A stretch of DNA of 64,000 nucleotides from NCBI GenBank assembly GCA_021799495.1, contig JAJZAI010000008.1:21389-85388 (forward strand). The letters are read 5' to 3'. Within the stretch, counting starts at the first letter, position 1, and each line of letters begins with the position of its first letter. A program made the translations under genes and the position numbers. Of this stretch, positions 1 to 64,000 are shown one piece after another. Origin of the DNA: Deltaproteobacteria bacterium (lineage in GTDB: Bacteria; Desulfobacterota; Binatia; Binatales; Binataceae). Under the pieces are notes generated by a model. That model was given only the letters and a program-made list of their open reading frames with translations, was not told where the DNA came from and searched no databases.

Positions 1-171
1 GCGCTCCGCGCCGGAAATTTCATAGGGGCTCAGATGGAACGGGTAGCCGCGCACACGGACGGCGACGTCGTCATATTCCTCGATCACGCCGACAAAGAAG
101 CGGGTGTTGTCGTCTTTGAAGAGTTTGCGATCAACGATCAAAACGCGATCGCCGTCTTTGAGCGCCGGCAT
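1..171 (-). CDS. Hypothetical protein, 5' part only (runs off the left edge)
   Basis: Not in the ORF track. ATG at 171 follows a GGGGAGGG Shine-Dalgarno-like motif; the open frame reads MPALKDGDRVLIVDRKLFKDDNTRFFVGVIEEYDDVAVRVRGYPFHLSPYEISGAER with protein-like composition. Confidence 0.7.
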   Translation of the reverse strand, partial: MPALKDGDRVLIVDRKLFKDDNTRFFVGVIEEYDDVAVRVRGYPFHLSPYEISGAER

Positions 172-256
172 GCACAACCCTCCCCGTTTCGCTAGGCGGC
201 GCGGGCCGCATCCGAATTGTACGCATCCGGCAAGGTTAATGCGACGCGCCGCGAGG

Positions 257-1363
257 TCAGGCCGATCGCGCGGAAACCAGGGGCGATCCAGACGCCGCGG
301 CGGCCGGCCGCTCGGGAAAATAGCGCCGCCGCAGCCAGCCGGAGACGTCCACCAGCGCGATCATCACCGGCACTTCGATAAGCGGTCCGATTACGGCGGC
401 GAACGCCTCGCCGCTGCCGATTCCGAACGCGCCGACCGCGACCGCGATCGCCAGCTCGAAATTATTGGAGGCGGCGGTGAAAGAGAGCGTGCAGCAGCGC
501 GGATAGCCCGCGCCTGTCCGCACGCCCATCGCGAACGACACTGCGAACATGATGCCGAAATAGAGCGTGAGCGGAATGGCGACGCGAAGCACGTCAAACG
601 GCAGTTCCACGATCGCGCGGCCGTTGATCGAGAACATCACGACGATCGTGAAGAGCAGCGCGGCGAGCGTGAGCGGCGCGATGCGGGGGATGAATTCCGC
701 GTAATACCAGTCGCGGCCGCGGAGCCGGGTAAGCGCGAGCCAGGTCGCCAGTCCGGCGGCGAACGGCACGCCCAGATAAAGTCCGACGCTCGCCGCAATC
801 TCGCCGATCGTCACATGGACGGCGGCGCCGGCGATGCCGAGCCATCCCGGCACGACCTTGATAAAGAACCACGCGTACAGGGAATAGAAGAGCACCTGGA
901 AAATCGAATTGAAGGCGACAAGGCCGGCGCAATAGTCGGGATCGCCGGCCGCGAGATCGTTCCACACGATCACCATCGCGATACAGCGCGCGAGCCCGAT
1001 CAAAATCAGGCCGACCATGTATTGCGGATGGCCGCGCAGAAAGACCACCGCCAGCGCGAACATCAGAATCGGGCCGATGATCCAGTTCTGGACGAGCGAA
1101 AGCGCAAGGATTTTCCAGTCGCGGAAAACGTCGAACAGTTCGTCGTAACGGACGCGCGCGAGCGGCGGATACATCATAGCGATCAGCCCGGCGGCGATCG
1201 GAATCGAAGTCGTGCCGACGCTCAGCGCGTCGAACAGCCGATGGATTCCCGGAAAGGCGTAGCCGAGCGCGACGCCGGCGGCGATGGCGAGGAAAATCCA
1301 GAGCGTGAGCAGGCGATCGCGCACCGACAACTTGCGGATCACGCCCGCGGCCTGATTATCCAT
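257..1363 (-). CDS. acr3: ACR3-family arsenite efflux transporter
   Basis: Motifs [46 protein letters not shown] and GPLIEVP; about 10 TM segments. Confidence 0.96.
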
Positions 1364-1420
1364 CGAATGGCTCCAGATAATCGCGGCGCCGATGACGCGC
1401 CGATTCCGGCCGCCGCGGAC

Positions 1421-1939
1421 TCATTCCGATTCTCCATCGGGCGGGCGGCGTGCGCCGATTTCGCGCAGCCGCCGTTCGAGCGCCATGCGGTCCAGCGATT
1501 CGAACGGCAGACTGACGAAAATTTTGATGCGGTTTTCGAGTTCGGTGTAGATGCGCAGAAAGAAGCGGCGGCGCGGTTCATCTTCGCCGACGAACGCGGC
1601 TGGATCGCTGACTCCCCAATGCGCGGTCATCGGCCGCCCGGGCCATACCGGACACATCTCGCCAGCGGCGCGATCGCACACCGTGAAGACGAAATCGAGC
1701 GGCGGAGCGCCGGGCGCGGCGAATTCATCCCAGCTTTTGCTGCGCAGGCCGGAGGTGTCGTAGTTGAGGTCGGCGAGCACCCGCAGCGTCATCGGATTGA
1801 CCGCGCCCGCCGGATGGCTGCCGGCGCTGAAGGCGCGGAACCTGCCTTTACCCCATCGGTTGAGCGCGCATTCGGCCATCACGCTGCGGGCGGAGTTGCC
1901 GGTGCAGAGAAAGAGCGCGTTGAAGACGCGGCCGCTCAT
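1421..1939 (-). CDS. arsC: Arsenate reductase (LMW-PTP/thioredoxin-type fold)
   Basis: LFLCTGNSARS P-loop, SAGSHP, SKSWDEF, TVCD-x5-CPVWPG and AHWG. Start set at ATG 1939, which overlaps the arsR stop (ATGA). Confidence 0.93.
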   Translation of the reverse strand: MSGRVFNALFLCTGNSARSVMAECALNRWGKGRFRAFSAGSHPAGAVNPMTLRVLADLNYDTSGLRSKSWDEFAAPGAPPLDFVFTVCDRAAGEMCPVWPGRPMTAHWGVSDPAAFVGEDEPRRRFFLRIYTELENRIKIFVSLPFESLDRMALERRLREIGARRPPDGESE

Positions 1940-2295
1940 CGGGATTTCGCCGCGCGCCGACGCGCCGGATCCGCGGATGGAGAGCATCCCGCCGGAGCGC
2001 ACAACCCGGGCCGGCCGCCGCAGCAGTTGTGGGTGAGATAATCGACCAGCCCCGCCATCGCGGCGAAGTTGGCGCGGTAGATTATCGAGCGGCTCTGGCG
2101 GCGCGAAGCGGCGAGGCCGGCGAAACGAAGCTGGCTCAGATGGAACGAGAGCGTCGGCGACGGCAGGCCGAGGCGCCGTCCGATCTCGCCCGCGGCGATT
2201 CCTTCGGGGCCGGCCTCGACCAGCAGGCGGAAGATGTCGAGACGCGTATCCTGCGCGAGCGCGCCCAGCCCGGCGATTACGGCCGATTTCTTCAT
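1936..2295 (-). CDS. arsR: ArsR/SmtB-family repressor with C-terminal CC-x6-C site (AfArsR-like)
   Basis: ALAQDTRLDIFRLLV, winged HTH (TLSFHLSQL), C-terminal NCCGGRPGLC; first gene before arsC and acr3. Confidence 0.93.
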   Translation of the reverse strand: MKKSAVIAGLGALAQDTRLDIFRLLVEAGPEGIAAGEIGRRLGLPSPTLSFHLSQLRFAGLAASRRQSRSIIYRANFAAMAGLVDYLTHNCCGGRPGLCAPAGCSPSADPARRRAAKSR

Positions 2296-2331
2296 ATTTC
2301 GATATTTATAAAAGTCTTGTTCGAAAAACAA
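2296..2331 (-). promoter_or_regulatory. Probable arsR promoter/operator, possibly leaderless
   Basis: AT-rich island directly before the ATG; minus strand reads TATAAATATCGAAAT-ATG with no SD; imperfect inverted repeats (TTTCGA 2297-2302 / TCGAAA 2321-2326). Confidence 0.5.
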
Positions 2332-2390
2332 CCGCGGACGGCGGCGTCGCGGACTGGACGCCGCCGGCCGCGGGCGGAATCGCGCGCGCC

Positions 2391-3554
2391 TCAGAGCGCA
2401 GCGTAAAGCGCGTCGAGCAGCGCGCGCGGGCGCGGATCGACGATGATATACGGCCCCATCTTGTTCATCACGTAGCCGAAGCCGATTTTCGCGTCGGGAT
2501 CGGCGAAGCCGAGCGAACCGCCGGCGCCGGGATGGCCGAAGGCGCGCGGGCTTGGGCCGAACGGATCGTCGGGCTTGGTGAGCATGAAGCCGGTGCTGAA
2601 ACGGGTCGTGATCAGCAGCACTTCATCATGGCCGAACGATTCCTCGGTGGAGGCGCGCTGAATCGCCTCGGGCGAAAGCACGCGGACGCCGTCCACTTCG
2701 CCGCCGCGCGCCAGCGCGCCATAAAGCCGGGAGAGCGCGCGAGCGTTGGTATGGCCGTTGGCGGCGGGAATTTCTGCGCCGCGCCAGGCGCGGCCGTTGA
2801 CCACGCCAAGCTTCATCGGCGTGGCGGGATTGTTGAAGGCCCTGGCGGTGACGGAGTCGGGATGCTCCTGCGAATATTTGAAGAGGTTGACGGCGCCGGG
2901 CGGAGGCGGCGGCGACGCGAGCATCGTGGCGCAGCGCGCGTCTTCGCTCGCGGCGAGGCCGATATGGCAATCGATGCCGAGCGGGCCGGCGATTTCGTCG
3001 CGAAAAAAGGCGCCGACGCTTTTGCCCGCGATGCGGCGAATCACCTCGCCGGCCAGCCATCCGATCGTAATCGCGTGGTAGCCGTGGCACGCGCCGGGGG
3101 TCCACCACGGCTCATCGGCGGCGAGCGCGGCGGCCATCCGGTTCCAGTCGTAAATCGCGTCATCGGGGAGCGGCGCGTGGATCGCGGGCAGGCCGGCGCG
3201 ATGGTTGAGCAACTGGCGCACGGTGATGCGCTCTTTGCCGGCCTGGCCGAATTCGGGCCAGTACTTCACGACCGGCGCGTCAAGATCGAGCTCGCCCTGA
3301 TCGACCAGCCGATGCGCGCACATCGCGAGCATCCCCTTGGTCGTGGAGAAGACGTTGACGATCGTGTCGCGGGTCCACGGGCGCGTGCGCTCTTTGTCAG
3401 TATGGCCGGCCCAGATATCGATCACGCCGCGGCCGTCGATCGTCACGGCGAGGGCGGCCCCGTACTCGTTGCGGGCGGCGAAGTTTTCGGCGAAGGCGTC
3501 CTTGACGCGGGCGAAGCGCGGGTCGCAATGGCCCTCGATCGCGAGACTGCTCAT
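2391..3554 (-). CDS. Serine hydrolase, beta-lactamase-fold (family VIII/EstA-like esterase)
   Basis: FSTTK (SxxK), LLNHRAGL, GYHA, EIPAANG and FGHPGAGGS. Start set at ATG 3554. Confidence 0.9.
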   Translation of the reverse strand: MSSLAIEGHCDPRFARVKDAFAENFAARNEYGAALAVTIDGRGVIDIWAGHTDKERTRPWTRDTIVNVFSTTKGMLAMCAHRLVDQGELDLDAPVVKYWPEFGQAGKERITVRQLLNHRAGLPAIHAPLPDDAIYDWNRMAAALAADEPWWTPGACHGYHAITIGWLAGEVIRRIAGKSVGAFFRDEIAGPLGIDCHIGLAASEDARCATMLASPPPPPGAVNLFKYSQEHPDSVTARAFNNPATPMKLGVVNGRAWRGAEIPAANGHTNARALSRLYGALARGGEVDGVRVLSPEAIQRASTEESFGHDEVLLITTRFSTGFMLTKPDDPFGPSPRAFGHPGAGGSLGFADPDAKIGFGYVMNKMGPYIIVDPRPRALLDALYAAL

Positions 3555-3628
3555 GGCTGAACTCCCGGAGAGGATTTGGATGCGGTCATAGCACGCGGCG
3601 GCGCCGCGCCGCCATCGCGCGGACGAAC

Positions 3629-4648
3629 TCAGGCGAGCGCGCCGCCGCAGCTCGATCCGGCTCCGGCGGCGCATCCGAAGCAATGCGATCCGGTGGCGAT
3701 GCGGGCGCCGGCGAGCGCCGAAAAATCTTCGATGTCAAAGATGGTCGGAGCGCGCCCGCCCGCGGCGCCGAGCGGCATCGCGAGCATCTGGTTGAAATCG
3801 CAATCGTAAAGTCCGCCGTCGTAGCCGACGCTCACCAGCGTGCGGCACATCAGCGCTTCGACCGTCGCCGGATTGAAGTGATTCACCAGCAGGCCCATGT
3901 ATTCGGCGGCGCGGCCGAGCCGTTCGAGATCGCGCGCGAAACGGCGAATCGGCATGTTGGCGAGGGTCAGCAAGCGATCGAAGCTGACGCCGAAGGCGCT
4001 GCCCAACTCGTCGCGATAGCGGCGTTCAAGCTCTTCCTGCGCCGGCGGAAGAAACGGGCCGACCGGATTGTAAACGAGATCGAGCGGGAACCGGCCCGCG
4101 CCAAAGCCGAGCCGATTGAGGATGCGGAGCGCCGCGATGCTCGCGTCGAAAACGCCGGGGCCGCGCTGCTTTTCGACGTTCTCGGCGCTGTAGCAGGGCA
4201 GCGAACAGATTAGATGAACGCGCGCGTCGCGATAAAACTCCGGCAACCATTCCATCGCGGGCGCGAACAGCACGGTCAGATTGCAGCGGACGATAACTTC
4301 GCGACCGGCGGCGCGGGCGCTTTCGACAAGGCGGCGGAAGTTCGGATTAAGTTCGGGCGCGCCGCCGGTGAAATCGATCGTGCGGAAAGCGCGATTGGTG
4401 GCGATTATGTCGATCACGCGCGCGGCCGTGGCCGCCGTCATGAGCTCCTTGCGGCCCGGGCCGGCATCGACGTGGCAATGATGGCACGCCTGATTGCAGA
4501 GGCGTCCGACGTTGACCTGCAGAGTCGTCGGCGCGAACCGGCGCAGTGGCGGCAAGCCGTGGCGTGCGAGCGTCGCGCCGAAATCGGCGCGTCCTTCCGG
4601 CGCTGGCGAAGTCCGCAACGGTTTGGCGATGTCGCCGCCGGCCGCCAT
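3629..4648 (-). CDS. arsS: Radical SAM/Cys-rich domain protein (ArsS family)
   Basis: TLQVNVGRLCNQACHHCHVDAGP (CxxxCxxC), SLPCY, LMCR...YDCDFNQ and C-terminal HCFGCAAGAGSSCGG. Confidence 0.85.
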   Translation of the reverse strand: MAAGGDIAKPLRTSPAPEGRADFGATLARHGLPPLRRFAPTTLQVNVGRLCNQACHHCHVDAGPGRKELMTAATAARVIDIIATNRAFRTIDFTGGAPELNPNFRRLVESARAAGREVIVRCNLTVLFAPAMEWLPEFYRDARVHLICSLPCYSAENVEKQRGPGVFDASIAALRILNRLGFGAGRFPLDLVYNPVGPFLPPAQEELERRYRDELGSAFGVSFDRLLTLANMPIRRFARDLERLGRAAEYMGLLVNHFNPATVEALMCRTLVSVGYDGGLYDCDFNQMLAMPLGAAGGRAPTIFDIEDFSALAGARIATGSHCFGCAAGAGSSCGGALA

Positions 4649-4657
4649 CGGCTGCGC

Positions 4658-5851
4658 TCAATAACCTTTCGGCAAACCGAGCAGGCGCTCGGCGATGATG
4701 CTGCGCTGGACCTCGGACGTGCCCTCTTCGATCGTGTTGCCGCGCGCGCGCAGCAGTCCGTATTGCCAGCGGCCGTCGTCAATAGCGTGCCGCGAGCCTT
4801 CGCCGAGCGTGGCGCGCGGCCCCGCGAGCGTCAGCGCGAATTCGTTCATCCGCTGGTTGAGTTCGCTCCACAGGAGTTTCGAAATCGAACCTTCGGGGCC
4901 GGGCATGCCGCCGCGGACAAGGCGCGAGAAATTGCGATAGGCGAGGTACTTCATCGACTCGACCTCGACGTAGAACTGGGCGAGCGTCTGGCGCGCGACC
5001 GCGGGCGGGACGGGACAGCCGCCGGACGCAATCGCGCGGCGCGCCAGTTCGGCGAGATCCTCGAAAACGTTCCGAAAGCGCATCACGGTGGCGAGCGAGA
5101 GCGTGGCGCGCTCGTTCATCAGGGTGGTCAGCGCGACGCCCCATCCGCCGTTCAGCGGACCGAGCAGGTTTTCGCGCGGCACGCGCACGTCGTCGAAGAA
5201 CATCTGGTTGAATTCGGCCTCGCCGGTCATCTGGCGCAGCGGCGCGACCTTGACGCCGGGGCTGTGCATATCGACCAGGATGTAGGAGATGCCGCGATGC
5301 TTCGGCACGTTGGAATCGGTGCGGACCAGCAGCATGCACCAGTCGGCGAGATGGCCGAGCGAGGTCCAGACCTTCTGGCCGTTGATGATGAAATGGTCGC
5401 CGTCGATTACGGCGCGCGTCGCGAGCGCGGCCAAATCGGAACCCGAGCCGGGCTCCGAAAATCCCTGGCACCAGATTTCTTCGCACGAAAGAATTTTCGG
5501 GATGAAGCGTTTTTTCTGCGCTTCCGTGCCGTGTTCGAGGATGGTCGGCGCGCCCATCGAAAGGCCCAGTTCATTGAGCGGCGCGGGGGCGCGCACGCGC
5601 GCCATCTCCTCGTTGAAGATCGCGCATTCGATTAGCGTCAGGCCCTGTCCGCCATATTCTTTAGGCCAGTTGATGCCGAGAAAACCGGCGTCGCAGAGCC
5701 GGCGCTGCCAGTCGGTGAGAATCCTGACCGTGTGCTCGTCGATCGCGAGCGCGAAGCCGCGATCTTTCAGGCCGCGCGGCGCGTTCGCTTCGAGCCAGCG
5801 CCGCGCCTTGGCGCGAAATTCCGCTTCCTTGGGTGTATCGCTCAGGTCCAT
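4658..5851 (-). CDS. Acyl-CoA dehydrogenase family protein
   Basis: WCQGFSEPGSGSDLA, INGQKVWTS, TLMNER and TIEEGTSEVQR. Confidence 0.95.
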   Translation of the reverse strand: MDLSDTPKEAEFRAKARRWLEANAPRGLKDRGFALAIDEHTVRILTDWQRRLCDAGFLGINWPKEYGGQGLTLIECAIFNEEMARVRAPAPLNELGLSMGAPTILEHGTEAQKKRFIPKILSCEEIWCQGFSEPGSGSDLAALATRAVIDGDHFIINGQKVWTSLGHLADWCMLLVRTDSNVPKHRGISYILVDMHSPGVKVAPLRQMTGEAEFNQMFFDDVRVPRENLLGPLNGGWGVALTTLMNERATLSLATVMRFRNVFEDLAELARRAIASGGCPVPPAVARQTLAQFYVEVESMKYLAYRNFSRLVRGGMPGPEGSISKLLWSELNQRMNEFALTLAGPRATLGEGSRHAIDDGRWQYGLLRARGNTIEEGTSEVQRSIIAERLLGLPKGY

Positions 5852-6013
5852 CAGCTCTCCGCCGCGCCGTGTAATCGGCCACAGATATTACTACCGCATA
5901 TCGGGCGGGCGTTGTAGCCGCCGGGTGCGGCGCGGGGAAGCGAATCGCGCTAGACTCTGCGGCGTCGATCAATCGCGCCGCGGGCGGCGGCATGAAAGGA
6001 ATTGGAAGTCGCG

Positions 6014-6628
6014 ATGCTGGGGTTCCGTGCGGAGGATTTTGCGGTTTTCAAAATCGAGGGCTTCAGCGAGCGGATGGAGCGGATTTACGACCGCGTGCGT
6101 CCGCGGCTGATCCGTCTGGGGGGCGAATTGGCGCCGGAACTGGCCCGCACGCAGCATCTGGAGTTCTTCCCGCATGTCGCCAAACATGCGCGCCGCACGG
6201 TCAATCCTCCGCCGGAGACCTGGGTGGCGTTTGGACCGTCGCCGCGCGGATATAAACGATACGGCTACCTTGCGCTATGTATCTCGGCGGCGGGACTGCA
6301 CGCGCGCGCGGTGGTGAAATCGGAGGCGGATCGGCGCGGCGAAATGGCGAATCGGATACGCGAAAGCGCGCCCCGCCTGATCAAAGACTTCAAGGGCGCG
6401 CGCCTCGCCCAATACGACAAATGGAGCTTCAGCGAACTGCCGGCGGGAGAACCCGCATCGGCGTCCGCATTCGGCGCGATGGCGGACGCGCTCGACAAGA
6501 AGACCGGAGGAATAGACGTGGGCTTCGGATGGAACATGCGCGAAGCGATCCGGCTGGATCGCGCGGAAGTAATCGACGCGTTCCGCGAATTGGCGCCGCT
6601 GTATCGAATCCTGCGTTCGGTGGCCTGA
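6014..6628 (+). CDS. DUF1054 (YktB/UPF0637-like) protein
   Basis: F-x3-DFAVF, PHVAKHARRTVNPPPETWVAF and RGYK motifs. Confidence 0.8.
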   Translation: MLGFRAEDFAVFKIEGFSERMERIYDRVRPRLIRLGGELAPELARTQHLEFFPHVAKHARRTVNPPPETWVAFGPSPRGYKRYGYLALCISAAGLHARAVVKSEADRRGEMANRIRESAPRLIKDFKGARLAQYDKWSFSELPAGEPASASAFGAMADALDKKTGGIDVGFGWNMREAIRLDRAEVIDAFRELAPLYRILRSVA

Positions 6629-6650
6629 AGAGGCGCAAGCGAGGGCGGCG

Positions 6651-7643
6651 ATGAGCCGAATCGCAATCCTTGGAGCGGGCGCCTGGGGCACGGCGCTGGC
6701 CGTGACCCTGGCGCGTTCCGGCCGCGAGGTGACGCTCGCGATCCGCCGGCGGGAGCGGCTCGAAGCGATCCGCGCCGCGGCGGAAAACGCGGCGTATCTG
6801 CCCGGCGTCGCGATTCCGCCGAATCTGGCGCTTACCGATAATTGGCGCGCCGCCGCGAACGGCGCGGCGACGCTGGTGATGGCGATACCGTCGCGGATGG
6901 CGCGCGACGCGTTCGCGCCGGTCGTATCCGCGATCGCGCCTGAAGCCACGATCGTCAGCGTAACGAAGGGCGTGGAGCCGGAAACCCTGCTGACGATGAC
7001 GCGGATGATCGCGGAACTGGCCCCGCCGGCGCGCCGGGTGGCGGCGCTGTCGGGACCCGGCTTCGCGGCCGAGGTGGCGCGCGGCAAACCGGCGGCGCTG
7101 GTGGCCGCAGCCGCAGATCCGGAGGTCGCGCGCCGCGTGCAGGGAATTTTCGCGACGCCCACCTTGAGAATCTATCGCAGCGCGGACGTGATCGGCGTCG
7201 AGATGGGCGGCGTAATCAAGAATGTTATCGCCATAGCCGCCGGCATTTCGGACGGGCTTGACCTGGGCTCGAGCGCACGCGCGGCGCTGATCACGCGCGG
7301 ATTGGCCGAGATGTCGCGCCTTGCCGCCGCCGCCGGCGGGCGCGCCGAAACCATGGCCGGATTGGCCGGGCTTGGCGATCTCGTGCTGACCTGCACAGGC
7401 GCGCTGTCGCGCAATCGTGCGCTCGGATTGCGGCTTGCCGCGGGCGCGCCATGGTCGGAAACCGGCGATGACGGGCAGGTCGCGGAAGGCGCCGTGAACG
7501 CGCGAGCGGTCCGGGCGCTGGCCGCGCGGCACAATGTGGAGACGCCGATCGTCGCCGCGGTCTGCAGGGTGCTCTATGAAGCGGCGCCCGCAACCGCTAT
7601 GGTCGAAGAATTGCTTAGCCGCGAGTTAAAGGTGGAATTCTAA
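6651..7643 (+). CDS. gpsA: NAD(P)H-dependent glycerol-3-phosphate dehydrogenase
   Basis: GAGAWGTALA, TKGVE, LSGP, KNVIAIAAG, GLGDLVLTC and SRN. Confidence 0.96.
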   Translation: MSRIAILGAGAWGTALAVTLARSGREVTLAIRRRERLEAIRAAAENAAYLPGVAIPPNLALTDNWRAAANGAATLVMAIPSRMARDAFAPVVSAIAPEATIVSVTKGVEPETLLTMTRMIAELAPPARRVAALSGPGFAAEVARGKPAALVAAAADPEVARRVQGIFATPTLRIYRSADVIGVEMGGVIKNVIAIAAGISDGLDLGSSARAALITRGLAEMSRLAAAAGGRAETMAGLAGLGDLVLTCTGALSRNRALGLRLAAGAPWSETGDDGQVAEGAVNARAVRALAARHNVETPIVAAVCRVLYEAAPATAMVEELLSRELKVEF

Positions 7644-7665
7644 CAGGAGCAAGACGAAAAGGTTC

Positions 7666-7908
7666 ATGCCGAACAAAGGCGCCTGCAAGGCCAACGAATG
7701 CGAACGCGAGGTAATCGCGAAGGGATATTGCCGCAAGCATTATCGCTTGTGGAAAGCGGGCGAAATGCCGAAGACCCGGTACAAGACCTGCACAGGCGAA
7801 AATTGCCGGAAAAAACGCTTCAAAGGAAGCCTGTGCGAGGAGCATTGGACCGCCGCACACGGTAAATCCGCAGCCGCCGAGGCCGCTCCCGCCGCCGCCA
7901 GCGCCTGA
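7666..7908 (+). CDS. Small basic protein with two C-x4-C-x9-C-x2-H putative zinc fingers
   Basis: CKANEC-EREVIAKGY-CRKH and CTGENC-RKKRFKGSL-CEEH, then an Ala-rich tail; purine-rich leader upstream. Confidence 0.8.
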   Translation: MPNKGACKANECEREVIAKGYCRKHYRLWKAGEMPKTRYKTCTGENCRKKRFKGSLCEEHWTAAHGKSAAAEAAPAAASA

Positions 7909-8035
7909 TCTCATTCTGGCGTCCCGGCGCGCGCGAATGGCGGGTCGCGAGCGGCGTGGTTCTTCGATAATTCGCTCTCGAGTCGGGCGTCGCCGGCACA
8001 ATGCCGGCGGCGTTCCAGTTTGGCGAGGAAAAGCT

Positions 8036-8833
8036 ATGGCGAACATTGTCGTGTCGGGCGCGGCTGGACGAATGGGCCGGATGATCGTCTCGCTGATCGC
8101 GCGCGAGCGCGAACATCGCCTGGCCGGCGCGCTCGAGGCTCCCGGAAACGCGACGTTAGGCGCCGACGCCGGGGAAGTCGCGGGCGCGGGCGCGCTCGGC
8201 GTGCGGATTGTCGGGGACTACGCGATGCTGGCCCGGCCGGAGACCGTGACGCTCGATTTCACGAGCGCAAAATCTTCGCTCGAACATCTTGAGATTGCGG
8301 CCGCGAAAGGCGCCGCGATAGTGATCGGTTCGACCGGGTTCACCCCGGAAATGGAGGCGCGGGCGCGCGAGCTTGGGCCGCGCACCCGAACAGTGATCGC
8401 GCCGAACATGAGCGTGGGCGTCAACGTGCTGATGAAAATAGTGGCGGAAGTGGCGCGCACGCTCGCCGATTTCGACGCCGAAGTGCTCGAGATTCACCAT
8501 CGCACAAAAGTCGATGCGCCAAGCGGAACGGCGCTCGCGCTGGGACGGGCGATCGCGGAAGCGCGCTCGGCCGACTTCGGCGCGAATGCGGTTTACGGCC
8601 GCGAAGGCATCACGGGCGTGCGTCCATCCGGCAATATCGCCGTGCTCGCGATGCGCGCGGGCGACGCGGTCGGCGACCATACCGTTATTTTCGGCGGCCA
8701 GGGCGAACGCCTCGAATTGACGCATCGGGCGCAAAGCCGTGAGGCGCTCGCCCGCGGAGCGATCCGGGCGGCGGCGTGGCTTGCCAATCGGCCGAACGGT
8801 CTTTATTCGATGCGCGACGTGCTCGGATTGTGA
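8036..8833 (+). CDS. dapB: 4-hydroxy-tetrahydrodipicolinate reductase
   Basis: GAAGRMG, APNMSVGVN, EIHHRTKVDAPSGTA and GDHTV; GAGGA SD before ATG 8036. Confidence 0.96.
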   Translation: MANIVVSGAAGRMGRMIVSLIAREREHRLAGALEAPGNATLGADAGEVAGAGALGVRIVGDYAMLARPETVTLDFTSAKSSLEHLEIAAAKGAAIVIGSTGFTPEMEARARELGPRTRTVIAPNMSVGVNVLMKIVAEVARTLADFDAEVLEIHHRTKVDAPSGTALALGRAIAEARSADFGANAVYGREGITGVRPSGNIAVLAMRAGDAVGDHTVIFGGQGERLELTHRAQSREALARGAIRAAAWLANRPNGLYSMRDVLGL

Positions 8834-9048
8834 TGCGCGCCGCGAGCCGCGCTCGATAACAGGTTGCGGCAGGCGACCCGCGGCCCGGCCACCGGCAACG
8901 ATCGACATCGCTCAAATGATTTAATCGGTTTGGCCAACCCGCAAACCACGATTCGAGCAAGCGGCGCATCTGGCGAAAGCCGCTTTTAGCCATCTCTTGG
9001 GATTCAACAGAAAATAAATTTGACTGTTGGTTCAATTCTGGTTTCGTG

Positions 9049-9070
9049 ATTTGATTTCGCTGGATCAAAT
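9049..9070 (+). promoter_or_regulatory. Inverted repeat ATTTGAT-N8-ATCAAAT upstream of the XRE regulator (candidate operator)
   Basis: Perfect 7-bp arms in an AT-rich intergenic region, 21 bp before the ATG. A second repeat, CAACAG-N13-CTGTTG, lies at 9005-9029. Confidence 0.4.
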
Positions 9071-9091
9071 ACGATGGATCACAACTGAACC

Positions 9092-9676
9092 ATGCTATCG
9101 GACACGCTGCAGGAAGGGCTGCAAAAGTATGCGATCGGCGAGAAATTGCGCGCGCTCAGGCTGCGCAAAAAGATGGGCCTCGTCGAGCTTGGCCGCCATA
9201 CGGCGCTATCAGCCGCGCTGCTTTCCAAAATCGAACGCGGGCGCCTGTTTCCGACGCTGCCGACTCTGCTCAGAATCGCGATGGTCTTCAACGTCGGGCT
9301 GGATTATTTTTTCACCGATCAGCGGCGGCACGTGATGGCCGTGACGCAGAAGAAAGAGCGGCTGATTTTCGAAGAGAAATTCAGGAGCGACGAAATAATC
9401 TATCGATTCGAGTGCCTTGATTTCAAAGCCGAGGAACGCAAGCTGAGCGCGTTCCTGGCGGAATTTCCCAAACCCGCGCCAGGCCGCAAGCCGGCCCATC
9501 AACACGACGGCGTCGAATTTCTCTACGTGCTCGGAGGATCGCTGAATCTTGCCGTCGGCGGCGACGAAAACCTGCTGCAACGCGGCGACGCGATTTATTT
9601 CGACTCGACGGTCGCCCATTCCTACGCCGCGGTCGGAGCGGCGCCGTGCTCGGCCCTCGTGGTTACGGTTCCGTAG
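9092..9676 (+). CDS. XRE-family HTH transcriptional regulator with C-terminal cupin
   Basis: IGEKLRALR...LSKIERG..PTLPTL HTH; HQHDGVEFLYV and GDAIYFDS..HSY cupin motifs. Confidence 0.92.
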   Translation: MLSDTLQEGLQKYAIGEKLRALRLRKKMGLVELGRHTALSAALLSKIERGRLFPTLPTLLRIAMVFNVGLDYFFTDQRRHVMAVTQKKERLIFEEKFRSDEIIYRFECLDFKAEERKLSAFLAEFPKPAPGRKPAHQHDGVEFLYVLGGSLNLAVGGDENLLQRGDAIYFDSTVAHSYAAVGAAPCSALVVTVP

Positions 9677-9754
9677 CATCATCGGGCGGCGCCGCGGGCG
9701 CGCCGCCCATCGTCAATCTTTTCGCGCCGGGTCGGCGTTCCCGCGCACGCCATT

Positions 9755-10783
9755 TCATCCGCGCCGCGGCACGACATGCGGACGCATCGCGCTCCGCTCC
9801 GTCTTCGCGGAACCTTCGTGCTTCAACTCCTCCCAGCGATCGAACAGCCGCGGCACGACTCGCGGATGGCGATGTTCGTACCAACCGACGATCGCCGCGA
9901 GCGCAAGGATATTTCCGCCGATAATGTTCCACCATCCGATATCCTCGATCGCGGTTTGATCGAGGAACGTGACAAATCCGGCGAAACACATTTCAAACCA
10001 TATGAACAAAACCAGCACGCCGAGCGCGATCAGCGGCTCGCGTTCCGAAACCGCCATCAGGATCGACGCGGCGATTCCAAACATGATGAACGCAAAAAAA
10101 TGCAGCGCGGTGTAGCCGAGCACGCTGGCCGCCGTCACCGCGAAGCCGCTTGGCTCATGCATGACATCGAGCAGCATCGTGCCCAGCAGCGCCGGCGTGC
10201 GAAACGGCTCGCCAGTCGCAAGGTCATAGACGAAAAACCACACGGCGACGATCGCGCCGCCAATAATCCCCACGACAACGCCCTCGCGAACCACGGCGAC
10301 CCAGGGACCGAGCAGCCGCTCCGCCAGCGCCGGCTGGCGCCAGAAGAAAAAGGCCAACATCGCCGCCGTCGCCATGAAATTTCCGATCAAGCCCTTCCAC
10401 CACAGCGTCGCTGCTTGCGCGGCGGGCCCAAACAGCATCAGCACAAAGATAAAGAAAACCTCGAACGCGCAGGTGAAAATGAAGAGCGCCGGAAACAGCT
10501 CGGGATTGTCTTCCGCCGCGGAGAGCATCATCGCCCCACAGACGCCGATGAGCGCGAAAATCGCGAAATGCGCCACCGCGTATTGCGCGACGAGCGCCCA
10601 TCCCGCGCCGCTCAGCGTTGCGGCGCTTGAACCGTGCAGGAGCGCGGCGGCGAGCAATTCCGGCGTCCGCAATGGCTCGCCGTGCGCCGTGTCAAAGACA
10701 AAAAACCACAGCGCGATCACCGCTCCACCGATCAGGCCGGCGACGGCCCCGTCAACGATCGTCCGGAACTTCCTTGGCTTCAT
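9755..10783 (-). CDS. Uncharacterised polytopic membrane protein made of two homologous halves
   Basis: GLIGGAVIALWFFVFDTAHGEPLRTPELL versus GIIGGAIVAVWFFVYDLATGEPFRTPALL; each half has Y-x2-(A/L)HF and (F)E; GAGGAGG SD. Confidence 0.8.
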   Translation of the reverse strand: MKPRKFRTIVDGAVAGLIGGAVIALWFFVFDTAHGEPLRTPELLAAALLHGSSAATLSGAGWALVAQYAVAHFAIFALIGVCGAMMLSAAEDNPELFPALFIFTCAFEVFFIFVLMLFGPAAQAATLWWKGLIGNFMATAAMLAFFFWRQPALAERLLGPWVAVVREGVVVGIIGGAIVAVWFFVYDLATGEPFRTPALLGTMLLDVMHEPSGFAVTAASVLGYTALHFFAFIMFGIAASILMAVSEREPLIALGVLVLFIWFEMCFAGFVTFLDQTAIEDIGWWNIIGGNILALAAIVGWYEHRHPRVVPRLFDRWEELKHEGSAKTERSAMRPHVVPRRG

Positions 10784-11072
10784 GGCGGCCTCCTCTCACA
10801 CCGGCGAACAGCCGTCAGGCGCCTCGGCGCGCTCGATGCGAGAGGATGAGGGGGCGTTCAGGTCGAAGAATGAGGAGACGCGCGCTTGCGGCCGCCGCTT
10901 CGGCGGCTATCCTCATTTCTGATCTCCTATTAGGCCAATAGCGACGGCGCGGCAAGTCGCCGCCGGCCAGCTCAATCTCCCGACGGTTGGCGGGCGTTCG
11001 CGGAATGACGGATAAAGCGCCGCGTGGTGGAAGCAGACAGCGGTGAATCAAATCGGAAAGGAAATCGAGCGG

Positions 11073-12389
11073 ATGGCCGACTTCGCCGATGAAACGCCGG
11101 AAAAAGCGCAACCTTCCGGCCGCTCGCGCAGCGAAATCCGCGCGGCGCGAATCGCGGTGGATTATTTCGTAATCGCCACGATCTATCTGATTGCGGGAAT
11201 GGCGGCGCTGCCGTGGCTGACCACGCCGATGCTTGACTATTTTTACCAGCCGCGAATCCTCGCGCTGGTTCATACGTTCACGATCGGATGGATTACCGCC
11301 GCGATAATCGGCGTGCTTTACCGATACGCGCCCGCGCTCGGGCACAAACCGTTACCCTACCCGCGCCTGCTGGCGCCGCAATTGATTTTGTTCCTGATCG
11401 GTTCGAGCGGCGTGATCAGCCATTTTGCGCTCGGCTCATGGTCGGGCGTCTGGTCGGCGGCGATCGTGCTGATCGCAAGTTTGATCCTGTTCGCGGTCAA
11501 CATCGTGCCGTGCGTGTGGGCCGGCGTCGGACGCGGCATCGCGCAAACCGGCGTCGCCTTCGCGGTATCCTTCCTTCTTGCCGCCGCGACGCTGGGCTTT
11601 CTTCTGGCGCTCGACAAGTCCGTCGGAATCATCGGCGGCAATCTGCTCGACAATCTCGCGGCGCATGCGAACCTTGCGGCGATCGGCTGGATCGCAATTA
11701 CGGTGTGCGCGCTTTCCCAGCGGATGCTGCCGGCATTTATCGGAGCCATGGCGATCGATTTCGACCGCCGGCGATGGCTTGTTTATGCGCTCGGAGGTTC
11801 CGCGATCACGCTCGCCGCCGCGCTGCTTTTCGCGGGCCAAATAATCGTTATCGCGGCGGCGATCTTCGCGGCGTTGTCGATTGTCGTATTCGTAATGTCG
11901 ATTTTCGCGATGATCCCGGGGCGGCGTCCGATGCCGGGCTGGACAGCGCCGCATGTCGCCGCTGGCGCCGGCTGGGCGTTGCTGGCCGTCGCTTCAGGCT
12001 TGGCGTTGCTGGCGCTGGGAGGCGACAGCATGATCGGAGCGCACGTCGCCGTCGTATATGGCGCGGCCGGCCTGCTGGGATGGTTCGGCAATTTCATCAT
12101 CGGAATGTCGTACCATCTTTTTCCCGGCGCGGTCGCACATGTGCGATCTGCAAAAGGCTGGCCGTCCATGAAATTCGCGGAGATTGAATCGCCATCCGGC
12201 CGATGGATGATTTTTGCGGGCTACAACGCCGGGCTTGCCATCGTCAGCGCGAGCGCGCTTGCGTCACAAGCAGCGCTGGCTGAGATCGGCGCGGCCCTGA
12301 CGGCGCTCGGGACGGCAATCTATGCGCTAGCGACGCTTCGCGCGTTGAGCTTCGCGTATCGGCGCCAGCCGCCCGCTTTGCGGCCATAG
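11073..12389 (+). CDS. Uncharacterised ~12-TM membrane protein with three internal repeats (oxidase subunit I-like/NnrS-like architecture)
   Basis: Repeated units HTFTIGWITAAIIGVLYRYAP / HANLAAIGWIAITVCALSQRMLP / YGAAGLLGWFGNFIIGMSYHLFP. Start is ATG 11073 (AAGGA SD) or GTG 11043. Confidence 0.7.
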   Translation: MADFADETPEKAQPSGRSRSEIRAARIAVDYFVIATIYLIAGMAALPWLTTPMLDYFYQPRILALVHTFTIGWITAAIIGVLYRYAPALGHKPLPYPRLLAPQLILFLIGSSGVISHFALGSWSGVWSAAIVLIASLILFAVNIVPCVWAGVGRGIAQTGVAFAVSFLLAAATLGFLLALDKSVGIIGGNLLDNLAAHANLAAIGWIAITVCALSQRMLPAFIGAMAIDFDRRRWLVYALGGSAITLAAALLFAGQIIVIAAAIFAALSIVVFVMSIFAMIPGRRPMPGWTAPHVAAGAGWALLAVASGLALLALGGDSMIGAHVAVVYGAAGLLGWFGNFIIGMSYHLFPGAVAHVRSAKGWPSMKFAEIESPSGRWMIFAGYNAGLAIVSASALASQAALAEIGAALTALGTAIYALATLRALSFAYRRQPPALRP

Positions 12390-12491
12390 ATTATGGACCA
12401 CGCTCACAAGGATGAACTGGATTCTCAGGCGTGACGCCCGAAACTGATTTGATGAGGCCCGCGGCGCGGGCGAGGGAACGAACCGGACTAT

Positions 12492-13304
12492 TTATACAGT
12501 CGCGCGCCCGTGCGGATGAAGCGGCCGGATTTGCGCGGGCCTGCGATTTATCGCGGGAATTTCAGTGTCTTCCCGCTGCGCCCAACGGAAGAAAATCCCG
12601 CTGAAAACGAACATGATATAGACGCCCTGGCCAACCCACATCACCAGTCCGCCAAGCACCTGATCCGCGCGCGGCGTGAGCCCCAGCGGATGCGGCCCCA
12701 TCGTGTAGTACATGTAGAGCACCGAATCCGCCATCGTAATCGGCGCGGCCACCGCGGTCATCGGAATCATCAACAGAAAGAGGTAGAGAATCTGCAACGG
12801 ATAGGAAAGCCGGGGAAATTCGGGCACGGGACTGACGATCGGCCACCACAGCAGCACGCCGACGATCAGCAGGCCCAATCTGATTCCGCCGAAGAACGAC
12901 TTAACGTGGCAGACCCGGTCGCATAGAGCCGGGTAATGCAACAGCGCGAAGAACATCGAGAACAACAGAAACGCGACCAGTGGGCGCGTGACGATGCGAA
13001 AGAACGGCTCAACAACCCGCCGCATGAGAATCGGGCGCAACATCCAATCCGGCGTTCCCAGAAGAATAAGGGGCGGGATGACAAACACCAGCATCATCTG
13101 TTGAAAGATGTACGCGGCGAAGAAAAAACCTTTCGCGGCCTGGTCGAGCGGCCCGGTAAGGGTTAACAAAAGCAGGATCACGGCGAAGCCGAACGCCAGT
13201 TCCTGGCGCTGGCGAGGACGCCTGCCCGCGACGTACGCCGCGCCGACATAAACCGCGGCGAACGCGATGATCGATACGATTACGTCAGGTTTCGCTTCCC
13301 ACAT
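12492..13304 (-). CDS. ctaG: caa3-type cytochrome c oxidase assembly protein (Caa3_CtaG family)
   Basis: Q-x-MLVFVIPPLILLGTPDW, LLWWPI and DQVLGGLVMW; last gene of the oxidase operon. Confidence 0.85.
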   Translation of the reverse strand: MWEAKPDVIVSIIAFAAVYVGAAYVAGRRPRQRQELAFGFAVILLLLTLTGPLDQAAKGFFFAAYIFQQMMLVFVIPPLILLGTPDWMLRPILMRRVVEPFFRIVTRPLVAFLLFSMFFALLHYPALCDRVCHVKSFFGGIRLGLLIVGVLLWWPIVSPVPEFPRLSYPLQILYLFLLMIPMTAVAAPITMADSVLYMYYTMGPHPLGLTPRADQVLGGLVMWVGQGVYIMFVFSGIFFRWAQREDTEIPAINRRPAQIRPLHPHGRATV

Positions 13305-13341
13305 GGCTTATCGCCCGCTCCCGGCCCGTCGCACCATCTTA

Positions 13342-13692
13342 CTAGGCTCTGATGATGAACATATGATGGCCCAGATATGCGAACAGCAGCATCAGCGACA
13401 TGCAAATCAGCACCGCCAGCATCAATGGAAAGACGAAGAAAATCGAAAAAACGGTGCTGTCGTACCATAGATGCATGTAAAACGACGCGACCAAAATGAA
13501 TTTGGCGATCGCGAGAACAATCAGGAGCGGCACCAGCACCGATTGCAGCGCGGCTGCATAAAAGACGCCGATTTCCATTGCGGTCAGAATACACAGCACC
13601 ACCGCCACCACAATGTAGACCATCGGGCCGGGATGCTCGTCATGCACGATCGCGTGCGCGTCGTGCGCGTGATCGATTGCGTGCTCGCTCAT
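13342..13692 (-). CDS. Cytochrome c oxidase subunit IV family protein
   Basis: Three TMs, LTAME and KFILVASFYMHL; overlaps the subunit I/III stop codon. Confidence 0.88.
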   Translation of the reverse strand: MSEHAIDHAHDAHAIVHDEHPGPMVYIVVAVVLCILTAMEIGVFYAAALQSVLVPLLIVLAIAKFILVASFYMHLWYDSTVFSIFFVFPLMLAVLICMSLMLLFAYLGHHMFIIRA

Positions 13693-16154
13693 GCGTGTTT
13701 AATCGTCCTCATCAAATAGATCAGGGTGAAGATGACAACCCACACGATATCCACGAAGTGCCAGTAAAGACCCGCGATTTCGACCGACAACGCGCGGCTC
13801 TTGCCGATTTTGCCGCGCGCCCCGGCGATCGCCATCGTGATCAGCCAGCATACGCCGATAAACACGTGGAAGCCGTGGAAGCCAACCAGCGTATAGAAAC
13901 ACTGGCTGAACAGGTTGCTGTTGTAGAGCATTCCACGCGCATAAAAGTCGTGGAATTCGAAGACCTGGCCACCCAGAAAGATGCACCCGAAGAAGGCCGT
14001 GCCGAACAGCCAGAAAGTTCCCCAGAACCGATCGCCGCGCTGATAGCCGGCGAGCGCCAGAACCATCAGCAAGCTCGACATCAGCAGGACGAACGTGCTG
14101 AATGAGGTCAGCGGAATGTTCAGTATCTGGGCGTCGGGATAGCCAATGCTCCGCGACTTATAAACCATGTAGGTTGAGATCAGGCTGGCGAAGAATACGC
14201 ATTCCGAACCGATAAAGGCCCAGATGCCGAGTTTGCGATTGTCCAACCCAAGGAAGCTCTCGCCGACCTGATGGGGATTGTCCTGGCCCCAGTCGATGTA
14301 CTCGAACGACATCGAGATCGCAGTGAAAGCAAGCAATCCAAGACCGCCGAACACCAGCCGATACCAGCCGACCAGCATGCCCACACCGGCGAGGAAGATG
14401 GCCCCGCCCATGACCAGCGGGTACAACGACGGCTCGGGCATATGGATCGCCGCGATTTCTTCGGCCGACGGCGGCGGCAGGTAATCCACGTTGAGGCGTT
14501 TTTCGCCGAGTCCCGAAGCCTCCACGTCGCCGTATTTTTCGACCCAGAAAGCGTCGCGCGAGTGAACCGCCGGCACGGTCACGAAGTTATAGACCGGCGG
14601 CGGCGACGGCGTCATCCATTCGAGCGTGCGCGCGTTCCATGGATCGGCGCTCGCGCGTTCGCCGTTGAACCAGCTATAGGCGACGTTGAAGAAGAAAATC
14701 AGGAAAGTCGCGCCCAGAAAAAACGCGCTTACGCTCTCGAAAAAGTTCCAGAAATCCCATCCCATTCCCGGCGCGTACGTGTAAATGCGGCGCGGCATTC
14801 CCAGTTCGCCCAGGAAATGCATCGGGAAGAAGGTGCAGTTGAAGAAAATCGTGGTCAGCCAGAAATGCCATTTGCCGAGCGTTTCGTTCATCATCCGGCC
14901 GCTGATTTTCGGGAACCAGTAGTAGAACGACGCCAGGATCGCCATCAGCACGCCGCCAAACAGCACGTAATGGAAATGCGCGATGATGATGTAGGAATCG
15001 GTCTGCTCCATATCGACCGGAGCGCTGGCGTGCATCACGCCGCTCAGGCCGCCGATCGTGAATTCAAGGATGAAGCCGAGCGCGAAAAGCATCGCGGTGG
15101 TGAACCGCAATCGCCCTCCCCACACCGTCGCGATCCATGAGAACACTTTCACGCCGGTCGGAATCGCGATCAGCATCGAGGTGATCGAAAACGCGCTGTC
15201 GGCGACCGGCCCCATTCCGGTCGCGAACATGTGATGGCCCCAGACGCCATAGGAGAGAAAGGCGATCAGGATGATCGAATAGGCCATCATCGGATAGCCG
15301 AACAGCGGCTTGCGCGAGAAAACCGGCAGTATTTCGGAAATCATGCCGAACGCCGGCAGGGCCATGATGTACACCTCGGGATGGCCGAAGATCCAGAACA
15401 GGTGCTGCCACAGGATTGGCGTCGCGCCGGCGATCACGCGATAGAAGTGCGTGTCGAAATAACGATCGGCGAAGAGAAAGATCAGGCCGACCGTCAGCGC
15501 GGGGAAGGCGAGCAGCAGCAAAATGACCGTCACCAGCAGCGCCCAGATGAACATCGGCATGCGCATGAAGGTCATGCCGGGCGCGCGCATGTTGACGATC
15601 GTGACGAAGAAATTCAGCGCGCTCATCACCGACGAAACGCCCAGGATGAGCAGGCCGACATCGTAGTAGTCGATATTCAATCCGGGCGAATAGTAAACTT
15701 CACTGAGGTTCGCATAACCGAACCATCCGCCGTTCGGCAGGCCGCCCCAGATCCATCCGAAGTTCAGCACCATAGCGCCAAGCAGGAAAATCCAGAAACT
15801 GAGCGCGTTGACCCGCGGAAACGCAACGTCCCGCGCGCCGATTTGCAGCGGGATGAGAAAGTTGCCGAAAAAGCCGGTCTCCAGCGGCATGACGACGAGA
15901 AAGATCATCGTCAAGCCGTGCATCGTGAAAATCTGATTGTAGAAATCCGCGGTGAGGAAATGATTGTCCGGAACAATAAGCTGCGCCCGGATCAGCATCG
16001 CCTCGATTCCGCCGAGTCCCATCAGCAACAGCGCCGTGACGCCGTACATCACGGCGATGCGTTTGTGGTCGATGGTGGTGAGCCATCCGTAGATGCCGCC
16101 GCCCTCAAGATAGCTCGCCTGCTCGAGATGTAATGGTTTTGGTTGCGCCGCCAT
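13689..16154 (-). CDS. ctaD: Cytochrome c oxidase subunit I fused to subunit III (A1-type heme-copper oxidase)
   Basis: DHKRI, TMHG, AFPRVN, WIFGHPEVY, VWGHHMF, AHFHYV and GMPRR, followed in frame by COX3 motifs FIGSE, GFHGFHV and YWHFVDIVW; 821 aa. Confidence 0.96.
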   Translation of the reverse strand: MAAQPKPLHLEQASYLEGGGIYGWLTTIDHKRIAVMYGVTALLLMGLGGIEAMLIRAQLIVPDNHFLTADFYNQIFTMHGLTMIFLVVMPLETGFFGNFLIPLQIGARDVAFPRVNALSFWIFLLGAMVLNFGWIWGGLPNGGWFGYANLSEVYYSPGLNIDYYDVGLLILGVSSVMSALNFFVTIVNMRAPGMTFMRMPMFIWALLVTVILLLLAFPALTVGLIFLFADRYFDTHFYRVIAGATPILWQHLFWIFGHPEVYIMALPAFGMISEILPVFSRKPLFGYPMMAYSIILIAFLSYGVWGHHMFATGMGPVADSAFSITSMLIAIPTGVKVFSWIATVWGGRLRFTTAMLFALGFILEFTIGGLSGVMHASAPVDMEQTDSYIIIAHFHYVLFGGVLMAILASFYYWFPKISGRMMNETLGKWHFWLTTIFFNCTFFPMHFLGELGMPRRIYTYAPGMGWDFWNFFESVSAFFLGATFLIFFFNVAYSWFNGERASADPWNARTLEWMTPSPPPVYNFVTVPAVHSRDAFWVEKYGDVEASGLGEKRLNVDYLPPPSAEEIAAIHMPEPSLYPLVMGGAIFLAGVGMLVGWYRLVFGGLGLLAFTAISMSFEYIDWGQDNPHQVGESFLGLDNRKLGIWAFIGSECVFFASLISTYMVYKSRSIGYPDAQILNIPLTSFSTFVLLMSSLLMVLALAGYQRGDRFWGTFWLFGTAFFGCIFLGGQVFEFHDFYARGMLYNSNLFSQCFYTLVGFHGFHVFIGVCWLITMAIAGARGKIGKSRALSVEIAGLYWHFVDIVWVVIFTLIYLMRTIKHA

Positions 16155-16165
16155 TTGAAAATTCC

Positions 16166-17215
16166 CTATTTAAGGCTCTCGAGATACGCGACCAGATCGG
16201 TCAGTTGTTGCCCCTGCACGCCCAGCGTCGGCATATGCGCCCCCGGCTTAACCTTGTCGGGATTCTCGATCCACATAGCCACGTTAGCCGGCGTGTTGTC
16301 CATGATGCTACCGGCAAAAGTCGTTCGGCTGCCGAAATGAGTCAGATCGGGACCGCGGAATCCGAACGCATACTGTTTCGAGAATCCGGAGACTCCCTTG
16401 ATCGTGTGGCAAATCGCGCACGGCGCGTTCGCCCACTCTTTGGCGCCGGCGGCCGCGTCTCCGCCCGCGGGCCTGACCGGTCCATCGAGCTGATGCGCGG
16501 TCCATTGCTTGAACTGCTCGGGCGTATCGACGAACAGACGGAACCGCATGTTCGCATGCGAGGTGCCGCAATACTCGGTGCACTGCCCGTAGTACTCGCC
16601 CGGCTTGTCCGCGGTGAGCGTAATCTGATTGACCTGGCCGGGCACGACGTCGCGCTTGCCGCCGATCGCGGGCATGAAAAAGCTATGGATTACGTCGTCC
16701 GAAACCATCGAGAAATGAATCACCTGGCCTTCGGGAATATGCACTTCGTCGGCGGTGTCGACGCCGCTGGACGGATAGCGGAATTCCCACCACCACTGAT
16801 GCGCTATGACGCGGACTTCGAGCGCGTTCGCGGGCCACTTGTCAGGCTGGGTTTTGATAATGGTGTTAACCGTCGGCACCGTGATCGCGACCAGAATCAG
16901 CGCCGGAATCACCGTCCAGAGCATTTCCAGCGTCACGTCCGAGTGCATCGCCGACGGCTCGCCGGGATCGCCCTCGCGGCTGGAATAAATAAAAATCGCG
17001 CCGATCATCGCGGCGATCACAACGACCAGCACGATCGCGTCAAGAATCGTGATCTCTTTGAACAGCGAGGTGAACGCGCGCGTCAAATCCGATTGCGGCG
17101 ACAGCGTGTCCATCGGATACGGACCGCCGCCGCATCCCGACAACACGGCTCCGCACAGCGCCGCGACGACGCCCGAAAGCCCCACTCGCGCGCGATCGAA
17201 CAGGTTCGGCCTCAT
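16166..17215 (-). CDS. ctaC: Cytochrome c oxidase subunit II with C-terminal cytochrome c (caa3 type), lipoprotein
   Basis: LSGC lipobox, QWWWEFRY, DVIHSF, CuA motif CTEYCGTSHANM, CAICH heme c and KPGAHMP. Start 17215 overlaps the actF stop. Confidence 0.95.
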   Translation of the reverse strand: MRPNLFDRARVGLSGVVAALCGAVLSGCGGGPYPMDTLSPQSDLTRAFTSLFKEITILDAIVLVVVIAAMIGAIFIYSSREGDPGEPSAMHSDVTLEMLWTVIPALILVAITVPTVNTIIKTQPDKWPANALEVRVIAHQWWWEFRYPSSGVDTADEVHIPEGQVIHFSMVSDDVIHSFFMPAIGGKRDVVPGQVNQITLTADKPGEYYGQCTEYCGTSHANMRFRLFVDTPEQFKQWTAHQLDGPVRPAGGDAAAGAKEWANAPCAICHTIKGVSGFSKQYAFGFRGPDLTHFGSRTTFAGSIMDNTPANVAMWIENPDKVKPGAHMPTLGVQGQQLTDLVAYLESLK

Positions 17216-18426
17216 CGCCCGCCTCCCGTCGCGTCCGCGGCCGCCACGTTGGCCAAAAGCTTCAGCCCGGGCGTCGCGCACAGTAGAAAGGCTCCGAGAA
17301 ATCCGGCCGTAACGCATAGTTCAACCCATCCGAGCGGCAGCTTGTTCGGCGATAGCGAGGGAACCACCAGGATATAATTCAGGTCCCACACGCCAACTAA
17401 CCCTAGCAAAGCCACCGTACCAAGAATCGCGGGCGTCTTCTTCGGCTTGACGCCCAGCAAAGTGAAGAACGGAACAACCCATATCAGCAGCGGAGCCAGC
17501 CACGTCATGAACATCCACGGATGATGCCAGCAGCGCGCGATGATGAAGAAAGTCTCGGAAGGAAGATCGCCGTACCATATGACGATGTATTGAGCGAAAG
17601 TCAGATACATCCAGAAGATCGAAAAGGCGAAGATCATCTTGCCGAGGTCGTGGCGCACCTTTCCGCGATCGAATGTGTTGCCCGACGGCAGCGCCTTGCG
17701 CATCCGCACCGCCGTGAACGCCATCGCCACGATATTCGACCAGAAGACCGTCGCGAAGTACCACCATCCAAACAGCGTGCTGTGCCAGCGCGGCGACAGC
17801 GACGAGATCAGGTCGAACGCGAACAGCGTCCATACCACGGCGAACAGGATGCCGACGGTGGGCGCCAGCCGCCGGATCGCTTTCGGCGGCATCTCGATCG
17901 TTTCCGGCCGGCCGTGCCAATCCTCCGCCGCGCGCGAACGCGACGCGGCGACGAACCACGACGCCACCAGCACGATTATCGCGAGCGCCAGATAGTCGCG
18001 CGCGAAGAAGAACGGCACGTTCAACCACATCGCCTGCCTGGGATTCGGATGGGCAATCCACGGAAATATCTGGTTGCGCCCGATAAAAACTCCCAGAAAC
18101 AGGACAAATGCCAGCGGCAGAAAGCGCCACCATGCTTCGGCCATTCGATATTGCACGGTTCCCGCCCAGCGCGCCTGCGTCAGATAGAACGCCGCCGAGC
18201 ACACTACGCCGCCTTCGGCGATGCCGGTGAAGTACAGCCAGTTGACCAGCCAGCTCGACCAGACGCGTTGCGCGTGGCCGCTGGCCAGCCCGAACACGAC
18301 GCCGATCACGCCGAGCGCCACCAGAAGGAATGAAATCGAAGTAAGGCGGCCCCAGTTCAGCCGGACCGGCTCATGAATCGGCCGAATCGCCGCGGCCCCC
18401 AACGATGCAGGTTGCTTAGCGCTCAT
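17212..18426 (-). CDS. actF: Alternative complex III subunit F (NrfD-like membrane subunit)
   Basis: WLNVPFFFAR, DLISSLSPRWHSTLFG, HDLGKMIFAFSIFWMYLTFAQYIVIWYGDLPSET. Confidence 0.9.
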   Translation of the reverse strand: MSAKQPASLGAAAIRPIHEPVRLNWGRLTSISFLLVALGVIGVVFGLASGHAQRVWSSWLVNWLYFTGIAEGGVVCSAAFYLTQARWAGTVQYRMAEAWWRFLPLAFVLFLGVFIGRNQIFPWIAHPNPRQAMWLNVPFFFARDYLALAIIVLVASWFVAASRSRAAEDWHGRPETIEMPPKAIRRLAPTVGILFAVVWTLFAFDLISSLSPRWHSTLFGWWYFATVFWSNIVAMAFTAVRMRKALPSGNTFDRGKVRHDLGKMIFAFSIFWMYLTFAQYIVIWYGDLPSETFFIIARCWHHPWMFMTWLAPLLIWVVPFFTLLGVKPKKTPAILGTVALLGLVGVWDLNYILVVPSLSPNKLPLGWVELCVTAGFLGAFLLCATPGLKLLANVAAADATGGGR

Positions 18427-18462
18427 ATTCCTTTAGGCCCCGTCATTCCCGAGCATCGCCGC

Positions 18463-18987
18463 TCAAGCGGCCGCCCGCGCGACTTCCTCGGCTCCCGCGT
18501 CGCGCAGCATCGCTTCGACCCGGGACACGTCGCCGTCGCCGACCCGCGCCACCAGGCCGAACTTGTCGGCGCCGAACCGGGTCCGATAGCCGGGCGCCGG
18601 CTCGAAGGCCGGAAGGCGGCTGATGAAAAAGAAGCTCGACACCGCGCTCAGCACGCCAAACAGGATCATCAGCTCAAAGATGATGACGATATAGGGCGCG
18701 ATCGCCGCGATTGGACGTCCGCCGGCGATAATGTTCCATTCCCACGACGTTCCGACCGTCAGAATCAAGCCGGTGAACGCCCCGGTGAAACCTCCGGCGA
18801 GCACGAATTTCCGCACCGGGCTGCGGCCCCATCCGCGCACTTCGTCGACCGCTTCATTGATCTTCTCGCTCATAAAGGGCGAAAAAACGTTGAAGTCGTG
18901 GACGTGCGCCTTGTGCAGTCCTTCGATCGCCGCGGCGCATTCGTCTTCGCTCGTAAACGTGCCAATCAGTTCGATTTCGCCGTTCAT
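18463..18987 (-). CDS. actD: Alternative complex III subunit D (DUF3341)
   Basis: FSPF, two TMs, IAGGRP and IFELMILF. Start 18987 overlaps the actC stop. Confidence 0.85.
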   Translation of the reverse strand: MNGEIELIGTFTSEDECAAAIEGLHKAHVHDFNVFSPFMSEKINEAVDEVRGWGRSPVRKFVLAGGFTGAFTGLILTVGTSWEWNIIAGGRPIAAIAPYIVIIFELMILFGVLSAVSSFFFISRLPAFEPAPGYRTRFGADKFGLVARVGDGDVSRVEAMLRDAGAEEVARAAA

Positions 18988-20351
18988 GCCGCTTTCCGAT
19001 ATGGGTATGGCTCGCGTATCGATTTGCGCAGCCAGGTTATTCCTTCCTTCAGCTCGGTCATCGAGACGATGGGAAGGAATTTCGTGAACAACGAGAAATT
19101 CAGCAGGAACCAGCCGAAGCTGCCGATCGTGATCGCCACTTCCGTGATCTTCGGCACATAGAACCGCCACTGCGACGGCGTCTGCGCGGTCGACAGCGAG
19201 CCGGCGATCAGCACGAAGCGCTCAAGCCACATCCCGATATTCACGAATATCGAGATGATGAAGAGCCAGACCATGTTCGTGCGTATCCGCGGCGAGAACA
19301 GCAGCAGCGGCACGAGACAGTTGCATAGAATCATCCCGCCGAACAGATAGCCTTGCGATCCGAAGAAACGCTCATGGAACGTCATCATTTCGATCGGATC
19401 CTGCGCATACCAGACGACGAAAACTTCGGTCAGGTACGAGTAGGAAATGACCAGCGACGTGAACAACACCACTTTTGAAAGGTTGTCCATGTGCCAGACC
19501 GTCACCAGGTCCTCGATATGCAGCCACTTGCGCATCGGCACCATCAGCGTGATCACCAGCGCGCAGCCGGAGAAAATCGCGCCGGCGACGAAATAGGGAG
19601 CGAAAATCGTGCTGTGCATGCCCGGCGTCTGCATCGTCGCGAAGTCCCAGGAAACGACGCTGTGGACCGACAGCACCAGCGGCGTCGCGAAACCCGCAAG
19701 CAGCAGATACGCCATCGAGAAGTTACGCCACTGCCGATCCGTTCCCTGCCATCCGCAAGCCAGAATCGTGTAGAACTTCTTGCGCCATCCGGTGGAAATA
19801 TCGCGCTGGTTGGCGATATCCGGAATCAGCCCCATCGACAGGAACAGCGCGCTGGTGGTCAGGTAGGTGCTGATCGCGAAAAAGTCCCAGGTCAGCGGCG
19901 AGCGGAAATTGGGCTGCAAGTAGCGCTCGTTGGGATACGGGCACAGCCAGTAGAAATACCACGGCCGCCCGAGATGGATAATCGGGAAGAGGCCGGCGGT
20001 CACGACCGCGAAGATCGTCATCGTCTCCGCGCAGCGGTAAACCGCCGTGCGCCAGCGCGTGCGGAACAGATACAGCACCGCCGAGATCAGCGTTCCCGAA
20101 TGCGCGATACCGACCCAGAACACGAAGTTCGTGATATAGACCGCCCAGTAGTTCGGCTGGCCGTAACCGGTCACGCCCAAACCTTCGTAAATCTGGCGCG
20201 TCCAGTAACTGACGCCGACTGCAACGAGAAACGCCAGAAACGCCACCCATAGCCAGTACTTGAGGCCGGCGGGATTCATCACCCGCTGGGCCGTGCGATC
20301 GACGTCGATATAGTTTATCGGGAATTCACCCTGTCCGACGGCGGCTGCCAT
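18984..20351 (-). CDS. actC: Alternative complex III quinol-oxidising subunit C (NrfD/PsrC family)
   Basis: YITNFVFWVGIAHSGTLISA, IHLGRPW, NFRSPLTWDFFAISTY, LVLSVHSVVSWDF and HSTIFAPYFVAGAIFSG. Confidence 0.95.
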   Translation of the reverse strand: MAAAVGQGEFPINYIDVDRTAQRVMNPAGLKYWLWVAFLAFLVAVGVSYWTRQIYEGLGVTGYGQPNYWAVYITNFVFWVGIAHSGTLISAVLYLFRTRWRTAVYRCAETMTIFAVVTAGLFPIIHLGRPWYFYWLCPYPNERYLQPNFRSPLTWDFFAISTYLTTSALFLSMGLIPDIANQRDISTGWRKKFYTILACGWQGTDRQWRNFSMAYLLLAGFATPLVLSVHSVVSWDFATMQTPGMHSTIFAPYFVAGAIFSGCALVITLMVPMRKWLHIEDLVTVWHMDNLSKVVLFTSLVISYSYLTEVFVVWYAQDPIEMMTFHERFFGSQGYLFGGMILCNCLVPLLLFSPRIRTNMVWLFIISIFVNIGMWLERFVLIAGSLSTAQTPSQWRFYVPKITEVAITIGSFGWFLLNFSLFTKFLPIVSMTELKEGITWLRKSIREPYPYRKAA

Positions 20352-23312
20352 TTAGGCTTTCCCCTTCTCCTGATAAAGATCGCGCAGATAGGTGACGGCG
20401 GGCAGCGCGTTGTAACCGGGCAGCATCGTATAGGTGCGGCCCTTGCCATCGTCGCGCCGCTTCATCATCGCGCTCTTCGGATCGTTGATATCGCCAAAAG
20501 TGATCGCACGCGCCGGACACGCCTGCGCGCACGCCGGGATGATCTCGCCGTCCATCACCGCGCGGTTTTCGGTGCGCGCGTTGATTTCCGCCGAGGTGAT
20601 CCGCTGGATGCAGAACGTGCACTTCTCCATCACGCCCGCGCCGCGCACGGTCACGTCGGGGTTGAGTTGCAGGTTGAGCGGCTCGGGAAATTCGGGATCG
20701 TACCAATTGAAGCGCCGAACCTTGTAAGGACAGTTGTTCTCGCAAAAGCGCGTGCCGATACAACGGTTGTAGATCTGCGCGTTGAGGCCTTCGCGCGTGT
20801 GACTCGACGCGAACACCGGACAGACCGGCTCGCACGGCGCATGGTCGCACTGCTGGCACATCACCGGCGCGATTTGCAGCAGCGGTCCGCGCCCAGCTTC
20901 TTCGAGCGTCGGTATATAACGTTCGACGCGAATCCACGACATGATGCGGCCGAGATTGACGTTGTCCGCGCCCACTACCTGGATATTGTTCTCGGCGTAG
21001 CACGCGACCACGCAGGCGCTGCATCCGTTGCAGGAATTGACGTCGACCGTCATACCCCACTTGTGGCCGGGATAGGCGATCGGCGGATACATCTCGTAGG
21101 GCTGATCGACCGGCTCCTCGCCATATTGCGGTTCGATCCCGCGGACGAGGTCTTCCACGCTCATCGACTCGATTATCGCGCGGCCCATCATGTCGCTCTT
21201 GCCGAGCGGCGTGATGAGTTTATGGGTCTTGTCGGTCTTTTTGACGCTGACCGCGATACTGCGCAGGCCCTCCGGAAGAAAAGCGAACGGATTTACGCCG
21301 ATTCCTTTGGCGTACCGGCCGTAAGCCGTATGGCCCTGGCCGAAGGGCACGGCAATCACGCCCGGACGCACCAGGCGCGAAATGTTAACGCTCAATTCGA
21401 CCGGCCCGTTCGGCGTGGAAATCTCGATTACGTGCAATCCGGCGAACAGGCGCGTCTGCTCGTAATTCTCTTCGATTCCGAGCTGCGAAGCGGTATCCGG
21501 ATGGACCTCGGCCCAGCTATCCCAAACGATTTGGCTGACGGGCTCGGGCGTCTCCTGCAGCCAGGATTTGTTCGCTCCGCGTCCGTCGTAGAGGAAAGCG
21601 TGCGGAAACGCCCAGAGCATCAGCCCGGCCGGAACCGGCGGAAGCTGGGAGGTTTGCTGCCATACCGTCGGGACGATTTTGACGTCGGCAGGCTTCGCTT
21701 CGGTGAAGACGCCGCCGGTCCGGCGCGCGTTATCCCAGAATTCCCTGGGCGTTCCGCTCGCGCCGATTTTGCTCTGAAGTTGCGCCCATGACGCGCTGAC
21801 CGCATCAGCGGCGTTCTCAAACGGAATCGCCTGACCCGCCGCTCCTGCGGCCAGATGCGCCGATTCGATCAGCATGTCGTGGACTGCGCGGCTGGCGAAC
21901 ACCGGCTGCATCACCGGCTGCCCAAGACCGTAGATTCCGGCGCGCGGAGCTGTATCGCGCCAGCTTTCGAGCGCGTGATGGGCGGGCAGGAGCAAATTCG
22001 CCACTTCCGCCGATTCGTCCGGCACTTCGCCCATCCATACGACCAGCCCGACCCGCTTGGCCGCATCTCTGAAGGCATACCCCGGCGACATCGAATAGGC
22101 CGGATTTCCGCCCGCGAGTACCAGCACGTCGACCTGACCGTCGCGCATCGCGTCGATAACCGCTTTTAGCTGCTCGGGCCGGCTGTTCGCTTCGGGCGGC
22201 GTTTCGGCAAGAAAAACCATCGTTTTGCCGAGATTGCCGGTCACGGCGTTGAGCAGGTACGCCGCGAGATGAGCCTGCTGACTGGCGCCGTCCGCCAGCG
22301 CCACAGCGCCATCGGTCGCCTGGCCGAACCAAGACGCAATCCGCTGAATCGTCTGCGCGGGCACTCCGGTTTGAGCGCTAATCTTTTCAGGGTCGTAGTC
22401 GGCTACGAAAGCCTTTACCGCCGACACATCGACACCCGAATTCGACGCAACCCAGCCTTGATTCACGACGACGTTCAGCACCGCCATCGCGATTGCGCCT
22501 TCGCTGCCCGGATTCGCCGCCACCCATTCGTCGGCCTTGGCCGCGCTGGTGTTCATCCGCGGCCCGACGTAGGCGTAGTGTCCAATGCTGAGCTTGCCGT
22601 TGCGCTGCTTTGGCGCCCGGAAGGTCGCAAATTGACGCCCGAACTCGACCGGGGAATTCCACGTGCCGAGGAAATCCGCGTCGAAAGAGATGATCGTTTC
22701 GGCCTGATCGATACGGTAGATCGGCAGGTCGCGCTTGCCGAAGCAGGCCTCGGCGGCTTTGCGCGCCGGCTCGTCGCTGAACGCCTCCCAGAACCCGACG
22801 CGGTCGGAACCGAAGGCCTTGGCCCAAGCCACCGTAATCGCATCGAGCGTCGGTCCCATCGACGCGCCGACAAACGCGACCCGGCCAGCCCCCGCCTTGC
22901 CGGCGGCCGCGAGCTTGTCATTAAACTCCCGATTCGCCTCGTCCCACGAGATTGCGGCCACCGAGCCGTCCGGCTTGCGCCGCATCGGCTTGGCCAGCCG
23001 ATCGGGATTATAAAGTCCCTGCAACGCCGACTGGCCGCGCGCGCAGATCGCGCCGCCGCTGATCGGATCGGCGGGATTGCCTTCGAGCTTGATTACCCGC
23101 CCTTCCATCACGCGCGCCACGATTCCGCATCCGGCGGAGCATTCGCTGCAGGTGGTGGCGAAAAAGGTTGGTTCGCCCGGCACGATATTTTCGTCCGGCA
23201 CGACGTATGGAATCAGCTTTCTGGCGGCCGGTTCGCATCCCGGTATCGCCGCCGCGGCCGACGCCGTGGCAGCTAATTTCAGGAACGACCGCCTCGACAG
23301 CCCGTCTGACAT
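20352..23312 (-). CDS. actB: Alternative complex III subunit B (molybdopterin-oxidoreductase-like domain plus Fe-S domain), Tat-exported lipoprotein
   Basis: SRRSFLK twin-arginine and IPGC lipobox; N-terminal CSECSAGC...ICARG; C-terminal CNGCSACVVAC, CQQCDHAPCEPVCP, CIGTRFCENNCP and CTFC...CAQACP; GAGGA SD. Confidence 0.93.
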   Translation of the reverse strand: MSDGLSRRSFLKLAATASAAAAIPGCEPAARKLIPYVVPDENIVPGEPTFFATTCSECSAGCGIVARVMEGRVIKLEGNPADPISGGAICARGQSALQGLYNPDRLAKPMRRKPDGSVAAISWDEANREFNDKLAAAGKAGAGRVAFVGASMGPTLDAITVAWAKAFGSDRVGFWEAFSDEPARKAAEACFGKRDLPIYRIDQAETIISFDADFLGTWNSPVEFGRQFATFRAPKQRNGKLSIGHYAYVGPRMNTSAAKADEWVAANPGSEGAIAMAVLNVVVNQGWVASNSGVDVSAVKAFVADYDPEKISAQTGVPAQTIQRIASWFGQATDGAVALADGASQQAHLAAYLLNAVTGNLGKTMVFLAETPPEANSRPEQLKAVIDAMRDGQVDVLVLAGGNPAYSMSPGYAFRDAAKRVGLVVWMGEVPDESAEVANLLLPAHHALESWRDTAPRAGIYGLGQPVMQPVFASRAVHDMLIESAHLAAGAAGQAIPFENAADAVSASWAQLQSKIGASGTPREFWDNARRTGGVFTEAKPADVKIVPTVWQQTSQLPPVPAGLMLWAFPHAFLYDGRGANKSWLQETPEPVSQIVWDSWAEVHPDTASQLGIEENYEQTRLFAGLHVIEISTPNGPVELSVNISRLVRPGVIAVPFGQGHTAYGRYAKGIGVNPFAFLPEGLRSIAVSVKKTDKTHKLITPLGKSDMMGRAIIESMSVEDLVRGIEPQYGEEPVDQPYEMYPPIAYPGHKWGMTVDVNSCNGCSACVVACYAENNIQVVGADNVNLGRIMSWIRVERYIPTLEEAGRGPLLQIAPVMCQQCDHAPCEPVCPVFASSHTREGLNAQIYNRCIGTRFCENNCPYKVRRFNWYDPEFPEPLNLQLNPDVTVRGAGVMEKCTFCIQRITSAEINARTENRAVMDGEIIPACAQACPARAITFGDINDPKSAMMKRRDDGKGRTYTMLPGYNALPAVTYLRDLYQEKGKA

Positions 23313-23326
23313 TTCGTTTCCTCGCC

Positions 23327-23842
23327 TCAGTGGTGGCAGACAAAACATTCTTGCGTGGCGCCGCGCTGTTCGTGGCAATTCACGCAGAATCCCATGTTGA
23401 TTTCTTTCACCGGGACGATCCGGTCCATCGTCTCGACGGGCCCGTGACACTCCTGGCACTGCACGCCGGCCCAAATATGGGGCTTATGCACGAAGCGAAC
23501 GAAATCCGGCAGGGTGTAAACCCGGTTCCAGCGAATTTCGAAGGGCGGCTGCTGGCCGTCGGTCCACGGCTGGGTCACCGGCTTGATGCCGCCCAGCAGG
23601 CCGCTGCCGTGGCATCCCACGCAGCGTTCGACCGGCGGCACGCCGGCATTGGCCGAGCGCCGCGCATATTCGTGGCAGTACTGGCACGGGATCTTATTGA
23701 TTCCGGCGTGCACGCGATGGCTGAACGGAATCGGTTGTTCGACATCCGAGCGCGGAGCCCACGGCCGCTCGGAAACCGCAACCGTGTACACGCCGACCAC
23801 GAACAGGAGCACGGCGACAGAGATCAGTATTCGATTCACCAT
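23327..23842 (-). CDS. actA: Alternative complex III pentaheme cytochrome c subunit A
   Basis: N-terminal TM, QPIPFSHRVH, five CxxCH motifs (CQYCH, CVGCH, CQECH, CVNCH, CFVCH) and W-x-RVY-x-LPDFV. Confidence 0.93.
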   Translation of the reverse strand: MVNRILISVAVLLFVVGVYTVAVSERPWAPRSDVEQPIPFSHRVHAGINKIPCQYCHEYARRSANAGVPPVERCVGCHGSGLLGGIKPVTQPWTDGQQPPFEIRWNRVYTLPDFVRFVHKPHIWAGVQCQECHGPVETMDRIVPVKEINMGFCVNCHEQRGATQECFVCHH

Positions 23843-24283
23843 TTCAATTTCGGCTCAATCCATGGTCCCGCGGCGGCCGCGCGGCGCAGCCTCGACGACG
23901 GGACCCGCAACAGGGCGACGGGACAAGTAACAAGCATCGCGGCGCGAGGTCAACCCGCGCGGCGAAGGTTCGTCGCTATGCACAGAGAGAGGCTTCACTC
24001 GCCGACCACAAACGAAAGAATTACTAACATCGCGCGGATGCCGCCGCAAGCGAAATTTATGGATTTCGCGTAATTTCCCCAGCCGACAAGCGATTTGAAC
24101 TGGCCGGCAGCCGGGAGCGCGTTTTGGCGTCGTACAGCGCCGCGTCGCCCGAAGTTCCCCCGTCCTGTGTACAAATGACGCCGGCGCGCGACATGTGCAA
24201 AACCTCGACCAGACCCCCGTTTCGGCCCCGCCGGAACTATGTTAATTAATCTGCAAGTTCTCGATTGGAGCGCGCTGGATAAG

Positions 24284-25450
24284 GTGCAAATCAAGGTTGC
24301 TTCACGGCTGAGTCTGCTGCCTCCCTATCTGTTCGCGGAGCTCGATCGGCTCAAGCGCGAAGTCGCCGCCACCGGCGTGGACGTGATCAGCCTCGGCATC
24401 GGCGATCCCGATTTGCCGACCCCGCCGCATATCGTCGCCGCCGCGCGGCGCGCCGCGGAAACGCCCGCCAACCATCGCTATCCCGATTACCAGGGGCTCG
24501 ACAGTTTTCGCGCAGCGGCCGCGGAGTGGTGCCGGCGCCGCTTCAATCTCGCCCTCGACCCGGCGCGCGAAGTCTGCGCCCTGATCGGCTCCAAGGAGGG
24601 AATCGCGAATTTCCCCGTCGCCGTGGTGGATCCGGGCGATATCGTGCTGATTCCCGATCCCGGGTACCCGGTTTATTACTCCGGATGCGTTTTTAACGGC
24701 GGCGAGCCTTATTTCATGCCGCTGCGCAAGGAAAACGGCTTCATGCCGGACCTTGCGGCGATCCCGGCCGAGGTTGCGCGCCGGGCGAAGCTGATGTGGC
24801 TGAACTATCCGAACAATCCGACGGCCGCCACGGCGACGCTCGATTTTTTGCGTGAAGCCGTCGCCTTTTGCCTGCGTAATAACATAATCCTTGGCCATGA
24901 CGCCGCCTACTCCGAAGTCGCCTATGACGGCTATCGCGCCCCGAGCATCCTCGAAATCGAAGGCGCGCGGGAGTGCGCGGTGGAATTCCACTCGCTTTCC
25001 AAAACTTTCTCGATGACCGGATGGCGGGTCGGGTTCGTGATCGGCAATGCGACGCTGGTGGGCGCGCTGGGCGCGGTCAAAACCAACGTCGATTCGGGAG
25101 TTTTTCAGGGCGTACAGGAAGCGGCGATCGCCGCGTTCGAGGGCGGCGACGAATATCTTCGCAAATATTGCGAAATATACCGGGAACGGCGCGACTTGAT
25201 GGTCGCGGCGCTGAGGGGGCTGGGGCTGGAATGCGACCCGCCGCGCGCGACCTTTTATTTATGGGCGCGCGTGCCGAAAGGCTACACGTCAGTTTCATTG
25301 ACCGAGCGGGTGCTCAAGGAGACCGGCGTGGTAATCACGCCAGGCTCCGGATTCGGCAAAGGTGGCGAGGGCTACGTTCGCTTTTCATTGACTGTACCGA
25401 GCGAACGCTTGCGCGTGGCGGTGGAACGAATCAAGGCGCTGCGCTTGTGA
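24284..25450 (+). CDS. dapL: LL-diaminopimelate aminotransferase (class I PLP enzyme)
   Basis: LPPYLFA, LGIGDPD, LIGSKEGI, NYPNNPT and EFHSLSKTFSMTGWRVG; folK follows. Start GTG 24284 assumed (ATG 24239 is the alternative). Confidence 0.85.
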   Translation: MQIKVASRLSLLPPYLFAELDRLKREVAATGVDVISLGIGDPDLPTPPHIVAAARRAAETPANHRYPDYQGLDSFRAAAAEWCRRRFNLALDPAREVCALIGSKEGIANFPVAVVDPGDIVLIPDPGYPVYYSGCVFNGGEPYFMPLRKENGFMPDLAAIPAEVARRAKLMWLNYPNNPTAATATLDFLREAVAFCLRNNIILGHDAAYSEVAYDGYRAPSILEIEGARECAVEFHSLSKTFSMTGWRVGFVIGNATLVGALGAVKTNVDSGVFQGVQEAAIAAFEGGDEYLRKYCEIYRERRDLMVAALRGLGLECDPPRATFYLWARVPKGYTSVSLTERVLKETGVVITPGSGFGKGGEGYVRFSLTVPSERLRVAVERIKALRL

Positions 25451-25459
25451 CGGCGGAGA

Positions 25460-26017
25460 ATGCCGCATCGGGTCTTCATCGGAATAGGCTCGAATTTAGG
25501 CGACAGGGCCGGCTATTACCGGGAGGCGATCGAGCGTATCGCGCGCCTGCCCGAAACGCGGATTGTGCGTCAATCGTCGGTATACGAAACCGAACCGGTG
25601 GGCGATCTCAAAGGCGCCTTTCTCAACGGCGTGATCGAGGTCGAGACCGAATTGCCGGCGGACGCGCTGATGCGGCGGCTGTTGCTGATTGAGCGTCAAA
25701 TGGGCCGCAAACGCCCAACCGGACGCAAGTCGGCGAAACAGCCGCGGATGCGCCCGCGCGTAATTGACCTGGATTTGCTGTTTTTTGACAAGGAAATGAT
25801 TGAAACGCGCAGCCTGACCACGCCCCATCCGCGATTGCACGAGCGCCGTTTCGTGCTCGCGCCGATGGCGGAACTGGCGCCCGCGCTGATTCATCCCAGA
25901 CTTAACGTCTCAATTTCCGACCTGCTTGCTGAATTGAAATCGCCGCAACGGGTCACACTGGCGCGCGCCGACCTGCTTCGGCCGCAGCCCCGCAAGCGGG
26001 AGGTTGTTTCGCGATGA
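25460..26017 (+). CDS. folK: 2-amino-4-hydroxy-6-hydroxymethyldihydropteridine diphosphokinase
   Basis: [28 protein letters not shown] and [14 protein letters not shown]. Confidence 0.95.
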
Positions 26018-26664
26018 AATTCTTCGTCGATACGGCGGACACGGCGGAAATCCGTGAAATCGCCAATCTAGGACTGGCCGACGGCGTCACCACCAATCCG
26101 AGCCTGATCGCCAAAAGCGGCCGTCCCTACGCGGAAGTGCTGCGCGAAATCTGCGATATCGTGGACGGCCCGATCAGCGCCGAAGTGGTCGCGACCGAAG
26201 CGCCCGCAATGCTCGAAGAGGGCGAAAAACTCGCGAAAATCCATCGCAACATCGTCGTCAAATGCCCGTTGACGCTCGAAGGCCTCAAGGCCACGCGGGC
26301 GCTCTCAAATCGCGGCATCCGCGTCAACGTCACGCTGATTTTCAGCCCGCTGCAGGCGCTGGCGGCGGCCAAATGCGGCGCGTCGTTCCTGTCGCCCTTC
26401 GTCGGCCGGCTCGACGATATCGGCCACGAAGGGATGCTGCCGATCGACCAGATCGTCCGGATCATGGACAACTACGACTATCCGGCGAAGGTGCTGGTCG
26501 CCTCGATTCGCTCGCCGCTCCATCTGCTGCGCGCGGCGGAAGCGGGGGCAGATATCGCGACGCTGCCGCCCGACGTGATTAAACAGATACTGCGGCATCC
26601 GCTGACCGACGCCGGCCTGGAAAAATTCCTTTCGGACTGGCGCCAAACCAAACAGAAAATTTAG
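26014..26664 (+). CDS. fsa: Transaldolase / fructose-6-phosphate aldolase family (TalC/MipB)
   Basis: [34 protein letters not shown] and ASIR. Confidence 0.93.
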
Positions 26665-26690
26665 TCCAGCGGCGACCGCGTGGCGGCCGC

Positions 26691-27719
26691 ATGACCCCGG
26701 CGCGACGAACGGTGAAAAAGAGCGAAACGTTTTCATACGGCCACGCGACGCTAACGCTGGCTGATTGCCTCGAATGGCTCGCCGACCGAGCGCCCTTAAG
26801 CGTTCAGGCGGTGGTCACGGATCCGCCCTATGGTCTGGTCGAATACAGCCCTCAAGAACAGGCCAAACTGCGCGCCGGCCGCGGCGGCGTCTGGCGGATT
26901 CCACCCTCGTTCGACGGCCACAATCGGTCGCCCTTGCCGCGCTTCACCACTTTGACGGCTGAAGACCTGCGGCGGCTGGAACAATTTTTCGCGCGATGGG
27001 CGTCGAGCTTGATGCGGGTCCTGGTTCCGGGCGCGCATATTGTGGTCGCGAGCAACCCGCTGGTCTCGCATATTCTCGCCCGGCCGCTGGCCGAGGCCGG
27101 CTTTGAGCGGCGCGGCGAAATTATCCGGCTGGTAACTACGCTGCGCGGCGGCGATCGGCCAAAGAACGCGCATCAGGAATTCAGCGATGTGACGGTGATG
27201 CCGCGGTCGATGTTCGAGCCCTGGCTGCTGTTCCGCAAGCCGCTCGAGGGCCGGGTTCAGGACAACTTGCGCAAATGGCGCACCGGAGCGCTCCGGCGGA
27301 TTTCGCGCAACCAGCCGTTCGGCGACGTAATCGCGTCGCATCCGACGCGGCCGGCCGAACGCGCCTTGGCGCCGCATCCCAGTCTCAAACCGCAAACATT
27401 CATGCGCCAGATTGTGCGCGCGGTCCTGCCATTCGGCGAGGGCGTAGTGCTCGATCCGTTCGCGGGAGCGGGTTCGATGCTGGCGGCGGCCAACGCGCTC
27501 GGCTACGCCAGCATCGGCGTCGAGTACGACCCGCATTATTTCGAGATCGCGCGCGCAGCTATTCCAGCCTTGTCGCGCCTGACGAGCCGCGGTACACCCA
27601 TTGCTGACGAAGCATCTTTATTCCCTCGCGATGGAGAGTCGCCGTCCGCGTCCCCAATTCGCCGCGAGGATTCTTGCGAAAATCGGTTGTTCGCACTTGC
27701 GCCAGATAGACCGCGCTGA
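26691..27719 (+). CDS. N4-cytosine/N6-adenine DNA methyltransferase, beta class
   Basis: Catalytic TDPPY near the N-terminus; HPSLKP and LDPFAGAGS (motif I) near the C-terminus. Confidence 0.92.
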   Translation: MTPARRTVKKSETFSYGHATLTLADCLEWLADRAPLSVQAVVTDPPYGLVEYSPQEQAKLRAGRGGVWRIPPSFDGHNRSPLPRFTTLTAEDLRRLEQFFARWASSLMRVLVPGAHIVVASNPLVSHILARPLAEAGFERRGEIIRLVTTLRGGDRPKNAHQEFSDVTVMPRSMFEPWLLFRKPLEGRVQDNLRKWRTGALRRISRNQPFGDVIASHPTRPAERALAPHPSLKPQTFMRQIVRAVLPFGEGVVLDPFAGAGSMLAAANALGYASIGVEYDPHYFEIARAAIPALSRLTSRGTPIADEASLFPRDGESPSASPIRREDSCENRLFALAPDRPR

Positions 27720-28188
27720 AGTTTAACGGACGACGATCCACCGCCGGCTCGGTGGCGTTGTCAATTTCATACACGAAAACGCATAGCCACTGATCGCGTG
27801 CGCCATGCATATCAACGGCGGCGCTTGCGTTCTTCGTGGTCTTGATTTCGATCCCATCCTCGCCAGCCTTGATCGCATCGCCGGTATAACGCCCACGGAC
27901 AATCAAATCCGGATGTCCGTTCGGCCATCGGTTCTCGGTCAAAGCACGCGAATGTCGCGCGACGCTCGCGCATAGAAAATCCGACAGCAATCCGGAGAGC
28001 GTGGCCTTGCGCTTCTCGAGAATATCCTCCAAACGGCCGAGGCCTTTTTCCAGCAGCGTTCCATTCACATCGTGAAAGAAGTCGTAAACGTCCTGCATCG
28101 CAAGCGCGAAATCAGCAAGACGCAATTCATATGGGAGGGACAATGACTCGTTGAATACGCCTTCAACTTTGTTTCGACGCGCGGGCAT
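27559..28188 (-). CDS. Putative type II restriction endonuclease (PD-(D/E)xK-like), convergent with the MTase
   Basis: GHPDLIV...GIEIKT motif, visibly lower-GC codon usage, and adjacency to the MTase; TTGAGT-N17-TAAAAA promoter-like motif at 28197-28225. Confidence 0.62.
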   Translation of the reverse strand: MPARRNKVEGVFNESLSLPYELRLADFALAMQDVYDFFHDVNGTLLEKGLGRLEDILEKRKATLSGLLSDFLCASVARHSRALTENRWPNGHPDLIVRGRYTGDAIKAGEDGIEIKTTKNASAAVDMHGARDQWLCVFVYEIDNATEPAVDRRPLNFSAVYLAQVRTTDFRKNPRGELGTRTATLHREGIKMLRQQWVYRGSSGATRLE

Positions 28189-28269
28189 CGGCAAGATTTT
28201 TATCCGGGTTCGGCAAACTACTCAATCAGACACTGATCTCGTGTCCGCTGCCATAGCCGAACGCTCAAC

Positions 28270-30000
28270 TCAATTGCAGCGAATGATCACTACTGAGTCG
28301 CCCGGCAGCACGAGCGATCGATCCACAACCGTTACGCCAGGTTCCGAGGCCAGAATCAGGCGGCCAGCGAACGGAAGCGGAACGGATTGCGCGGCCGGCG
28401 CGAGATTGCAGACGATAGCGATCGGACCGCGCGAAACGACCAGCCATCGCGCCGCCTCGTCAAAACTCACGTCAACCCGATCGAGCCGGCCGTCGCGCAA
28501 TTCCGGCGTCGCCGCGCGCAACTTGATCAGCGCCCGATACCATTCGAGCATTTCGCGATGAGGTTCGCGATCGAGTTCGCTCCAATCAAGCTTTGAGCGA
28601 ATAAACGTCGCTTCGGCTTCCGGGTCGGGAACTTCTTCCGGTTTCCAGCCGAACGCGGCGAATTCGCGCCGCCGGCCCTCGCTGACCGCGCGCGCCAATT
28701 CCGGCTCGGGATGGCCCGCGAAATACTGGAATGGACTCGACGCGGCCCATTCCTCGCCCATGAAGAGCATCGGAATGAACGGCGCGGTCAGCGCCAGCGT
28801 GGCGCCGACTTTCGCCCGCCCAAGGCTCATCAGATGGCTTGCGCGATCGCCGCGCGCCCGGTTTCCGACCTGATCGTGCGTCTGCAAGTAGCCGAGAAAC
28901 TTGGCGCCGTCGAGTCCGGACGGCGGGCGGCCGTGGCGCCGGCCGCGATGGCGCGAGTGGCGCCCGTCATAGACCCAGGCGGAACGCAGCGCCTTGGCGA
29001 GGTCCGCCAGCGTTCCGAAATCCTCGTAATAGCCCGCGCGCTCGCCGGTCAGGACGGCGTGGAGCGCGTGATGAAAATCGTCGGACCACTGCGCGTCGAT
29101 GCCGTAGCCGCCGATATCGGTCGGACGGACGATGCGCGGATCGTTCAGGTCGCTCTCGGCGATCAAGGCCAGCCGCCGGCCGGTGGAATTTTCGAGCGCA
29201 TCGACTTCCGACGCGAGCTGTTCGAGAAAATGAATCGCGGACGCGTCGAGGATCGCGTGGACCGCGTCGATCCGCAGGCCGTCGGCGTGATAATCGCGCA
29301 GCCACGCGATCGCGTTGTCGCAGAAGAAGCGGCGCACTTCGTCGCTGCCGCGCCCGTCGAAATTGATCGCGTCGCCCCACGGCGTCGTGTAGCGTCCGGT
29401 CAGGTAGGGGCCGAAGCGCGGCAGATAGTTGCCGCTCGGTCCGAGATGGTTGTAAACCACGTCGATCAGCACGGCGAGGCCGCGCGCGTGGCAGGCGTCG
29501 ATCAGCGATTTGAGCCCGTCGGGTCCGCCGTAGGCATGATGCGGCGCGAAGAGATCGACGCCGTCGTAGCCCCATCCGCGATCGCCCGAAAACTCCGCGA
29601 CCGGCATCAGTTCGACATGCGTGACGCCAAGCGCGACGAGATGGTCCAGACGCGCGATCGCCGCCGCAAACGTCCCTGCCGGGGTGAAGGCTCCGATGTG
29701 CAATTCGTAGATGATCGCGCGGTCGAGCGGCGGCGCGTTCCAGCCGCCGTCGGTCCATCGAAAGGCCGAATGGTCAACGATCCGCGAGGGATCATGCACG
29801 CCGTGCGGTTGAAAGGCGGAACGCGGATCGGGCAGCGGCGGTTCGGCGCCGTCGATAACGAAGGCGTAATCCGCGCCGGAAACCGCGAGCGGCGTGTAGA
29901 TCGACCACCATCCGCCGTCGCCGCGCGCCATCGTGAGCCGGGCGGCGGCGATCGCGAGCGCGAGCGTCGCGGCGTTCGGCGCCCAAACGCGAATCTCCAT
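28270..30000 (-). CDS. treZ: Malto-oligosyltrehalose trehalohydrolase
   Basis: VWAP, YELHIGAFT, WGYDGV, DVVYNHLGP, RIDAVHAI, QWSDDFHH, HDQVGNR and LFMGEEW. Confidence 0.95.
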   Translation of the reverse strand: MEIRVWAPNAATLALAIAAARLTMARGDGGWWSIYTPLAVSGADYAFVIDGAEPPLPDPRSAFQPHGVHDPSRIVDHSAFRWTDGGWNAPPLDRAIIYELHIGAFTPAGTFAAAIARLDHLVALGVTHVELMPVAEFSGDRGWGYDGVDLFAPHHAYGGPDGLKSLIDACHARGLAVLIDVVYNHLGPSGNYLPRFGPYLTGRYTTPWGDAINFDGRGSDEVRRFFCDNAIAWLRDYHADGLRIDAVHAILDASAIHFLEQLASEVDALENSTGRRLALIAESDLNDPRIVRPTDIGGYGIDAQWSDDFHHALHAVLTGERAGYYEDFGTLADLAKALRSAWVYDGRHSRHRGRRHGRPPSGLDGAKFLGYLQTHDQVGNRARGDRASHLMSLGRAKVGATLALTAPFIPMLFMGEEWAASSPFQYFAGHPEPELARAVSEGRRREFAAFGWKPEEVPDPEAEATFIRSKLDWSELDREPHREMLEWYRALIKLRAATPELRDGRLDRVDVSFDEAARWLVVSRGPIAIVCNLAPAAQSVPLPFAGRLILASEPGVTVVDRSLVLPGDSVVIIRCN

Positions 30001-30028
30001 CAAGCGCACCTGCCGAGCGTTCGGGAGT

Positions 30029-32683
30029 TCATGCGCCGTGCGTTTCGCGTTCGAGCAAGGTCACGGGAAATCGCGCCAGCAGCGCCGCGACCGGCGTCGT
30101 TCCGCCGCAATGCGTAACGCCGGTCAATACATCGCGCCAGCGTCCGTCCGGCAGCTCGATTTCGGCGCCATCCCATCGATTATCCAGCCTGAGCGGCCAG
30201 CGCGGCGCCAGCGCGAGCGCCGCGCCGCCGCGCATGAAGGCGATCGCGTGGGCGGCGCGTTCGCCGCGCGCGAAAAGCGGCTGGTATGCGCCCGCCGGGC
30301 CGAACAATTCCGGCCGGCTGAGCCGGAGTTCCAAAGCCTTGCGGATCAACCAGATTTTCGGCAGCCCCTCGTCGCAGCGAGCCAGCGCTTCTTCGGCGGT
30401 CGCGCGCCGCGCCGCCTCGAGCAAGCGCCGGCGCGCGCCGTAATCGACGGGGCGCCGATTGTCGGGATCGACCAGCGTCAAATTCCACAGCTCGCAACCT
30501 TGATAGAAATCCGGCACGCCGGGGGCGGTGAGCTTGATCAGCGTTTGCGCGAGGGAATTGATCCGCCCCGGCCAAACCAGCGGCGCGACGAAACGTTCGA
30601 GGTCGGCGATAAACTCGGCGTTGCCGTAGGCCCCTTCGATAAATCCTTCGAGCGAGCGCTCGTATTCGGGGTTGGGATGGTGCCACGCGGTATGGACCTT
30701 GGCTTCGCGCGCGGCTTTGAGCATGTATTCGCGGGCGCGCTCGAATTCGAGCGGCCATGCGCCGACCATGGTCTGGTAAAAGAGATATTCCGCGTTGGCG
30801 TCGGCGAGGCCGCCGCGCCACCACGGACGGTTCATCTCCGCCCATCCGCGCACGGCGGCCGACCATTGCGCCGGAATTTCGGCGAGCAGCCAGAGCCGGG
30901 CGCGCACGTCCTCGGAACGCTTGGCGTCGTGGGTGGAAGTCGCGAGCATCGCCAGCGGCCAGCGCTCGTGCGCCTCGGCCATCCGGCGATGGAATTCCTC
31001 CAAAGCGATCGCGAACCGGCCGGGGTCGCCGCCGACTTCGTTGAGCGCGACCATCCGGTTGTATCGATAAAAAGCGGTGTCCTCGATCGACTTCGCCATC
31101 ACCGGGCCGGTGAACTGCTGCACGCGCATCGCCAGTTCCGTTTCAAGCGGACCGTTCACGCGGAGCGTCAGGATATCGCCCAAAAATTCAAACAGCCGAC
31201 GATCGATATCAGGCCGGTCGAGCCGCGCGGCTTCGACCGCGGCATGGATGCGGGCGTGATCGTCCGGATGGAGCGGCGCGCCGGCTCTGACGTAGGTGCG
31301 GTACACGTCCAGATGAGCGACGAACGCGCACAGCGCTTCGTGAACGTCGTGGCGAGTGTAGTCGCGGCGGCGCGGATGATGTTCGCAGACTTCAAGGAAC
31401 AGCGCGGTGAGGCGATTGAGATCGCTGCCCAGCACCTCGCGCATCACGAGGTCTTTCTGCTCCAGCGCGATCCGGCTGAAATCGGCGCGCTCGCCGAGCA
31501 AATCGTTGTAGAGCCGGGTCAGCGGACGTTCGCCGGCCGGATCGATCATCACTGCGCCCAGCAGATTCATGAAATCGTAGCCGGTGGTTCCATCTACCGG
31601 CCAGGTTTCGCGCAATTGTTCGCCGGGCTCGAGGATTTTCTCGACGATGATCCACGCATCCGCGCGCGCCTGGCGCATCCGCGCCAGATAATCCTGCGGG
31701 TCGCGCAGGCCGTCGATATGATCGATGCGCACGCCGTCGATCACGCCGCCCGCGAGCCATCGCAGCACGAGCGCGTGCGTATCCCTGAAGACCCGCTCGT
31801 CCTCCATCCGCAGGCCGACGAGGGTATTGATGTCGAAGAAGCGGCGGTAGCCGAGGTCGCGCGACGCCGCGCGCCAGTGGGCCAGCCGGTAATTCTGCCG
31901 TTCGAGCAGCGCATGCAGCGCGCCGGGGTCGCGGTTGATGTCCGCGACAGCCTGATCGAGCGCGGGCGCGATGCCTTCGGCCTCGCGAATCAGCCGGGCG
32001 AGCTGCGCGCGCAGCACGTCCTTGTCGCGATGGCGCCGCCGGGTGCTCTCGAAATCGGTCGCGGTGGGCAGCGGCAGCCGGCCGAACGAATCGGCGAGGA
32101 ACGCCAGCTCGTCCGAACCGCAGCGCTGCGCGGCCGCCGCGAGGATCGTATCGAGCGAGCGCGGCGCCACCGGGAAGCGATGCTCGTGGTATTTCACGAC
32201 CAGCTCCGCTCCGTCGCGCGCCACCTGAATTTCGCCGGAGTCGAGCACTTCGCCGTACTGGTCGCCGAGCACCGGCAACAGCACGGCGTTGCGCAGGCGC
32301 ATCTCGGGCGTGTCCCAATCGACGTCGAAGTAGGCGGCGTAATTGCTGGCCGGCCCGTTTTCCAGAACGTCCCACCACCATGGATTGTAAGGACTGACTA
32401 TCGCCATGTGATTGGGAACGATGTCGAGCACCTGGCCCAGCCGATGCGCGCGAAGCGCCGCGCACATCCGGGCGTATCCTTCGGCGCCGCCAAGCTCGGA
32501 ATTGACGCGGCTGTGATCGACCACGTCGTATCCGTGGGCGCTGCCGGGCGAAGCCTGCAGCAGGGGCGAACAATAGACGTGGCTGATGCCGAGCTCGGCC
32601 AGATAGCCGGCGAGCCGCGCGGCGTCGTCGAAGGCGAAGCCCCGATGGAATTGCAGGCGATAGGCAGCGCGAGGTTCTACCAT
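30029..32683 (-). CDS. treY: Malto-oligosyltrehalose synthase
   Basis: YRLQF, HGYDVVD, DIVPNHM, YRRFFDI, RIDHIDGL, QQFTGPVMAK, LNEVGG, STHDAKRSED and PGVPDFYQG. Confidence 0.96.
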   Translation of the reverse strand: MVEPRAAYRLQFHRGFAFDDAARLAGYLAELGISHVYCSPLLQASPGSAHGYDVVDHSRVNSELGGAEGYARMCAALRAHRLGQVLDIVPNHMAIVSPYNPWWWDVLENGPASNYAAYFDVDWDTPEMRLRNAVLLPVLGDQYGEVLDSGEIQVARDGAELVVKYHEHRFPVAPRSLDTILAAAAQRCGSDELAFLADSFGRLPLPTATDFESTRRRHRDKDVLRAQLARLIREAEGIAPALDQAVADINRDPGALHALLERQNYRLAHWRAASRDLGYRRFFDINTLVGLRMEDERVFRDTHALVLRWLAGGVIDGVRIDHIDGLRDPQDYLARMRQARADAWIIVEKILEPGEQLRETWPVDGTTGYDFMNLLGAVMIDPAGERPLTRLYNDLLGERADFSRIALEQKDLVMREVLGSDLNRLTALFLEVCEHHPRRRDYTRHDVHEALCAFVAHLDVYRTYVRAGAPLHPDDHARIHAAVEAARLDRPDIDRRLFEFLGDILTLRVNGPLETELAMRVQQFTGPVMAKSIEDTAFYRYNRMVALNEVGGDPGRFAIALEEFHRRMAEAHERWPLAMLATSTHDAKRSEDVRARLWLLAEIPAQWSAAVRGWAEMNRPWWRGGLADANAEYLFYQTMVGAWPLEFERAREYMLKAAREAKVHTAWHHPNPEYERSLEGFIEGAYGNAEFIADLERFVAPLVWPGRINSLAQTLIKLTAPGVPDFYQGCELWNLTLVDPDNRRPVDYGARRRLLEAARRATAEEALARCDEGLPKIWLIRKALELRLSRPELFGPAGAYQPLFARGERAAHAIAFMRGGAALALAPRWPLRLDNRWDGAEIELPDGRWRDVLTGVTHCGGTTPVAALLARFPVTLLERETHGA

Positions 32684-32699
32684 CCGGCATCTTGACGCG

Positions 32700-34916
32700 C
32701 TAGTCGCGTGGCAGCTCGATCCAGAGCGCCGCGAGCGGCGGCAACGTGAGTTCGAGCGAATGATTGAGGCCGTGATGAGGGATCGAGTCAGTCCGCAAAA
32801 CGCCGCCGTTGCCGATATTGCTCCCGCCGAAAAATTCCGAATCGGTATTCAGTATTTCGCGGCATTCGCCGGCTGACGGCGCGCCGACGCGATAGCCGCG
32901 GCGCACCACCGGCGCGAAATTGCATACGCAGAGCATTCTGCGTCGGCTCGCCGGCGCGACCCGGATGAATGCGATTACGTTGTCGTCGGCGTTGTCGGCA
33001 TCGACGAAGTGGAATCCCTCCGGATCGGCGTCGGCCTCCCAGAGCGCCGGCTCGGCGCGGTAGATGCGATTCAATTCGCGCACCAAGCTTTGCAGCTGGC
33101 GATGCTCCGGTTGTTCGAGCAGATTCCAGTCGAGGCTTTCATCATGGTTCCATTCGCGCCACTGGCCGAACTCGCCGCCCATGAAGAGCATTTTCTTGCC
33201 CGGCCGCGCCCACATATAGGCGTATAGCGCGCGCAGATTGGCGAACTGCCGCCAGCGATCGCCCGGCATCTTCGAGAGCATCGAGCGCTTGCCGTGCACG
33301 ACCTCGTCGTGCGACAGCGGCAGGATGAAGTTTTCGGTCCACGCGTAGAGGAAGCCGAAAGTGACGTCGCGATGATGATAGCGGCGGTAGATCGGATCTT
33401 TCGTGAAATAATCGAGCGTATCGTGCATCCAGCCCATGTCCCACTTGAAGCCGAAGCCGAGACCGCCCAGATAGGCCGGCCGGCTCACCGCGGGCCAGTC
33501 CGTCGATTCTTCGGCGATCATCATGACGCCCGGATGGTTCGCGTAAACCGTTTCGTTGAGCGCCTTGATGAAATCGATCGCCTCGAGATTCTCGCGCCCG
33601 CCATACTCATTGGGTATCCATTCGCCGTTGCGCCGCGCGTAGTCGAGATAGAGCATCGAGGCGACCGCGTCAACGCGCAGGCCGTCCGCATGGTATTCGC
33701 GCAGCCAGTAGAGCGCGCTCGCGATCAGGAAATTGCGCACCTCGTTGCGCCCGAAGTTGAAAATGTAGGTGTCCCATTCGGGATGGAACCCCTTGCGCGT
33801 GTCCAGATGCTCGTACAGCGCGGTGCCGTCGAAGCGCCCGAGCGCGAACGCGTCGGCGGGAAAATGCGCTGGCACCCAATCGAGAATGACCCCGACGCCG
33901 CGCTGGTGAAGATGATCGACCAGATACTTGAAATCGTCCGGATCGCCCCACCGCGCGCTGGGCGCGAAATATCCGGTGACCTGATAGCCCCACGAACCGG
34001 CGAACGGATGCTCCATCACGGGCATCAATTCCACGTGCGTGAATCCCATGTCGATCGCGTAATCCGCGAGCATCGGCGCGATTTCGCGATAGGTGAGCTG
34101 GCGATGGCCCTCCTCCGGCACGCGCCGCCATGAACCCAGGTGAACTTCATAGATCGACAGCGGCGATCGGACCGCGTCGCGCCCGGCGCGCGAATCCGTC
34201 CACTCGCGATCGGCAAATTCATAGGAAGACTGATGGACGATCGAAGCCGTCGCCGGTGGAACTTCCGCCGCGAAGGCGAAAGGATCGGCCTTCAGCGTAA
34301 GGTTCCCGCTCCACGTGCGCAGCTCGAACTTGTAGCGGGCGGCGGGCTCCAATCCGGGAATGAACAGCTCCCACACGCCCGACGATCCCAGCTCGCGCAT
34401 CATGTGCGTCCGGCCGTCCCATTCGTTGAAATCGCCGACCACGCTTACGCCGCGGGCGTTCGGCGCCCATACCGCGAAAGCGACGCCGGCGACGCCTTCG
34501 AGCGTGAGCGGATGCGCGCCGAGTTTCTCAAAAACGCGCTGATGCCGGCCCTCGTTCCACAGATGCAGATCGAGATCGCCGATCGTCGGCAGGAAGGCGT
34601 ACGGATCGCGCACCGTCACGACGTCGCTTTCTGCATACTGAATCCGCAGTTCGTACGGAAAAACCGCGACGCGGTCGGCGATCAGCACTTCGAACAATCC
34701 CGTATCGCCGATTCTGCCCATGCGCCACGGATGCGCCTCGCCGGCAATCACCGAAACATGCCGCGCGCCCGGACGATAGGCGCGAATCACGACGCCCGCC
34801 GGCGTCGGATGCGCGCCGAGTATCGCGTGCGGGTTCGGATGCCGCAGCGAAAAGAGCCGCTCCAGCTCTTCTTCGGCGATCGCTCCCGCTTCGATCTTTC
34901 CAGCTTCAGACCGCAT
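32700..34916 (-). CDS. glgB: 1,4-alpha-glucan branching enzyme
   Basis: FAVWAPNA, YEVHLGSW, SWGYQ, DWVPAHFP, RVDAVASMLY, AEEST and SHDEVVHGK. Confidence 0.97.
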   Translation of the reverse strand: MRSEAGKIEAGAIAEEELERLFSLRHPNPHAILGAHPTPAGVVIRAYRPGARHVSVIAGEAHPWRMGRIGDTGLFEVLIADRVAVFPYELRIQYAESDVVTVRDPYAFLPTIGDLDLHLWNEGRHQRVFEKLGAHPLTLEGVAGVAFAVWAPNARGVSVVGDFNEWDGRTHMMRELGSSGVWELFIPGLEPAARYKFELRTWSGNLTLKADPFAFAAEVPPATASIVHQSSYEFADREWTDSRAGRDAVRSPLSIYEVHLGSWRRVPEEGHRQLTYREIAPMLADYAIDMGFTHVELMPVMEHPFAGSWGYQVTGYFAPSARWGDPDDFKYLVDHLHQRGVGVILDWVPAHFPADAFALGRFDGTALYEHLDTRKGFHPEWDTYIFNFGRNEVRNFLIASALYWLREYHADGLRVDAVASMLYLDYARRNGEWIPNEYGGRENLEAIDFIKALNETVYANHPGVMMIAEESTDWPAVSRPAYLGGLGFGFKWDMGWMHDTLDYFTKDPIYRRYHHRDVTFGFLYAWTENFILPLSHDEVVHGKRSMLSKMPGDRWRQFANLRALYAYMWARPGKKMLFMGGEFGQWREWNHDESLDWNLLEQPEHRQLQSLVRELNRIYRAEPALWEADADPEGFHFVDADNADDNVIAFIRVAPASRRRMLCVCNFAPVVRRGYRVGAPSAGECREILNTDSEFFGGSNIGNGGVLRTDSIPHHGLNHSLELTLPPLAALWIELPRD

Positions 34917-34923
34917 CAGCCAA

Positions 34924-37900
34924 TCAAGCTCCGATTATCCGTTCGATCGCACCCAGCGGAATGTCCGTCCAGTCGGGACGATTGTTAAGTTCGTATCCGA
35001 GTTCGTAGAGCGCCTTTTCCAGCACGAAAGCGTCGAGCGTCACGCGCAGTTCGGCCGGATCGGCGGGCAGGAATCGCGCGCCCGCCGCGCGCTCCAGATA
35101 TGCATGCAGCAACGCCCACGAGGCCCAGTTCGACCACATCCGCGCCCACGGCTCCATCGTGGCGAAATCCCGCCTGCCGAACGCGCCCGCGCCGATTCCC
35201 TCGATCAGCGCGCTCGACGCGGCGTAGTCGAACGAGCGCAACATCCCGGCCACGTCGCGAATCGCGAGCCGCTTGCGGCGGCGTTCCTCCAGCGACCGCG
35301 CGGGCTCGCCCTCGAAATCAATGATCATGAAATCGCCGCGAGCCTGCAGGACCTGCCCGAGATGAAGGTCGCCGTGGCCGCGTATCCGCGCGGCCGAGAT
35401 GCGCAGTCTGAGAAACGAACTGAAGCGGGCGAGCACGCTCTCGGGATTCGCCGTGAGCCGCCGCAGCCGGCGCGCCGTATCAGGGTTGAGCGCCGCTTCG
35501 CGGCCGCGCGCCAGCCGGTTCGCGAGGCCGGCCGTGTTGCGCATCGACTGATATTCCGAACGCTGCCAGAACGGTGAATAGGGCTCCGGCGCGAACGCGG
35601 CGTCGTCTCCGGAGCCGAGCGCAAGATGCATCTCGGCGACCCGCCGGCCGAGCAATCGCGCGGCGTCCAGATACGCGCCGATCATGCGCGAAACTTCGGC
35701 GTCCGGCCCGGCAGTATCGAGCGGATCGAAGTCCTGGCCCGCCGGAATTTCGCCGCGCGCCGCGGCGCGCTCGAAATATCGCGCCAGCTCGTGCCGCGTG
35801 AATTCCCACGCGTCGCCCTGATTCGGGACGTATCGGTGCATGACGCCGACCGTGCAGGCTCCGCCGCGGAAGTCGCGATATTCGATCCATCCGGCCATGG
35901 GCGGCGTATGTCTGAAATCGCCGCGCCCGGCCAGAAAGCGGCCAACTTCCACTTCGGGGCTGATTCCCGGCTCGGCTTTGCGGTAAAGCTTGAACAGAAA
36001 CTCTTCGCCGAAGGCGAGCGAGGAGTTGGTTTGCTCGGCCCTGAGCAGGCGCGCCTCGGGAATCTTCGGCGCGCATCCGGCGAACATTTCCGCCGCCGTG
36101 TGCGCGCCCAGCAGTTCGCCTTTGCGGCCGCGAATCCTGCGCCGCCGCCGCATGAGATCGTAAATCGCGCGCGCGAACGCCGGGTCGGCCGCCGCGTCGA
36201 AAACGATCCGCCGCTCGTCGCGATCGCTCCCGCCAGGCCCGATTTCCGCGATTACCGGCGGCGCCGGACGCGCGCCATTGCGCTCGTAACGGCCGCGCTC
36301 CGCCACGCCCAGCGGAATGACATAGGTTTCAGGCTCGCCGTTCGTGAGTTCCGCCTCCACCAGCGCGAAAAACGCCTCCGGCCGTTCGTCGGTCAGCGGC
36401 ACGGCTTCGACGATTCTGGCGCTCTTCATTCCGCCCGCTTTCGCCCGGAACCATCGGCGCCCGGACATGTAGTTCGGCAACACGCGCTCGAGCCGTTCGC
36501 GCTCCTCGCCAAGCATGAAGCGCTCCCAGCTTTCGCCGATTTCCACCGCCGGCAAATCGTCGCCGGCGGCAAAGCTGGCGGGCTGTCCGCCGGGAGCTTC
36601 GAGCGAAAACCAGTCGAACATATGCGGCCCGAGCGTCAGCAGGTACGGCCGCTCGCCGATCGGCGGAAACCTGGTGCGGCCGAACAATTCGACCGGCGTC
36701 ATGCCCCTGAATCGCGAGAGATCGATTTCGACGTACTGGACGAAACGCGACAGGTTGGCGACCACCAGAATGCGTTCGTCGTTCCACGACCGGATAAAAA
36801 CCAGCACGCGCGGATTTTCGGGATTGAGAAAATCGATCGCGCCGCGGCTGAAGGCTTTGTGCTGTTTGCGCAGCGCGATCAACCGGCGCATCCACCAGAG
36901 CAGCGAATGGCGATTGCGGTCCTGCGCGGCGACGTTGATCGTCTGATAGTGATATTCGTGATCGATTATCACCGGCAGTATCAGCCGCTGCGGATCGGCG
37001 GTCGAAAATCCGGCGTTCAAATCGGCGCTCCACTGCATCGGCGTCCTCACGCCGTCGCGGTCGCCCAGATAGATATTGTCGCCCATTCCGATTTCGTCGC
37101 CGTAGTAGATGACCGGCGCGCCCGGAAGCGAAAACAACAATCCGTTGACCAGCTCGATCGAGCGCCGATTGTTGCCCAACAGCGGCGCCAGCCGCCGCCT
37201 GATTCCCAGATTGATGCGCATCCGCGCTTCATGGGCGTACGCGCGGAACATATAGTCGCGCTCTTCGGCGCTGACCATTTCCAGCGTCAGTTCGTCGTGA
37301 TTGCGCAGGAACAGCGCCCACTGGCAACTGTCGTCGATCGGCGGCGTTTGCGACCAGATATCGACGATCGGAAACCGGTCTTCCATCCGCACCGCGATGA
37401 AGATCCGCGGCATCAGCGGAAAATGAAACGCCATGTGGCATTCCTTGCCTTCGGCAAGATAGGTCACTGCGTCCTCAGGCCACTGATTCGCCTCCGCGAG
37501 CAGCATCCGATCCTGATATTTCCGATCGGCGTGCGCGCGCAGCTCGCGCAGGAAGGCGTGGGTTTCCGGCAGGTTCTCGCAATTGGTGTTTTCGCGTTCG
37601 AAAAGATACGGAACGGCGTCGAGCCGCAGCCCGTCCACGCCCATCCCGAGCCAGAAATCGAGCACGCGGATCACTTCGCGCCGCACCGCGGGATTGTCGA
37701 AATTCAGATCCGGCTGATGCCAGTAAAAGCGATGCCAGTAGTAGGATTTCGCGACCGTGTCCCAGGTCCAGTTCGACGGCTCGAAATCCTGAAAGATGAT
37801 GCGCGCGTCGCGGAACTTGTCCGCCGAATCGCTCCAGACGTAATAGTCGCGCAGCCTGTCGCCTTTGGGCGCGCGCCGCGCGCGCTGAAACCACGGATGC

Positions 37901-38244
37901 TGGTCGGAAGTATGGTTGATGACCAGTTCGGTCACCACGCGCAGGCCGCGCCGATGGGCCTCGCGCAGCAGCACTTTGAAATCCGCCAGCGAGCCGCAAT
38001 CCGGATGCGTGCTCATGTAGTCCGAGATGTCGTAGCCGTCGTCGCGCAGCGGCGACGGATAAAACGGCAGCATCCAGATCGTGGTGACGCCGAGATCGAC
38101 CAGATAGTCGAGTTTTGCGGCGAGTCCCGCGAAATCTCCTATGCCGTCGCCCGAACTGTCGAAAAACGACCGCACGCGCACTTCATAGAAGATGCCGTCC
38201 TTGTACCAGAGCGGATCGCCCGGCAGAATCGCGCGCTGTTTCAT
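34924..38244 (-). CDS. treS: Trehalose synthase fused to maltokinase (TreS-Mak/Pep2)
   Basis: WYKD, NHTSDQHPWF, RLDAVPYL, EANQWP and RNHDELTLE; C-terminal AEQTNSS, HGDLHLGQVL, IDFEGEP and RDVAGMLRSF. Start 38244 overlaps the glgE stop. Confidence 0.95.
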   Translation of the reverse strand: MKQRAILPGDPLWYKDGIFYEVRVRSFFDSSGDGIGDFAGLAAKLDYLVDLGVTTIWMLPFYPSPLRDDGYDISDYMSTHPDCGSLADFKVLLREAHRRGLRVVTELVINHTSDQHPWFQRARRAPKGDRLRDYYVWSDSADKFRDARIIFQDFEPSNWTWDTVAKSYYWHRFYWHQPDLNFDNPAVRREVIRVLDFWLGMGVDGLRLDAVPYLFERENTNCENLPETHAFLRELRAHADRKYQDRMLLAEANQWPEDAVTYLAEGKECHMAFHFPLMPRIFIAVRMEDRFPIVDIWSQTPPIDDSCQWALFLRNHDELTLEMVSAEERDYMFRAYAHEARMRINLGIRRRLAPLLGNNRRSIELVNGLLFSLPGAPVIYYGDEIGMGDNIYLGDRDGVRTPMQWSADLNAGFSTADPQRLILPVIIDHEYHYQTINVAAQDRNRHSLLWWMRRLIALRKQHKAFSRGAIDFLNPENPRVLVFIRSWNDERILVVANLSRFVQYVEIDLSRFRGMTPVELFGRTRFPPIGERPYLLTLGPHMFDWFSLEAPGGQPASFAAGDDLPAVEIGESWERFMLGEERERLERVLPNYMSGRRWFRAKAGGMKSARIVEAVPLTDERPEAFFALVEAELTNGEPETYVIPLGVAERGRYERNGARPAPPVIAEIGPGGSDRDERRIVFDAAADPAFARAIYDLMRRRRRIRGRKGELLGAHTAAEMFAGCAPKIPEARLLRAEQTNSSLAFGEEFLFKLYRKAEPGISPEVEVGRFLAGRGDFRHTPPMAGWIEYRDFRGGACTVGVMHRYVPNQGDAWEFTRHELARYFERAAARGEIPAGQDFDPLDTAGPDAEVSRMIGAYLDAARLLGRRVAEMHLALGSGDDAAFAPEPYSPFWQRSEYQSMRNTAGLANRLARGREAALNPDTARRLRRLTANPESVLARFSSFLRLRISAARIRGHGDLHLGQVLQARGDFMIIDFEGEPARSLEERRRKRLAIRDVAGMLRSFDYAASSALIEGIGAGAFGRRDFATMEPWARMWSNWASWALLHAYLERAAGARFLPADPAELRVTLDAFVLEKALYELGYELNNRPDWTDIPLGAIERIIGA

Positions 38245-40259
38245 GCCGGCCCATCCAGCCTGAGAATATGCGCCGGCTGCCGATTCGGATCGAGACGCAC
38301 GTAATTCCGCTCGCGCCAAACGTACGAGTCGCCGGTGAGCAAATCCGTCACCCGGTAAGGCGTTCCCGGCGCCAGCCCGACGGCCTCGGGCGGCGTCGTC
38401 ACGGTGCATTCATGCCAATTGAACGGATCGAGATTGACGGCGATCAAAAGAGTGCCGCCGCGCTCGCGATCCGATTTGGCGTAGAACAAAATCTGATCGC
38501 TGTCGGCCGGCAGGAACGTCAGGTTATCGAGACGCTGGAGCGCCGGGCTTTCGCGGCGGATACGGTTGAGGCGCGCGACGAATTCCCTGATATTCCCGTC
38601 GGCGTCGAAATTGCGTGGTTTAATCTCGTATTTTTCCGAGTTTCGGTATTCTTCGGTTCCGGGCGCCGCGTCGTTCTCGCACAGTTCGTATCCGCTGTAG
38701 ATTCCGTAGGACGGCGCGAGCGTCGCCGCCAGCACGAGCCGCATCCGAAACGCGGGCCGCCCGCCGGCCTGCAGGATCGGCGTGAGGATGTCGGGCGTGT
38801 TCGCGAAGAAATTCGGCCGGAAATACTCGCGCATCCCGGTATGCGCGAGTTCCGTCATGTATTCGATGATTTCAGTTTTGGTATTGCGCCAGGTGAAGTA
38901 GGTATATGACTGCGAAAAGCCGCATTTGGCCAAAACCTTCATCATCTTCGGCCGGGTAAAAGCCTCGGCGAGAAAAATCACGTCGGGATGCTCGAGGCGC
39001 GCTTCGCCGATCAGCCACTCCCAGAATCGCACCGGCTTGGTGTGCGGATTATCGACGCGAAAGATTCGCACGCCCCGCCCGATCCAGAAAAACAGCGTGC
39101 GGCGCAGTTCGGCCATCAGGCCCGCCTGATCCTCCGTCGAAAAATCGATCGGATAGATGTCCTGGTACTCCTTCGGCGGATTCTCGGCGTATTTGATCGT
39201 GCCGTCGGGCCGATGGCGAAACCATCCGGGATGCTCATCGACCCACGGATGGTCAGGCGAGCACTGGACGGCGAAATCCAGCGCGACTTCGAGTCCCTGG
39301 CGCGCGGCGGCCGCGACGAAATGATCGAAATCCGCGACGGTTCCCAGCCCGGCGTCAACCGCGTCATGTCCGCCGTGGCCGTTGCCGATCGCCCATGGGC
39401 TGCCCGGATGGTGCGCCGCGCCGTTTGGAGAATTGTTCGGTCCTTTCCGGTTCGTGATTCCAATCGGATGGATTGGCGGCAGATAGACCACGTCGAACCC
39501 GAGGTCCGCGATATAAGGCAAAATGCGCTCGGCCTCGCGCAATGTGGCCGGCCGCGGCGGTTCCGGCGTCTGCGAGCGCGGGAACATCTCATACCAGGCG
39601 CCGGAGCGGGCGCGCGGCCGATCGGCGATCACCTTGAACAGCACGGGATGAAGCGTGCGCTCGAAACGTTCGCCGCAGGCGCTCGCGAGCGACTGTATTC
39701 GCTCCGCGGAGAGCGCCTCGGCCGCCCGGACCAGATCGCCGCGATTGCGCCGCGCAACCTCGCTGGCCGTCGCGGCAAGCCACGAACGATCGGCCGCGCC
39801 CGCGCGCTTTGCGATATCGCAAAGAAGTTCGAGTCCTTCGTCCAGGTCCGCGGCAACCGCCTTTCCGGCGGCCGATTTCTTTTGAAAATCGGCAAGCCAG
39901 GTCGCGTACCGATCGGTCCAGGCCTCGATCGTGAACACGAAAACGTCGTTCACGTCGAGCGGGAACTCGCCGCGCCAGCGATCGTCGCCGATCGGCGCCA
40001 TCGGCGCTTCCTTGAACGACGTTTCGCGCTCGCGGCGCCATTTGACGGCCGCGCGAATCACGTCATGGCCGTCGCGGAAAACGTCAGCTTCAACCACACA
40101 CGGTTCGCCCGCGATCCGCTTCGCCGGATAGCGGCCGTTGTCGACCGCGGGCGAGATCGCCTCGATGACATGACGTTCGAGGCGCGGGCGAGCGCGGACC
40201 GGCTTGCGCGTCGAGGCTGCGCGACGGGCATCCGCATGTTTGATGTCTTGCGTCATCAC
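38241..40259 (-). CDS. glgE: Alpha-1,4-glucan:maltose-1-phosphate maltosyltransferase
   Basis: WYEMFPRS, PPIHPIG, QCSPDHPW, AENPPKEYQDIYP, FRVDNPHTKP, LAEAFTRP and NTPDIL. Confidence 0.96.
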   Translation of the reverse strand: MMTQDIKHADARRAASTRKPVRARPRLERHVIEAISPAVDNGRYPAKRIAGEPCVVEADVFRDGHDVIRAAVKWRRERETSFKEAPMAPIGDDRWRGEFPLDVNDVFVFTIEAWTDRYATWLADFQKKSAAGKAVAADLDEGLELLCDIAKRAGAADRSWLAATASEVARRNRGDLVRAAEALSAERIQSLASACGERFERTLHPVLFKVIADRPRARSGAWYEMFPRSQTPEPPRPATLREAERILPYIADLGFDVVYLPPIHPIGITNRKGPNNSPNGAAHHPGSPWAIGNGHGGHDAVDAGLGTVADFDHFVAAAARQGLEVALDFAVQCSPDHPWVDEHPGWFRHRPDGTIKYAENPPKEYQDIYPIDFSTEDQAGLMAELRRTLFFWIGRGVRIFRVDNPHTKPVRFWEWLIGEARLEHPDVIFLAEAFTRPKMMKVLAKCGFSQSYTYFTWRNTKTEIIEYMTELAHTGMREYFRPNFFANTPDILTPILQAGGRPAFRMRLVLAATLAPSYGIYSGYELCENDAAPGTEEYRNSEKYEIKPRNFDADGNIREFVARLNRIRRESPALQRLDNLTFLPADSDQILFYAKSDRERGGTLLIAVNLDPFNWHECTVTTPPEAVGLAPGTPYRVTDLLTGDSYVWRERNYVRLDPNRQPAHILRLDGPA

Positions 40260-40373
40260 GAAATGGCCAGCCGGCTACGTCTGCCTTGAAGTCAGGCGCA
40301 TCATGAATCTTCGAGAGTGGCTGATGCTCGCCTGCCGTGCGCTATGGGCGCCGGGAATCGAAATTTGAATGAC

Positions 40374-40409
40374 GCGGGGAGCATTCCCGCAGCCTGACCG
40401 TTCAGGCTG
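40374..40409. other. Two abutting hairpins in the glgX-glgE intergenic region
   Basis: GCGGGGA-GCA-TTCCCGC (40374-40390) and the perfect CAGCCTGA-CCGT-TCAGGCTG (40390-40409); no U-tract. Confidence 0.4.
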
Positions 40410-40464
40410 GATCAGATTACCACGCTTTGCGCGATCTCGCGACCCCGGCGCGATTTCGATCGAA

Positions 40465-42693
40465 CTAATCCGCCTTTCCACCCTGCGATACGTCCGTTCC
40501 GGCGCTGGCGGGCGCGCTCGATGGCGCCGCGGACGATTGCCGTGAATCGAGCGCATCGCCGGCGGACTCCACGCGCTTGAGCAGCGCGAGCGATTGCGCC
40601 TGCAGTGGAAATCGCGTTCCCGAGAGGTAGCGGCGATGGTCAACCGCGCGAAAATCGGAATAGCTGGTATCGACCACCACCGTCCATGTCGAAGCATTCG
40701 GCAATGATGGAATCATGAATGGAACAACGTCATTATGACTACTCAAAAGTAAAATAAAGTCGTCATCGACGATTGGCCGGCCGCGCGCGTCGTCCTCCGC
40801 GATAGCATTGCCGGCCATGAACATCCCGAGCGTTCTGGCGAAATCATGACTCCATTCCGAATCGGTCATCTCATTGCCCTCGGGCGTCAGCCAAACGATA
40901 TCCTTGATCCCGGCGGCGCGGTTCGGCCGGCCATGAAAGAACGTGACCCGCCGGAATGCCGGATGGTCTTTGCGCAACGCCGCCAGGCGCCGCACAAACT
41001 CAAAAAATTCGCGCTCCGCCGGCGGCGGATTCCAGTCGAGCCAACTGATTTCATTGTCCTGGCAATACGCGTTGTTATTGCCGCGCTGAGTGCGGCCGAG
41101 TTCGTCGCCGGCCAGCAGCATCGGCACTCCCTGTGAGAGCAGCAGCGTCGCGATCAGATTGCGACGCTGGCGCGCGCGCAGCGCGAGCGTCGCCGGATCG
41201 TCCGTCGGCCCTTCGACGCCACAGTTCCAGCTTTGATTGTTATTTTCGCCGTCGCGGTTTTCTTCAAGGTTGGCTTCGTTATGCTTCGAGTTGTAGCTGA
41301 CCAGGTCGGCCAGGGTGAAGCCGTCGTGACAAGTGACGAAGTTGATGCTCGCGTACGGACGACGGCCGCTGGTTTCATACAAGTCGCTCGAACCGGTCAG
41401 CCGATATCCCAGTTCGCCGATTAATCCGCCCGCGCCCTTCCAGTAGGCGCGAATCGCGTCGCGGTATTTGCCATTCCACTCGGTCCATCCGACCGGGAAG
41501 TTGCCGACCTGATAGCCGCCCTCGCCCAAATCCCACGGCTCGGCAATCAATTTGACCTGCGACAGCACCGGGTCCTGATGCATAACGTCGAAAAAAGCGC
41601 TCAGCCGATTGACCTGATAAAGCTCGCGCGCCAACGCCGACGCGAGATCGAAGCGAAACCCGTCCACGCGCATTTCACATGCCCAGTAACGCAGGCTGTC
41701 CATCAGGAGTTGCAGGACGCGCGGATGCGTCATGTTGAGCGTATTTCCGCATCCCGTGAAATCGACGTAAAAACGCGGATCCGCCTCCGCCAGCCGGTAA
41801 TATGAGGTATTGTCGATACCGCGAAAACTGAAGGTCGGCCCAAGATGGTCGCCCTCGGCGGTGTGGTTGTACACCACGTCCAGAATCACTTCGATCCCGG
41901 CCGCATGCAGCCGCTTCACCATCGATTTGAATTCATTGATCGAGCCGGTGGCGGAGTAGCGCATATCGGGCGCGAAGTAGCCGATCGAATTGTAGCCCCA
42001 GTAGTTGCGCAGACCGTGATCGATCAACCGCCGTTCGTCGATAAACGCATGCGCCGGCATCAGCTCGATCGCGGTCACGCCCAGACGTTTCAGATGTTCG
42101 ACGATCGGGTCGCTGGCAAGGCCGGCGTAGGTTCCGCGCGCCGCCGGCGCGACCTCGGGATGTCGTGCGGTCAGCCCCTTGACGTGGGCTTCGTAAATCA
42201 CGGTATCGCGCCACGGAATTCTTGGCGGACGGTCGTCGCCCCATGGAAAAGTGGTCGCGACGACGCGGCACTTAGGCATCGCGGACGCGCTGTCCCGCCG
42301 ATCCGGCGTGAAGTCCTCTTTCGCGCCTGTCGTGCGATAGGCGAAGAGCACATCGCTCCAGCGCACGCCGCCGACGATTTGCCGCGCATACGGATCGAGC
42401 AGCAGCTTGTTCGGATTGAACCTCAGTCCGCGTTTCGGATCGTACGGCCCGGACACGCGGTAGCCGTAAAGCAAGCCGGGACGCGCGTCGGGCAGGTAAC
42501 AGTGCCAGACCTGATCGGTCTGCCAGCGCATCGCGATCCGCTCGGTCTCGCGCCGCCCGGCCGCGTCGAAAAGGCATAGTTCGACTTTTTCCGCGCGTTC
42601 CGAGAACAGCGCGAAATTGACGCCTTCGCCGTCCCAGACCGCTCCGAGCGGCGCGGGCGCTCCGCGCCAGACGGCTATACGTGATTCGGGCAT
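40465..42693 (-). CDS. glgX: Glycogen debranching enzyme
   Basis: GVNFALFS, YEAHVKG, NYWGYNS, DVVYNHTAEG, DGFRFDLA, IAEPWD and CHDGFTL. Confidence 0.97.
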   Translation of the reverse strand: MPESRIAVWRGAPAPLGAVWDGEGVNFALFSERAEKVELCLFDAAGRRETERIAMRWQTDQVWHCYLPDARPGLLYGYRVSGPYDPKRGLRFNPNKLLLDPYARQIVGGVRWSDVLFAYRTTGAKEDFTPDRRDSASAMPKCRVVATTFPWGDDRPPRIPWRDTVIYEAHVKGLTARHPEVAPAARGTYAGLASDPIVEHLKRLGVTAIELMPAHAFIDERRLIDHGLRNYWGYNSIGYFAPDMRYSATGSINEFKSMVKRLHAAGIEVILDVVYNHTAEGDHLGPTFSFRGIDNTSYYRLAEADPRFYVDFTGCGNTLNMTHPRVLQLLMDSLRYWACEMRVDGFRFDLASALARELYQVNRLSAFFDVMHQDPVLSQVKLIAEPWDLGEGGYQVGNFPVGWTEWNGKYRDAIRAYWKGAGGLIGELGYRLTGSSDLYETSGRRPYASINFVTCHDGFTLADLVSYNSKHNEANLEENRDGENNNQSWNCGVEGPTDDPATLALRARQRRNLIATLLLSQGVPMLLAGDELGRTQRGNNNAYCQDNEISWLDWNPPPAEREFFEFVRRLAALRKDHPAFRRVTFFHGRPNRAAGIKDIVWLTPEGNEMTDSEWSHDFARTLGMFMAGNAIAEDDARGRPIVDDDFILLLSSHNDVVPFMIPSLPNASTWTVVVDTSYSDFRAVDHRRYLSGTRFPLQAQSLALLKRVESAGDALDSRQSSAAPSSAPASAGTDVSQGGKAD

Positions 42694-42794
42694 CGCGGAG
42701 AATTCACGGATCAGCGCGCACTTTCGCGCGATTCGATAATCCGGAGATTCAGTTTATTTACCGGCCGTAGGCATGACAAATTCGGCGGACGCGC

Positions 42795-45700
42795 TCAGCC
42801 CGCCGACCAGACGTCAACGCGATATCGCCCTTCGCCGATCATCCGGTCGATCCAGGCGTCGGCCGCGACCTGATCGGCGCCGGTTTTAGCCGAATAAAGC
42901 GCCGCGAACGCGGCGCGCACGCCGGGCGCCATCTGCGACGCGTCCCCGCAAACGTAAATAATCGCGCCGTCTTCGATCAGCAGCCACAAGTCATCGCGGG
43001 ATTCCGCGATTTTGTCCTGAACGTAAACTTTGCGATCGCCCAGACGCGAATATGCGACGGTCACCCGCGCAACGCCGTCGTCCTCGAATTTTCGCAGTTC
43101 TTCCGCGTAAATGAAGTCCTGATCCGGCCGCCGGCATCCGAAAAACAGCATCGCCGGCCCGATCTCCGTTCCGCCGCGCTTGAGCGCCGCGCGCTCCTGC
43201 AGGAATCCGCGAAACGGCGCGATGCCGGTCCCCGGCCCGACCATCACGACCGGCTTCGCCGGATCGTCGGGCAGGCGGAAATTGGAATGGTTGTCCTTGA
43301 CGAATGCGGCGATCGAATCGCCCGGCACCAGCCCGCTCAGGTAGCTCGAACACGCGCCGAGATATTCGCCATGCCCCGAGCGGGCTGGCCCCGCCACCAC
43401 GCCAACCGTGATCGAACATCGCCGGGGATCGGCGAGCGGCGACGACGATATCGAATAGTACCGGGGCGCGAGCAGCGGCAGCATCTCCAGATAGACCGCG
43501 AACGGCAGCGCGCACGAAGGAGTTTCTTCAAGCAGATCGATCAGCGACTTGCGGCGCGCCATAACGTCGTCGCGATAACGCGCCGCCGCCGCTTCGTCGT
43601 CGCCCGCCAGCGCGGTCAACCGCGCGCGCTCGGGCGGGCACGGCGTATGCTCCGCCAGGATTTCGATTTGCGAACGGGTCGCGACCGCCTGCAATTCCGG
43701 AAAATCGCGCAGCAGCGCGGCGATCGCGATCGGCCGGTCGATCGGCAGCGGCGCCCGCCGCTGCGACGCCGCGCGCAGCCGGATCGTCTCGTCTCCAGCG
43801 AAACCGAAGCGCCGCATCACGCGCCTGACCGTCGCCGCGGGATTGCGCGGCGCCACGCCCAGATGGTCGCCGGCGCGATAGCTGACGCCCTCAGGAAGTT
43901 CCACTTCAAGATGCCGCGCGGAGCGCGCGGAAGGCTGCGCGCCTTCCTTGTTGTGCAGCTCTCGGATTTCGACGATCCGCATCATGCGCGCCGCCAAAGC
44001 TTCCGCGAGCGCGCCGCGGCCGTCGCTCGCTACGGTCTCGACCTCATAGAGCGGAGCGTGCGCGGCGGCTGTCGGTTCCAGCGCCACATCCAATTTCTCC
44101 GCCAGCGCCGGCCAGAGGGACCGCGACCAGTTCTGAAACTGGCCGTCGAAGTCGTCGCGCGCGTCGCCTTCGCCCCGTGCGGCGATTCGCTCGGCGCCGT
44201 GCGACTCCATGGCGCCGTCAATCAGGCGCGGCACCGCCTGAAACGTCGCCGTCCAATCGCGGTTTCCGCAGCCAAACACCGCATACCGCACGCCGCTGAG
44301 CGCGTTCGGCGCCATCCCGTCGCCGAGCCATTCGCAGAATTTCGCCGCGTTGTCGGGAGGCGTCCCGTTGTATGAAGCGGTCACGATTATCACCGCGCCG
44401 TCGTTGGGCAGGCGGCCGGCGTAATCGTCGAGCGGCGCGGCCGACGCGGAAAAGCCGCGCGCGTCGGCGTCTTGCGCGATGCGGCGCGCGATTTCCTCGG
44501 CCGTGCCGAGATTCGATCCGTAAAGCGCCAGCAACGGCCGTCCGTGCCGCGCGGCGGCGGATGCCGCCATTGACGAGACCGCCGCCTCATCGCCGTTCGC
44601 GGTTTGCATTCCCGCTCCGGCCGGATGCGCATCCCGCCCGGCGCCGAGACGCTCGTGCGCCGCGCGCGGACGCACCCGAATCGTAAAGCCGTCCGGCTTG
44701 AGCGTGAGCGTTTCCTTGATTTTCAGCTTGTAGCGCTTGTGATCGATCAGCTTGAACCGCTGCAGCACCATCGCGAGCACCAGCGCCGCCTCCTGCATCG
44801 CGAACTGGCGTCCGATACAGGCGCGCTGGCCGTTGCCGAACGGCTTGTACGCGCTGGCGGGACGCGCGGCTTCGGCCGCCGGCGCGAAATTTTCGGGATC
44901 GAAGACTTCGGCGCGCTCGCCCCAGACCTCGGGGTCGCGATGGAGCGCCGGAAGCAGCACCATCATCTGCCATTCCCGCTTGATCTCGTAGCGCCCGCCG
45001 ATCACGGTATCGGCCAGCGGATAGAGCGAAAAGGCCGGCGCCGTCGGCCATAGCCGCAGTGTCTCCTTCAGAATCTGATTGAGGTAGCCGAGTTGATTTA
45101 CCTGGGCGTAGGTCGGCAAGGCGTCGCGGTCGGGACCTAGCGTCCGATCGACTTCATCATAAGCGCGCCGCAGAACGTCGGGATTGTTGACCAGCGCATT
45201 GAGCGCGAATGACAGCAGGCCGCTGGTCGTCTCATGCCCCGCAATCAGAAACGTGATTATCTGGTAGCGGATATTCAAATCGTCAAGGCGTTCGCCGGAT
45301 TTCTTGTCCACGCCCGAAAGCATGAAGGTCAGCAGATCGCGCCGCTCGCCGGTTTCGGCGCCAGCCTCGCGCCGCTCGCGCACGATCCGATCGACCATCC
45401 CGTTCATGTAGTCGATATCGCCGGCGAAGCGCCGGTCGCGCGCGATCCGGATCCAGTCCTCCAGCGGCAGCCGCCGCACCTGCTCCATCGCGCACGACAG
45501 CGCGTCCACCATCGCGCCGACGAACGGATGGCTGCTCTCGCGGTAGAAGGAATTGAAGCGATAATCGAAACCGCACAGGCCGATGGTGTCGAGCGTCAGC
45601 GAGGTCATGTCGCGCGCGACGTCGATCTCGTCGTCGGCGTTGAGCCGCGACCATTTCGCGGCCAACTGGCCCGCGATATCCAGCATCATTTCGTGATACG

Positions 45701-46052
45701 AGCGCATCGCGCGCGCGCTGAAGGCCGGCAGGAGGATATTGTGCGCCTTGCTCCAGTTGGGCTCGCCGGTGCGCGACGTGAACAGTCCGTCGCCGGCGAA
45801 CTTGCGCACCTTGCTGAGCGCCCCCGCGATACTCTTGTCGAAGCGCTTTTCGTCGCACAACTCTTCGACCAGCCGATGACCCGAGACGACGACCAGAAAG
45901 GTCTTGCGCATGCGCAGCTTGAAAATCGGCCCGTATTCGCGCGCCAGCCGCGCCAGTCCCTGCACCGGCGCCGCGCGGTCGAGATCGAGCAGATTGCCCA
46001 CCAGGATGGTTTCTGGCGGATGGGGTATTTCGCTCAGTTCGGATTTTTCCAT
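42795..46052 (-). CDS. Bifunctional cytochrome P450/NADPH-P450 reductase (CYP102/BM3-like)
   Basis: AGDGLFT, AGHETTSG, ETLRLWPTAP, heme motif FGNGQRACIG; flavodoxin YGSNLGTAE; RYYSISS, GPGTGIAPF and IYVCGD; GAGGA SD before ATG 46052. Confidence 0.95.
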   Translation of the reverse strand: MEKSELSEIPHPPETILVGNLLDLDRAAPVQGLARLAREYGPIFKLRMRKTFLVVVSGHRLVEELCDEKRFDKSIAGALSKVRKFAGDGLFTSRTGEPNWSKAHNILLPAFSARAMRSYHEMMLDIAGQLAAKWSRLNADDEIDVARDMTSLTLDTIGLCGFDYRFNSFYRESSHPFVGAMVDALSCAMEQVRRLPLEDWIRIARDRRFAGDIDYMNGMVDRIVRERREAGAETGERRDLLTFMLSGVDKKSGERLDDLNIRYQIITFLIAGHETTSGLLSFALNALVNNPDVLRRAYDEVDRTLGPDRDALPTYAQVNQLGYLNQILKETLRLWPTAPAFSLYPLADTVIGGRYEIKREWQMMVLLPALHRDPEVWGERAEVFDPENFAPAAEAARPASAYKPFGNGQRACIGRQFAMQEAALVLAMVLQRFKLIDHKRYKLKIKETLTLKPDGFTIRVRPRAAHERLGAGRDAHPAGAGMQTANGDEAAVSSMAASAAARHGRPLLALYGSNLGTAEEIARRIAQDADARGFSASAAPLDDYAGRLPNDGAVIIVTASYNGTPPDNAAKFCEWLGDGMAPNALSGVRYAVFGCGNRDWTATFQAVPRLIDGAMESHGAERIAARGEGDARDDFDGQFQNWSRSLWPALAEKLDVALEPTAAAHAPLYEVETVASDGRGALAEALAARMMRIVEIRELHNKEGAQPSARSARHLEVELPEGVSYRAGDHLGVAPRNPAATVRRVMRRFGFAGDETIRLRAASQRRAPLPIDRPIAIAALLRDFPELQAVATRSQIEILAEHTPCPPERARLTALAGDDEAAAARYRDDVMARRKSLIDLLEETPSCALPFAVYLEMLPLLAPRYYSISSSPLADPRRCSITVGVVAGPARSGHGEYLGACSSYLSGLVPGDSIAAFVKDNHSNFRLPDDPAKPVVMVGPGTGIAPFRGFLQERAALKRGGTEIGPAMLFFGCRRPDQDFIYAEELRKFEDDGVARVTVAYSRLGDRKVYVQDKIAESRDDLWLLIEDGAIIYVCGDASQMAPGVRAAFAALYSAKTGADQVAADAWIDRMIGEGRYRVDVWSAG

Positions 46053-46247
46053 CCGGTCCTCGTTTGGCCCCGTCACGCGAGACTCCGCGGGCGATTATAG
46101 CGCGCCCGCCGGTTTCGCCGACGCATCTTTCGCGCCATCGGCCGCGGCGCGGCGCGAGATCGAAGCCGTGGCCCGCCGGACGGCTTTCGGTCGGCGCGGA
46201 GATTTTGCTAGCGTCTGCTGGGACCACATTTCGCGACGGGGTGATCT

Positions 46248-47591
46248 ATGGCGAGCGCGGTGAAAAACCTTCCGCTTGAAGATTGGCGCAAACGTCTGGG
46301 CGAGAAACTGATTCCGGCCGATGAAGCGGTCGCCCACGTCAAATCCGGCGACCGGATCACGATGTCGATCGCGCAGGCGACGCCGTACACGTTGTGCGCC
46401 GCGCTGGCCGGCCGGCTGATGGAAATCGAAAATGTCGTCCTCAACCATTCGGCCAACCTGTTCAACTGGGATTTGCCCGGAATCGGCGAACGCTTCCGGC
46501 TGGAATCGTTTTATCTCTCGCCCGTCAACCGCGATCTGTTCGCCGCCGGACCGGGCGAATTCGTGCCGGTCTCATATTATCGCGAAGGAACGCTGCCGCC
46601 GGGGTACGACAGTTTCAACGTTTTCATGCTCACCGTGTCGCCGCCCGACGCGCACGGGATGGTCAATATCGGCGACGTGCAGATCATGTCGAAGCTGCTC
46701 GCGCGCTGCGCCGAACTGGTGATCGCCGAAGTCGTGCCCGACGCCGTGCGGATTCATGGCGACAACTCGATGCATATTTCCGAAATCGACTGGTTCGTCG
46801 AGCGCTCGCCCGACGCGCCGGTGGTTCCGCTCACGCCGCCGCCGGTTCCTGAAGAAGAAAAACGCACGGTGGACGCGATTTGCGCGACCGTCGCACGCGA
46901 GCTGATTCCCGACCGGGCGTCGATCCAGATCGGCGTCGGTTCGACCTCCGGCGCGCTGATGCCGCATCTGCGCGGCCATCACGACCTCGGGATGCAAACC
47001 GAAATCATTCCGTGGGGGACCACGCATCTGGTGCGCGACGGCGTGATTACCGGCAAATACAAGAAGCTTTTCCCCGGCCTCGTGGTCGGCAGCGGCTTCG
47101 CCGTCGGCACTCCGCGCGAGGAACTCGAGTACGCCGACGACAATCCCGTGTTCCAGCTTTACGATTTCAATTTCACCGACGATATCCGCACGATCGCGCG
47201 CGAAGACGGATTGATCTCCGTCAACAACGCGCTCGCCGTCGATTTCACCGGCCAGGTCGGCAGCGAATCGCTCGGACCGAACATGTACACCGGCACCGGC
47301 GGACAGATCGCTTTCGGCGTCGGCGCGTCGCTGGCCGGCGGCAAATCGATCATCGTTTTGCCGGCGAGCGCGATCGTCAAGGGTCAGCGCATTTCGCGGA
47401 TCGGTTCGAGCCTGCCGCCCGCCGCGGTTTTCACGCTGCCGCGCGCGTTCGTCCATTACGTCGTCACCGAATACGGAGTCGCCACGCTGCGCGGCAAATC
47501 GCTGCGCGAGCGCGCGCGTGAAATGATCGCGGTGGCGCATCCGGATTTCCGCGCCGAACTGACCGCCGAAGCGCGCCGGATGTACGGTTAG
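46248..47591 (+). CDS. Acetyl-CoA hydrolase/transferase family (4-hydroxybutyrate CoA-transferase-like)
   Basis: VSPPD-x-HG, IQIGVG, LGMQTE, VDFTGQV, GTGGQ, YVVTEYGVA and IAVAHPDFR. Confidence 0.92.
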   Translation: MASAVKNLPLEDWRKRLGEKLIPADEAVAHVKSGDRITMSIAQATPYTLCAALAGRLMEIENVVLNHSANLFNWDLPGIGERFRLESFYLSPVNRDLFAAGPGEFVPVSYYREGTLPPGYDSFNVFMLTVSPPDAHGMVNIGDVQIMSKLLARCAELVIAEVVPDAVRIHGDNSMHISEIDWFVERSPDAPVVPLTPPPVPEEEKRTVDAICATVARELIPDRASIQIGVGSTSGALMPHLRGHHDLGMQTEIIPWGTTHLVRDGVITGKYKKLFPGLVVGSGFAVGTPREELEYADDNPVFQLYDFNFTDDIRTIAREDGLISVNNALAVDFTGQVGSESLGPNMYTGTGGQIAFGVGASLAGGKSIIVLPASAIVKGQRISRIGSSLPPAAVFTLPRAFVHYVVTEYGVATLRGKSLRERAREMIAVAHPDFRAELTAEARRMYG

Positions 47592-47601
47592 ACGGACAAC
47601 G

Positions 47602-47943
47602 CTAGTGGCCGCCGCCGGCCGCGCCGATCGCGATTCCGATCATCAAGGCGACGCCGGCGATAATCGCGAGCATCAAAAGTCCGGCGCATCCGCCGGCGGC
47701 CGACTGCGCGGCCGGAGTGACCGGCGTTTCGGCGTGCGCGGAATGGAAGCCGGTGTGGCGGCCCGTGCGGGATGTGTAGTAGAGGCCGGTGCCCGGGATG
47801 CCCACCGCTCGGGTCACACCAGAATTGCCGAAGGTCATGTGGGCGCCACGCACCCCGACCGTCAGGCTGGGGCCGGACTTCGATAGATTAACGCTCAGGC
47901 CGGGAAATATGCTGACGCGCCGGTAAAAGCGGAAATTGCCCAT
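47602..47943 (-). CDS. DUF4236-domain protein with C-terminal TM
   Basis: FRFYRRVSIFPGLSVNLSKSGPSLTVG...GIPGTGLYY signature. Confidence 0.85.
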   Translation of the reverse strand: MGNFRFYRRVSIFPGLSVNLSKSGPSLTVGVRGAHMTFGNSGVTRAVGIPGTGLYYTSRTGRHTGFHSAHAETPVTPAAQSAAGGCAGLLMLAIIAGVALMIGIAIGAAGGGH

Positions 47944-47974
47944 CGGTCACATCCCGGAACCGCTCGCGGCATGG

Positions 47975-48652
47975 CTAGGGCGAACCCGCGTCGCCGCCGC
48001 CCGGCAGCGGGGGCAAATCCACCGGCGTCGCCGGTTCGCTCAAGGTAAAATCCGCCGAAACGTTGCAGCACAGGCTGAAACTGGTTCCCGCGCGCGGGTC
48101 CGCGTCATAGCCTTCGAGCGATTCGTCAGGGTTCACCTTGACCGCCTGATAGCTCGTCGAGCCGGATTGCCGCGTAACCGCGAAAACGTAGTAATGGCCG
48201 GGTTCGAGCGGCTCGGGCGGGCCGGAATCGGGCATGGTCTCGACGAAATGCGCGGGCAACACGCCATACTGGATTTCGGTGACCGCATAGGCCGCAGTCG
48301 ATCCTCCGATCGGCAAATCGGAAAACATTCCCTGCTGATACGCGAAACGCCACACCTCGGCGCCGCCGTCAAACCGGACGATTGAAGCGCCGCCGGGCGC
48401 CGGAGCGATCGTATCCGCGCTCGAATATTTGGTCACGACCAGCGATTTCAGATAGTCGCCGTGCGTCGAATAGCTGATATGGATTTTCGCTTCGGGGCCC
48501 GGCAACGCCTGATTCTCGGACGCTTGCGCGTCGCTTGCCGGCTCCGCCGCCGGCGCGGCTTTGCGCGTGCCGAAGATCGAACAGCCGGGCGTCGCCAGGG
48601 CAAGCCCGAACAATATCGCCGCGATCGCCGCCAGCCGCGCCGCGATGCGCAC
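47975..48652 (-). CDS. Hypothetical lipoprotein
   Basis: Hydrophobic signal ending LATPGC; beta-rich mature region with a CC motif near the C-terminus. Start codon uncertain (GTG 48652 or 48688). Confidence 0.65.
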   Translation of the reverse strand: MRIAARLAAIAAILFGLALATPGCSIFGTRKAAPAAEPASDAQASENQALPGPEAKIHISYSTHGDYLKSLVVTKYSSADTIAPAPGGASIVRFDGGAEVWRFAYQQGMFSDLPIGGSTAAYAVTEIQYGVLPAHFVETMPDSGPPEPLEPGHYYVFAVTRQSGSTSYQAVKVNPDESLEGYDADPRAGTSFSLCCNVSADFTLSEPATPVDLPPLPGGGDAGSP

Positions 48653-48737
48653 TTTTTCCGCCGCAAGGCGGCCATTTGTTCCCGTCACGCCGTTTCTGGA
48701 AACTCCGTCAAGAATTCGGTCCGTGCGGCGCCCGCCG

Positions 48738-49241
48738 CTAGCGCGAGAAATCGATTGGCTGCGGCAACGACCCTCCCGCATTGTACCCGTACACCATCCA
48801 TCCGCCCAAATCCGCCCCTTTCGCGAGCAACGCCGCCATCAACACCAGCCCCGCGACGAACACGGCGCGGCCGCGCCGCGGCATCGGTCGCGCCCACAGC
48901 GCCCATCCGCACAAGACCACGCTGAGCGCGAACATACTCAGCATGACACGCCGATGCGGTTCGAGAATATGATCGCGCACCGCCGGCGCGACCATCACCC
49001 CTTCGCCCGCGCGCAACCCGCTCCAGACGGCGAAAAGCGCCGCGATCGTACCCAACAGCAACGTCCAGAGCGCCGTCCACTGCAGCGCGTCGCGCCGCCA
49101 GATCCACGCCCACGGGTACAAAAACGCCGCAGCGAACAGCAGCCCGATCGGAAAATGAACGATCAGCGGATGGATATTCTGCAGGACTTCAACGCCTTGC
49201 GGTATGAAAAAATCCCGCAGTGCGGCCCAAAGTCCGGCCAT
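48738..49241 (-). CDS. DUF2231-domain membrane protein
   Basis: IHPLIVHFPIGL, four TMs, G-x2-A, conserved H and GADLGGWMVY. Confidence 0.85.
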   Translation of the reverse strand: MAGLWAALRDFFIPQGVEVLQNIHPLIVHFPIGLLFAAAFLYPWAWIWRRDALQWTALWTLLLGTIAALFAVWSGLRAGEGVMVAPAVRDHILEPHRRVMLSMFALSVVLCGWALWARPMPRRGRAVFVAGLVLMAALLAKGADLGGWMVYGYNAGGSLPQPIDFSR

Positions 49242-49247
49242 CGCGCG

Positions 49248-49601
49248 CTATTTCACCGCTTGAACGGTGAGATACTGCACACCACCCTTTTCGTAGGCGT
49301 CGCCGGTGACAGTGACCTGGTCTTCCATCTTGCTAACGACGTTCGATCCAAGCGTGGTGTCGTTCTTCGGCGGCAGCAGAATATAAATTTTGTCCGTGCC
49401 CTTTTCGACCAGCGCCACCGGGATGCCCTTTTTGGCGCATCCGACGGCGCATTTCTTGTGACTGGCGCCGTGCGCGCCCATCGTCACGTAGCAAAAACTG
49501 TCTTCGAGCGTGCCGGTGACCGTCTTCTGCGCGGCCGACGCCGCCGTCGCCAGGCTCGCGGCCATCGCCAACCCCAACGCCGCACTCAGGAATGTCTTCA
49601 T
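49248..49601 (-). CDS. Small secreted protein with D-x2-C...H-x2-C-x3-C motif
   Basis: Signal peptide (ASA|A), TVTGTLEDSFCY, HKKCAVGCAKKGIP and VTVTG; GGAGG SD. Confidence 0.8.
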   Translation of the reverse strand: MKTFLSAALGLAMAASLATAASAAQKTVTGTLEDSFCYVTMGAHGASHKKCAVGCAKKGIPVALVEKGTDKIYILLPPKNDTTLGSNVVSKMEDQVTVTGDAYEKGGVQYLTVQAVK

Positions 49602-49701
49602 GGCGCGCACCTCCGTACGCTGCGTGCTCGCGGCGCCAGGTTCGCCGCAAGGGTCATTTCGGATGTCGATGGATTATTGCAAAAACCGCGGGCGCGAGCG
49701 A

Positions 49702-50742
49702 TCAGCGCCGCACCGGACGCGCTTCGACCGGCGCGCCGACGCCGCCCATCAATTCGCGCCACCGCGCCCGCCGCATCCGCCATCCGCCCGGTCCAAGCCG
49801 CGCCAGATGACGGTTGAGCGCCTGCCGGATTTCGTTGTCGAGCCGCTCCATCTCGACTTCCTCGGGCAGCTTCGATCGATCGCGTCCGTCCTCGATTCCG
49901 TGCCGGCGGCGTCCGTAAAGCTCCTGCAGGCGCAGTTCGGCGCGCGCCATCGCGAGCCGGTATTTCTGATCGAGCCGCCTCAGCGCTTCGTTCATTTCGG
50001 CCACGGCGCGATAGCGGGCGCGCAAAATCAGCCACTCGGCAATCGCCGCCAACGTGATGCCGAACATCAGCAGCGCCGCCACCGCCGATCCCCACGCCGT
50101 CGCACGCCACCACGGCAGCGTGACCAGCTCGTGCTGATATTCGCTGACGTTGGCGTCGGTCGAGGCCGCGCGCTGGCGCGCGTCGTCCAGGGCGTTTTGC
50201 GCGGTTTGCGCCTTTTGCGCCGCTTCCTGCGCGTCGATCGTCAACCGATCGATTTCGGCGTTAAGTTCGCGTTCGCGCGCCAGAAACGGATTCGGGATGC
50301 GAATCGTATCGCCCGCCATCAAATTGTCGTCCGAGAGGCGGCGGTTCGCCCGCGTCAAATCCGAAACGTCCACACCGAACAGCGCCGCGATTCCTTCGAG
50401 CGTGTCGCCCGGACGGATCGTGTAGGGAAAATAGGCGCGCGGCCGATGCGGTTGCGCTTCCGCCGCCGCGGCCGGATTCGCCTGATCGCGCGGCGGGCGG
50501 GCAGCCGCATTGTCCGGCTGATCGGTTTCGGCCGGAGACCCGCTGGGAGCGGATGGCGACGCGGTCGCTGAGGACGAAACCGCCGGGCGCGCGCGATGCA
50601 ACGGCGGCGATGCGGGCAGATCTACTTCGGTTGGCTCAGCCTGTGCCGTGCGAACCGCGTGCGGTCCAAAGATCGCCGCCATCGTCAGCAATATTCCGCC
50701 GGCGAACGCCGCCGTCGGGAAATTTGAAACGGCGCCCTTCAT
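49702..50742 (-). CDS. LysM-domain membrane-anchored coiled-coil protein
   Basis: Signal-like N-terminus, Pro/Ala linker, LysM (YTIRPGDTLEGIAALFGV...L..GDTIRIP), coiled coil, TM, second coiled coil. Start uncertain. Confidence 0.75.
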   Translation of the reverse strand: MKGAVSNFPTAAFAGGILLTMAAIFGPHAVRTAQAEPTEVDLPASPPLHRARPAVSSSATASPSAPSGSPAETDQPDNAAARPPRDQANPAAAAEAQPHRPRAYFPYTIRPGDTLEGIAALFGVDVSDLTRANRRLSDDNLMAGDTIRIPNPFLARERELNAEIDRLTIDAQEAAQKAQTAQNALDDARQRAASTDANVSEYQHELVTLPWWRATAWGSAVAALLMFGITLAAIAEWLILRARYRAVAEMNEALRRLDQKYRLAMARAELRLQELYGRRRHGIEDGRDRSKLPEEVEMERLDNEIRQALNRHLARLGPGGWRMRRARWRELMGGVGAPVEARPVRR

Positions 50743-50869
50743 AGAGCTTGCAAACAGACGAAAGTCTAATCGAAATCTCCATCCAAGCAAAGGTCGATTT
50801 CCGCAACTTTGCAACGTATTGCACGAATCAGCGCGCGTCTGACTATTATTGCGCCAGCCTCGCCGCAAA

Positions 50870-51622
50870 TTACGCCGTAAATCCTCGCAAGCCGGCGATT
50901 TCCATGCACGCCAGATACTCGCGATTCCCCGCCGCCCCCGCGATCGGCGATTCGATCGCGCCCGGCGCCGTGAATCCGTGCGTCCGCGCGAATTCGAGAA
51001 TCTCCGCCAAAGCCGCGGCGCGCAATCCTTCGTTGCGCACCACGCCGCCTTTGCCGACCATGCCGCGGCCGACCTCGAATTGCGGCTTCACCAGCGCGAT
51101 AAACGTCGCGCCAGGCGCGGCCAGCGCGCGCGCCGCCGGCAAAACCAGCTTGAGCGAAATGAAGCTCACGTCGATCGTCACCAGATCCGGCCGATATGGC
51201 AGCGCCGCCGCGTCAACGTGGCGGATATTCGCGCGATCGATCACAGTCACGCGCGGGTCGCGCCTCAAACGGTCGGCAAGCTGGCCGTAGCCAACGTCGA
51301 GCGCGATCACGTGGGCGGCGCCGCGCCGCAAGAGCACATCGGTGAAGCCGCCGGTTGACGCGCCGATATCGAGCGCGCGCCGGCCGGTGGCGTCGATCGC
51401 GAAATGGTCCATCGCGCGGGCCAGCTTGCAGCCGCCCCGGCTCGCATATTCCGGTCCCGCGCCAATCACCAGGATTTCCGCCGTTTCATCGACGCGCAGG
51501 TCGGGCTTGGCGGCGGGCCGCGAATTCACGCGGACGCGGCCGGCCATGATCAGCCGCGCCGCGCGCTCGCGGCTTTCCGCGAGACCGCGGCGCGCCATCT
51601 CGGCGTCCAGCCGCGCGCGCAT
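50870..51622 (-). CDS. tlyA: TlyA-family rRNA methyltransferase
   Basis: S4 domain, YASRGG.KL, LDIGASTGGFTD, DVGYGQL, DVSFISL and LVKPQFE. Confidence 0.95.
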   Translation of the reverse strand: MRARLDAEMARRGLAESRERAARLIMAGRVRVNSRPAAKPDLRVDETAEILVIGAGPEYASRGGCKLARAMDHFAIDATGRRALDIGASTGGFTDVLLRRGAAHVIALDVGYGQLADRLRRDPRVTVIDRANIRHVDAAALPYRPDLVTIDVSFISLKLVLPAARALAAPGATFIALVKPQFEVGRGMVGKGGVVRNEGLRAAALAEILEFARTHGFTAPGAIESPIAGAAGNREYLACMEIAGLRGFTA

Positions 51623-51670
51623 CGTCAGGCCCGGTTGGTCCCGCGCCGCGAGCGCGAACCGACGCGGGCG

Positions 51671-51967
51671 TCAATCCGGATTTTCGTCTTCATCGTCGAG
51701 CGGCTCGCTGATCAACTCGCCGTCGGGACCGCGCGTCAGCACTTCGACGCGGCGCTCGGCCTCGTCGAGGCGGCGGTTGAGCGCGCGCACCAGGCCGACG
51801 CCGCGTTCAAAGTCCGCAATCGATTCTTCAAGCGATCGTTCTCCCGATTCGATCCGCGCGACGATCGCCTCAAGCTCGGCCAACTGATCTTCAAATTTGA
51901 CCGAATCGTCCGCCTGCGCTGAACCCGCGTCGCCGGCGGCCGGCGGATTTTTTCGTTGCGTCGCCAT
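51671..51967 (-). CDS. xseB: Exodeoxyribonuclease VII small subunit
   Basis: FEDQLAELEAIVARIESGERSLEESIADFERG; follows xseA. Confidence 0.93.
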   Translation of the reverse strand: MATQRKNPPAAGDAGSAQADDSVKFEDQLAELEAIVARIESGERSLEESIADFERGVGLVRALNRRLDEAERRVEVLTRGPDGELISEPLDDEDENPD

Positions 51968-51975
51968 CCCGATGC

Positions 51976-53340
51976 CTAGACCTCCCGGCCGGTCGTGCGG
52001 GCGCGCAGGCGCCCGCGAAAAAGCCTGATTTCCAAATCGCCGCCGACCGCGGCACGTTCCGCGTCGGTCAGCGCGCGTCCGGTCGCGGCGTCCTTGACCA
52101 CCGCGTAACCGCGTTCGAGCACGCGCAGGGGCGAGACGCCGTCAAGGCGGCCCGACGCGGCGCGAAACCGGCCGCGCGCCTGCTCGATTCGCGACGAGAT
52201 CGCGGCGTTCAGACGCTCAGCCGCGGCCGCCGCCGCAAGCCGCCGTTCGCGCGCCAGCGGCGCGGGACTGCGCAGCCCGGCGCGCAACTCCGCCACCCGC
52301 GCGCGCGCCGTCATCACGCGCCGCTGGAACGCCGCCGCAAGCTCCAGCGCGGCATCGTCGGCGGATTGGCGGGCCTGCCTGATGGCGGCGCGCGGATCGC
52401 CGAACCGGGCGCGGAGATGTTCCAGTTCGCGCCGCCAGTTGTTAATCGATCGCGCCGCCGCAACGGCCAGTTTGCGCCGCCGATCTGTCAAGAAATTCTG
52501 AATTTCGGCCAGCTCCGGCACGACCATTTGCGCGGCCGCCGACGGCGTCGGCGCGCGCCGATCGGCGACGAAATCGGCGATCGTGAAGTCGATTTCATGG
52601 CCCACCGCCGAAACCACGGGAATCCGCGATCGGTAAATCGCCCGCGCGACAACCTCCTCGTTGAAAGCCCACAGGTCTTCGAGCGATCCGCCGCCGCGGC
52701 CGACGATAATCACCTCGGCGCGTCCGTCCGCGTTGAGATCGTCGATCGCCGCCGCGATATCGGCCGCCGCCGACTGGCCCTGAACCAGCGCGGGCCTGAC
52801 GATGACGTGCAGGCGCGGAAACCGGTCGTGGAGAATCCGCAGGATATCGCGCAGGCCCGCGCCGCCGCGCGCCGTCGCCACGCCGACCGCGCGCGGCAGA
52901 TACGGCAGCTCGCGCTTGCGCGCGGGATCGAACAAGCCTTCGGCCTCAAGCCGGCGCTTGAGCTGCTCGAACGCGATTTGCAGCGCGCCGGTGCCGCGCG
53001 GCTCAAGCTCCTCGGCGTAAACCTGCAGATCGCCGCGCGCCTCGTAGATGCCCACGCGCCCGCGCACCAGCACTTCCATCCCGCTTTCGAGCTTGAAGCG
53101 CAGGCGGCGATTCTCCGACGCGAACATCACGACGGAGATCGCGCTCTGCTCGTCCTTGAGCGTGAAGTAACAATGGCCCGAGGGCGGGATGCGGACGTTC
53201 GAGATTTCGCCGGCGACCCAGAACTCGCCGAGATTGCGCCGCAGCGCGTCGCGCACCGTGCGCACCAGCTCGGTGACGCTCATCGCGCCGCGCGCGGCTT
53301 CGGCCGCGCGCGGAATCGTCAGTTCAAGCTGCCCCGGCAT
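51976..53340 (-). CDS. xseA: Exodeoxyribonuclease VII large subunit
   Basis: GEISN, SGHCYFTLKD, RGGGSLEDLWAFNEE, SAVGHEID, RAPTPSAAA and LERGYA. Confidence 0.96.
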   Translation of the reverse strand: MPGQLELTIPRAAEAARGAMSVTELVRTVRDALRRNLGEFWVAGEISNVRIPPSGHCYFTLKDEQSAISVVMFASENRRLRFKLESGMEVLVRGRVGIYEARGDLQVYAEELEPRGTGALQIAFEQLKRRLEAEGLFDPARKRELPYLPRAVGVATARGGAGLRDILRILHDRFPRLHVIVRPALVQGQSAAADIAAAIDDLNADGRAEVIIVGRGGGSLEDLWAFNEEVVARAIYRSRIPVVSAVGHEIDFTIADFVADRRAPTPSAAAQMVVPELAEIQNFLTDRRRKLAVAAARSINNWRRELEHLRARFGDPRAAIRQARQSADDAALELAAAFQRRVMTARARVAELRAGLRSPAPLARERRLAAAAAAERLNAAISSRIEQARGRFRAASGRLDGVSPLRVLERGYAVVKDAATGRALTDAERAAVGGDLEIRLFRGRLRARTTGREV

Positions 53341-53400
53341 CGCGGAGTTCGCGCCGGCCGGGCCGGCGCCCGCCCGGCTGCGCGCGCGCTTCAAGAGCGC

Positions 53401-54834
53401 TCAGTTCGCGCTCGCCGCTTTGACGGGCGCGGGCGCTTGATCGTTGCGCGCAAGGTCGGTTTTGTACTTGCTCCAATGCTCCAGGATGCTGATCGCCTTT
53501 TCAAGCTGAACATCCTTTTCCGGCTTCGCCGCCGCGGCTCCCGCGGCCGACTGCTGCGCAGGCTCGCCGGCGCCGCCGCCGGCCGCAGGCTGCGCCTTGC
53601 GACGGACCTGCCCGTTCTTGAAGTGATGGAGCAGGTCGCGCTCGTGGATCTCCTCGTTGAGATCGATTTTCGCGCCCGACTGTTCGAGCGCGGCGATCGT
53701 CTCCTGCGGCGGCTCGACGACGACGTCGGGCGTGATTCCCACCGCCTGAATCGAACGGCCGTTGGGCGTGTAGTAGCGCGCCGTCGTCAGCCTGAGCGCC
53801 GATTCGTCGTCGAGCGGCAGGATCGTCTGCACCGAACCCTTGCCGAAGGTCTGCGTGCCCTCGATAATCGCGCGCCGCTGATCCTGCAGCGCGCCGGCGA
53901 CGATTTCGCTCGCGCTCGCGCTGCCGCCGTTCACCAGCACCACCATCGGATAGTCTTCAAACGACTTCTTCTTCTGCGCGAAAAATTTCTGCTGCTGGTT
54001 CTCGGTGCGTCCCTGCGTGTAAACGATCAGGCCGCCGTCAAGAAAATCGTTGCCGATCGCCACCGCCTGGTTCAAAAGCCCGCCCGGATTGTCGCGCAAA
54101 TCGAGCACCAGGCCCTTGATTTTGCCGTGGTCCTCCTTGCGGAATTTCGCGAGCGCGCCGGCCACGTCGGTGTCGGTGCCGTCCTGGAAAGTGGTGATCC
54201 GGATATAGTCGTAACCGTCCTTAAGGTTCTTGGCCTTGACCGAATCAATATGAATCACGTCGCGCGTGACCGTCACGGTGAAGAGGTCGGGAATGCCCTC
54301 GCGATGGATGGTCAGGCGGATTTTGCTGCCTTTCGGCCCGCGCATCCGCTTGACCGCGTCGGTCAGCGTCATGCCTTTGGTGAAATCGTTGTCGATCTTG
54401 ATAATCTGGTCGCCCGACTTGATTCCGGCTTTGTACGCCGGCGTTCCCTCGATCGGCGAGACCACGGTCAGCACGTCGTTGCGGATCGTGATTTCGATGC
54501 CCAAGCCGCCGAAACTGCCGCGCGTCTCGACTTCCAGATCGCGATAAAGATCGGGCGTCAGGTACGCGCTATGCGGATCCAGCGACGCCAGCATCCCGGT
54601 GATCGCGCCGTTGATAAGCTGCTTGGTCGTAACCGGCTCGACATAGTTTTTCTGCACGATCGCCAGCACGTTGGCGAACGTTTGCAGCTCCTTGTAGGTA
54701 TCGTCGGGCAGGGCTTGCGCGCGCTCGACCGCCAAATCGCCGATCACGAGCACGCACACGCCCAGCGCGATTAACAGCGCCACAATCAACCGGTTGCGTT
54801 TATTTGATGACATCCGAAATCCGCCTGGGTTCAT
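53401..54834 (-). CDS. ctpA: Carboxy-terminal processing protease (S41, PDZ)
   Basis: LDPHSAY, GLGIEI (PDZ), DLRDNPGG, SASASEIVAGALQD and TFGKGSVQ. Confidence 0.93.
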   Translation of the reverse strand: MNPGGFRMSSNKRNRLIVALLIALGVCVLVIGDLAVERAQALPDDTYKELQTFANVLAIVQKNYVEPVTTKQLINGAITGMLASLDPHSAYLTPDLYRDLEVETRGSFGGLGIEITIRNDVLTVVSPIEGTPAYKAGIKSGDQIIKIDNDFTKGMTLTDAVKRMRGPKGSKIRLTIHREGIPDLFTVTVTRDVIHIDSVKAKNLKDGYDYIRITTFQDGTDTDVAGALAKFRKEDHGKIKGLVLDLRDNPGGLLNQAVAIGNDFLDGGLIVYTQGRTENQQQKFFAQKKKSFEDYPMVVLVNGGSASASEIVAGALQDQRRAIIEGTQTFGKGSVQTILPLDDESALRLTTARYYTPNGRSIQAVGITPDVVVEPPQETIAALEQSGAKIDLNEEIHERDLLHHFKNGQVRRKAQPAAGGGAGEPAQQSAAGAAAAKPEKDVQLEKAISILEHWSKYKTDLARNDQAPAPVKAASAN

Positions 54835-54879
54835 TTAAGTCCGGTCCGCGCGGCGCCTCGTAGAGCGCGGCCGGCCGAA

Positions 54880-55479
54880 TTATCCGTTCTTCGCCTTGAC
54901 CAAATCCACGAGCGCTTCGCTGATATCCGGATTCGCCCAATCATAGGGTCCAAGATGATGCGCCACGATCCGGCCCTGCTGGTCGATGATGAAAGTTTCC
55001 GGAATGCCGCTCACGTCGTAGGCGTCGCCGACCTTGTTCGCCGGATCGAGCAGCACCGGAAACTTGAAGCCGTATTTGGCCATGAAGGGCGCGACCGCGG
55101 CTTTGCCGTCGCTATCCTGGCTGACCGCGAGAATCACGAAATTGGGATCGCCGCGCAGCTTTTCATAGAGTTTTTCGATCGACGGCATCTCCTCGCGGCA
55201 CGGCCCGCACCATGTCGCCCAGATATTCAGGAATACCACTTTGCCGCGCAGTCCGGAGAGCGTGACGGTCTTGCCGTCGAGGCCGGTCAAAGTGAAGTTC
55301 GCCGCCATCTTGCCCGCAGCGACCTCATTGCCCGCCGCCGCCGGCTTGATCGTGACCGGCGCGTCCGCCGCCGTATCGGCCGGGCCAGGGCCGCCGAAAT
55401 TCACCGCCGCGATCAGGACTAGCGCCGCGAGCAGCACCGCTCCCGCGATCAGCGAAAGTATCTTCGCGTCCCGTCCCAT
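54880..55479 (-). CDS. TlpA/ResA-family thiol:disulfide oxidoreductase
   Basis: N-terminal TM, LNIWATWCGPCREEMP and GIPETFIID. Confidence 0.92.
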   Translation of the reverse strand: MGRDAKILSLIAGAVLLAALVLIAAVNFGGPGPADTAADAPVTIKPAAAGNEVAAGKMAANFTLTGLDGKTVTLSGLRGKVVFLNIWATWCGPCREEMPSIEKLYEKLRGDPNFVILAVSQDSDGKAAVAPFMAKYGFKFPVLLDPANKVGDAYDVSGIPETFIIDQQGRIVAHHLGPYDWANPDISEALVDLVKAKNG

Positions 55480-55482
55480 CGC

Positions 55483-56319
55483 TCAGGCCCTCAACGTGGC
55501 CGGCGGTTCGACTGCGGCGCCGCGCCGCGGCGCGCTGGCGTACCAGACCGCCGCGCCCGCCGCCATCATCACGATCGAAATCAACTGCGCTTCGCTCAGG
55601 CCCCACAAAACGCGCGGGTTGATGCGCAGAAACTCGACCAGAAACCGCACCAGCCCCGACAGCATCAGGTACAACGCCAGCAGCCGCCCTTCCGGCGCGG
55701 CCCGCCGTATCGACCACAGCAGCGCGAAAATGCCGGCGTACAGGACCGCTTCGTAGATGGGCGTCGGATGCACCCGCACGCCGGGGAAATAGCCCGAAAC
55801 CAGGTTGTCGTTGGCGTCGAGCTTGAGCACCGTATGCGCGTTCCATCCGACGATCGCCTTCGGATACGCCATCGCCCACGGCAGCGTTGACGGCACGCCC
55901 CAGTCGCCGTCGCCCGACAGCAGGCATCCGAGCCGGCCGAACGCCTGGCCAAGCACTAGCGCCGGCGCGCTCATGTCGAACAATTGAACGATTCCGACCC
56001 GGTAGCGGCGCGCGACGATGGCGGTCGCGACGACCCCGCCAATAAAACCGCCGTACCATACGAAGCCCGCGCCCGAAAACACGATCGACCACGGATTCGC
56101 CCGATAAATCGGCCAATTGTCAAATACGTCGTAAAGCCGCGAACCGGCGATTCCACCGATCGCGGCCCAGACCACGGCGGCGTTCGCGAGGTCCGTGTCG
56201 ATCCCGCGCCGGCGGCATTCGCTCGTCAGCAGCAGGTCGGCCGAGATAAAGCCCAACGCCATCATCAGGCCGTAGCTGTAAATTGTGATCGGCCCCAGAT
56301 GCAGCAAAACCGGAATCAT
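55483..56319 (-). CDS. lgt: Prolipoprotein diacylglyceryl transferase
   Basis: IYSYG, GSRL, GFVWYGG, QAFGRLGC, HPTPIYE and RFLVEFLR. Confidence 0.93.
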   Translation of the reverse strand: MIPVLLHLGPITIYSYGLMMALGFISADLLLTSECRRRGIDTDLANAAVVWAAIGGIAGSRLYDVFDNWPIYRANPWSIVFSGAGFVWYGGFIGGVVATAIVARRYRVGIVQLFDMSAPALVLGQAFGRLGCLLSGDGDWGVPSTLPWAMAYPKAIVGWNAHTVLKLDANDNLVSGYFPGVRVHPTPIYEAVLYAGIFALLWSIRRAAPEGRLLALYLMLSGLVRFLVEFLRINPRVLWGLSEAQLISIVMMAAGAAVWYASAPRRGAAVEPPATLRA

Positions 56320-56424
56320 CGTTCAACCAAGTATAATACGGTTGCGGCAAGTACGACACTATCGCTCCGGCCGCCGCGGCCGCGGGATTGCGCCGCGCCA
56401 TCGCGATAGTTTATTGACGCTCCG

Positions 56425-56904
56425 ATGCGCGCGATTGTTCAACGGGTCAGTTCGGCCGAAGTCCGGGTCGGCGGGCGCACGATCGGCAAAATCGGCCCGG
56501 GATTCGCCGTGCTGCTCGGCGTGACGCATGGCGACGACGAAGCCGACGCCGATTATATCGCCGATCGGATCGCCGGAATGAGGGTCTTCGCGGACGCCGC
56601 GGGAAAGATGAATCTGGCGCTGGCCGCGGCCGGCGGCGCGGTGCTGGCGATTTCGCAGTTCACGCTCTACGCCGATCCCGGCCAGCGCCGGCCGTCATTT
56701 GCCGCGGCGGCGGCGCCCGAGCCGGCGCGGCGCCTGTACGAATGCTTTGTCTCGCGCCTGCGCGCGCGCGATGTTAGCGTGGAAACAGGCGAGTTCGGCG
56801 CCCACATGGAATTGGCGCTGGTCAACGACGGCCCGGTCACAATCATCCTCGATAGCCGGGAACGCCGCCCAGCGGCTCGTCCGAATTCTTCGGAGATTCG
56901 TTAA
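56425..56904 (+). CDS. dtd: D-aminoacyl-tRNA deacylase
   Basis: MRAIVQRV, SQFTL, GEFGAHM and NDGPVT. Confidence 0.96.
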   Translation: MRAIVQRVSSAEVRVGGRTIGKIGPGFAVLLGVTHGDDEADADYIADRIAGMRVFADAAGKMNLALAAAGGAVLAISQFTLYADPGQRRPSFAAAAAPEPARRLYECFVSRLRARDVSVETGEFGAHMELALVNDGPVTIILDSRERRPAARPNSSEIR

Positions 56905-56908
56905 CGCG

Positions 56909-57394
56909 ATGGCGCGGGCAGGATTTTACGCGGTCGAAGCGGGCAGGATTTCCTTCCGCCGCGACGGCCATTGGTACAACGACGACGAGCGCATCGAAAA
57001 TCCGCGCATCGCGCTGCTCTTTAGCCGCAGCCTCAAGCGCGCCCCCGACGGCGGCTACTACCTGCAAGTGGCCGAAGAGCGCGCGCCGATCACGGTCGAG
57101 GACACGCCTTACGTCGTGGTCACGGTCGAAGACGCGCCGGACGGCGGGCTGGTCCTCGTCACCAACGACGAGGAACGCGAGCCGCTCGATCCGGCGGCGC
57201 TCGAGGTCGGTTCCGGCCACGTTTTGTATTGCACGGTCAAAGGCGGACAGTTCCGCGCGCGGTTCTTGCGCTCGGCCTACTACCATCTGGCCGATCGCTT
57301 CGTCGCCGCGGACGGCGGCAAGGGCTTCGCGATCGAAATCGCCGGCCGGCGCTATCCGATCCGCTACGCCGCGGCCGCGCACGATCCTTCCTGA
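56909..57394 (+). CDS. DUF1285-like protein
   Basis: I-x-F-x2-DGHWY, ITVEDTPYVV and A-x-F-x-R-x-AYY; lies between dtd and trmL. Confidence 0.7.
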   Translation: MARAGFYAVEAGRISFRRDGHWYNDDERIENPRIALLFSRSLKRAPDGGYYLQVAEERAPITVEDTPYVVVTVEDAPDGGLVLVTNDEEREPLDPAALEVGSGHVLYCTVKGGQFRARFLRSAYYHLADRFVAADGGKGFAIEIAGRRYPIRYAAAAHDPS

Positions 57395-57401
57395 AACCAA
57401 A

Positions 57402-57896
57402 TTGGCTACGCTCGCGGCTCCAACCTTCAATATCGTGCTGGTGCGGCCCGAAATTCCGCAGAACTCCGGGGCGATCGGGCGGCTCGCGGCGGCGGCCAAA
57501 GCGCGGCTCCATCTGGTGGGACCGCTCGGTTTCTCGCTCGCGGATCGCTATCTGAAGCGCGCCGGCCTCGATTACTGGCCGTTCGTCGATTTGCGCGTCT
57601 ATCGCGACTGGGAGGAGTTCGACGCGCTTCATCAGACGCTGCGTTCGTCTTCTTTCCGGTATTTCTCGGCACGGGCGCAAAAAACCTATCTGGCGGCGGA
57701 TTACCGCGCCGGCGATTATCTCGTCTTTGGCAGCGAGACCAAGGGGCTCGGCGCGGATTTTCTCGCGCCGCACGCCAATTCCGCCTATCGCATTCCGATC
57801 TTCGAGCCGGGCGTGCGCAGCCTGAATCTCGCCAATGCGGTTTCGATCGTCCTGTACGAAGGCCTGCGCCGCACGAATTTTCTCAAAGACGAGTGA
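57402..57896 (+). CDS. trmL: tRNA (cytidine(34)-2'-O)-methyltransferase
   Basis: PEIPQN.GAIGR, KRAGLDYW, FGSETKGL and RSLNLAN. Confidence 0.94.
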   Translation: MATLAAPTFNIVLVRPEIPQNSGAIGRLAAAAKARLHLVGPLGFSLADRYLKRAGLDYWPFVDLRVYRDWEEFDALHQTLRSSSFRYFSARAQKTYLAADYRAGDYLVFGSETKGLGADFLAPHANSAYRIPIFEPGVRSLNLANAVSIVLYEGLRRTNFLKDE

Positions 57897-57900
57897 TTCT

Positions 57901-59148
57901 TCATCGGCATCCGCGCGACCCGCGCTCGCCAAGGCTCAGGAGCAGCGCGCCGGCGAGCGCGGACAACGACGATCCCGCCAGAATCGCGAGCTTCGCTTCC
58001 TCGGCCATCGCGGAATGAAAGCCGAAGGCCAACTGCGCGATGAACAGCGACATCGTGAAGCCGATTCCCGCCAGCATCCCGATGCCGATCAACGTGCGGC
58101 CGGCCATCCCGTCGGGCAACTCCCCGACCCCCGTCCGCACCGCCAGCAGCGTCGCGCCGATTACTCCGGCCGGCTTGCCGATCAGCAAGCCAAGCGCCGT
58201 GCCCATCGCGGCGGGCGAGGCGAGCGCGGCCAAGCCGAGGCCGCCGAAGCCCAGCCCGGCGTTGGCGAGCGCGAAAATCGGCAGAATCGCAAAATTGACC
58301 CACGGATTCAGCAGATGCTCCAAACGGCGCAGCGGGGAGTCGCCGCCGCGGTCAGGATGGGTTTCGACGGCGAGAAAATCGCCGGCGCCGTCAACGGACG
58401 CGCGCGGCGGGCCTGGCACGCACATCGCAAGAATGACGCCGGCGATCGTCGGATGCACCCCGCTCATCGCGACCGCGCACCACAAGCCCGCGCCGATCGT
58501 CAAATACGGCCACAGCCGCCGCACGCCCGTCCAGTTCAGCGCGATCAGCGCGGCGGTCGCGGCGGCGGCCATGCCGAGCGCGCCGGGTGAAACCGTCTCG
58601 CCGTAAAACAGCCCGATCACCAGAATCGCGCCGAGGTCGTCGATAATCGCGAGCGCCGTCAGGAACGCGATCGCGGCCGGCGGCACGCGCGATCCCAGCG
58701 CGCGCATCACGCCCAGCGCGAAGGCGATATCGGTCGCCATCGCGATTCCCCATCCGTGCGCCGCGCCGGTGCGCCCCGCGATTGCGGCGTAAATCGCGAT
58801 CGGCGCGATCATCCCGCCGGTCGCGGCGATCGCCGGAGTGGCCGCGGCGCGCGCCGTCCGCAACCGGCCCGCGGTAAGCTCAAATTTGATTTCGAGGCCA
58901 ACCTGCAAAAAGAACACCGCCATCAGCAGGTCGTTGATAAGAAGCTGCAGCGAGGCGAGCGGCGCAAAGGGCCCCACCCGCACGCCGATCGGCATCCGGC
59001 AAAACGCTTCGTAGCCGCCGCTCCACGGAGAGTTCGCCCATCCCAGCGCGATCAGCGCGGAGCCGAGCAGCATCGCGCCCGGCAATCCCTCCCACTCGGC
59101 AATCCGCTTCATCCGCTCCGCACGCTGGCGCGATCGAGGTTTCGCCAT
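57901..59148 (-). CDS. nhaA: Na+/H+ antiporter NhaA
   Basis: INDLLMAVFF, GLEIK, MATDIAF, LAIIDDLG, SGVHPT, PIFALANAG and GIGFTMSLF. Confidence 0.95.
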   Translation of the reverse strand: MAKPRSRQRAERMKRIAEWEGLPGAMLLGSALIALGWANSPWSGGYEAFCRMPIGVRVGPFAPLASLQLLINDLLMAVFFLQVGLEIKFELTAGRLRTARAAATPAIAATGGMIAPIAIYAAIAGRTGAAHGWGIAMATDIAFALGVMRALGSRVPPAAIAFLTALAIIDDLGAILVIGLFYGETVSPGALGMAAAATAALIALNWTGVRRLWPYLTIGAGLWCAVAMSGVHPTIAGVILAMCVPGPPRASVDGAGDFLAVETHPDRGGDSPLRRLEHLLNPWVNFAILPIFALANAGLGFGGLGLAALASPAAMGTALGLLIGKPAGVIGATLLAVRTGVGELPDGMAGRTLIGIGMLAGIGFTMSLFIAQLAFGFHSAMAEEAKLAILAGSSLSALAGALLLSLGERGSRGCR

Positions 59149-59256
59149 GCGGCCAGACCGCCGCGCGGCAATGCGAATCTACGGCGCGCGCGGACGCCGA
59201 TCGAGGCCAACCGGCGGCCCGATGCGCGAATTCTGCTCAGCTGATTATTCCGGCGT

Positions 59257-59745
59257 TCAAGCGCGATGTCCGCCGCCCGGCCCGTTCGGCTCGGGCTTGG
59301 TGCGCGGAACCGCTCCAAATGGCGTGATTTTGAAATCGCCCGCGTCTTTCACTTCGGGCGTCCTGAGCGCCCAATACAGCGCGATGATCCAGCCCGCGAT
59401 CGTCCAGCCAAAGCACAGGTTCAACACGAAGACATTCTGAAAATTGGCTTGCCCGAAGCTGATCGCGGCCGCGGTCGGCAGAAAATAGACCATCACGGCG
59501 AGGATCGGAATCGCCATGAACAACAGCGTATCGCCCCAGGTTCGCTGATCGGTAAGCGGCAGCATCGCGAGTCCGCACAAGAAGGCGAAGCCCACGATGA
59601 AGGCCCAGAGTTTGTGTTCGGGATCGAGGTTGAGCAGCCATCCCACCGACGACGACATAATCGACGCGACAATCAGCGCGACGACCACCGACAAAACAAG
59701 TGTGGCGAGCCATTCGACGAACGCCGGATCGTTGAAAATGCTCAT
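59257..59745 (-). CDS. Superinfection immunity protein (T4 Imm-like domain) with extra N-terminal TMs
   Basis: YFLPTAAA...NVFVLNLCFGWTIAGWIIALYWA signature. Confidence 0.8.
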   Translation of the reverse strand: MSIFNDPAFVEWLATLVLSVVVALIVASIMSSSVGWLLNLDPEHKLWAFIVGFAFLCGLAMLPLTDQRTWGDTLLFMAIPILAVMVYFLPTAAAISFGQANFQNVFVLNLCFGWTIAGWIIALYWALRTPEVKDAGDFKITPFGAVPRTKPEPNGPGGGHRA

Positions 59746-59971
59746 GGCGCAACTAGACCGCTGTTCAGCGTGACCGCTAGTTTAATTAGCGTATATCGTT
59801 AAATAGGTCAAATGTCTATTACAAAGATAAAGATAGCTAAATCCGCGCCCGCCCCCATCGAAAGCCAATCGCGCCGCAATTTTCCCATCGGTGAATTCCT
59901 GGCCCGGCGCTCGTTCGACCTCTTATACGACGTATCGGATATACTCGATACCGGCCAAATCGCCCACGTCG

Positions 59972-60994
59972 ATGACTGATACGTCCAGAGCGCGCGAGTC
60001 GTTGCAGCCGGAGCCGGCGGCCGAAGTGCGCCCAACCAGCTCGCGGCGCCATTACGTGAGCGATCTCATAGCGGTCATCTATATCGGCGCGATCGGGCTG
60101 ATCGCGATGCTCAGCGGCGCCATTTATGTTCTATTCCCCGAATTGGGCGCGCTCTCGTGGGACGTGATGCGCCGGCCGCACGGCCGCTGGGGTTCCGCGC
60201 CTTGGATGCTGGCGCTCACGCCGGCCCTGACCGGCGCGGTCGGCACGGTCGCGACCCGCAATTTGCCGTACGGATTCGCCTCGGTCGCGATCGTCGTATG
60301 CGCATCGATTTTGATTCTGCGGGCGATGCGTTCGCCGATCGCGCCGGCGATTTCCGCCGGCTTGCTGCCGCTCGTGCTCGGCGTCACGAGTTGGTGGTAT
60401 CCACCCGGTATCCTGCTCGGCTCGACGCTGCTGGCGGCGCTGCTGCTCGGATGGCGCCGGTCATCGCCGGCCGCCGCCACGACGCCTCGGTTCGCGGCGT
60501 CGCCCGGCGCCGCCGTCGAATCCGCGCCACATCCAGAACCCTTGCTCGCGCTCGATTGGTTCGCTCCGCTGCTGATTTTCGTCCTGATTGCGGTCGCGAT
60601 GGTCAAGCTGACCGATATGCGCTTTATCCTGTTTCCGCCGCTGGTCGTGCTGCTCTACGAGATGTTCCACGACCCCTATGGATGCCCATGGGCGCCCCAC
60701 CTGGGACGCCTGCCTGTGGTCTGTTTCGCCGCCGCCCTCGGCGGGTTCCTGGTGCATCAGCAGGTTCCGTTGATCCCGCTGGCGGCGGCGCTGAGCATGG
60801 CGTGGGGAGTGATCGTACTGAGGATTTTCCGGACTAACGTGCCGCCCGCGCTGGCGGTGGCGTTGTTGCCGATGGTTATCGATCGCCCAACGATTTTTTA
60901 TCCAATTTCAGTCGGCATCGGGATCGCTCTCGGCGTGCTTTGGTTCGCGATTTTCAGGAGATTTCGCGAGCCCTCACGTATTGTTCACGCCTGA
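59972..60994 (+). CDS. HPP-family-like membrane protein (two repeats)
   Basis: LFPELGAL / LFPPLVVL and SPIAPAISAGLLP / TNVPPALAVALLP repeats; about 10 TMs. Confidence 0.7.
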   Translation: MTDTSRARESLQPEPAAEVRPTSSRRHYVSDLIAVIYIGAIGLIAMLSGAIYVLFPELGALSWDVMRRPHGRWGSAPWMLALTPALTGAVGTVATRNLPYGFASVAIVVCASILILRAMRSPIAPAISAGLLPLVLGVTSWWYPPGILLGSTLLAALLLGWRRSSPAAATTPRFAASPGAAVESAPHPEPLLALDWFAPLLIFVLIAVAMVKLTDMRFILFPPLVVLLYEMFHDPYGCPWAPHLGRLPVVCFAAALGGFLVHQQVPLIPLAAALSMAWGVIVLRIFRTNVPPALAVALLPMVIDRPTIFYPISVGIGIALGVLWFAIFRRFREPSRIVHA

Positions 60995-61247
60995 AGCAGG
61001 CATGAGTCGCGCTTCGCGTTCCTTCGCCGCCGATTCGAATCTTCGCCTATCGCCCCGAAGAACTTGGCGCCAGGAAATCTTGCGCCGACGGCTTGCTTGA
61101 GAAGGTTTGCGAATTTTCTGAAATCGCGAAGAAATCCAGCGTTCGCTTTAAAGCCGATTTAATGCGCAAACTTGAGATTTATCATGGGTTTGCGGATGCG
61201 CAAAAGGATGCTGCGCCAGCGGCGCCAAATTTGCTCAAAATTCAGCC

Positions 61248-61955
61248 ATGCCTTCGATGGCTCGAATCGCGGCAGTCTTGGCCGTCATAATCGCGGCGGC
61301 GATAGCGCTAACCACGCCGGTTCGCGCCACGGATCTGGTCTGCGATTCGACCGCCGATTACTACCTCGGCCGGGAAGATTACACCGGCGCGATCGCGGCG
61401 CATCGCCGTGTGCTCGCCACGAATCCCGGCGACGCGCTCGCGCATTACCATCTTGGCTTCGCCTACGGCATGACCGGCCATCGGCGGGCGGAACTGTCGG
61501 AATATAGCAAAGCCGCGGCGCTGGGCCTGCGGCAATGGGATTTCGAGCTCAATTTCGGACGGGCGGAGCTGGAAAGCGGCGATCCCGCCGCGGCGGCCGG
61601 CGCATTCCAACAAGCGATTGCGCTCGCGCCGCAGCGTCCCGAAGGTTATTACAACCTCGGCCTCGCCGACGAATGCCGCGGGATGCTCCAGCAGGCGCTG
61701 GCAGCCATGACCGCGTCGCTCGCGCTGGAGCCCAATCAGCCCGACGCGCGCAACATGCTCGGCGTCATCTATGCGGAACAAGGCGACTACGCCCGCGCTC
61801 GCAAAGTATGGACACGGCTCGTGCGCACCTCACCCGAATATGCTCCAGCCCGCGAAAATCTGGCGGTGCTTGAGCGGATGGCGTCGCCGCCGAAAGCTCC
61901 CGTCGGCCACGACCGGCCCCAGTTTCGCACGGCGATGGCTGGCGACGCTCGCTGA
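61248..61955 (+). CDS. Secreted tetratricopeptide-repeat protein
   Basis: Signal peptide (VRA|T) and TPR units AHYHLGFAY, GYYNLGLA and ARNMLGVIY. Confidence 0.88.
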   Translation: MPSMARIAAVLAVIIAAAIALTTPVRATDLVCDSTADYYLGREDYTGAIAAHRRVLATNPGDALAHYHLGFAYGMTGHRRAELSEYSKAAALGLRQWDFELNFGRAELESGDPAAAAGAFQQAIALAPQRPEGYYNLGLADECRGMLQQALAAMTASLALEPNQPDARNMLGVIYAEQGDYARARKVWTRLVRTSPEYAPARENLAVLERMASPPKAPVGHDRPQFRTAMAGDAR

Positions 61956-61973
61956 ATTGCGCCGCGCGAGTCT

Positions 61974-62921
61974 CTAAAAGAACGGGATGCGCATCGTAAC
62001 CAGCCACTGATGGTTGAACTCTCGCGCTTGAGTGGCGGCGAATTGCAGGCCCGCGCCAAGCACGAAATAGGCATGCTGGCTCAGCCGGAAGCGGCCAAGG
62101 ATCAGCCCCGGCGTCAAATAAAGCTGCTGCTGGCCGCGCGTCTCGCCGTTGGGATACGCCACCCAGGTGGTCTCGAATTCCGGCCATACCGGGATTACGA
62201 ATCCATCCAAACTGAACTTCCGGCCATATTGAAAGGCGCTGTTCCAGGCCACGGGCGTGCCGAGCTTGCCGGTCTCGCCGTCAGGCACGGAGGGTCCGAT
62301 CGTCGCCTGATAGTCGAACTCGCCGAAGCTCGTCTCGAATCCTTTGCCGAAACCGAGCATCGGCGTGAACACGTCATGATTGGCTGAGACATATTTGTTC
62401 GAGCCGGTCGCGAAGCTGTTGCCGAGCAGAAAGGTGACGACGTAATTCCCCGCGTCGCTGGGCGAAGCGAGAATCCGATACTTGAACAGGAACGTCCAGT
62501 CGCCCCATCCCGAAGTCCGCTCGGCGGCCGGCAGATTCTTCGTGACATAGACCGGATTGCCAAATATCACTTCGGTGTTTTCGGTCGGTATGATTTCCGT
62601 GCCCTTGGCGGCGTAAGTGAAAGTCTGCAAGCCGTGCGGCGCGAAGGCGAAGCCGTTATCGATGCGGATTTCTTGCTGCAAGGTCGGAATCACGGTCACG
62701 ATCGGCGTCATCCAGTCCGGCTGTTCGTATTCATGGGTGTGATGAACCATGTCGATCCAGCGGTTGTAGTAGTCGCCAAGCGTATCGAGCAGCGAATAAT
62801 TGGAGGGCGCCGCCGCGCTCTGCTGCGCCAGCGCGGCTCCGGGAAGCAGGCTCAAGATTGCGCCGGCCAGAGTAGCGCCGGCGGCAATAGCGAGTTTTCG
62901 GAATAAGCGAACTGATTTCAT
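61974..62921 (-). CDS. Putative outer-membrane beta-barrel channel
   Basis: Signal peptide (ALA|Q), QPDWMTPIVTV.P.LQQE, G.GD...FKYR, amphipathic strands and C-terminal MRIPFF. Confidence 0.7.
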   Translation of the reverse strand: MKSVRLFRKLAIAAGATLAGAILSLLPGAALAQQSAAAPSNYSLLDTLGDYYNRWIDMVHHTHEYEQPDWMTPIVTVIPTLQQEIRIDNGFAFAPHGLQTFTYAAKGTEIIPTENTEVIFGNPVYVTKNLPAAERTSGWGDWTFLFKYRILASPSDAGNYVVTFLLGNSFATGSNKYVSANHDVFTPMLGFGKGFETSFGEFDYQATIGPSVPDGETGKLGTPVAWNSAFQYGRKFSLDGFVIPVWPEFETTWVAYPNGETRGQQQLYLTPGLILGRFRLSQHAYFVLGAGLQFAATQAREFNHQWLVTMRIPFF

Positions 62922-62932
62922 GGCGGCGCATA

Positions 62933-62970
62933 ATGCCATTATACGAGCATAAAGACAAGTATCATGGCAT
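62933..62970 (-). promoter_or_regulatory. 12-bp inverted repeat with 14-bp spacer overlapping a TATAAT -10 box (NikR-like operator candidate)
   Basis: ATGCCATTATAC (62933-62944) - N14 - GTATCATGGCAT (62959-62970), one mismatch; minus-strand TATAAT at 62938-62943, 16 bp before the barrel ATG. Confidence 0.6.
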
Positions 62971-63208
62971 CAAAATCGAGGTCTCCTGCCCCGCCGCCAG
63001 CCGCATGACGCCAAATTCCCTGATGCGACGGTTCAGAGTAGAGTGCTGCCGAAATTTATTGCCGAAGAGAAGGAAAATGCCCGATGCAGCCTGAATCAAA
63101 GAAACCTTGAACTGGGGACGGGGAGCCGACGCCGGTCATCGCGCTGATTGATCACGACGCAAAAATCGAGCGGATACAAAAGGTTCGGGCCAGAAACGCT
63201 GGTGGCAG

Positions 63209-64000
63209 ATGAGGACGTCTCGTTTCACGTTTATTGATCTCTTTTGCGGAATTGGCGGGATGCGCCTTGGGCTGGAATCCGCCGGTTGCGAATGCGTGTT
63301 CTCGTCCGATTGGGACGCGCCGGCGCAAACGACTTACGCCGAGAATTTCGGCGAGCGGCCCCACGGCGACATTCGCGCGATAGCATCATCCGAAATTCCG
63401 GATCACGACATCCTCGCGGCCGGATTCCCGTGTCAGCCGTTTTCAATTTCCGGCGTGTCGAAAAAAAACAGCCTCGGCCGGGCGCACGGGTTCCGCGACC
63501 AAACCCAGGCAACCCTTTTCTTCGAAGTAAAGCGAATAATTCACGACCGGCGGCCCGCGGCCTTCCTGCTCGAAAACGTCAAGAACCTGATGAGCCATGA
63601 CCGCGGCCGAACCTTCGCCATAATCCTGCGGTCGCTGGAAGAGGACCTCGGCTACCACGTGGAATACCGGGTCATGGACGCAGCGCGTTTTGTGCCGCAG
63701 CATCGCGAGCGGGTTTATCTCGTGGGATTCAGGGAACCGCGATCGTTCAACTGGCCGGCCCTCCCGACAAAGGCGACCGCTATCGCGGAAATTCTCGAAG
63801 CTCCGGTAGATCCGAAATACACGCTGAGCGATCGCCTGTGGTCATATCTTCAGGATTACGCGCGCAAGCATCGCGCGGCGGGCAACGGATTCGGGTTTGG
63901 ACTGGTCGCCAAAAATGGAATTTCCCGAACGCTCAGTGCGAGATATTACAAGGACGGATCGGAAATTCTCATTCCCCAGGGACGTGCAAATCCGCGCCGG
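63209..64000 (+). CDS. dcm: DNA (cytosine-5)-methyltransferase, Dcm/M.EcoRII-like, truncated by the right edge
   Basis: Absent from the ORF track (no stop in window). Reads MRTSRFTFIDLFCGIGG...GFPCQPFS.SGVSKKNSLGRAHGF...LLENVKNL...PQHRER...GNGFGFGL...RTLSARYYKDGSEILI. Confidence 0.93.
   Translation, partial: MRTSRFTFIDLFCGIGGMRLGLESAGCECVFSSDWDAPAQTTYAENFGERPHGDIRAIASSEIPDHDILAAGFPCQPFSISGVSKKNSLGRAHGFRDQTQATLFFEVKRIIHDRRPAAFLLENVKNLMSHDRGRTFAIILRSLEEDLGYHVEYRVMDAARFVPQHRERVYLVGFREPRSFNWPALPTKATAIAEILEAPVDPKYTLSDRLWSYLQDYARKHRAAGNGFGFGLVAKNGISRTLSARYYKDGSEILIPQGRANPRR

Follow-up and report, generated by a model that had tools for sequence, protein, structure and literature searches.

Introduction

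In the available extracts of two structure papers, Sousa 2018 (PMC5928083) and Shi 2020 (PMC7439408), the B1 domain of ActB from ACIII is described as carrying no cofactor, what the three [4Fe-4S] clusters of ActB do is called unknown, and the [4Fe-4S] side branch is treated as a dead end or an electron sink. The roles of the quinol-site residues in R. marinus ActC were likewise taken from an extract of PMC5928083. For the ActB1 of iron oxidisers, Kato et al. 2015 (PMC4643136, extract) printed a CX2CX3CX27C motif, which is the same as the FS0-type motif carried by ActB in the stretch of 64,000 nucleotides analysed here (the window). Here, we describe the operon to which this ActB belongs, the spread and loss of the motif, and what the motif may do.

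Results

The genes run in the order actABCDF-coxII-coxI/III-IV-ctaG (Table 1). ACIII membership is indicated by the clustering of actA, B, C, D and F, by the motifs of the B2 domain and by the quinol site of ActC, where H126, D156 and D236 correspond to H139, D169 and D253 of R. marinus, so that the His/Asp/Asp set is conserved. In the PDB, ActA matches the chains of its four solved counterparts best (E 7e-29 to 2e-24). A Pfam search with ActF gave no match. No cytochrome b (PF00033) was found in the genome, which is 98% complete.

Table 1. Features of the act-caa3 operon and of ActB, with positions in the window
Feature	Position	Strand	Basis
actA, pentaheme cytochrome c of 171 aa with 5 CxxCH and a membrane helix at the N terminus	23327..23842	(-)	profile and PDB search
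actB, fused B1 (molybdoenzyme fold) and B2 (Fe-S) subunit, 986 aa	20352..23312	(-)	translation, Pfam, alignment to solved ActB
Tat signal (SRRSFLK) and lipobox-like Cys26 of ActB	23235..23312	(-)	sequence
FS0 motif C55-x2-C58-x3-C62-x27-C90 of ActB, predicted [4Fe-4S] site	23043..23150	(-)	sequence, Pfam, conservation
Ser179 of ActB, aligned to the Mo-ligand Cys of PsrA/ArrA, unconserved	22776..22778	(-)	alignments
B2 ligands C761-C932 of ActB, predicted three [4Fe-4S] and one [3Fe-4S] site	20517..21032	(-)	conservation, layout of solved ActB
actC, NrfD-family quinol-site subunit	18984..20351	(-)	Pfam, alignment
actD	18463..18996	(-)	PF11821, 126 bits
actF	17212..18426	(-)	best PDB match 6f0k_F, E 4e-28
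subunit II of the caa3-type oxidase, with a cytochrome c domain at its C terminus	16166..17317	(-)	COX2, COX2_TM, Cytochrom_C; TIGR02866 above cut-off
fusion of oxidase subunits I and III	13689..16154	(-)	COX1 and COX3; TIGR02891 above cut-off
oxidase subunit IV	13342..13692	(-)	PF03626
caa3 assembly factor CtaG	12492..13304	(-)	PF09678, 151 bits

The operon lacks actE, as do the 11 closest loci with enough flanking sequence (L002-L011 and L014) and, likewise, L017. An ActE-like monoheme gene is present outside the operon (G000:C83:4677-5480), scoring 156 bits against a profile of 18 operonic ActE proteins with the next match at 76, and its product may join the complex. Such a gene also occurs in genomes G174 and G291, and G234 has neither actB nor an ActE-like gene. 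That FS0 might make up for an absent ActE was considered and rejected, since this ActE-like gene exists elsewhere in the genome and FS0-bearing loci (L012, L013 and others) have actE in the operon.

ActB begins with MSDGLSRRSFLKLAATASAAAAIPGC, a twin-arginine signal with Cys26 at the lipobox position. The Tat profile PF10518 scored 18.8 bits, under its 22.7 cut-off; Cys26 is present in 120 of 121 close sequences and is a candidate for lipidation. In B2, the 15 Cys between C761 and C932, in three groups of four and one of three, are invariant in 121/121. The predicted ActB model (pLDDT 92.1, pTM 0.93) has the solved ActB chains as its top structural matches (Z 34.7-40.7), and superposes on ArrA with Z 34.4 (2.8 A across 622 residues) and on PsrA with Z 32.0.

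Behind this signal, B1 reads TTCSECSAGC, then 27 residues, then CARG, which supplies C55, C58, C62 and C90. Pfam PF04879 (Molybdop_Fe4S4) matched residues 50-102 with 47.3 bits (E 2e-12; gathering cut-off 22.7), and the motif is therefore no chance pattern; the first-pass annotation, which had reported an intact FS0-type motif after the Tat/lipobox signal, was right on this point. The same stretch of the model has a pLDDT of 92-98. Four distinct solved ActB proteins (6f0k Rhodothermus, 6lod Roseiflexus, 8k9e Chloroflexus and 6btm Flavobacterium) align here with no Cys at the FS0 positions, which agrees with the annotation's statement that B1 of the solved Rhodothermus, Flavobacterium and Roseiflexus ACIIIs is free of cofactor and with the extracts of the two structure papers.

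A check on close homologues found the four Cys, at spacing 27, in 120/121 ActB sequences; Cys190, also in B1, is retained in only 65/121. FS0 was intact in 99 of the 137 nearest clusters at 50% identity, in 60/64 loci of the same phylum, in 20/67 loci of a second phylum sampled with a query stripped of the motif region, and in 20 members of the QrcB family out of 22 read at full length, counts that are no census, with the nearest-match samples leaning towards FS0 because the query carries it. The motif had been put forward as a novelty that its being common across ActB clades would remove; it turned out to be published and to occur commonly in several groups, in QrcB as well as ActB, and the rarity is gone. 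For these reasons the window ActB is an ordinary member of a published FS0-retaining variant with a predicted fifth cluster. It is one of hundreds, and its close relatives are metagenome-derived.

Among 317 ActB1/QrcB rows, 226 have all four FS0 Cys, 3 have three, none has two, 7 have one, 74 have none and 7 show a gap or X. Under independent loss, about 68 rows with two Cys and 131 with three would be expected, related rows not being independent. The four Cys are thus retained or lost as a set, so a fifth [4Fe-4S] cluster is likely bound at FS0 of the window ActB, a possibility that the annotation had raised. A G lies after the fourth Cys in 184/185 rows, and FS0-bearing B1 more often has a basic residue after this Cys (R/K in 142/185 rows against R in 15/43).

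Two trees, both computed with the FS0 columns excluded, were used to follow these losses. The 267-row FastTree showed 18 changes of FS0 state, a few of them artefactual (truncated or ambiguous rows), and a hand-picked 60-row IQ-TREE showed 10, of which 7 are forced by starred branches. With rooting on Psr/Arr, the trees point to retention as the likely ancestral state and to repeated losses. With the motif left out, FS0-bearing B1 domains score a median of 101 bits (n=197) against catalytic Psr/Arr proteins, versus 37 for FS0-less ones (n=89). Since they are nearer to these subunits even outside the motif, the proposal that this ActB is intermediate between CISM/Qrc enzymes and canonical ACIII can be kept in a loose sense. 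Three of the solved ActB proteins score far higher with the FS0-less protein of L065 (1089, 1053 and 871 bits) than with the window ActB (443, 465 and 471), and therefore sample a loss lineage; 6btm is far from both (489 and 375 bits).

The position aligned to the Mo-ligand Cys is Cys in 12/12 Psr-like proteins and N33 G30 S26 A18 T6 D5 among the 121 close sequences, and a Cys anywhere in 174-183 occurs in only 2/185 FS0-bearing rows. Read from the alignment, the Mo-free 6btm likewise has Ser here. Ser179 was rejected as a Mo ligand, as the column varies freely and has Ser in only 26/121. Asp residues that 88% or more of 17 Psr/Arr-like proteins share, and that presumably contact the cofactor there, are replaced (Asp at query 250 in 0% of 185 rows and at 271 in 1%), and His at 175 occurs in 4%. 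The residual catalysis once suggested for ActB did not hold up in view of the freely varying ligand column, and bis-PGD activity is not likely.

No PF02613 (TorD-type) chaperone was found in the genome, and moaC is present; as 283/301 genomes of the phylum have moaC, the Moco pathway is a weak test. Five FS0-bearing, moaC-negative genomes were followed. Three of them, G167 (100% complete), G227 (99%) and G304, gave no match for moaC, moaA-C or moeA, while G036 and G083 have moeA and moaA-C. Since G227 has other molybdoenzyme genes, its moa genes are perhaps unassembled.

Discussion

Our best reading, to which we give a probability of a little under 0.6, is that the operon encodes an ACIII together with a caa3 oxidase, and that its ActB probably carries a fifth [4Fe-4S] cluster and probably no Mo cofactor, with FS0 at the far end of a side branch off the main electron path. 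The complex would be an ACIII-caa3 quinol oxidase in which FS0 lengthens the [4Fe-4S] side branch. By analogy with the solved ACIIIs, quinol would be oxidised at ActC and electrons would pass to the [3Fe-4S] cluster and run on through the five hemes of ActA, and through ActE, to the cytochrome c domain that caa3 subunit II carries and finally to O2. Once the Mo cofactor of a Psr/Arr-like ancestor had been lost, FS0 may have stayed behind as a remnant, retained for stabilising the N-terminal domain and for adding one more centre to an electron sink. We propose that the four Cys were lost together in many lineages, the solved ones included, because FS0 is dispensable. Its strict conservation across lineages with ~33-45% identity could just as well reflect an active redox function, and a Mo-free vestige is opposed by the more catalytic-like character of FS0-bearing B1 outside the motif, by its more frequent basic residue after the fourth Cys and by moaC in the genome. 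A search of the literature found no metal measurement for any FS0-bearing ActB.

FS0 might instead be a working second port, that is, a bound cluster through which the [4Fe-4S] branch exchanges electrons with a soluble periplasmic partner or feeds reverse flow to the quinone pool, giving two periplasmic wires. The ActB model superposes on PsrA as it does on ArrA, and in Psr the main route runs through the same chain of five clusters (PMC7439408, extract); Sousa 2018 raised an external carrier for the branch (PMC5928083, extract); iron-oxidiser ActB1 retains FS0 where reverse flow was proposed (PMC4643136, extract); and Qrc, whose QrcB family mostly has FS0, couples periplasmic donors to menaquinone reduction (PMC6303296, extract). 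However, losses of FS0 were numerous and brought no obvious operon change, the FS0-less loci of the same class (L065, L067, L069 and L071) also preceding caa3-type oxidase genes; no partner gene travels with FS0 in the loci examined, and the top two scorers with the QrcB model lack the full motif. We consider such a port rather unlikely. Its broader form, in which the five-cluster state is ancestral and widespread in ACIII/Qrc, every solved ActB comes from an FS0-loss lineage and FS0, in the lineages that retain it, completes the 'dead-end' branch into a second wire to a periplasmic partner, is doubtful as a whole; if true, the textbook cofactor-free B1 would be a derived state, and what is left of that wire would be the unexplained clusters FeS2-4.

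Four-Cys sites can also bind Zn, and the motif might be a structural site, holding zinc or periplasmic disulfides, in a complex with the usual four clusters. The F. johnsoniae ActB was modelled with one [4Fe-4S] cluster against three in other structures (PMC7439408, extract), so occupancy can fall below the motif count. Nevertheless, spacing and flanks are FS0-like by both the PF04879 score and the G after the fourth Cys, no row has exactly two Cys, a state that disulfide pairs would permit, and ActB would be exported by Tat with its other clusters preloaded; this makes a structural site improbable. An active Mo/W-bis-PGD enzyme with Ser179 as ligand, performing small-substrate redox at the end of a five-cluster chain, is very improbable, for although Ser-coordinating families exist (PMC10100899, extract), moaC is in the genome and the iron-oxidiser protein was termed a molybdopterin oxidoreductase and proposed as iron oxidase, the arguments against it are the scarcity of Ser in close sequences, the replaced Asp residues, the chaperone search in the genome, the FS0-bearing genes in genomes that yielded no Moco genes, and the D. 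vulgaris-type QrcB and solved ActB, which are without Mo (PMC6303296, PMC5928083 and PMC7439408, extracts).

The window gene alone adds little, as FS0 is already in print for cultured iron oxidisers. The wider pattern, in which many ACIIIs have a putative next cluster that was lost repeatedly as a unit, shows which complexes to purify, and with FS0-bearing and FS0-less ACIIIs side by side, nature has set up an experiment on that branch of [4Fe-4S] clusters. The spread of FS0 also qualifies the label 'cofactor-less' given to ActB1 and QrcB (PMC10100899 and PMC6303296, extracts).

Comparison with known systems

The solved ACIIIs (6F0K, 6LOD, 8K9E and 6BTM) are the best sequence and structure matches of the window complex and share with it the fused ActB, pentaheme ActA, ActC quinol residues, ActD, ActF and adjoining oxidase genes, yet all four FS0 Cys are absent from them. 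The actAB1B2CDEF clusters of Ferriphaselus, Sideroxydans, Gallionella and Mariprofundus, known from sequence, have the same B1 motif and core genes (PMC4643136, extract), but they encode B1 and B2 separately and include actE, whereas the window has a fused B and a caa3 operon after the act genes, with actE on another contig. Over B1, the split proteobacterial proteins share 30-33% identity with the window ActB, from which they branch apart.

QrcABCD, the menaquinone reductase of sulfate reducers (NF041783; PMC6303296, extract), likewise combines a Mo-free molybdoenzyme-like B with an NrfD-type anchor and a cytochrome of several hemes. It differs in its split B/C, in having no ActD/F and in running the reaction in the opposite direction, while the window has a fused B with actD and actF; the window ActB scores 253 bits on NF041783 (cut-off 440) and falls in the Act clade in both trees. 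With PsrA/PhsA and ArrA (CISM, Mo-bis-PGD), it shares the fold (Z 32-34), FS0 and Tat export, but its Mo-ligand Cys is missing, the cofactor-side motifs are replaced and it reaches 146 of 694 and 118 of 1600 bits against the family cut-offs.

Another parallel is cluster N7 of complex I, which we take to occupy the FS0 site and which, in work by Pohl from 2007, was reportedly essential for stability and not for electron transfer. N7 is found in Nqo3/NuoG of some bacteria only, in a Mo-free molybdoenzyme fold, and has been called a probable evolutionary vestige (PMC10212512, extract). It lies far off the main chain, whereas FS0 of ActB would, like its counterpart in PsrAB, adjoin the last cluster of B2 and so could stay wired.

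The FS0 motif of ActB

Translation of actB, the fused B1/B2 subunit gene of alternative complex III (ACIII), placed the four cysteines of the FS0 motif in B1 as C55-x2-C58-x3-C62-x27-C90, and the protein scored 47.3 bits against Pfam Molybdop_Fe4S4 (cut-off 22.7), which confirms the FS0-type motif that the first-pass annotation had placed behind a Tat/lipobox signal. B2 carries the standard cluster-ligand set. In the PDB the best sequence matches, at 375-471 bits, were four solved ActBs of distinct sequence, and in their alignment all four lack cysteines at the FS0 positions; the earlier statement that B1 of solved ACIIIs is cofactor-free also agrees with extracts of Sousa 2018 (PMC5928083) and Shi 2020 (PMC7439408).

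Table. Features in the window and in the genomes compared
Feature	Coordinates	Strand	Remarks
actB, 986 aa	20352-23312	minus	open frame with twin-arginine signal; Cys26 at lipobox position
448-aa very hydrophobic protein	11043-12389	plus	converges on oxidase operon end; no Pfam match
N6/N4 DNA methylase gene	26691-27719	plus	convergent with the 211-aa ORF
211-aa ORF	27559-28194	minus	no Pfam match
ActE-like gene, source genome	G000:C83:4677-5480 (L177:4677-5480)		156 bits, profile of 18 operonic ActE; alone between MFS transporter and outer-membrane efflux gene
Rearranged operon L091	G289:C14:208000-223881		actB split into three consecutive open frames; frameshifts or assembly errors

Distribution and probable losses of the motif

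The four cysteines are conserved in close homologues: 120 of 121 sequences (the query and the best 120 of 1989 homologues, 57-99% identity) had the motif with a spacing of 27, and the single miss is N-terminally truncated and retains C90. Among the best 150 representatives of 50%-identity clusters, 137 covered the region, with 99 intact motifs, 29 without any of the cysteines, 6 with one and 3 with three, samples picked by nearness to the window ActB being biased towards the motif. Named GTDB loci, including Burkholderiaceae, Chromatiaceae and Thalassospiraceae records, carried it in 27/30 (two without N-terminus, one in which the residue at the position of the last Cys is ambiguous). Within Desulfobacterota, 65 of 301 genomes had a match at E<=1e-60. 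Leaving aside four genomes whose matches were incomplete at the N-terminus, we read 64 loci from the other 61; FS0 was present in 60, seven of these in operons resembling that of the menaquinone reductase Qrc, and absent from 4. When the phylum of genome G301 was searched with a query devoid of the motif region, 70 of 75 listed places were read: 20 had FS0, 47 did not (one of these has the cysteines with a long insert) and 3 had no N-terminus. QrcB-family proteins carried it in 20 of the 22 that passed a full-length filter (from 29 loci), the two top scorers being without. An FS0-bearing ActB is therefore a common variant, already published for ActB1 of iron oxidisers (Kato et al. 2015, PMC4643136); the feature is real and was correctly identified, while the novelty ascribed to it falls away.

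The cysteines are kept or lost as a set. Across 317 ActB1/QrcB rows, counts that are inflated by kinship, 226 had four, 3 three, none two, 7 one and 74 none (7 gapped or ambiguous); under independent loss, two would be expected in about 68 rows and three in 131. Among P0260, P0192, L101:1414-3555 and L155 the site reads C-C-H-C once and x-C-C-C twice, and in one case all four Cys are there with a long insert ahead of the last; these may be stages of decay or of a ligand swap.

On trees built without the motif columns, we counted 18 state changes (267-row FastTree, a few being truncation artefacts) and 10 (hand-picked 60-row IQ-TREE, 7 forced by starred branches). Such trees alone cannot separate gain from loss; nevertheless, since with a Psr-like root the Arr-like proteins, most Qrc and the deep-branching lineages with a split ActB1 all carry FS0, repeated loss is the simple reading, and regain of four cysteines at identical spacing is unlikely. 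The FS0-bearing form is probably ancestral. An FS0-less protein (L065) scored 871-1089 bits against three solved ActBs, double the scores of the window ActB, and those three structures therefore sample an FS0-loss lineage.

The AlphaFold model of the window ActB (77-row alignment) reached pLDDT 92.1 and pTM 0.93, with 92-98 across the motif. Its best structural matches were solved ActBs (Z 34.7-40.7, TM 0.83-0.85), followed by ArrA (Z 34.4) and PsrA (Z 32.0). In NarG, according to the portion of PMC10609526 available, FS0 is inserted without Moco. The earlier proposal of a fifth cluster is supported, and a cluster is likely bound at this site.

Operon and genome context

The minus-strand order is actA, actB, actC, actD, actF, caa3 subunit II, fused subunit I/III, subunit IV and ctaG. 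ActA has five CxxCH, subunit II carries a cytochrome c domain, and the quinol-site residues named for R. marinus in extracts of PMC5928083, one His and two Asp, are conserved in ActC. The operon lacks actE, which in this family has moved out of the act cluster: an ActE-like gene lies elsewhere in the source genome (Table), is found in two relatives (G174:C26, G291:C26) on another contig than the operon, and was not found in G234, where the actB match is also missing. Neither cytochrome b nor a NarJ/TorD-family chaperone was found in the source genome (98% complete); moaC was. Close relatives are labelled Candidatus Binataceae in their source records, and ACIII is reported in all Binatota genomes in the part of PMC8262859 available. 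The methylase and the convergent 211-aa ORF are possibly a restriction-modification pair.

Beside motif-bearing ActBs (L012, L013, L016, L019-L029, L072, L074, L095, L096, L099), ActE mostly lacks the lipobox Cys and starts, when mature, mostly with small-residue-x-PW; beside FS0-less L069 the Cys is present. Judged from these sequences, the FS0-bearing type may be paired with a soluble ActE. Rearranged ACIII-like operons (L061-L063, L068, L080, L091, L093, L097, L098, L100) have the order B(FS0)-C-D-F, followed by an ActA-like gene with four CxxCH and a cytochrome with two hemes, often accompanied by one with a single heme; the stretches read had no oxidase genes. In other FS0-bearing loci, cox1, cox3 and cox2 lie directly upstream of a Qrc-like A-B1-B2-C or ACIII operon (L084, L085, L088; L066, L081).

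Probable role of the predicted fifth cluster

By analogy with solved complexes, quinol would be oxidised at ActC and electrons would pass to the [3Fe-4S] cluster, the hemes of ActA (and ActE) and caa3. The three [4Fe-4S] clusters form a side branch, described in extracts of PMC5928083 and PMC7439408 as a dead end that may serve as an electron sink. FS0 would be the next centre of this branch. Because FS0-less relatives of the same class also precede the same kind of oxidase, and no partner gene accompanied the motif in the loci read, we favour a stabilising, sink-extending remnant (probability roughly 0.58). The same two observations make a working second port unlikely, and a zinc or empty site is somewhat less likely still.

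Residual catalysis with Mo or W, also raised by the first-pass annotation, is very improbable. Where Arr-like and Psr-like proteins have the Mo-ligand Cys, the window ActB has Ser179, in a column that varies both in the 121 close sequences (N33 G30 S26 A18 T6 D5) and in 185 motif-bearing rows (S59 A31 N28 G19 D13 Q12), 2 of which have any Cys nearby; Mo-free 6btm also reads Ser in the alignment. At several positions that the 17 catalytic outgroup proteins conserve, ActB has other residues, whether or not it bears FS0. In three motif-bearing genomes neither moaC nor moaA-C nor moeA was matched. Two others missed only moaC, and one of the three has other molybdoenzyme genes, so that gaps in assembly are possible. 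Extracts of Wells 2023 and Duarte 2018 treat ActB and QrcB as without Mo cofactor, the latter calling them cofactor-less. In favour of catalysis, motif-bearing B1 more often retains a basic residue directly behind the last of the four Cys and, with the motif itself set aside, is more like catalytic subunits (median of 101 bits, n=197, against 37, n=89, without FS0; Qrc-like 287, n=27; window ActB 115); both fit slower fold decay.

In the literature searched, which did not extend to the main ACIII and Qrc surveys, we found no measured FS0 cluster in ActB, no account of the motif's spread or ancestry and no tests of any five-cluster ACIII. The value left is the family-level picture, in which five-cluster ACIIIs are under-represented among solved structures. 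As a stabilising remnant, FS0 would have a parallel in cluster N7 of complex I, and it would extend the side branch in the manner of the five-cluster chain of Psr, as described in the available part of PMC7439408.
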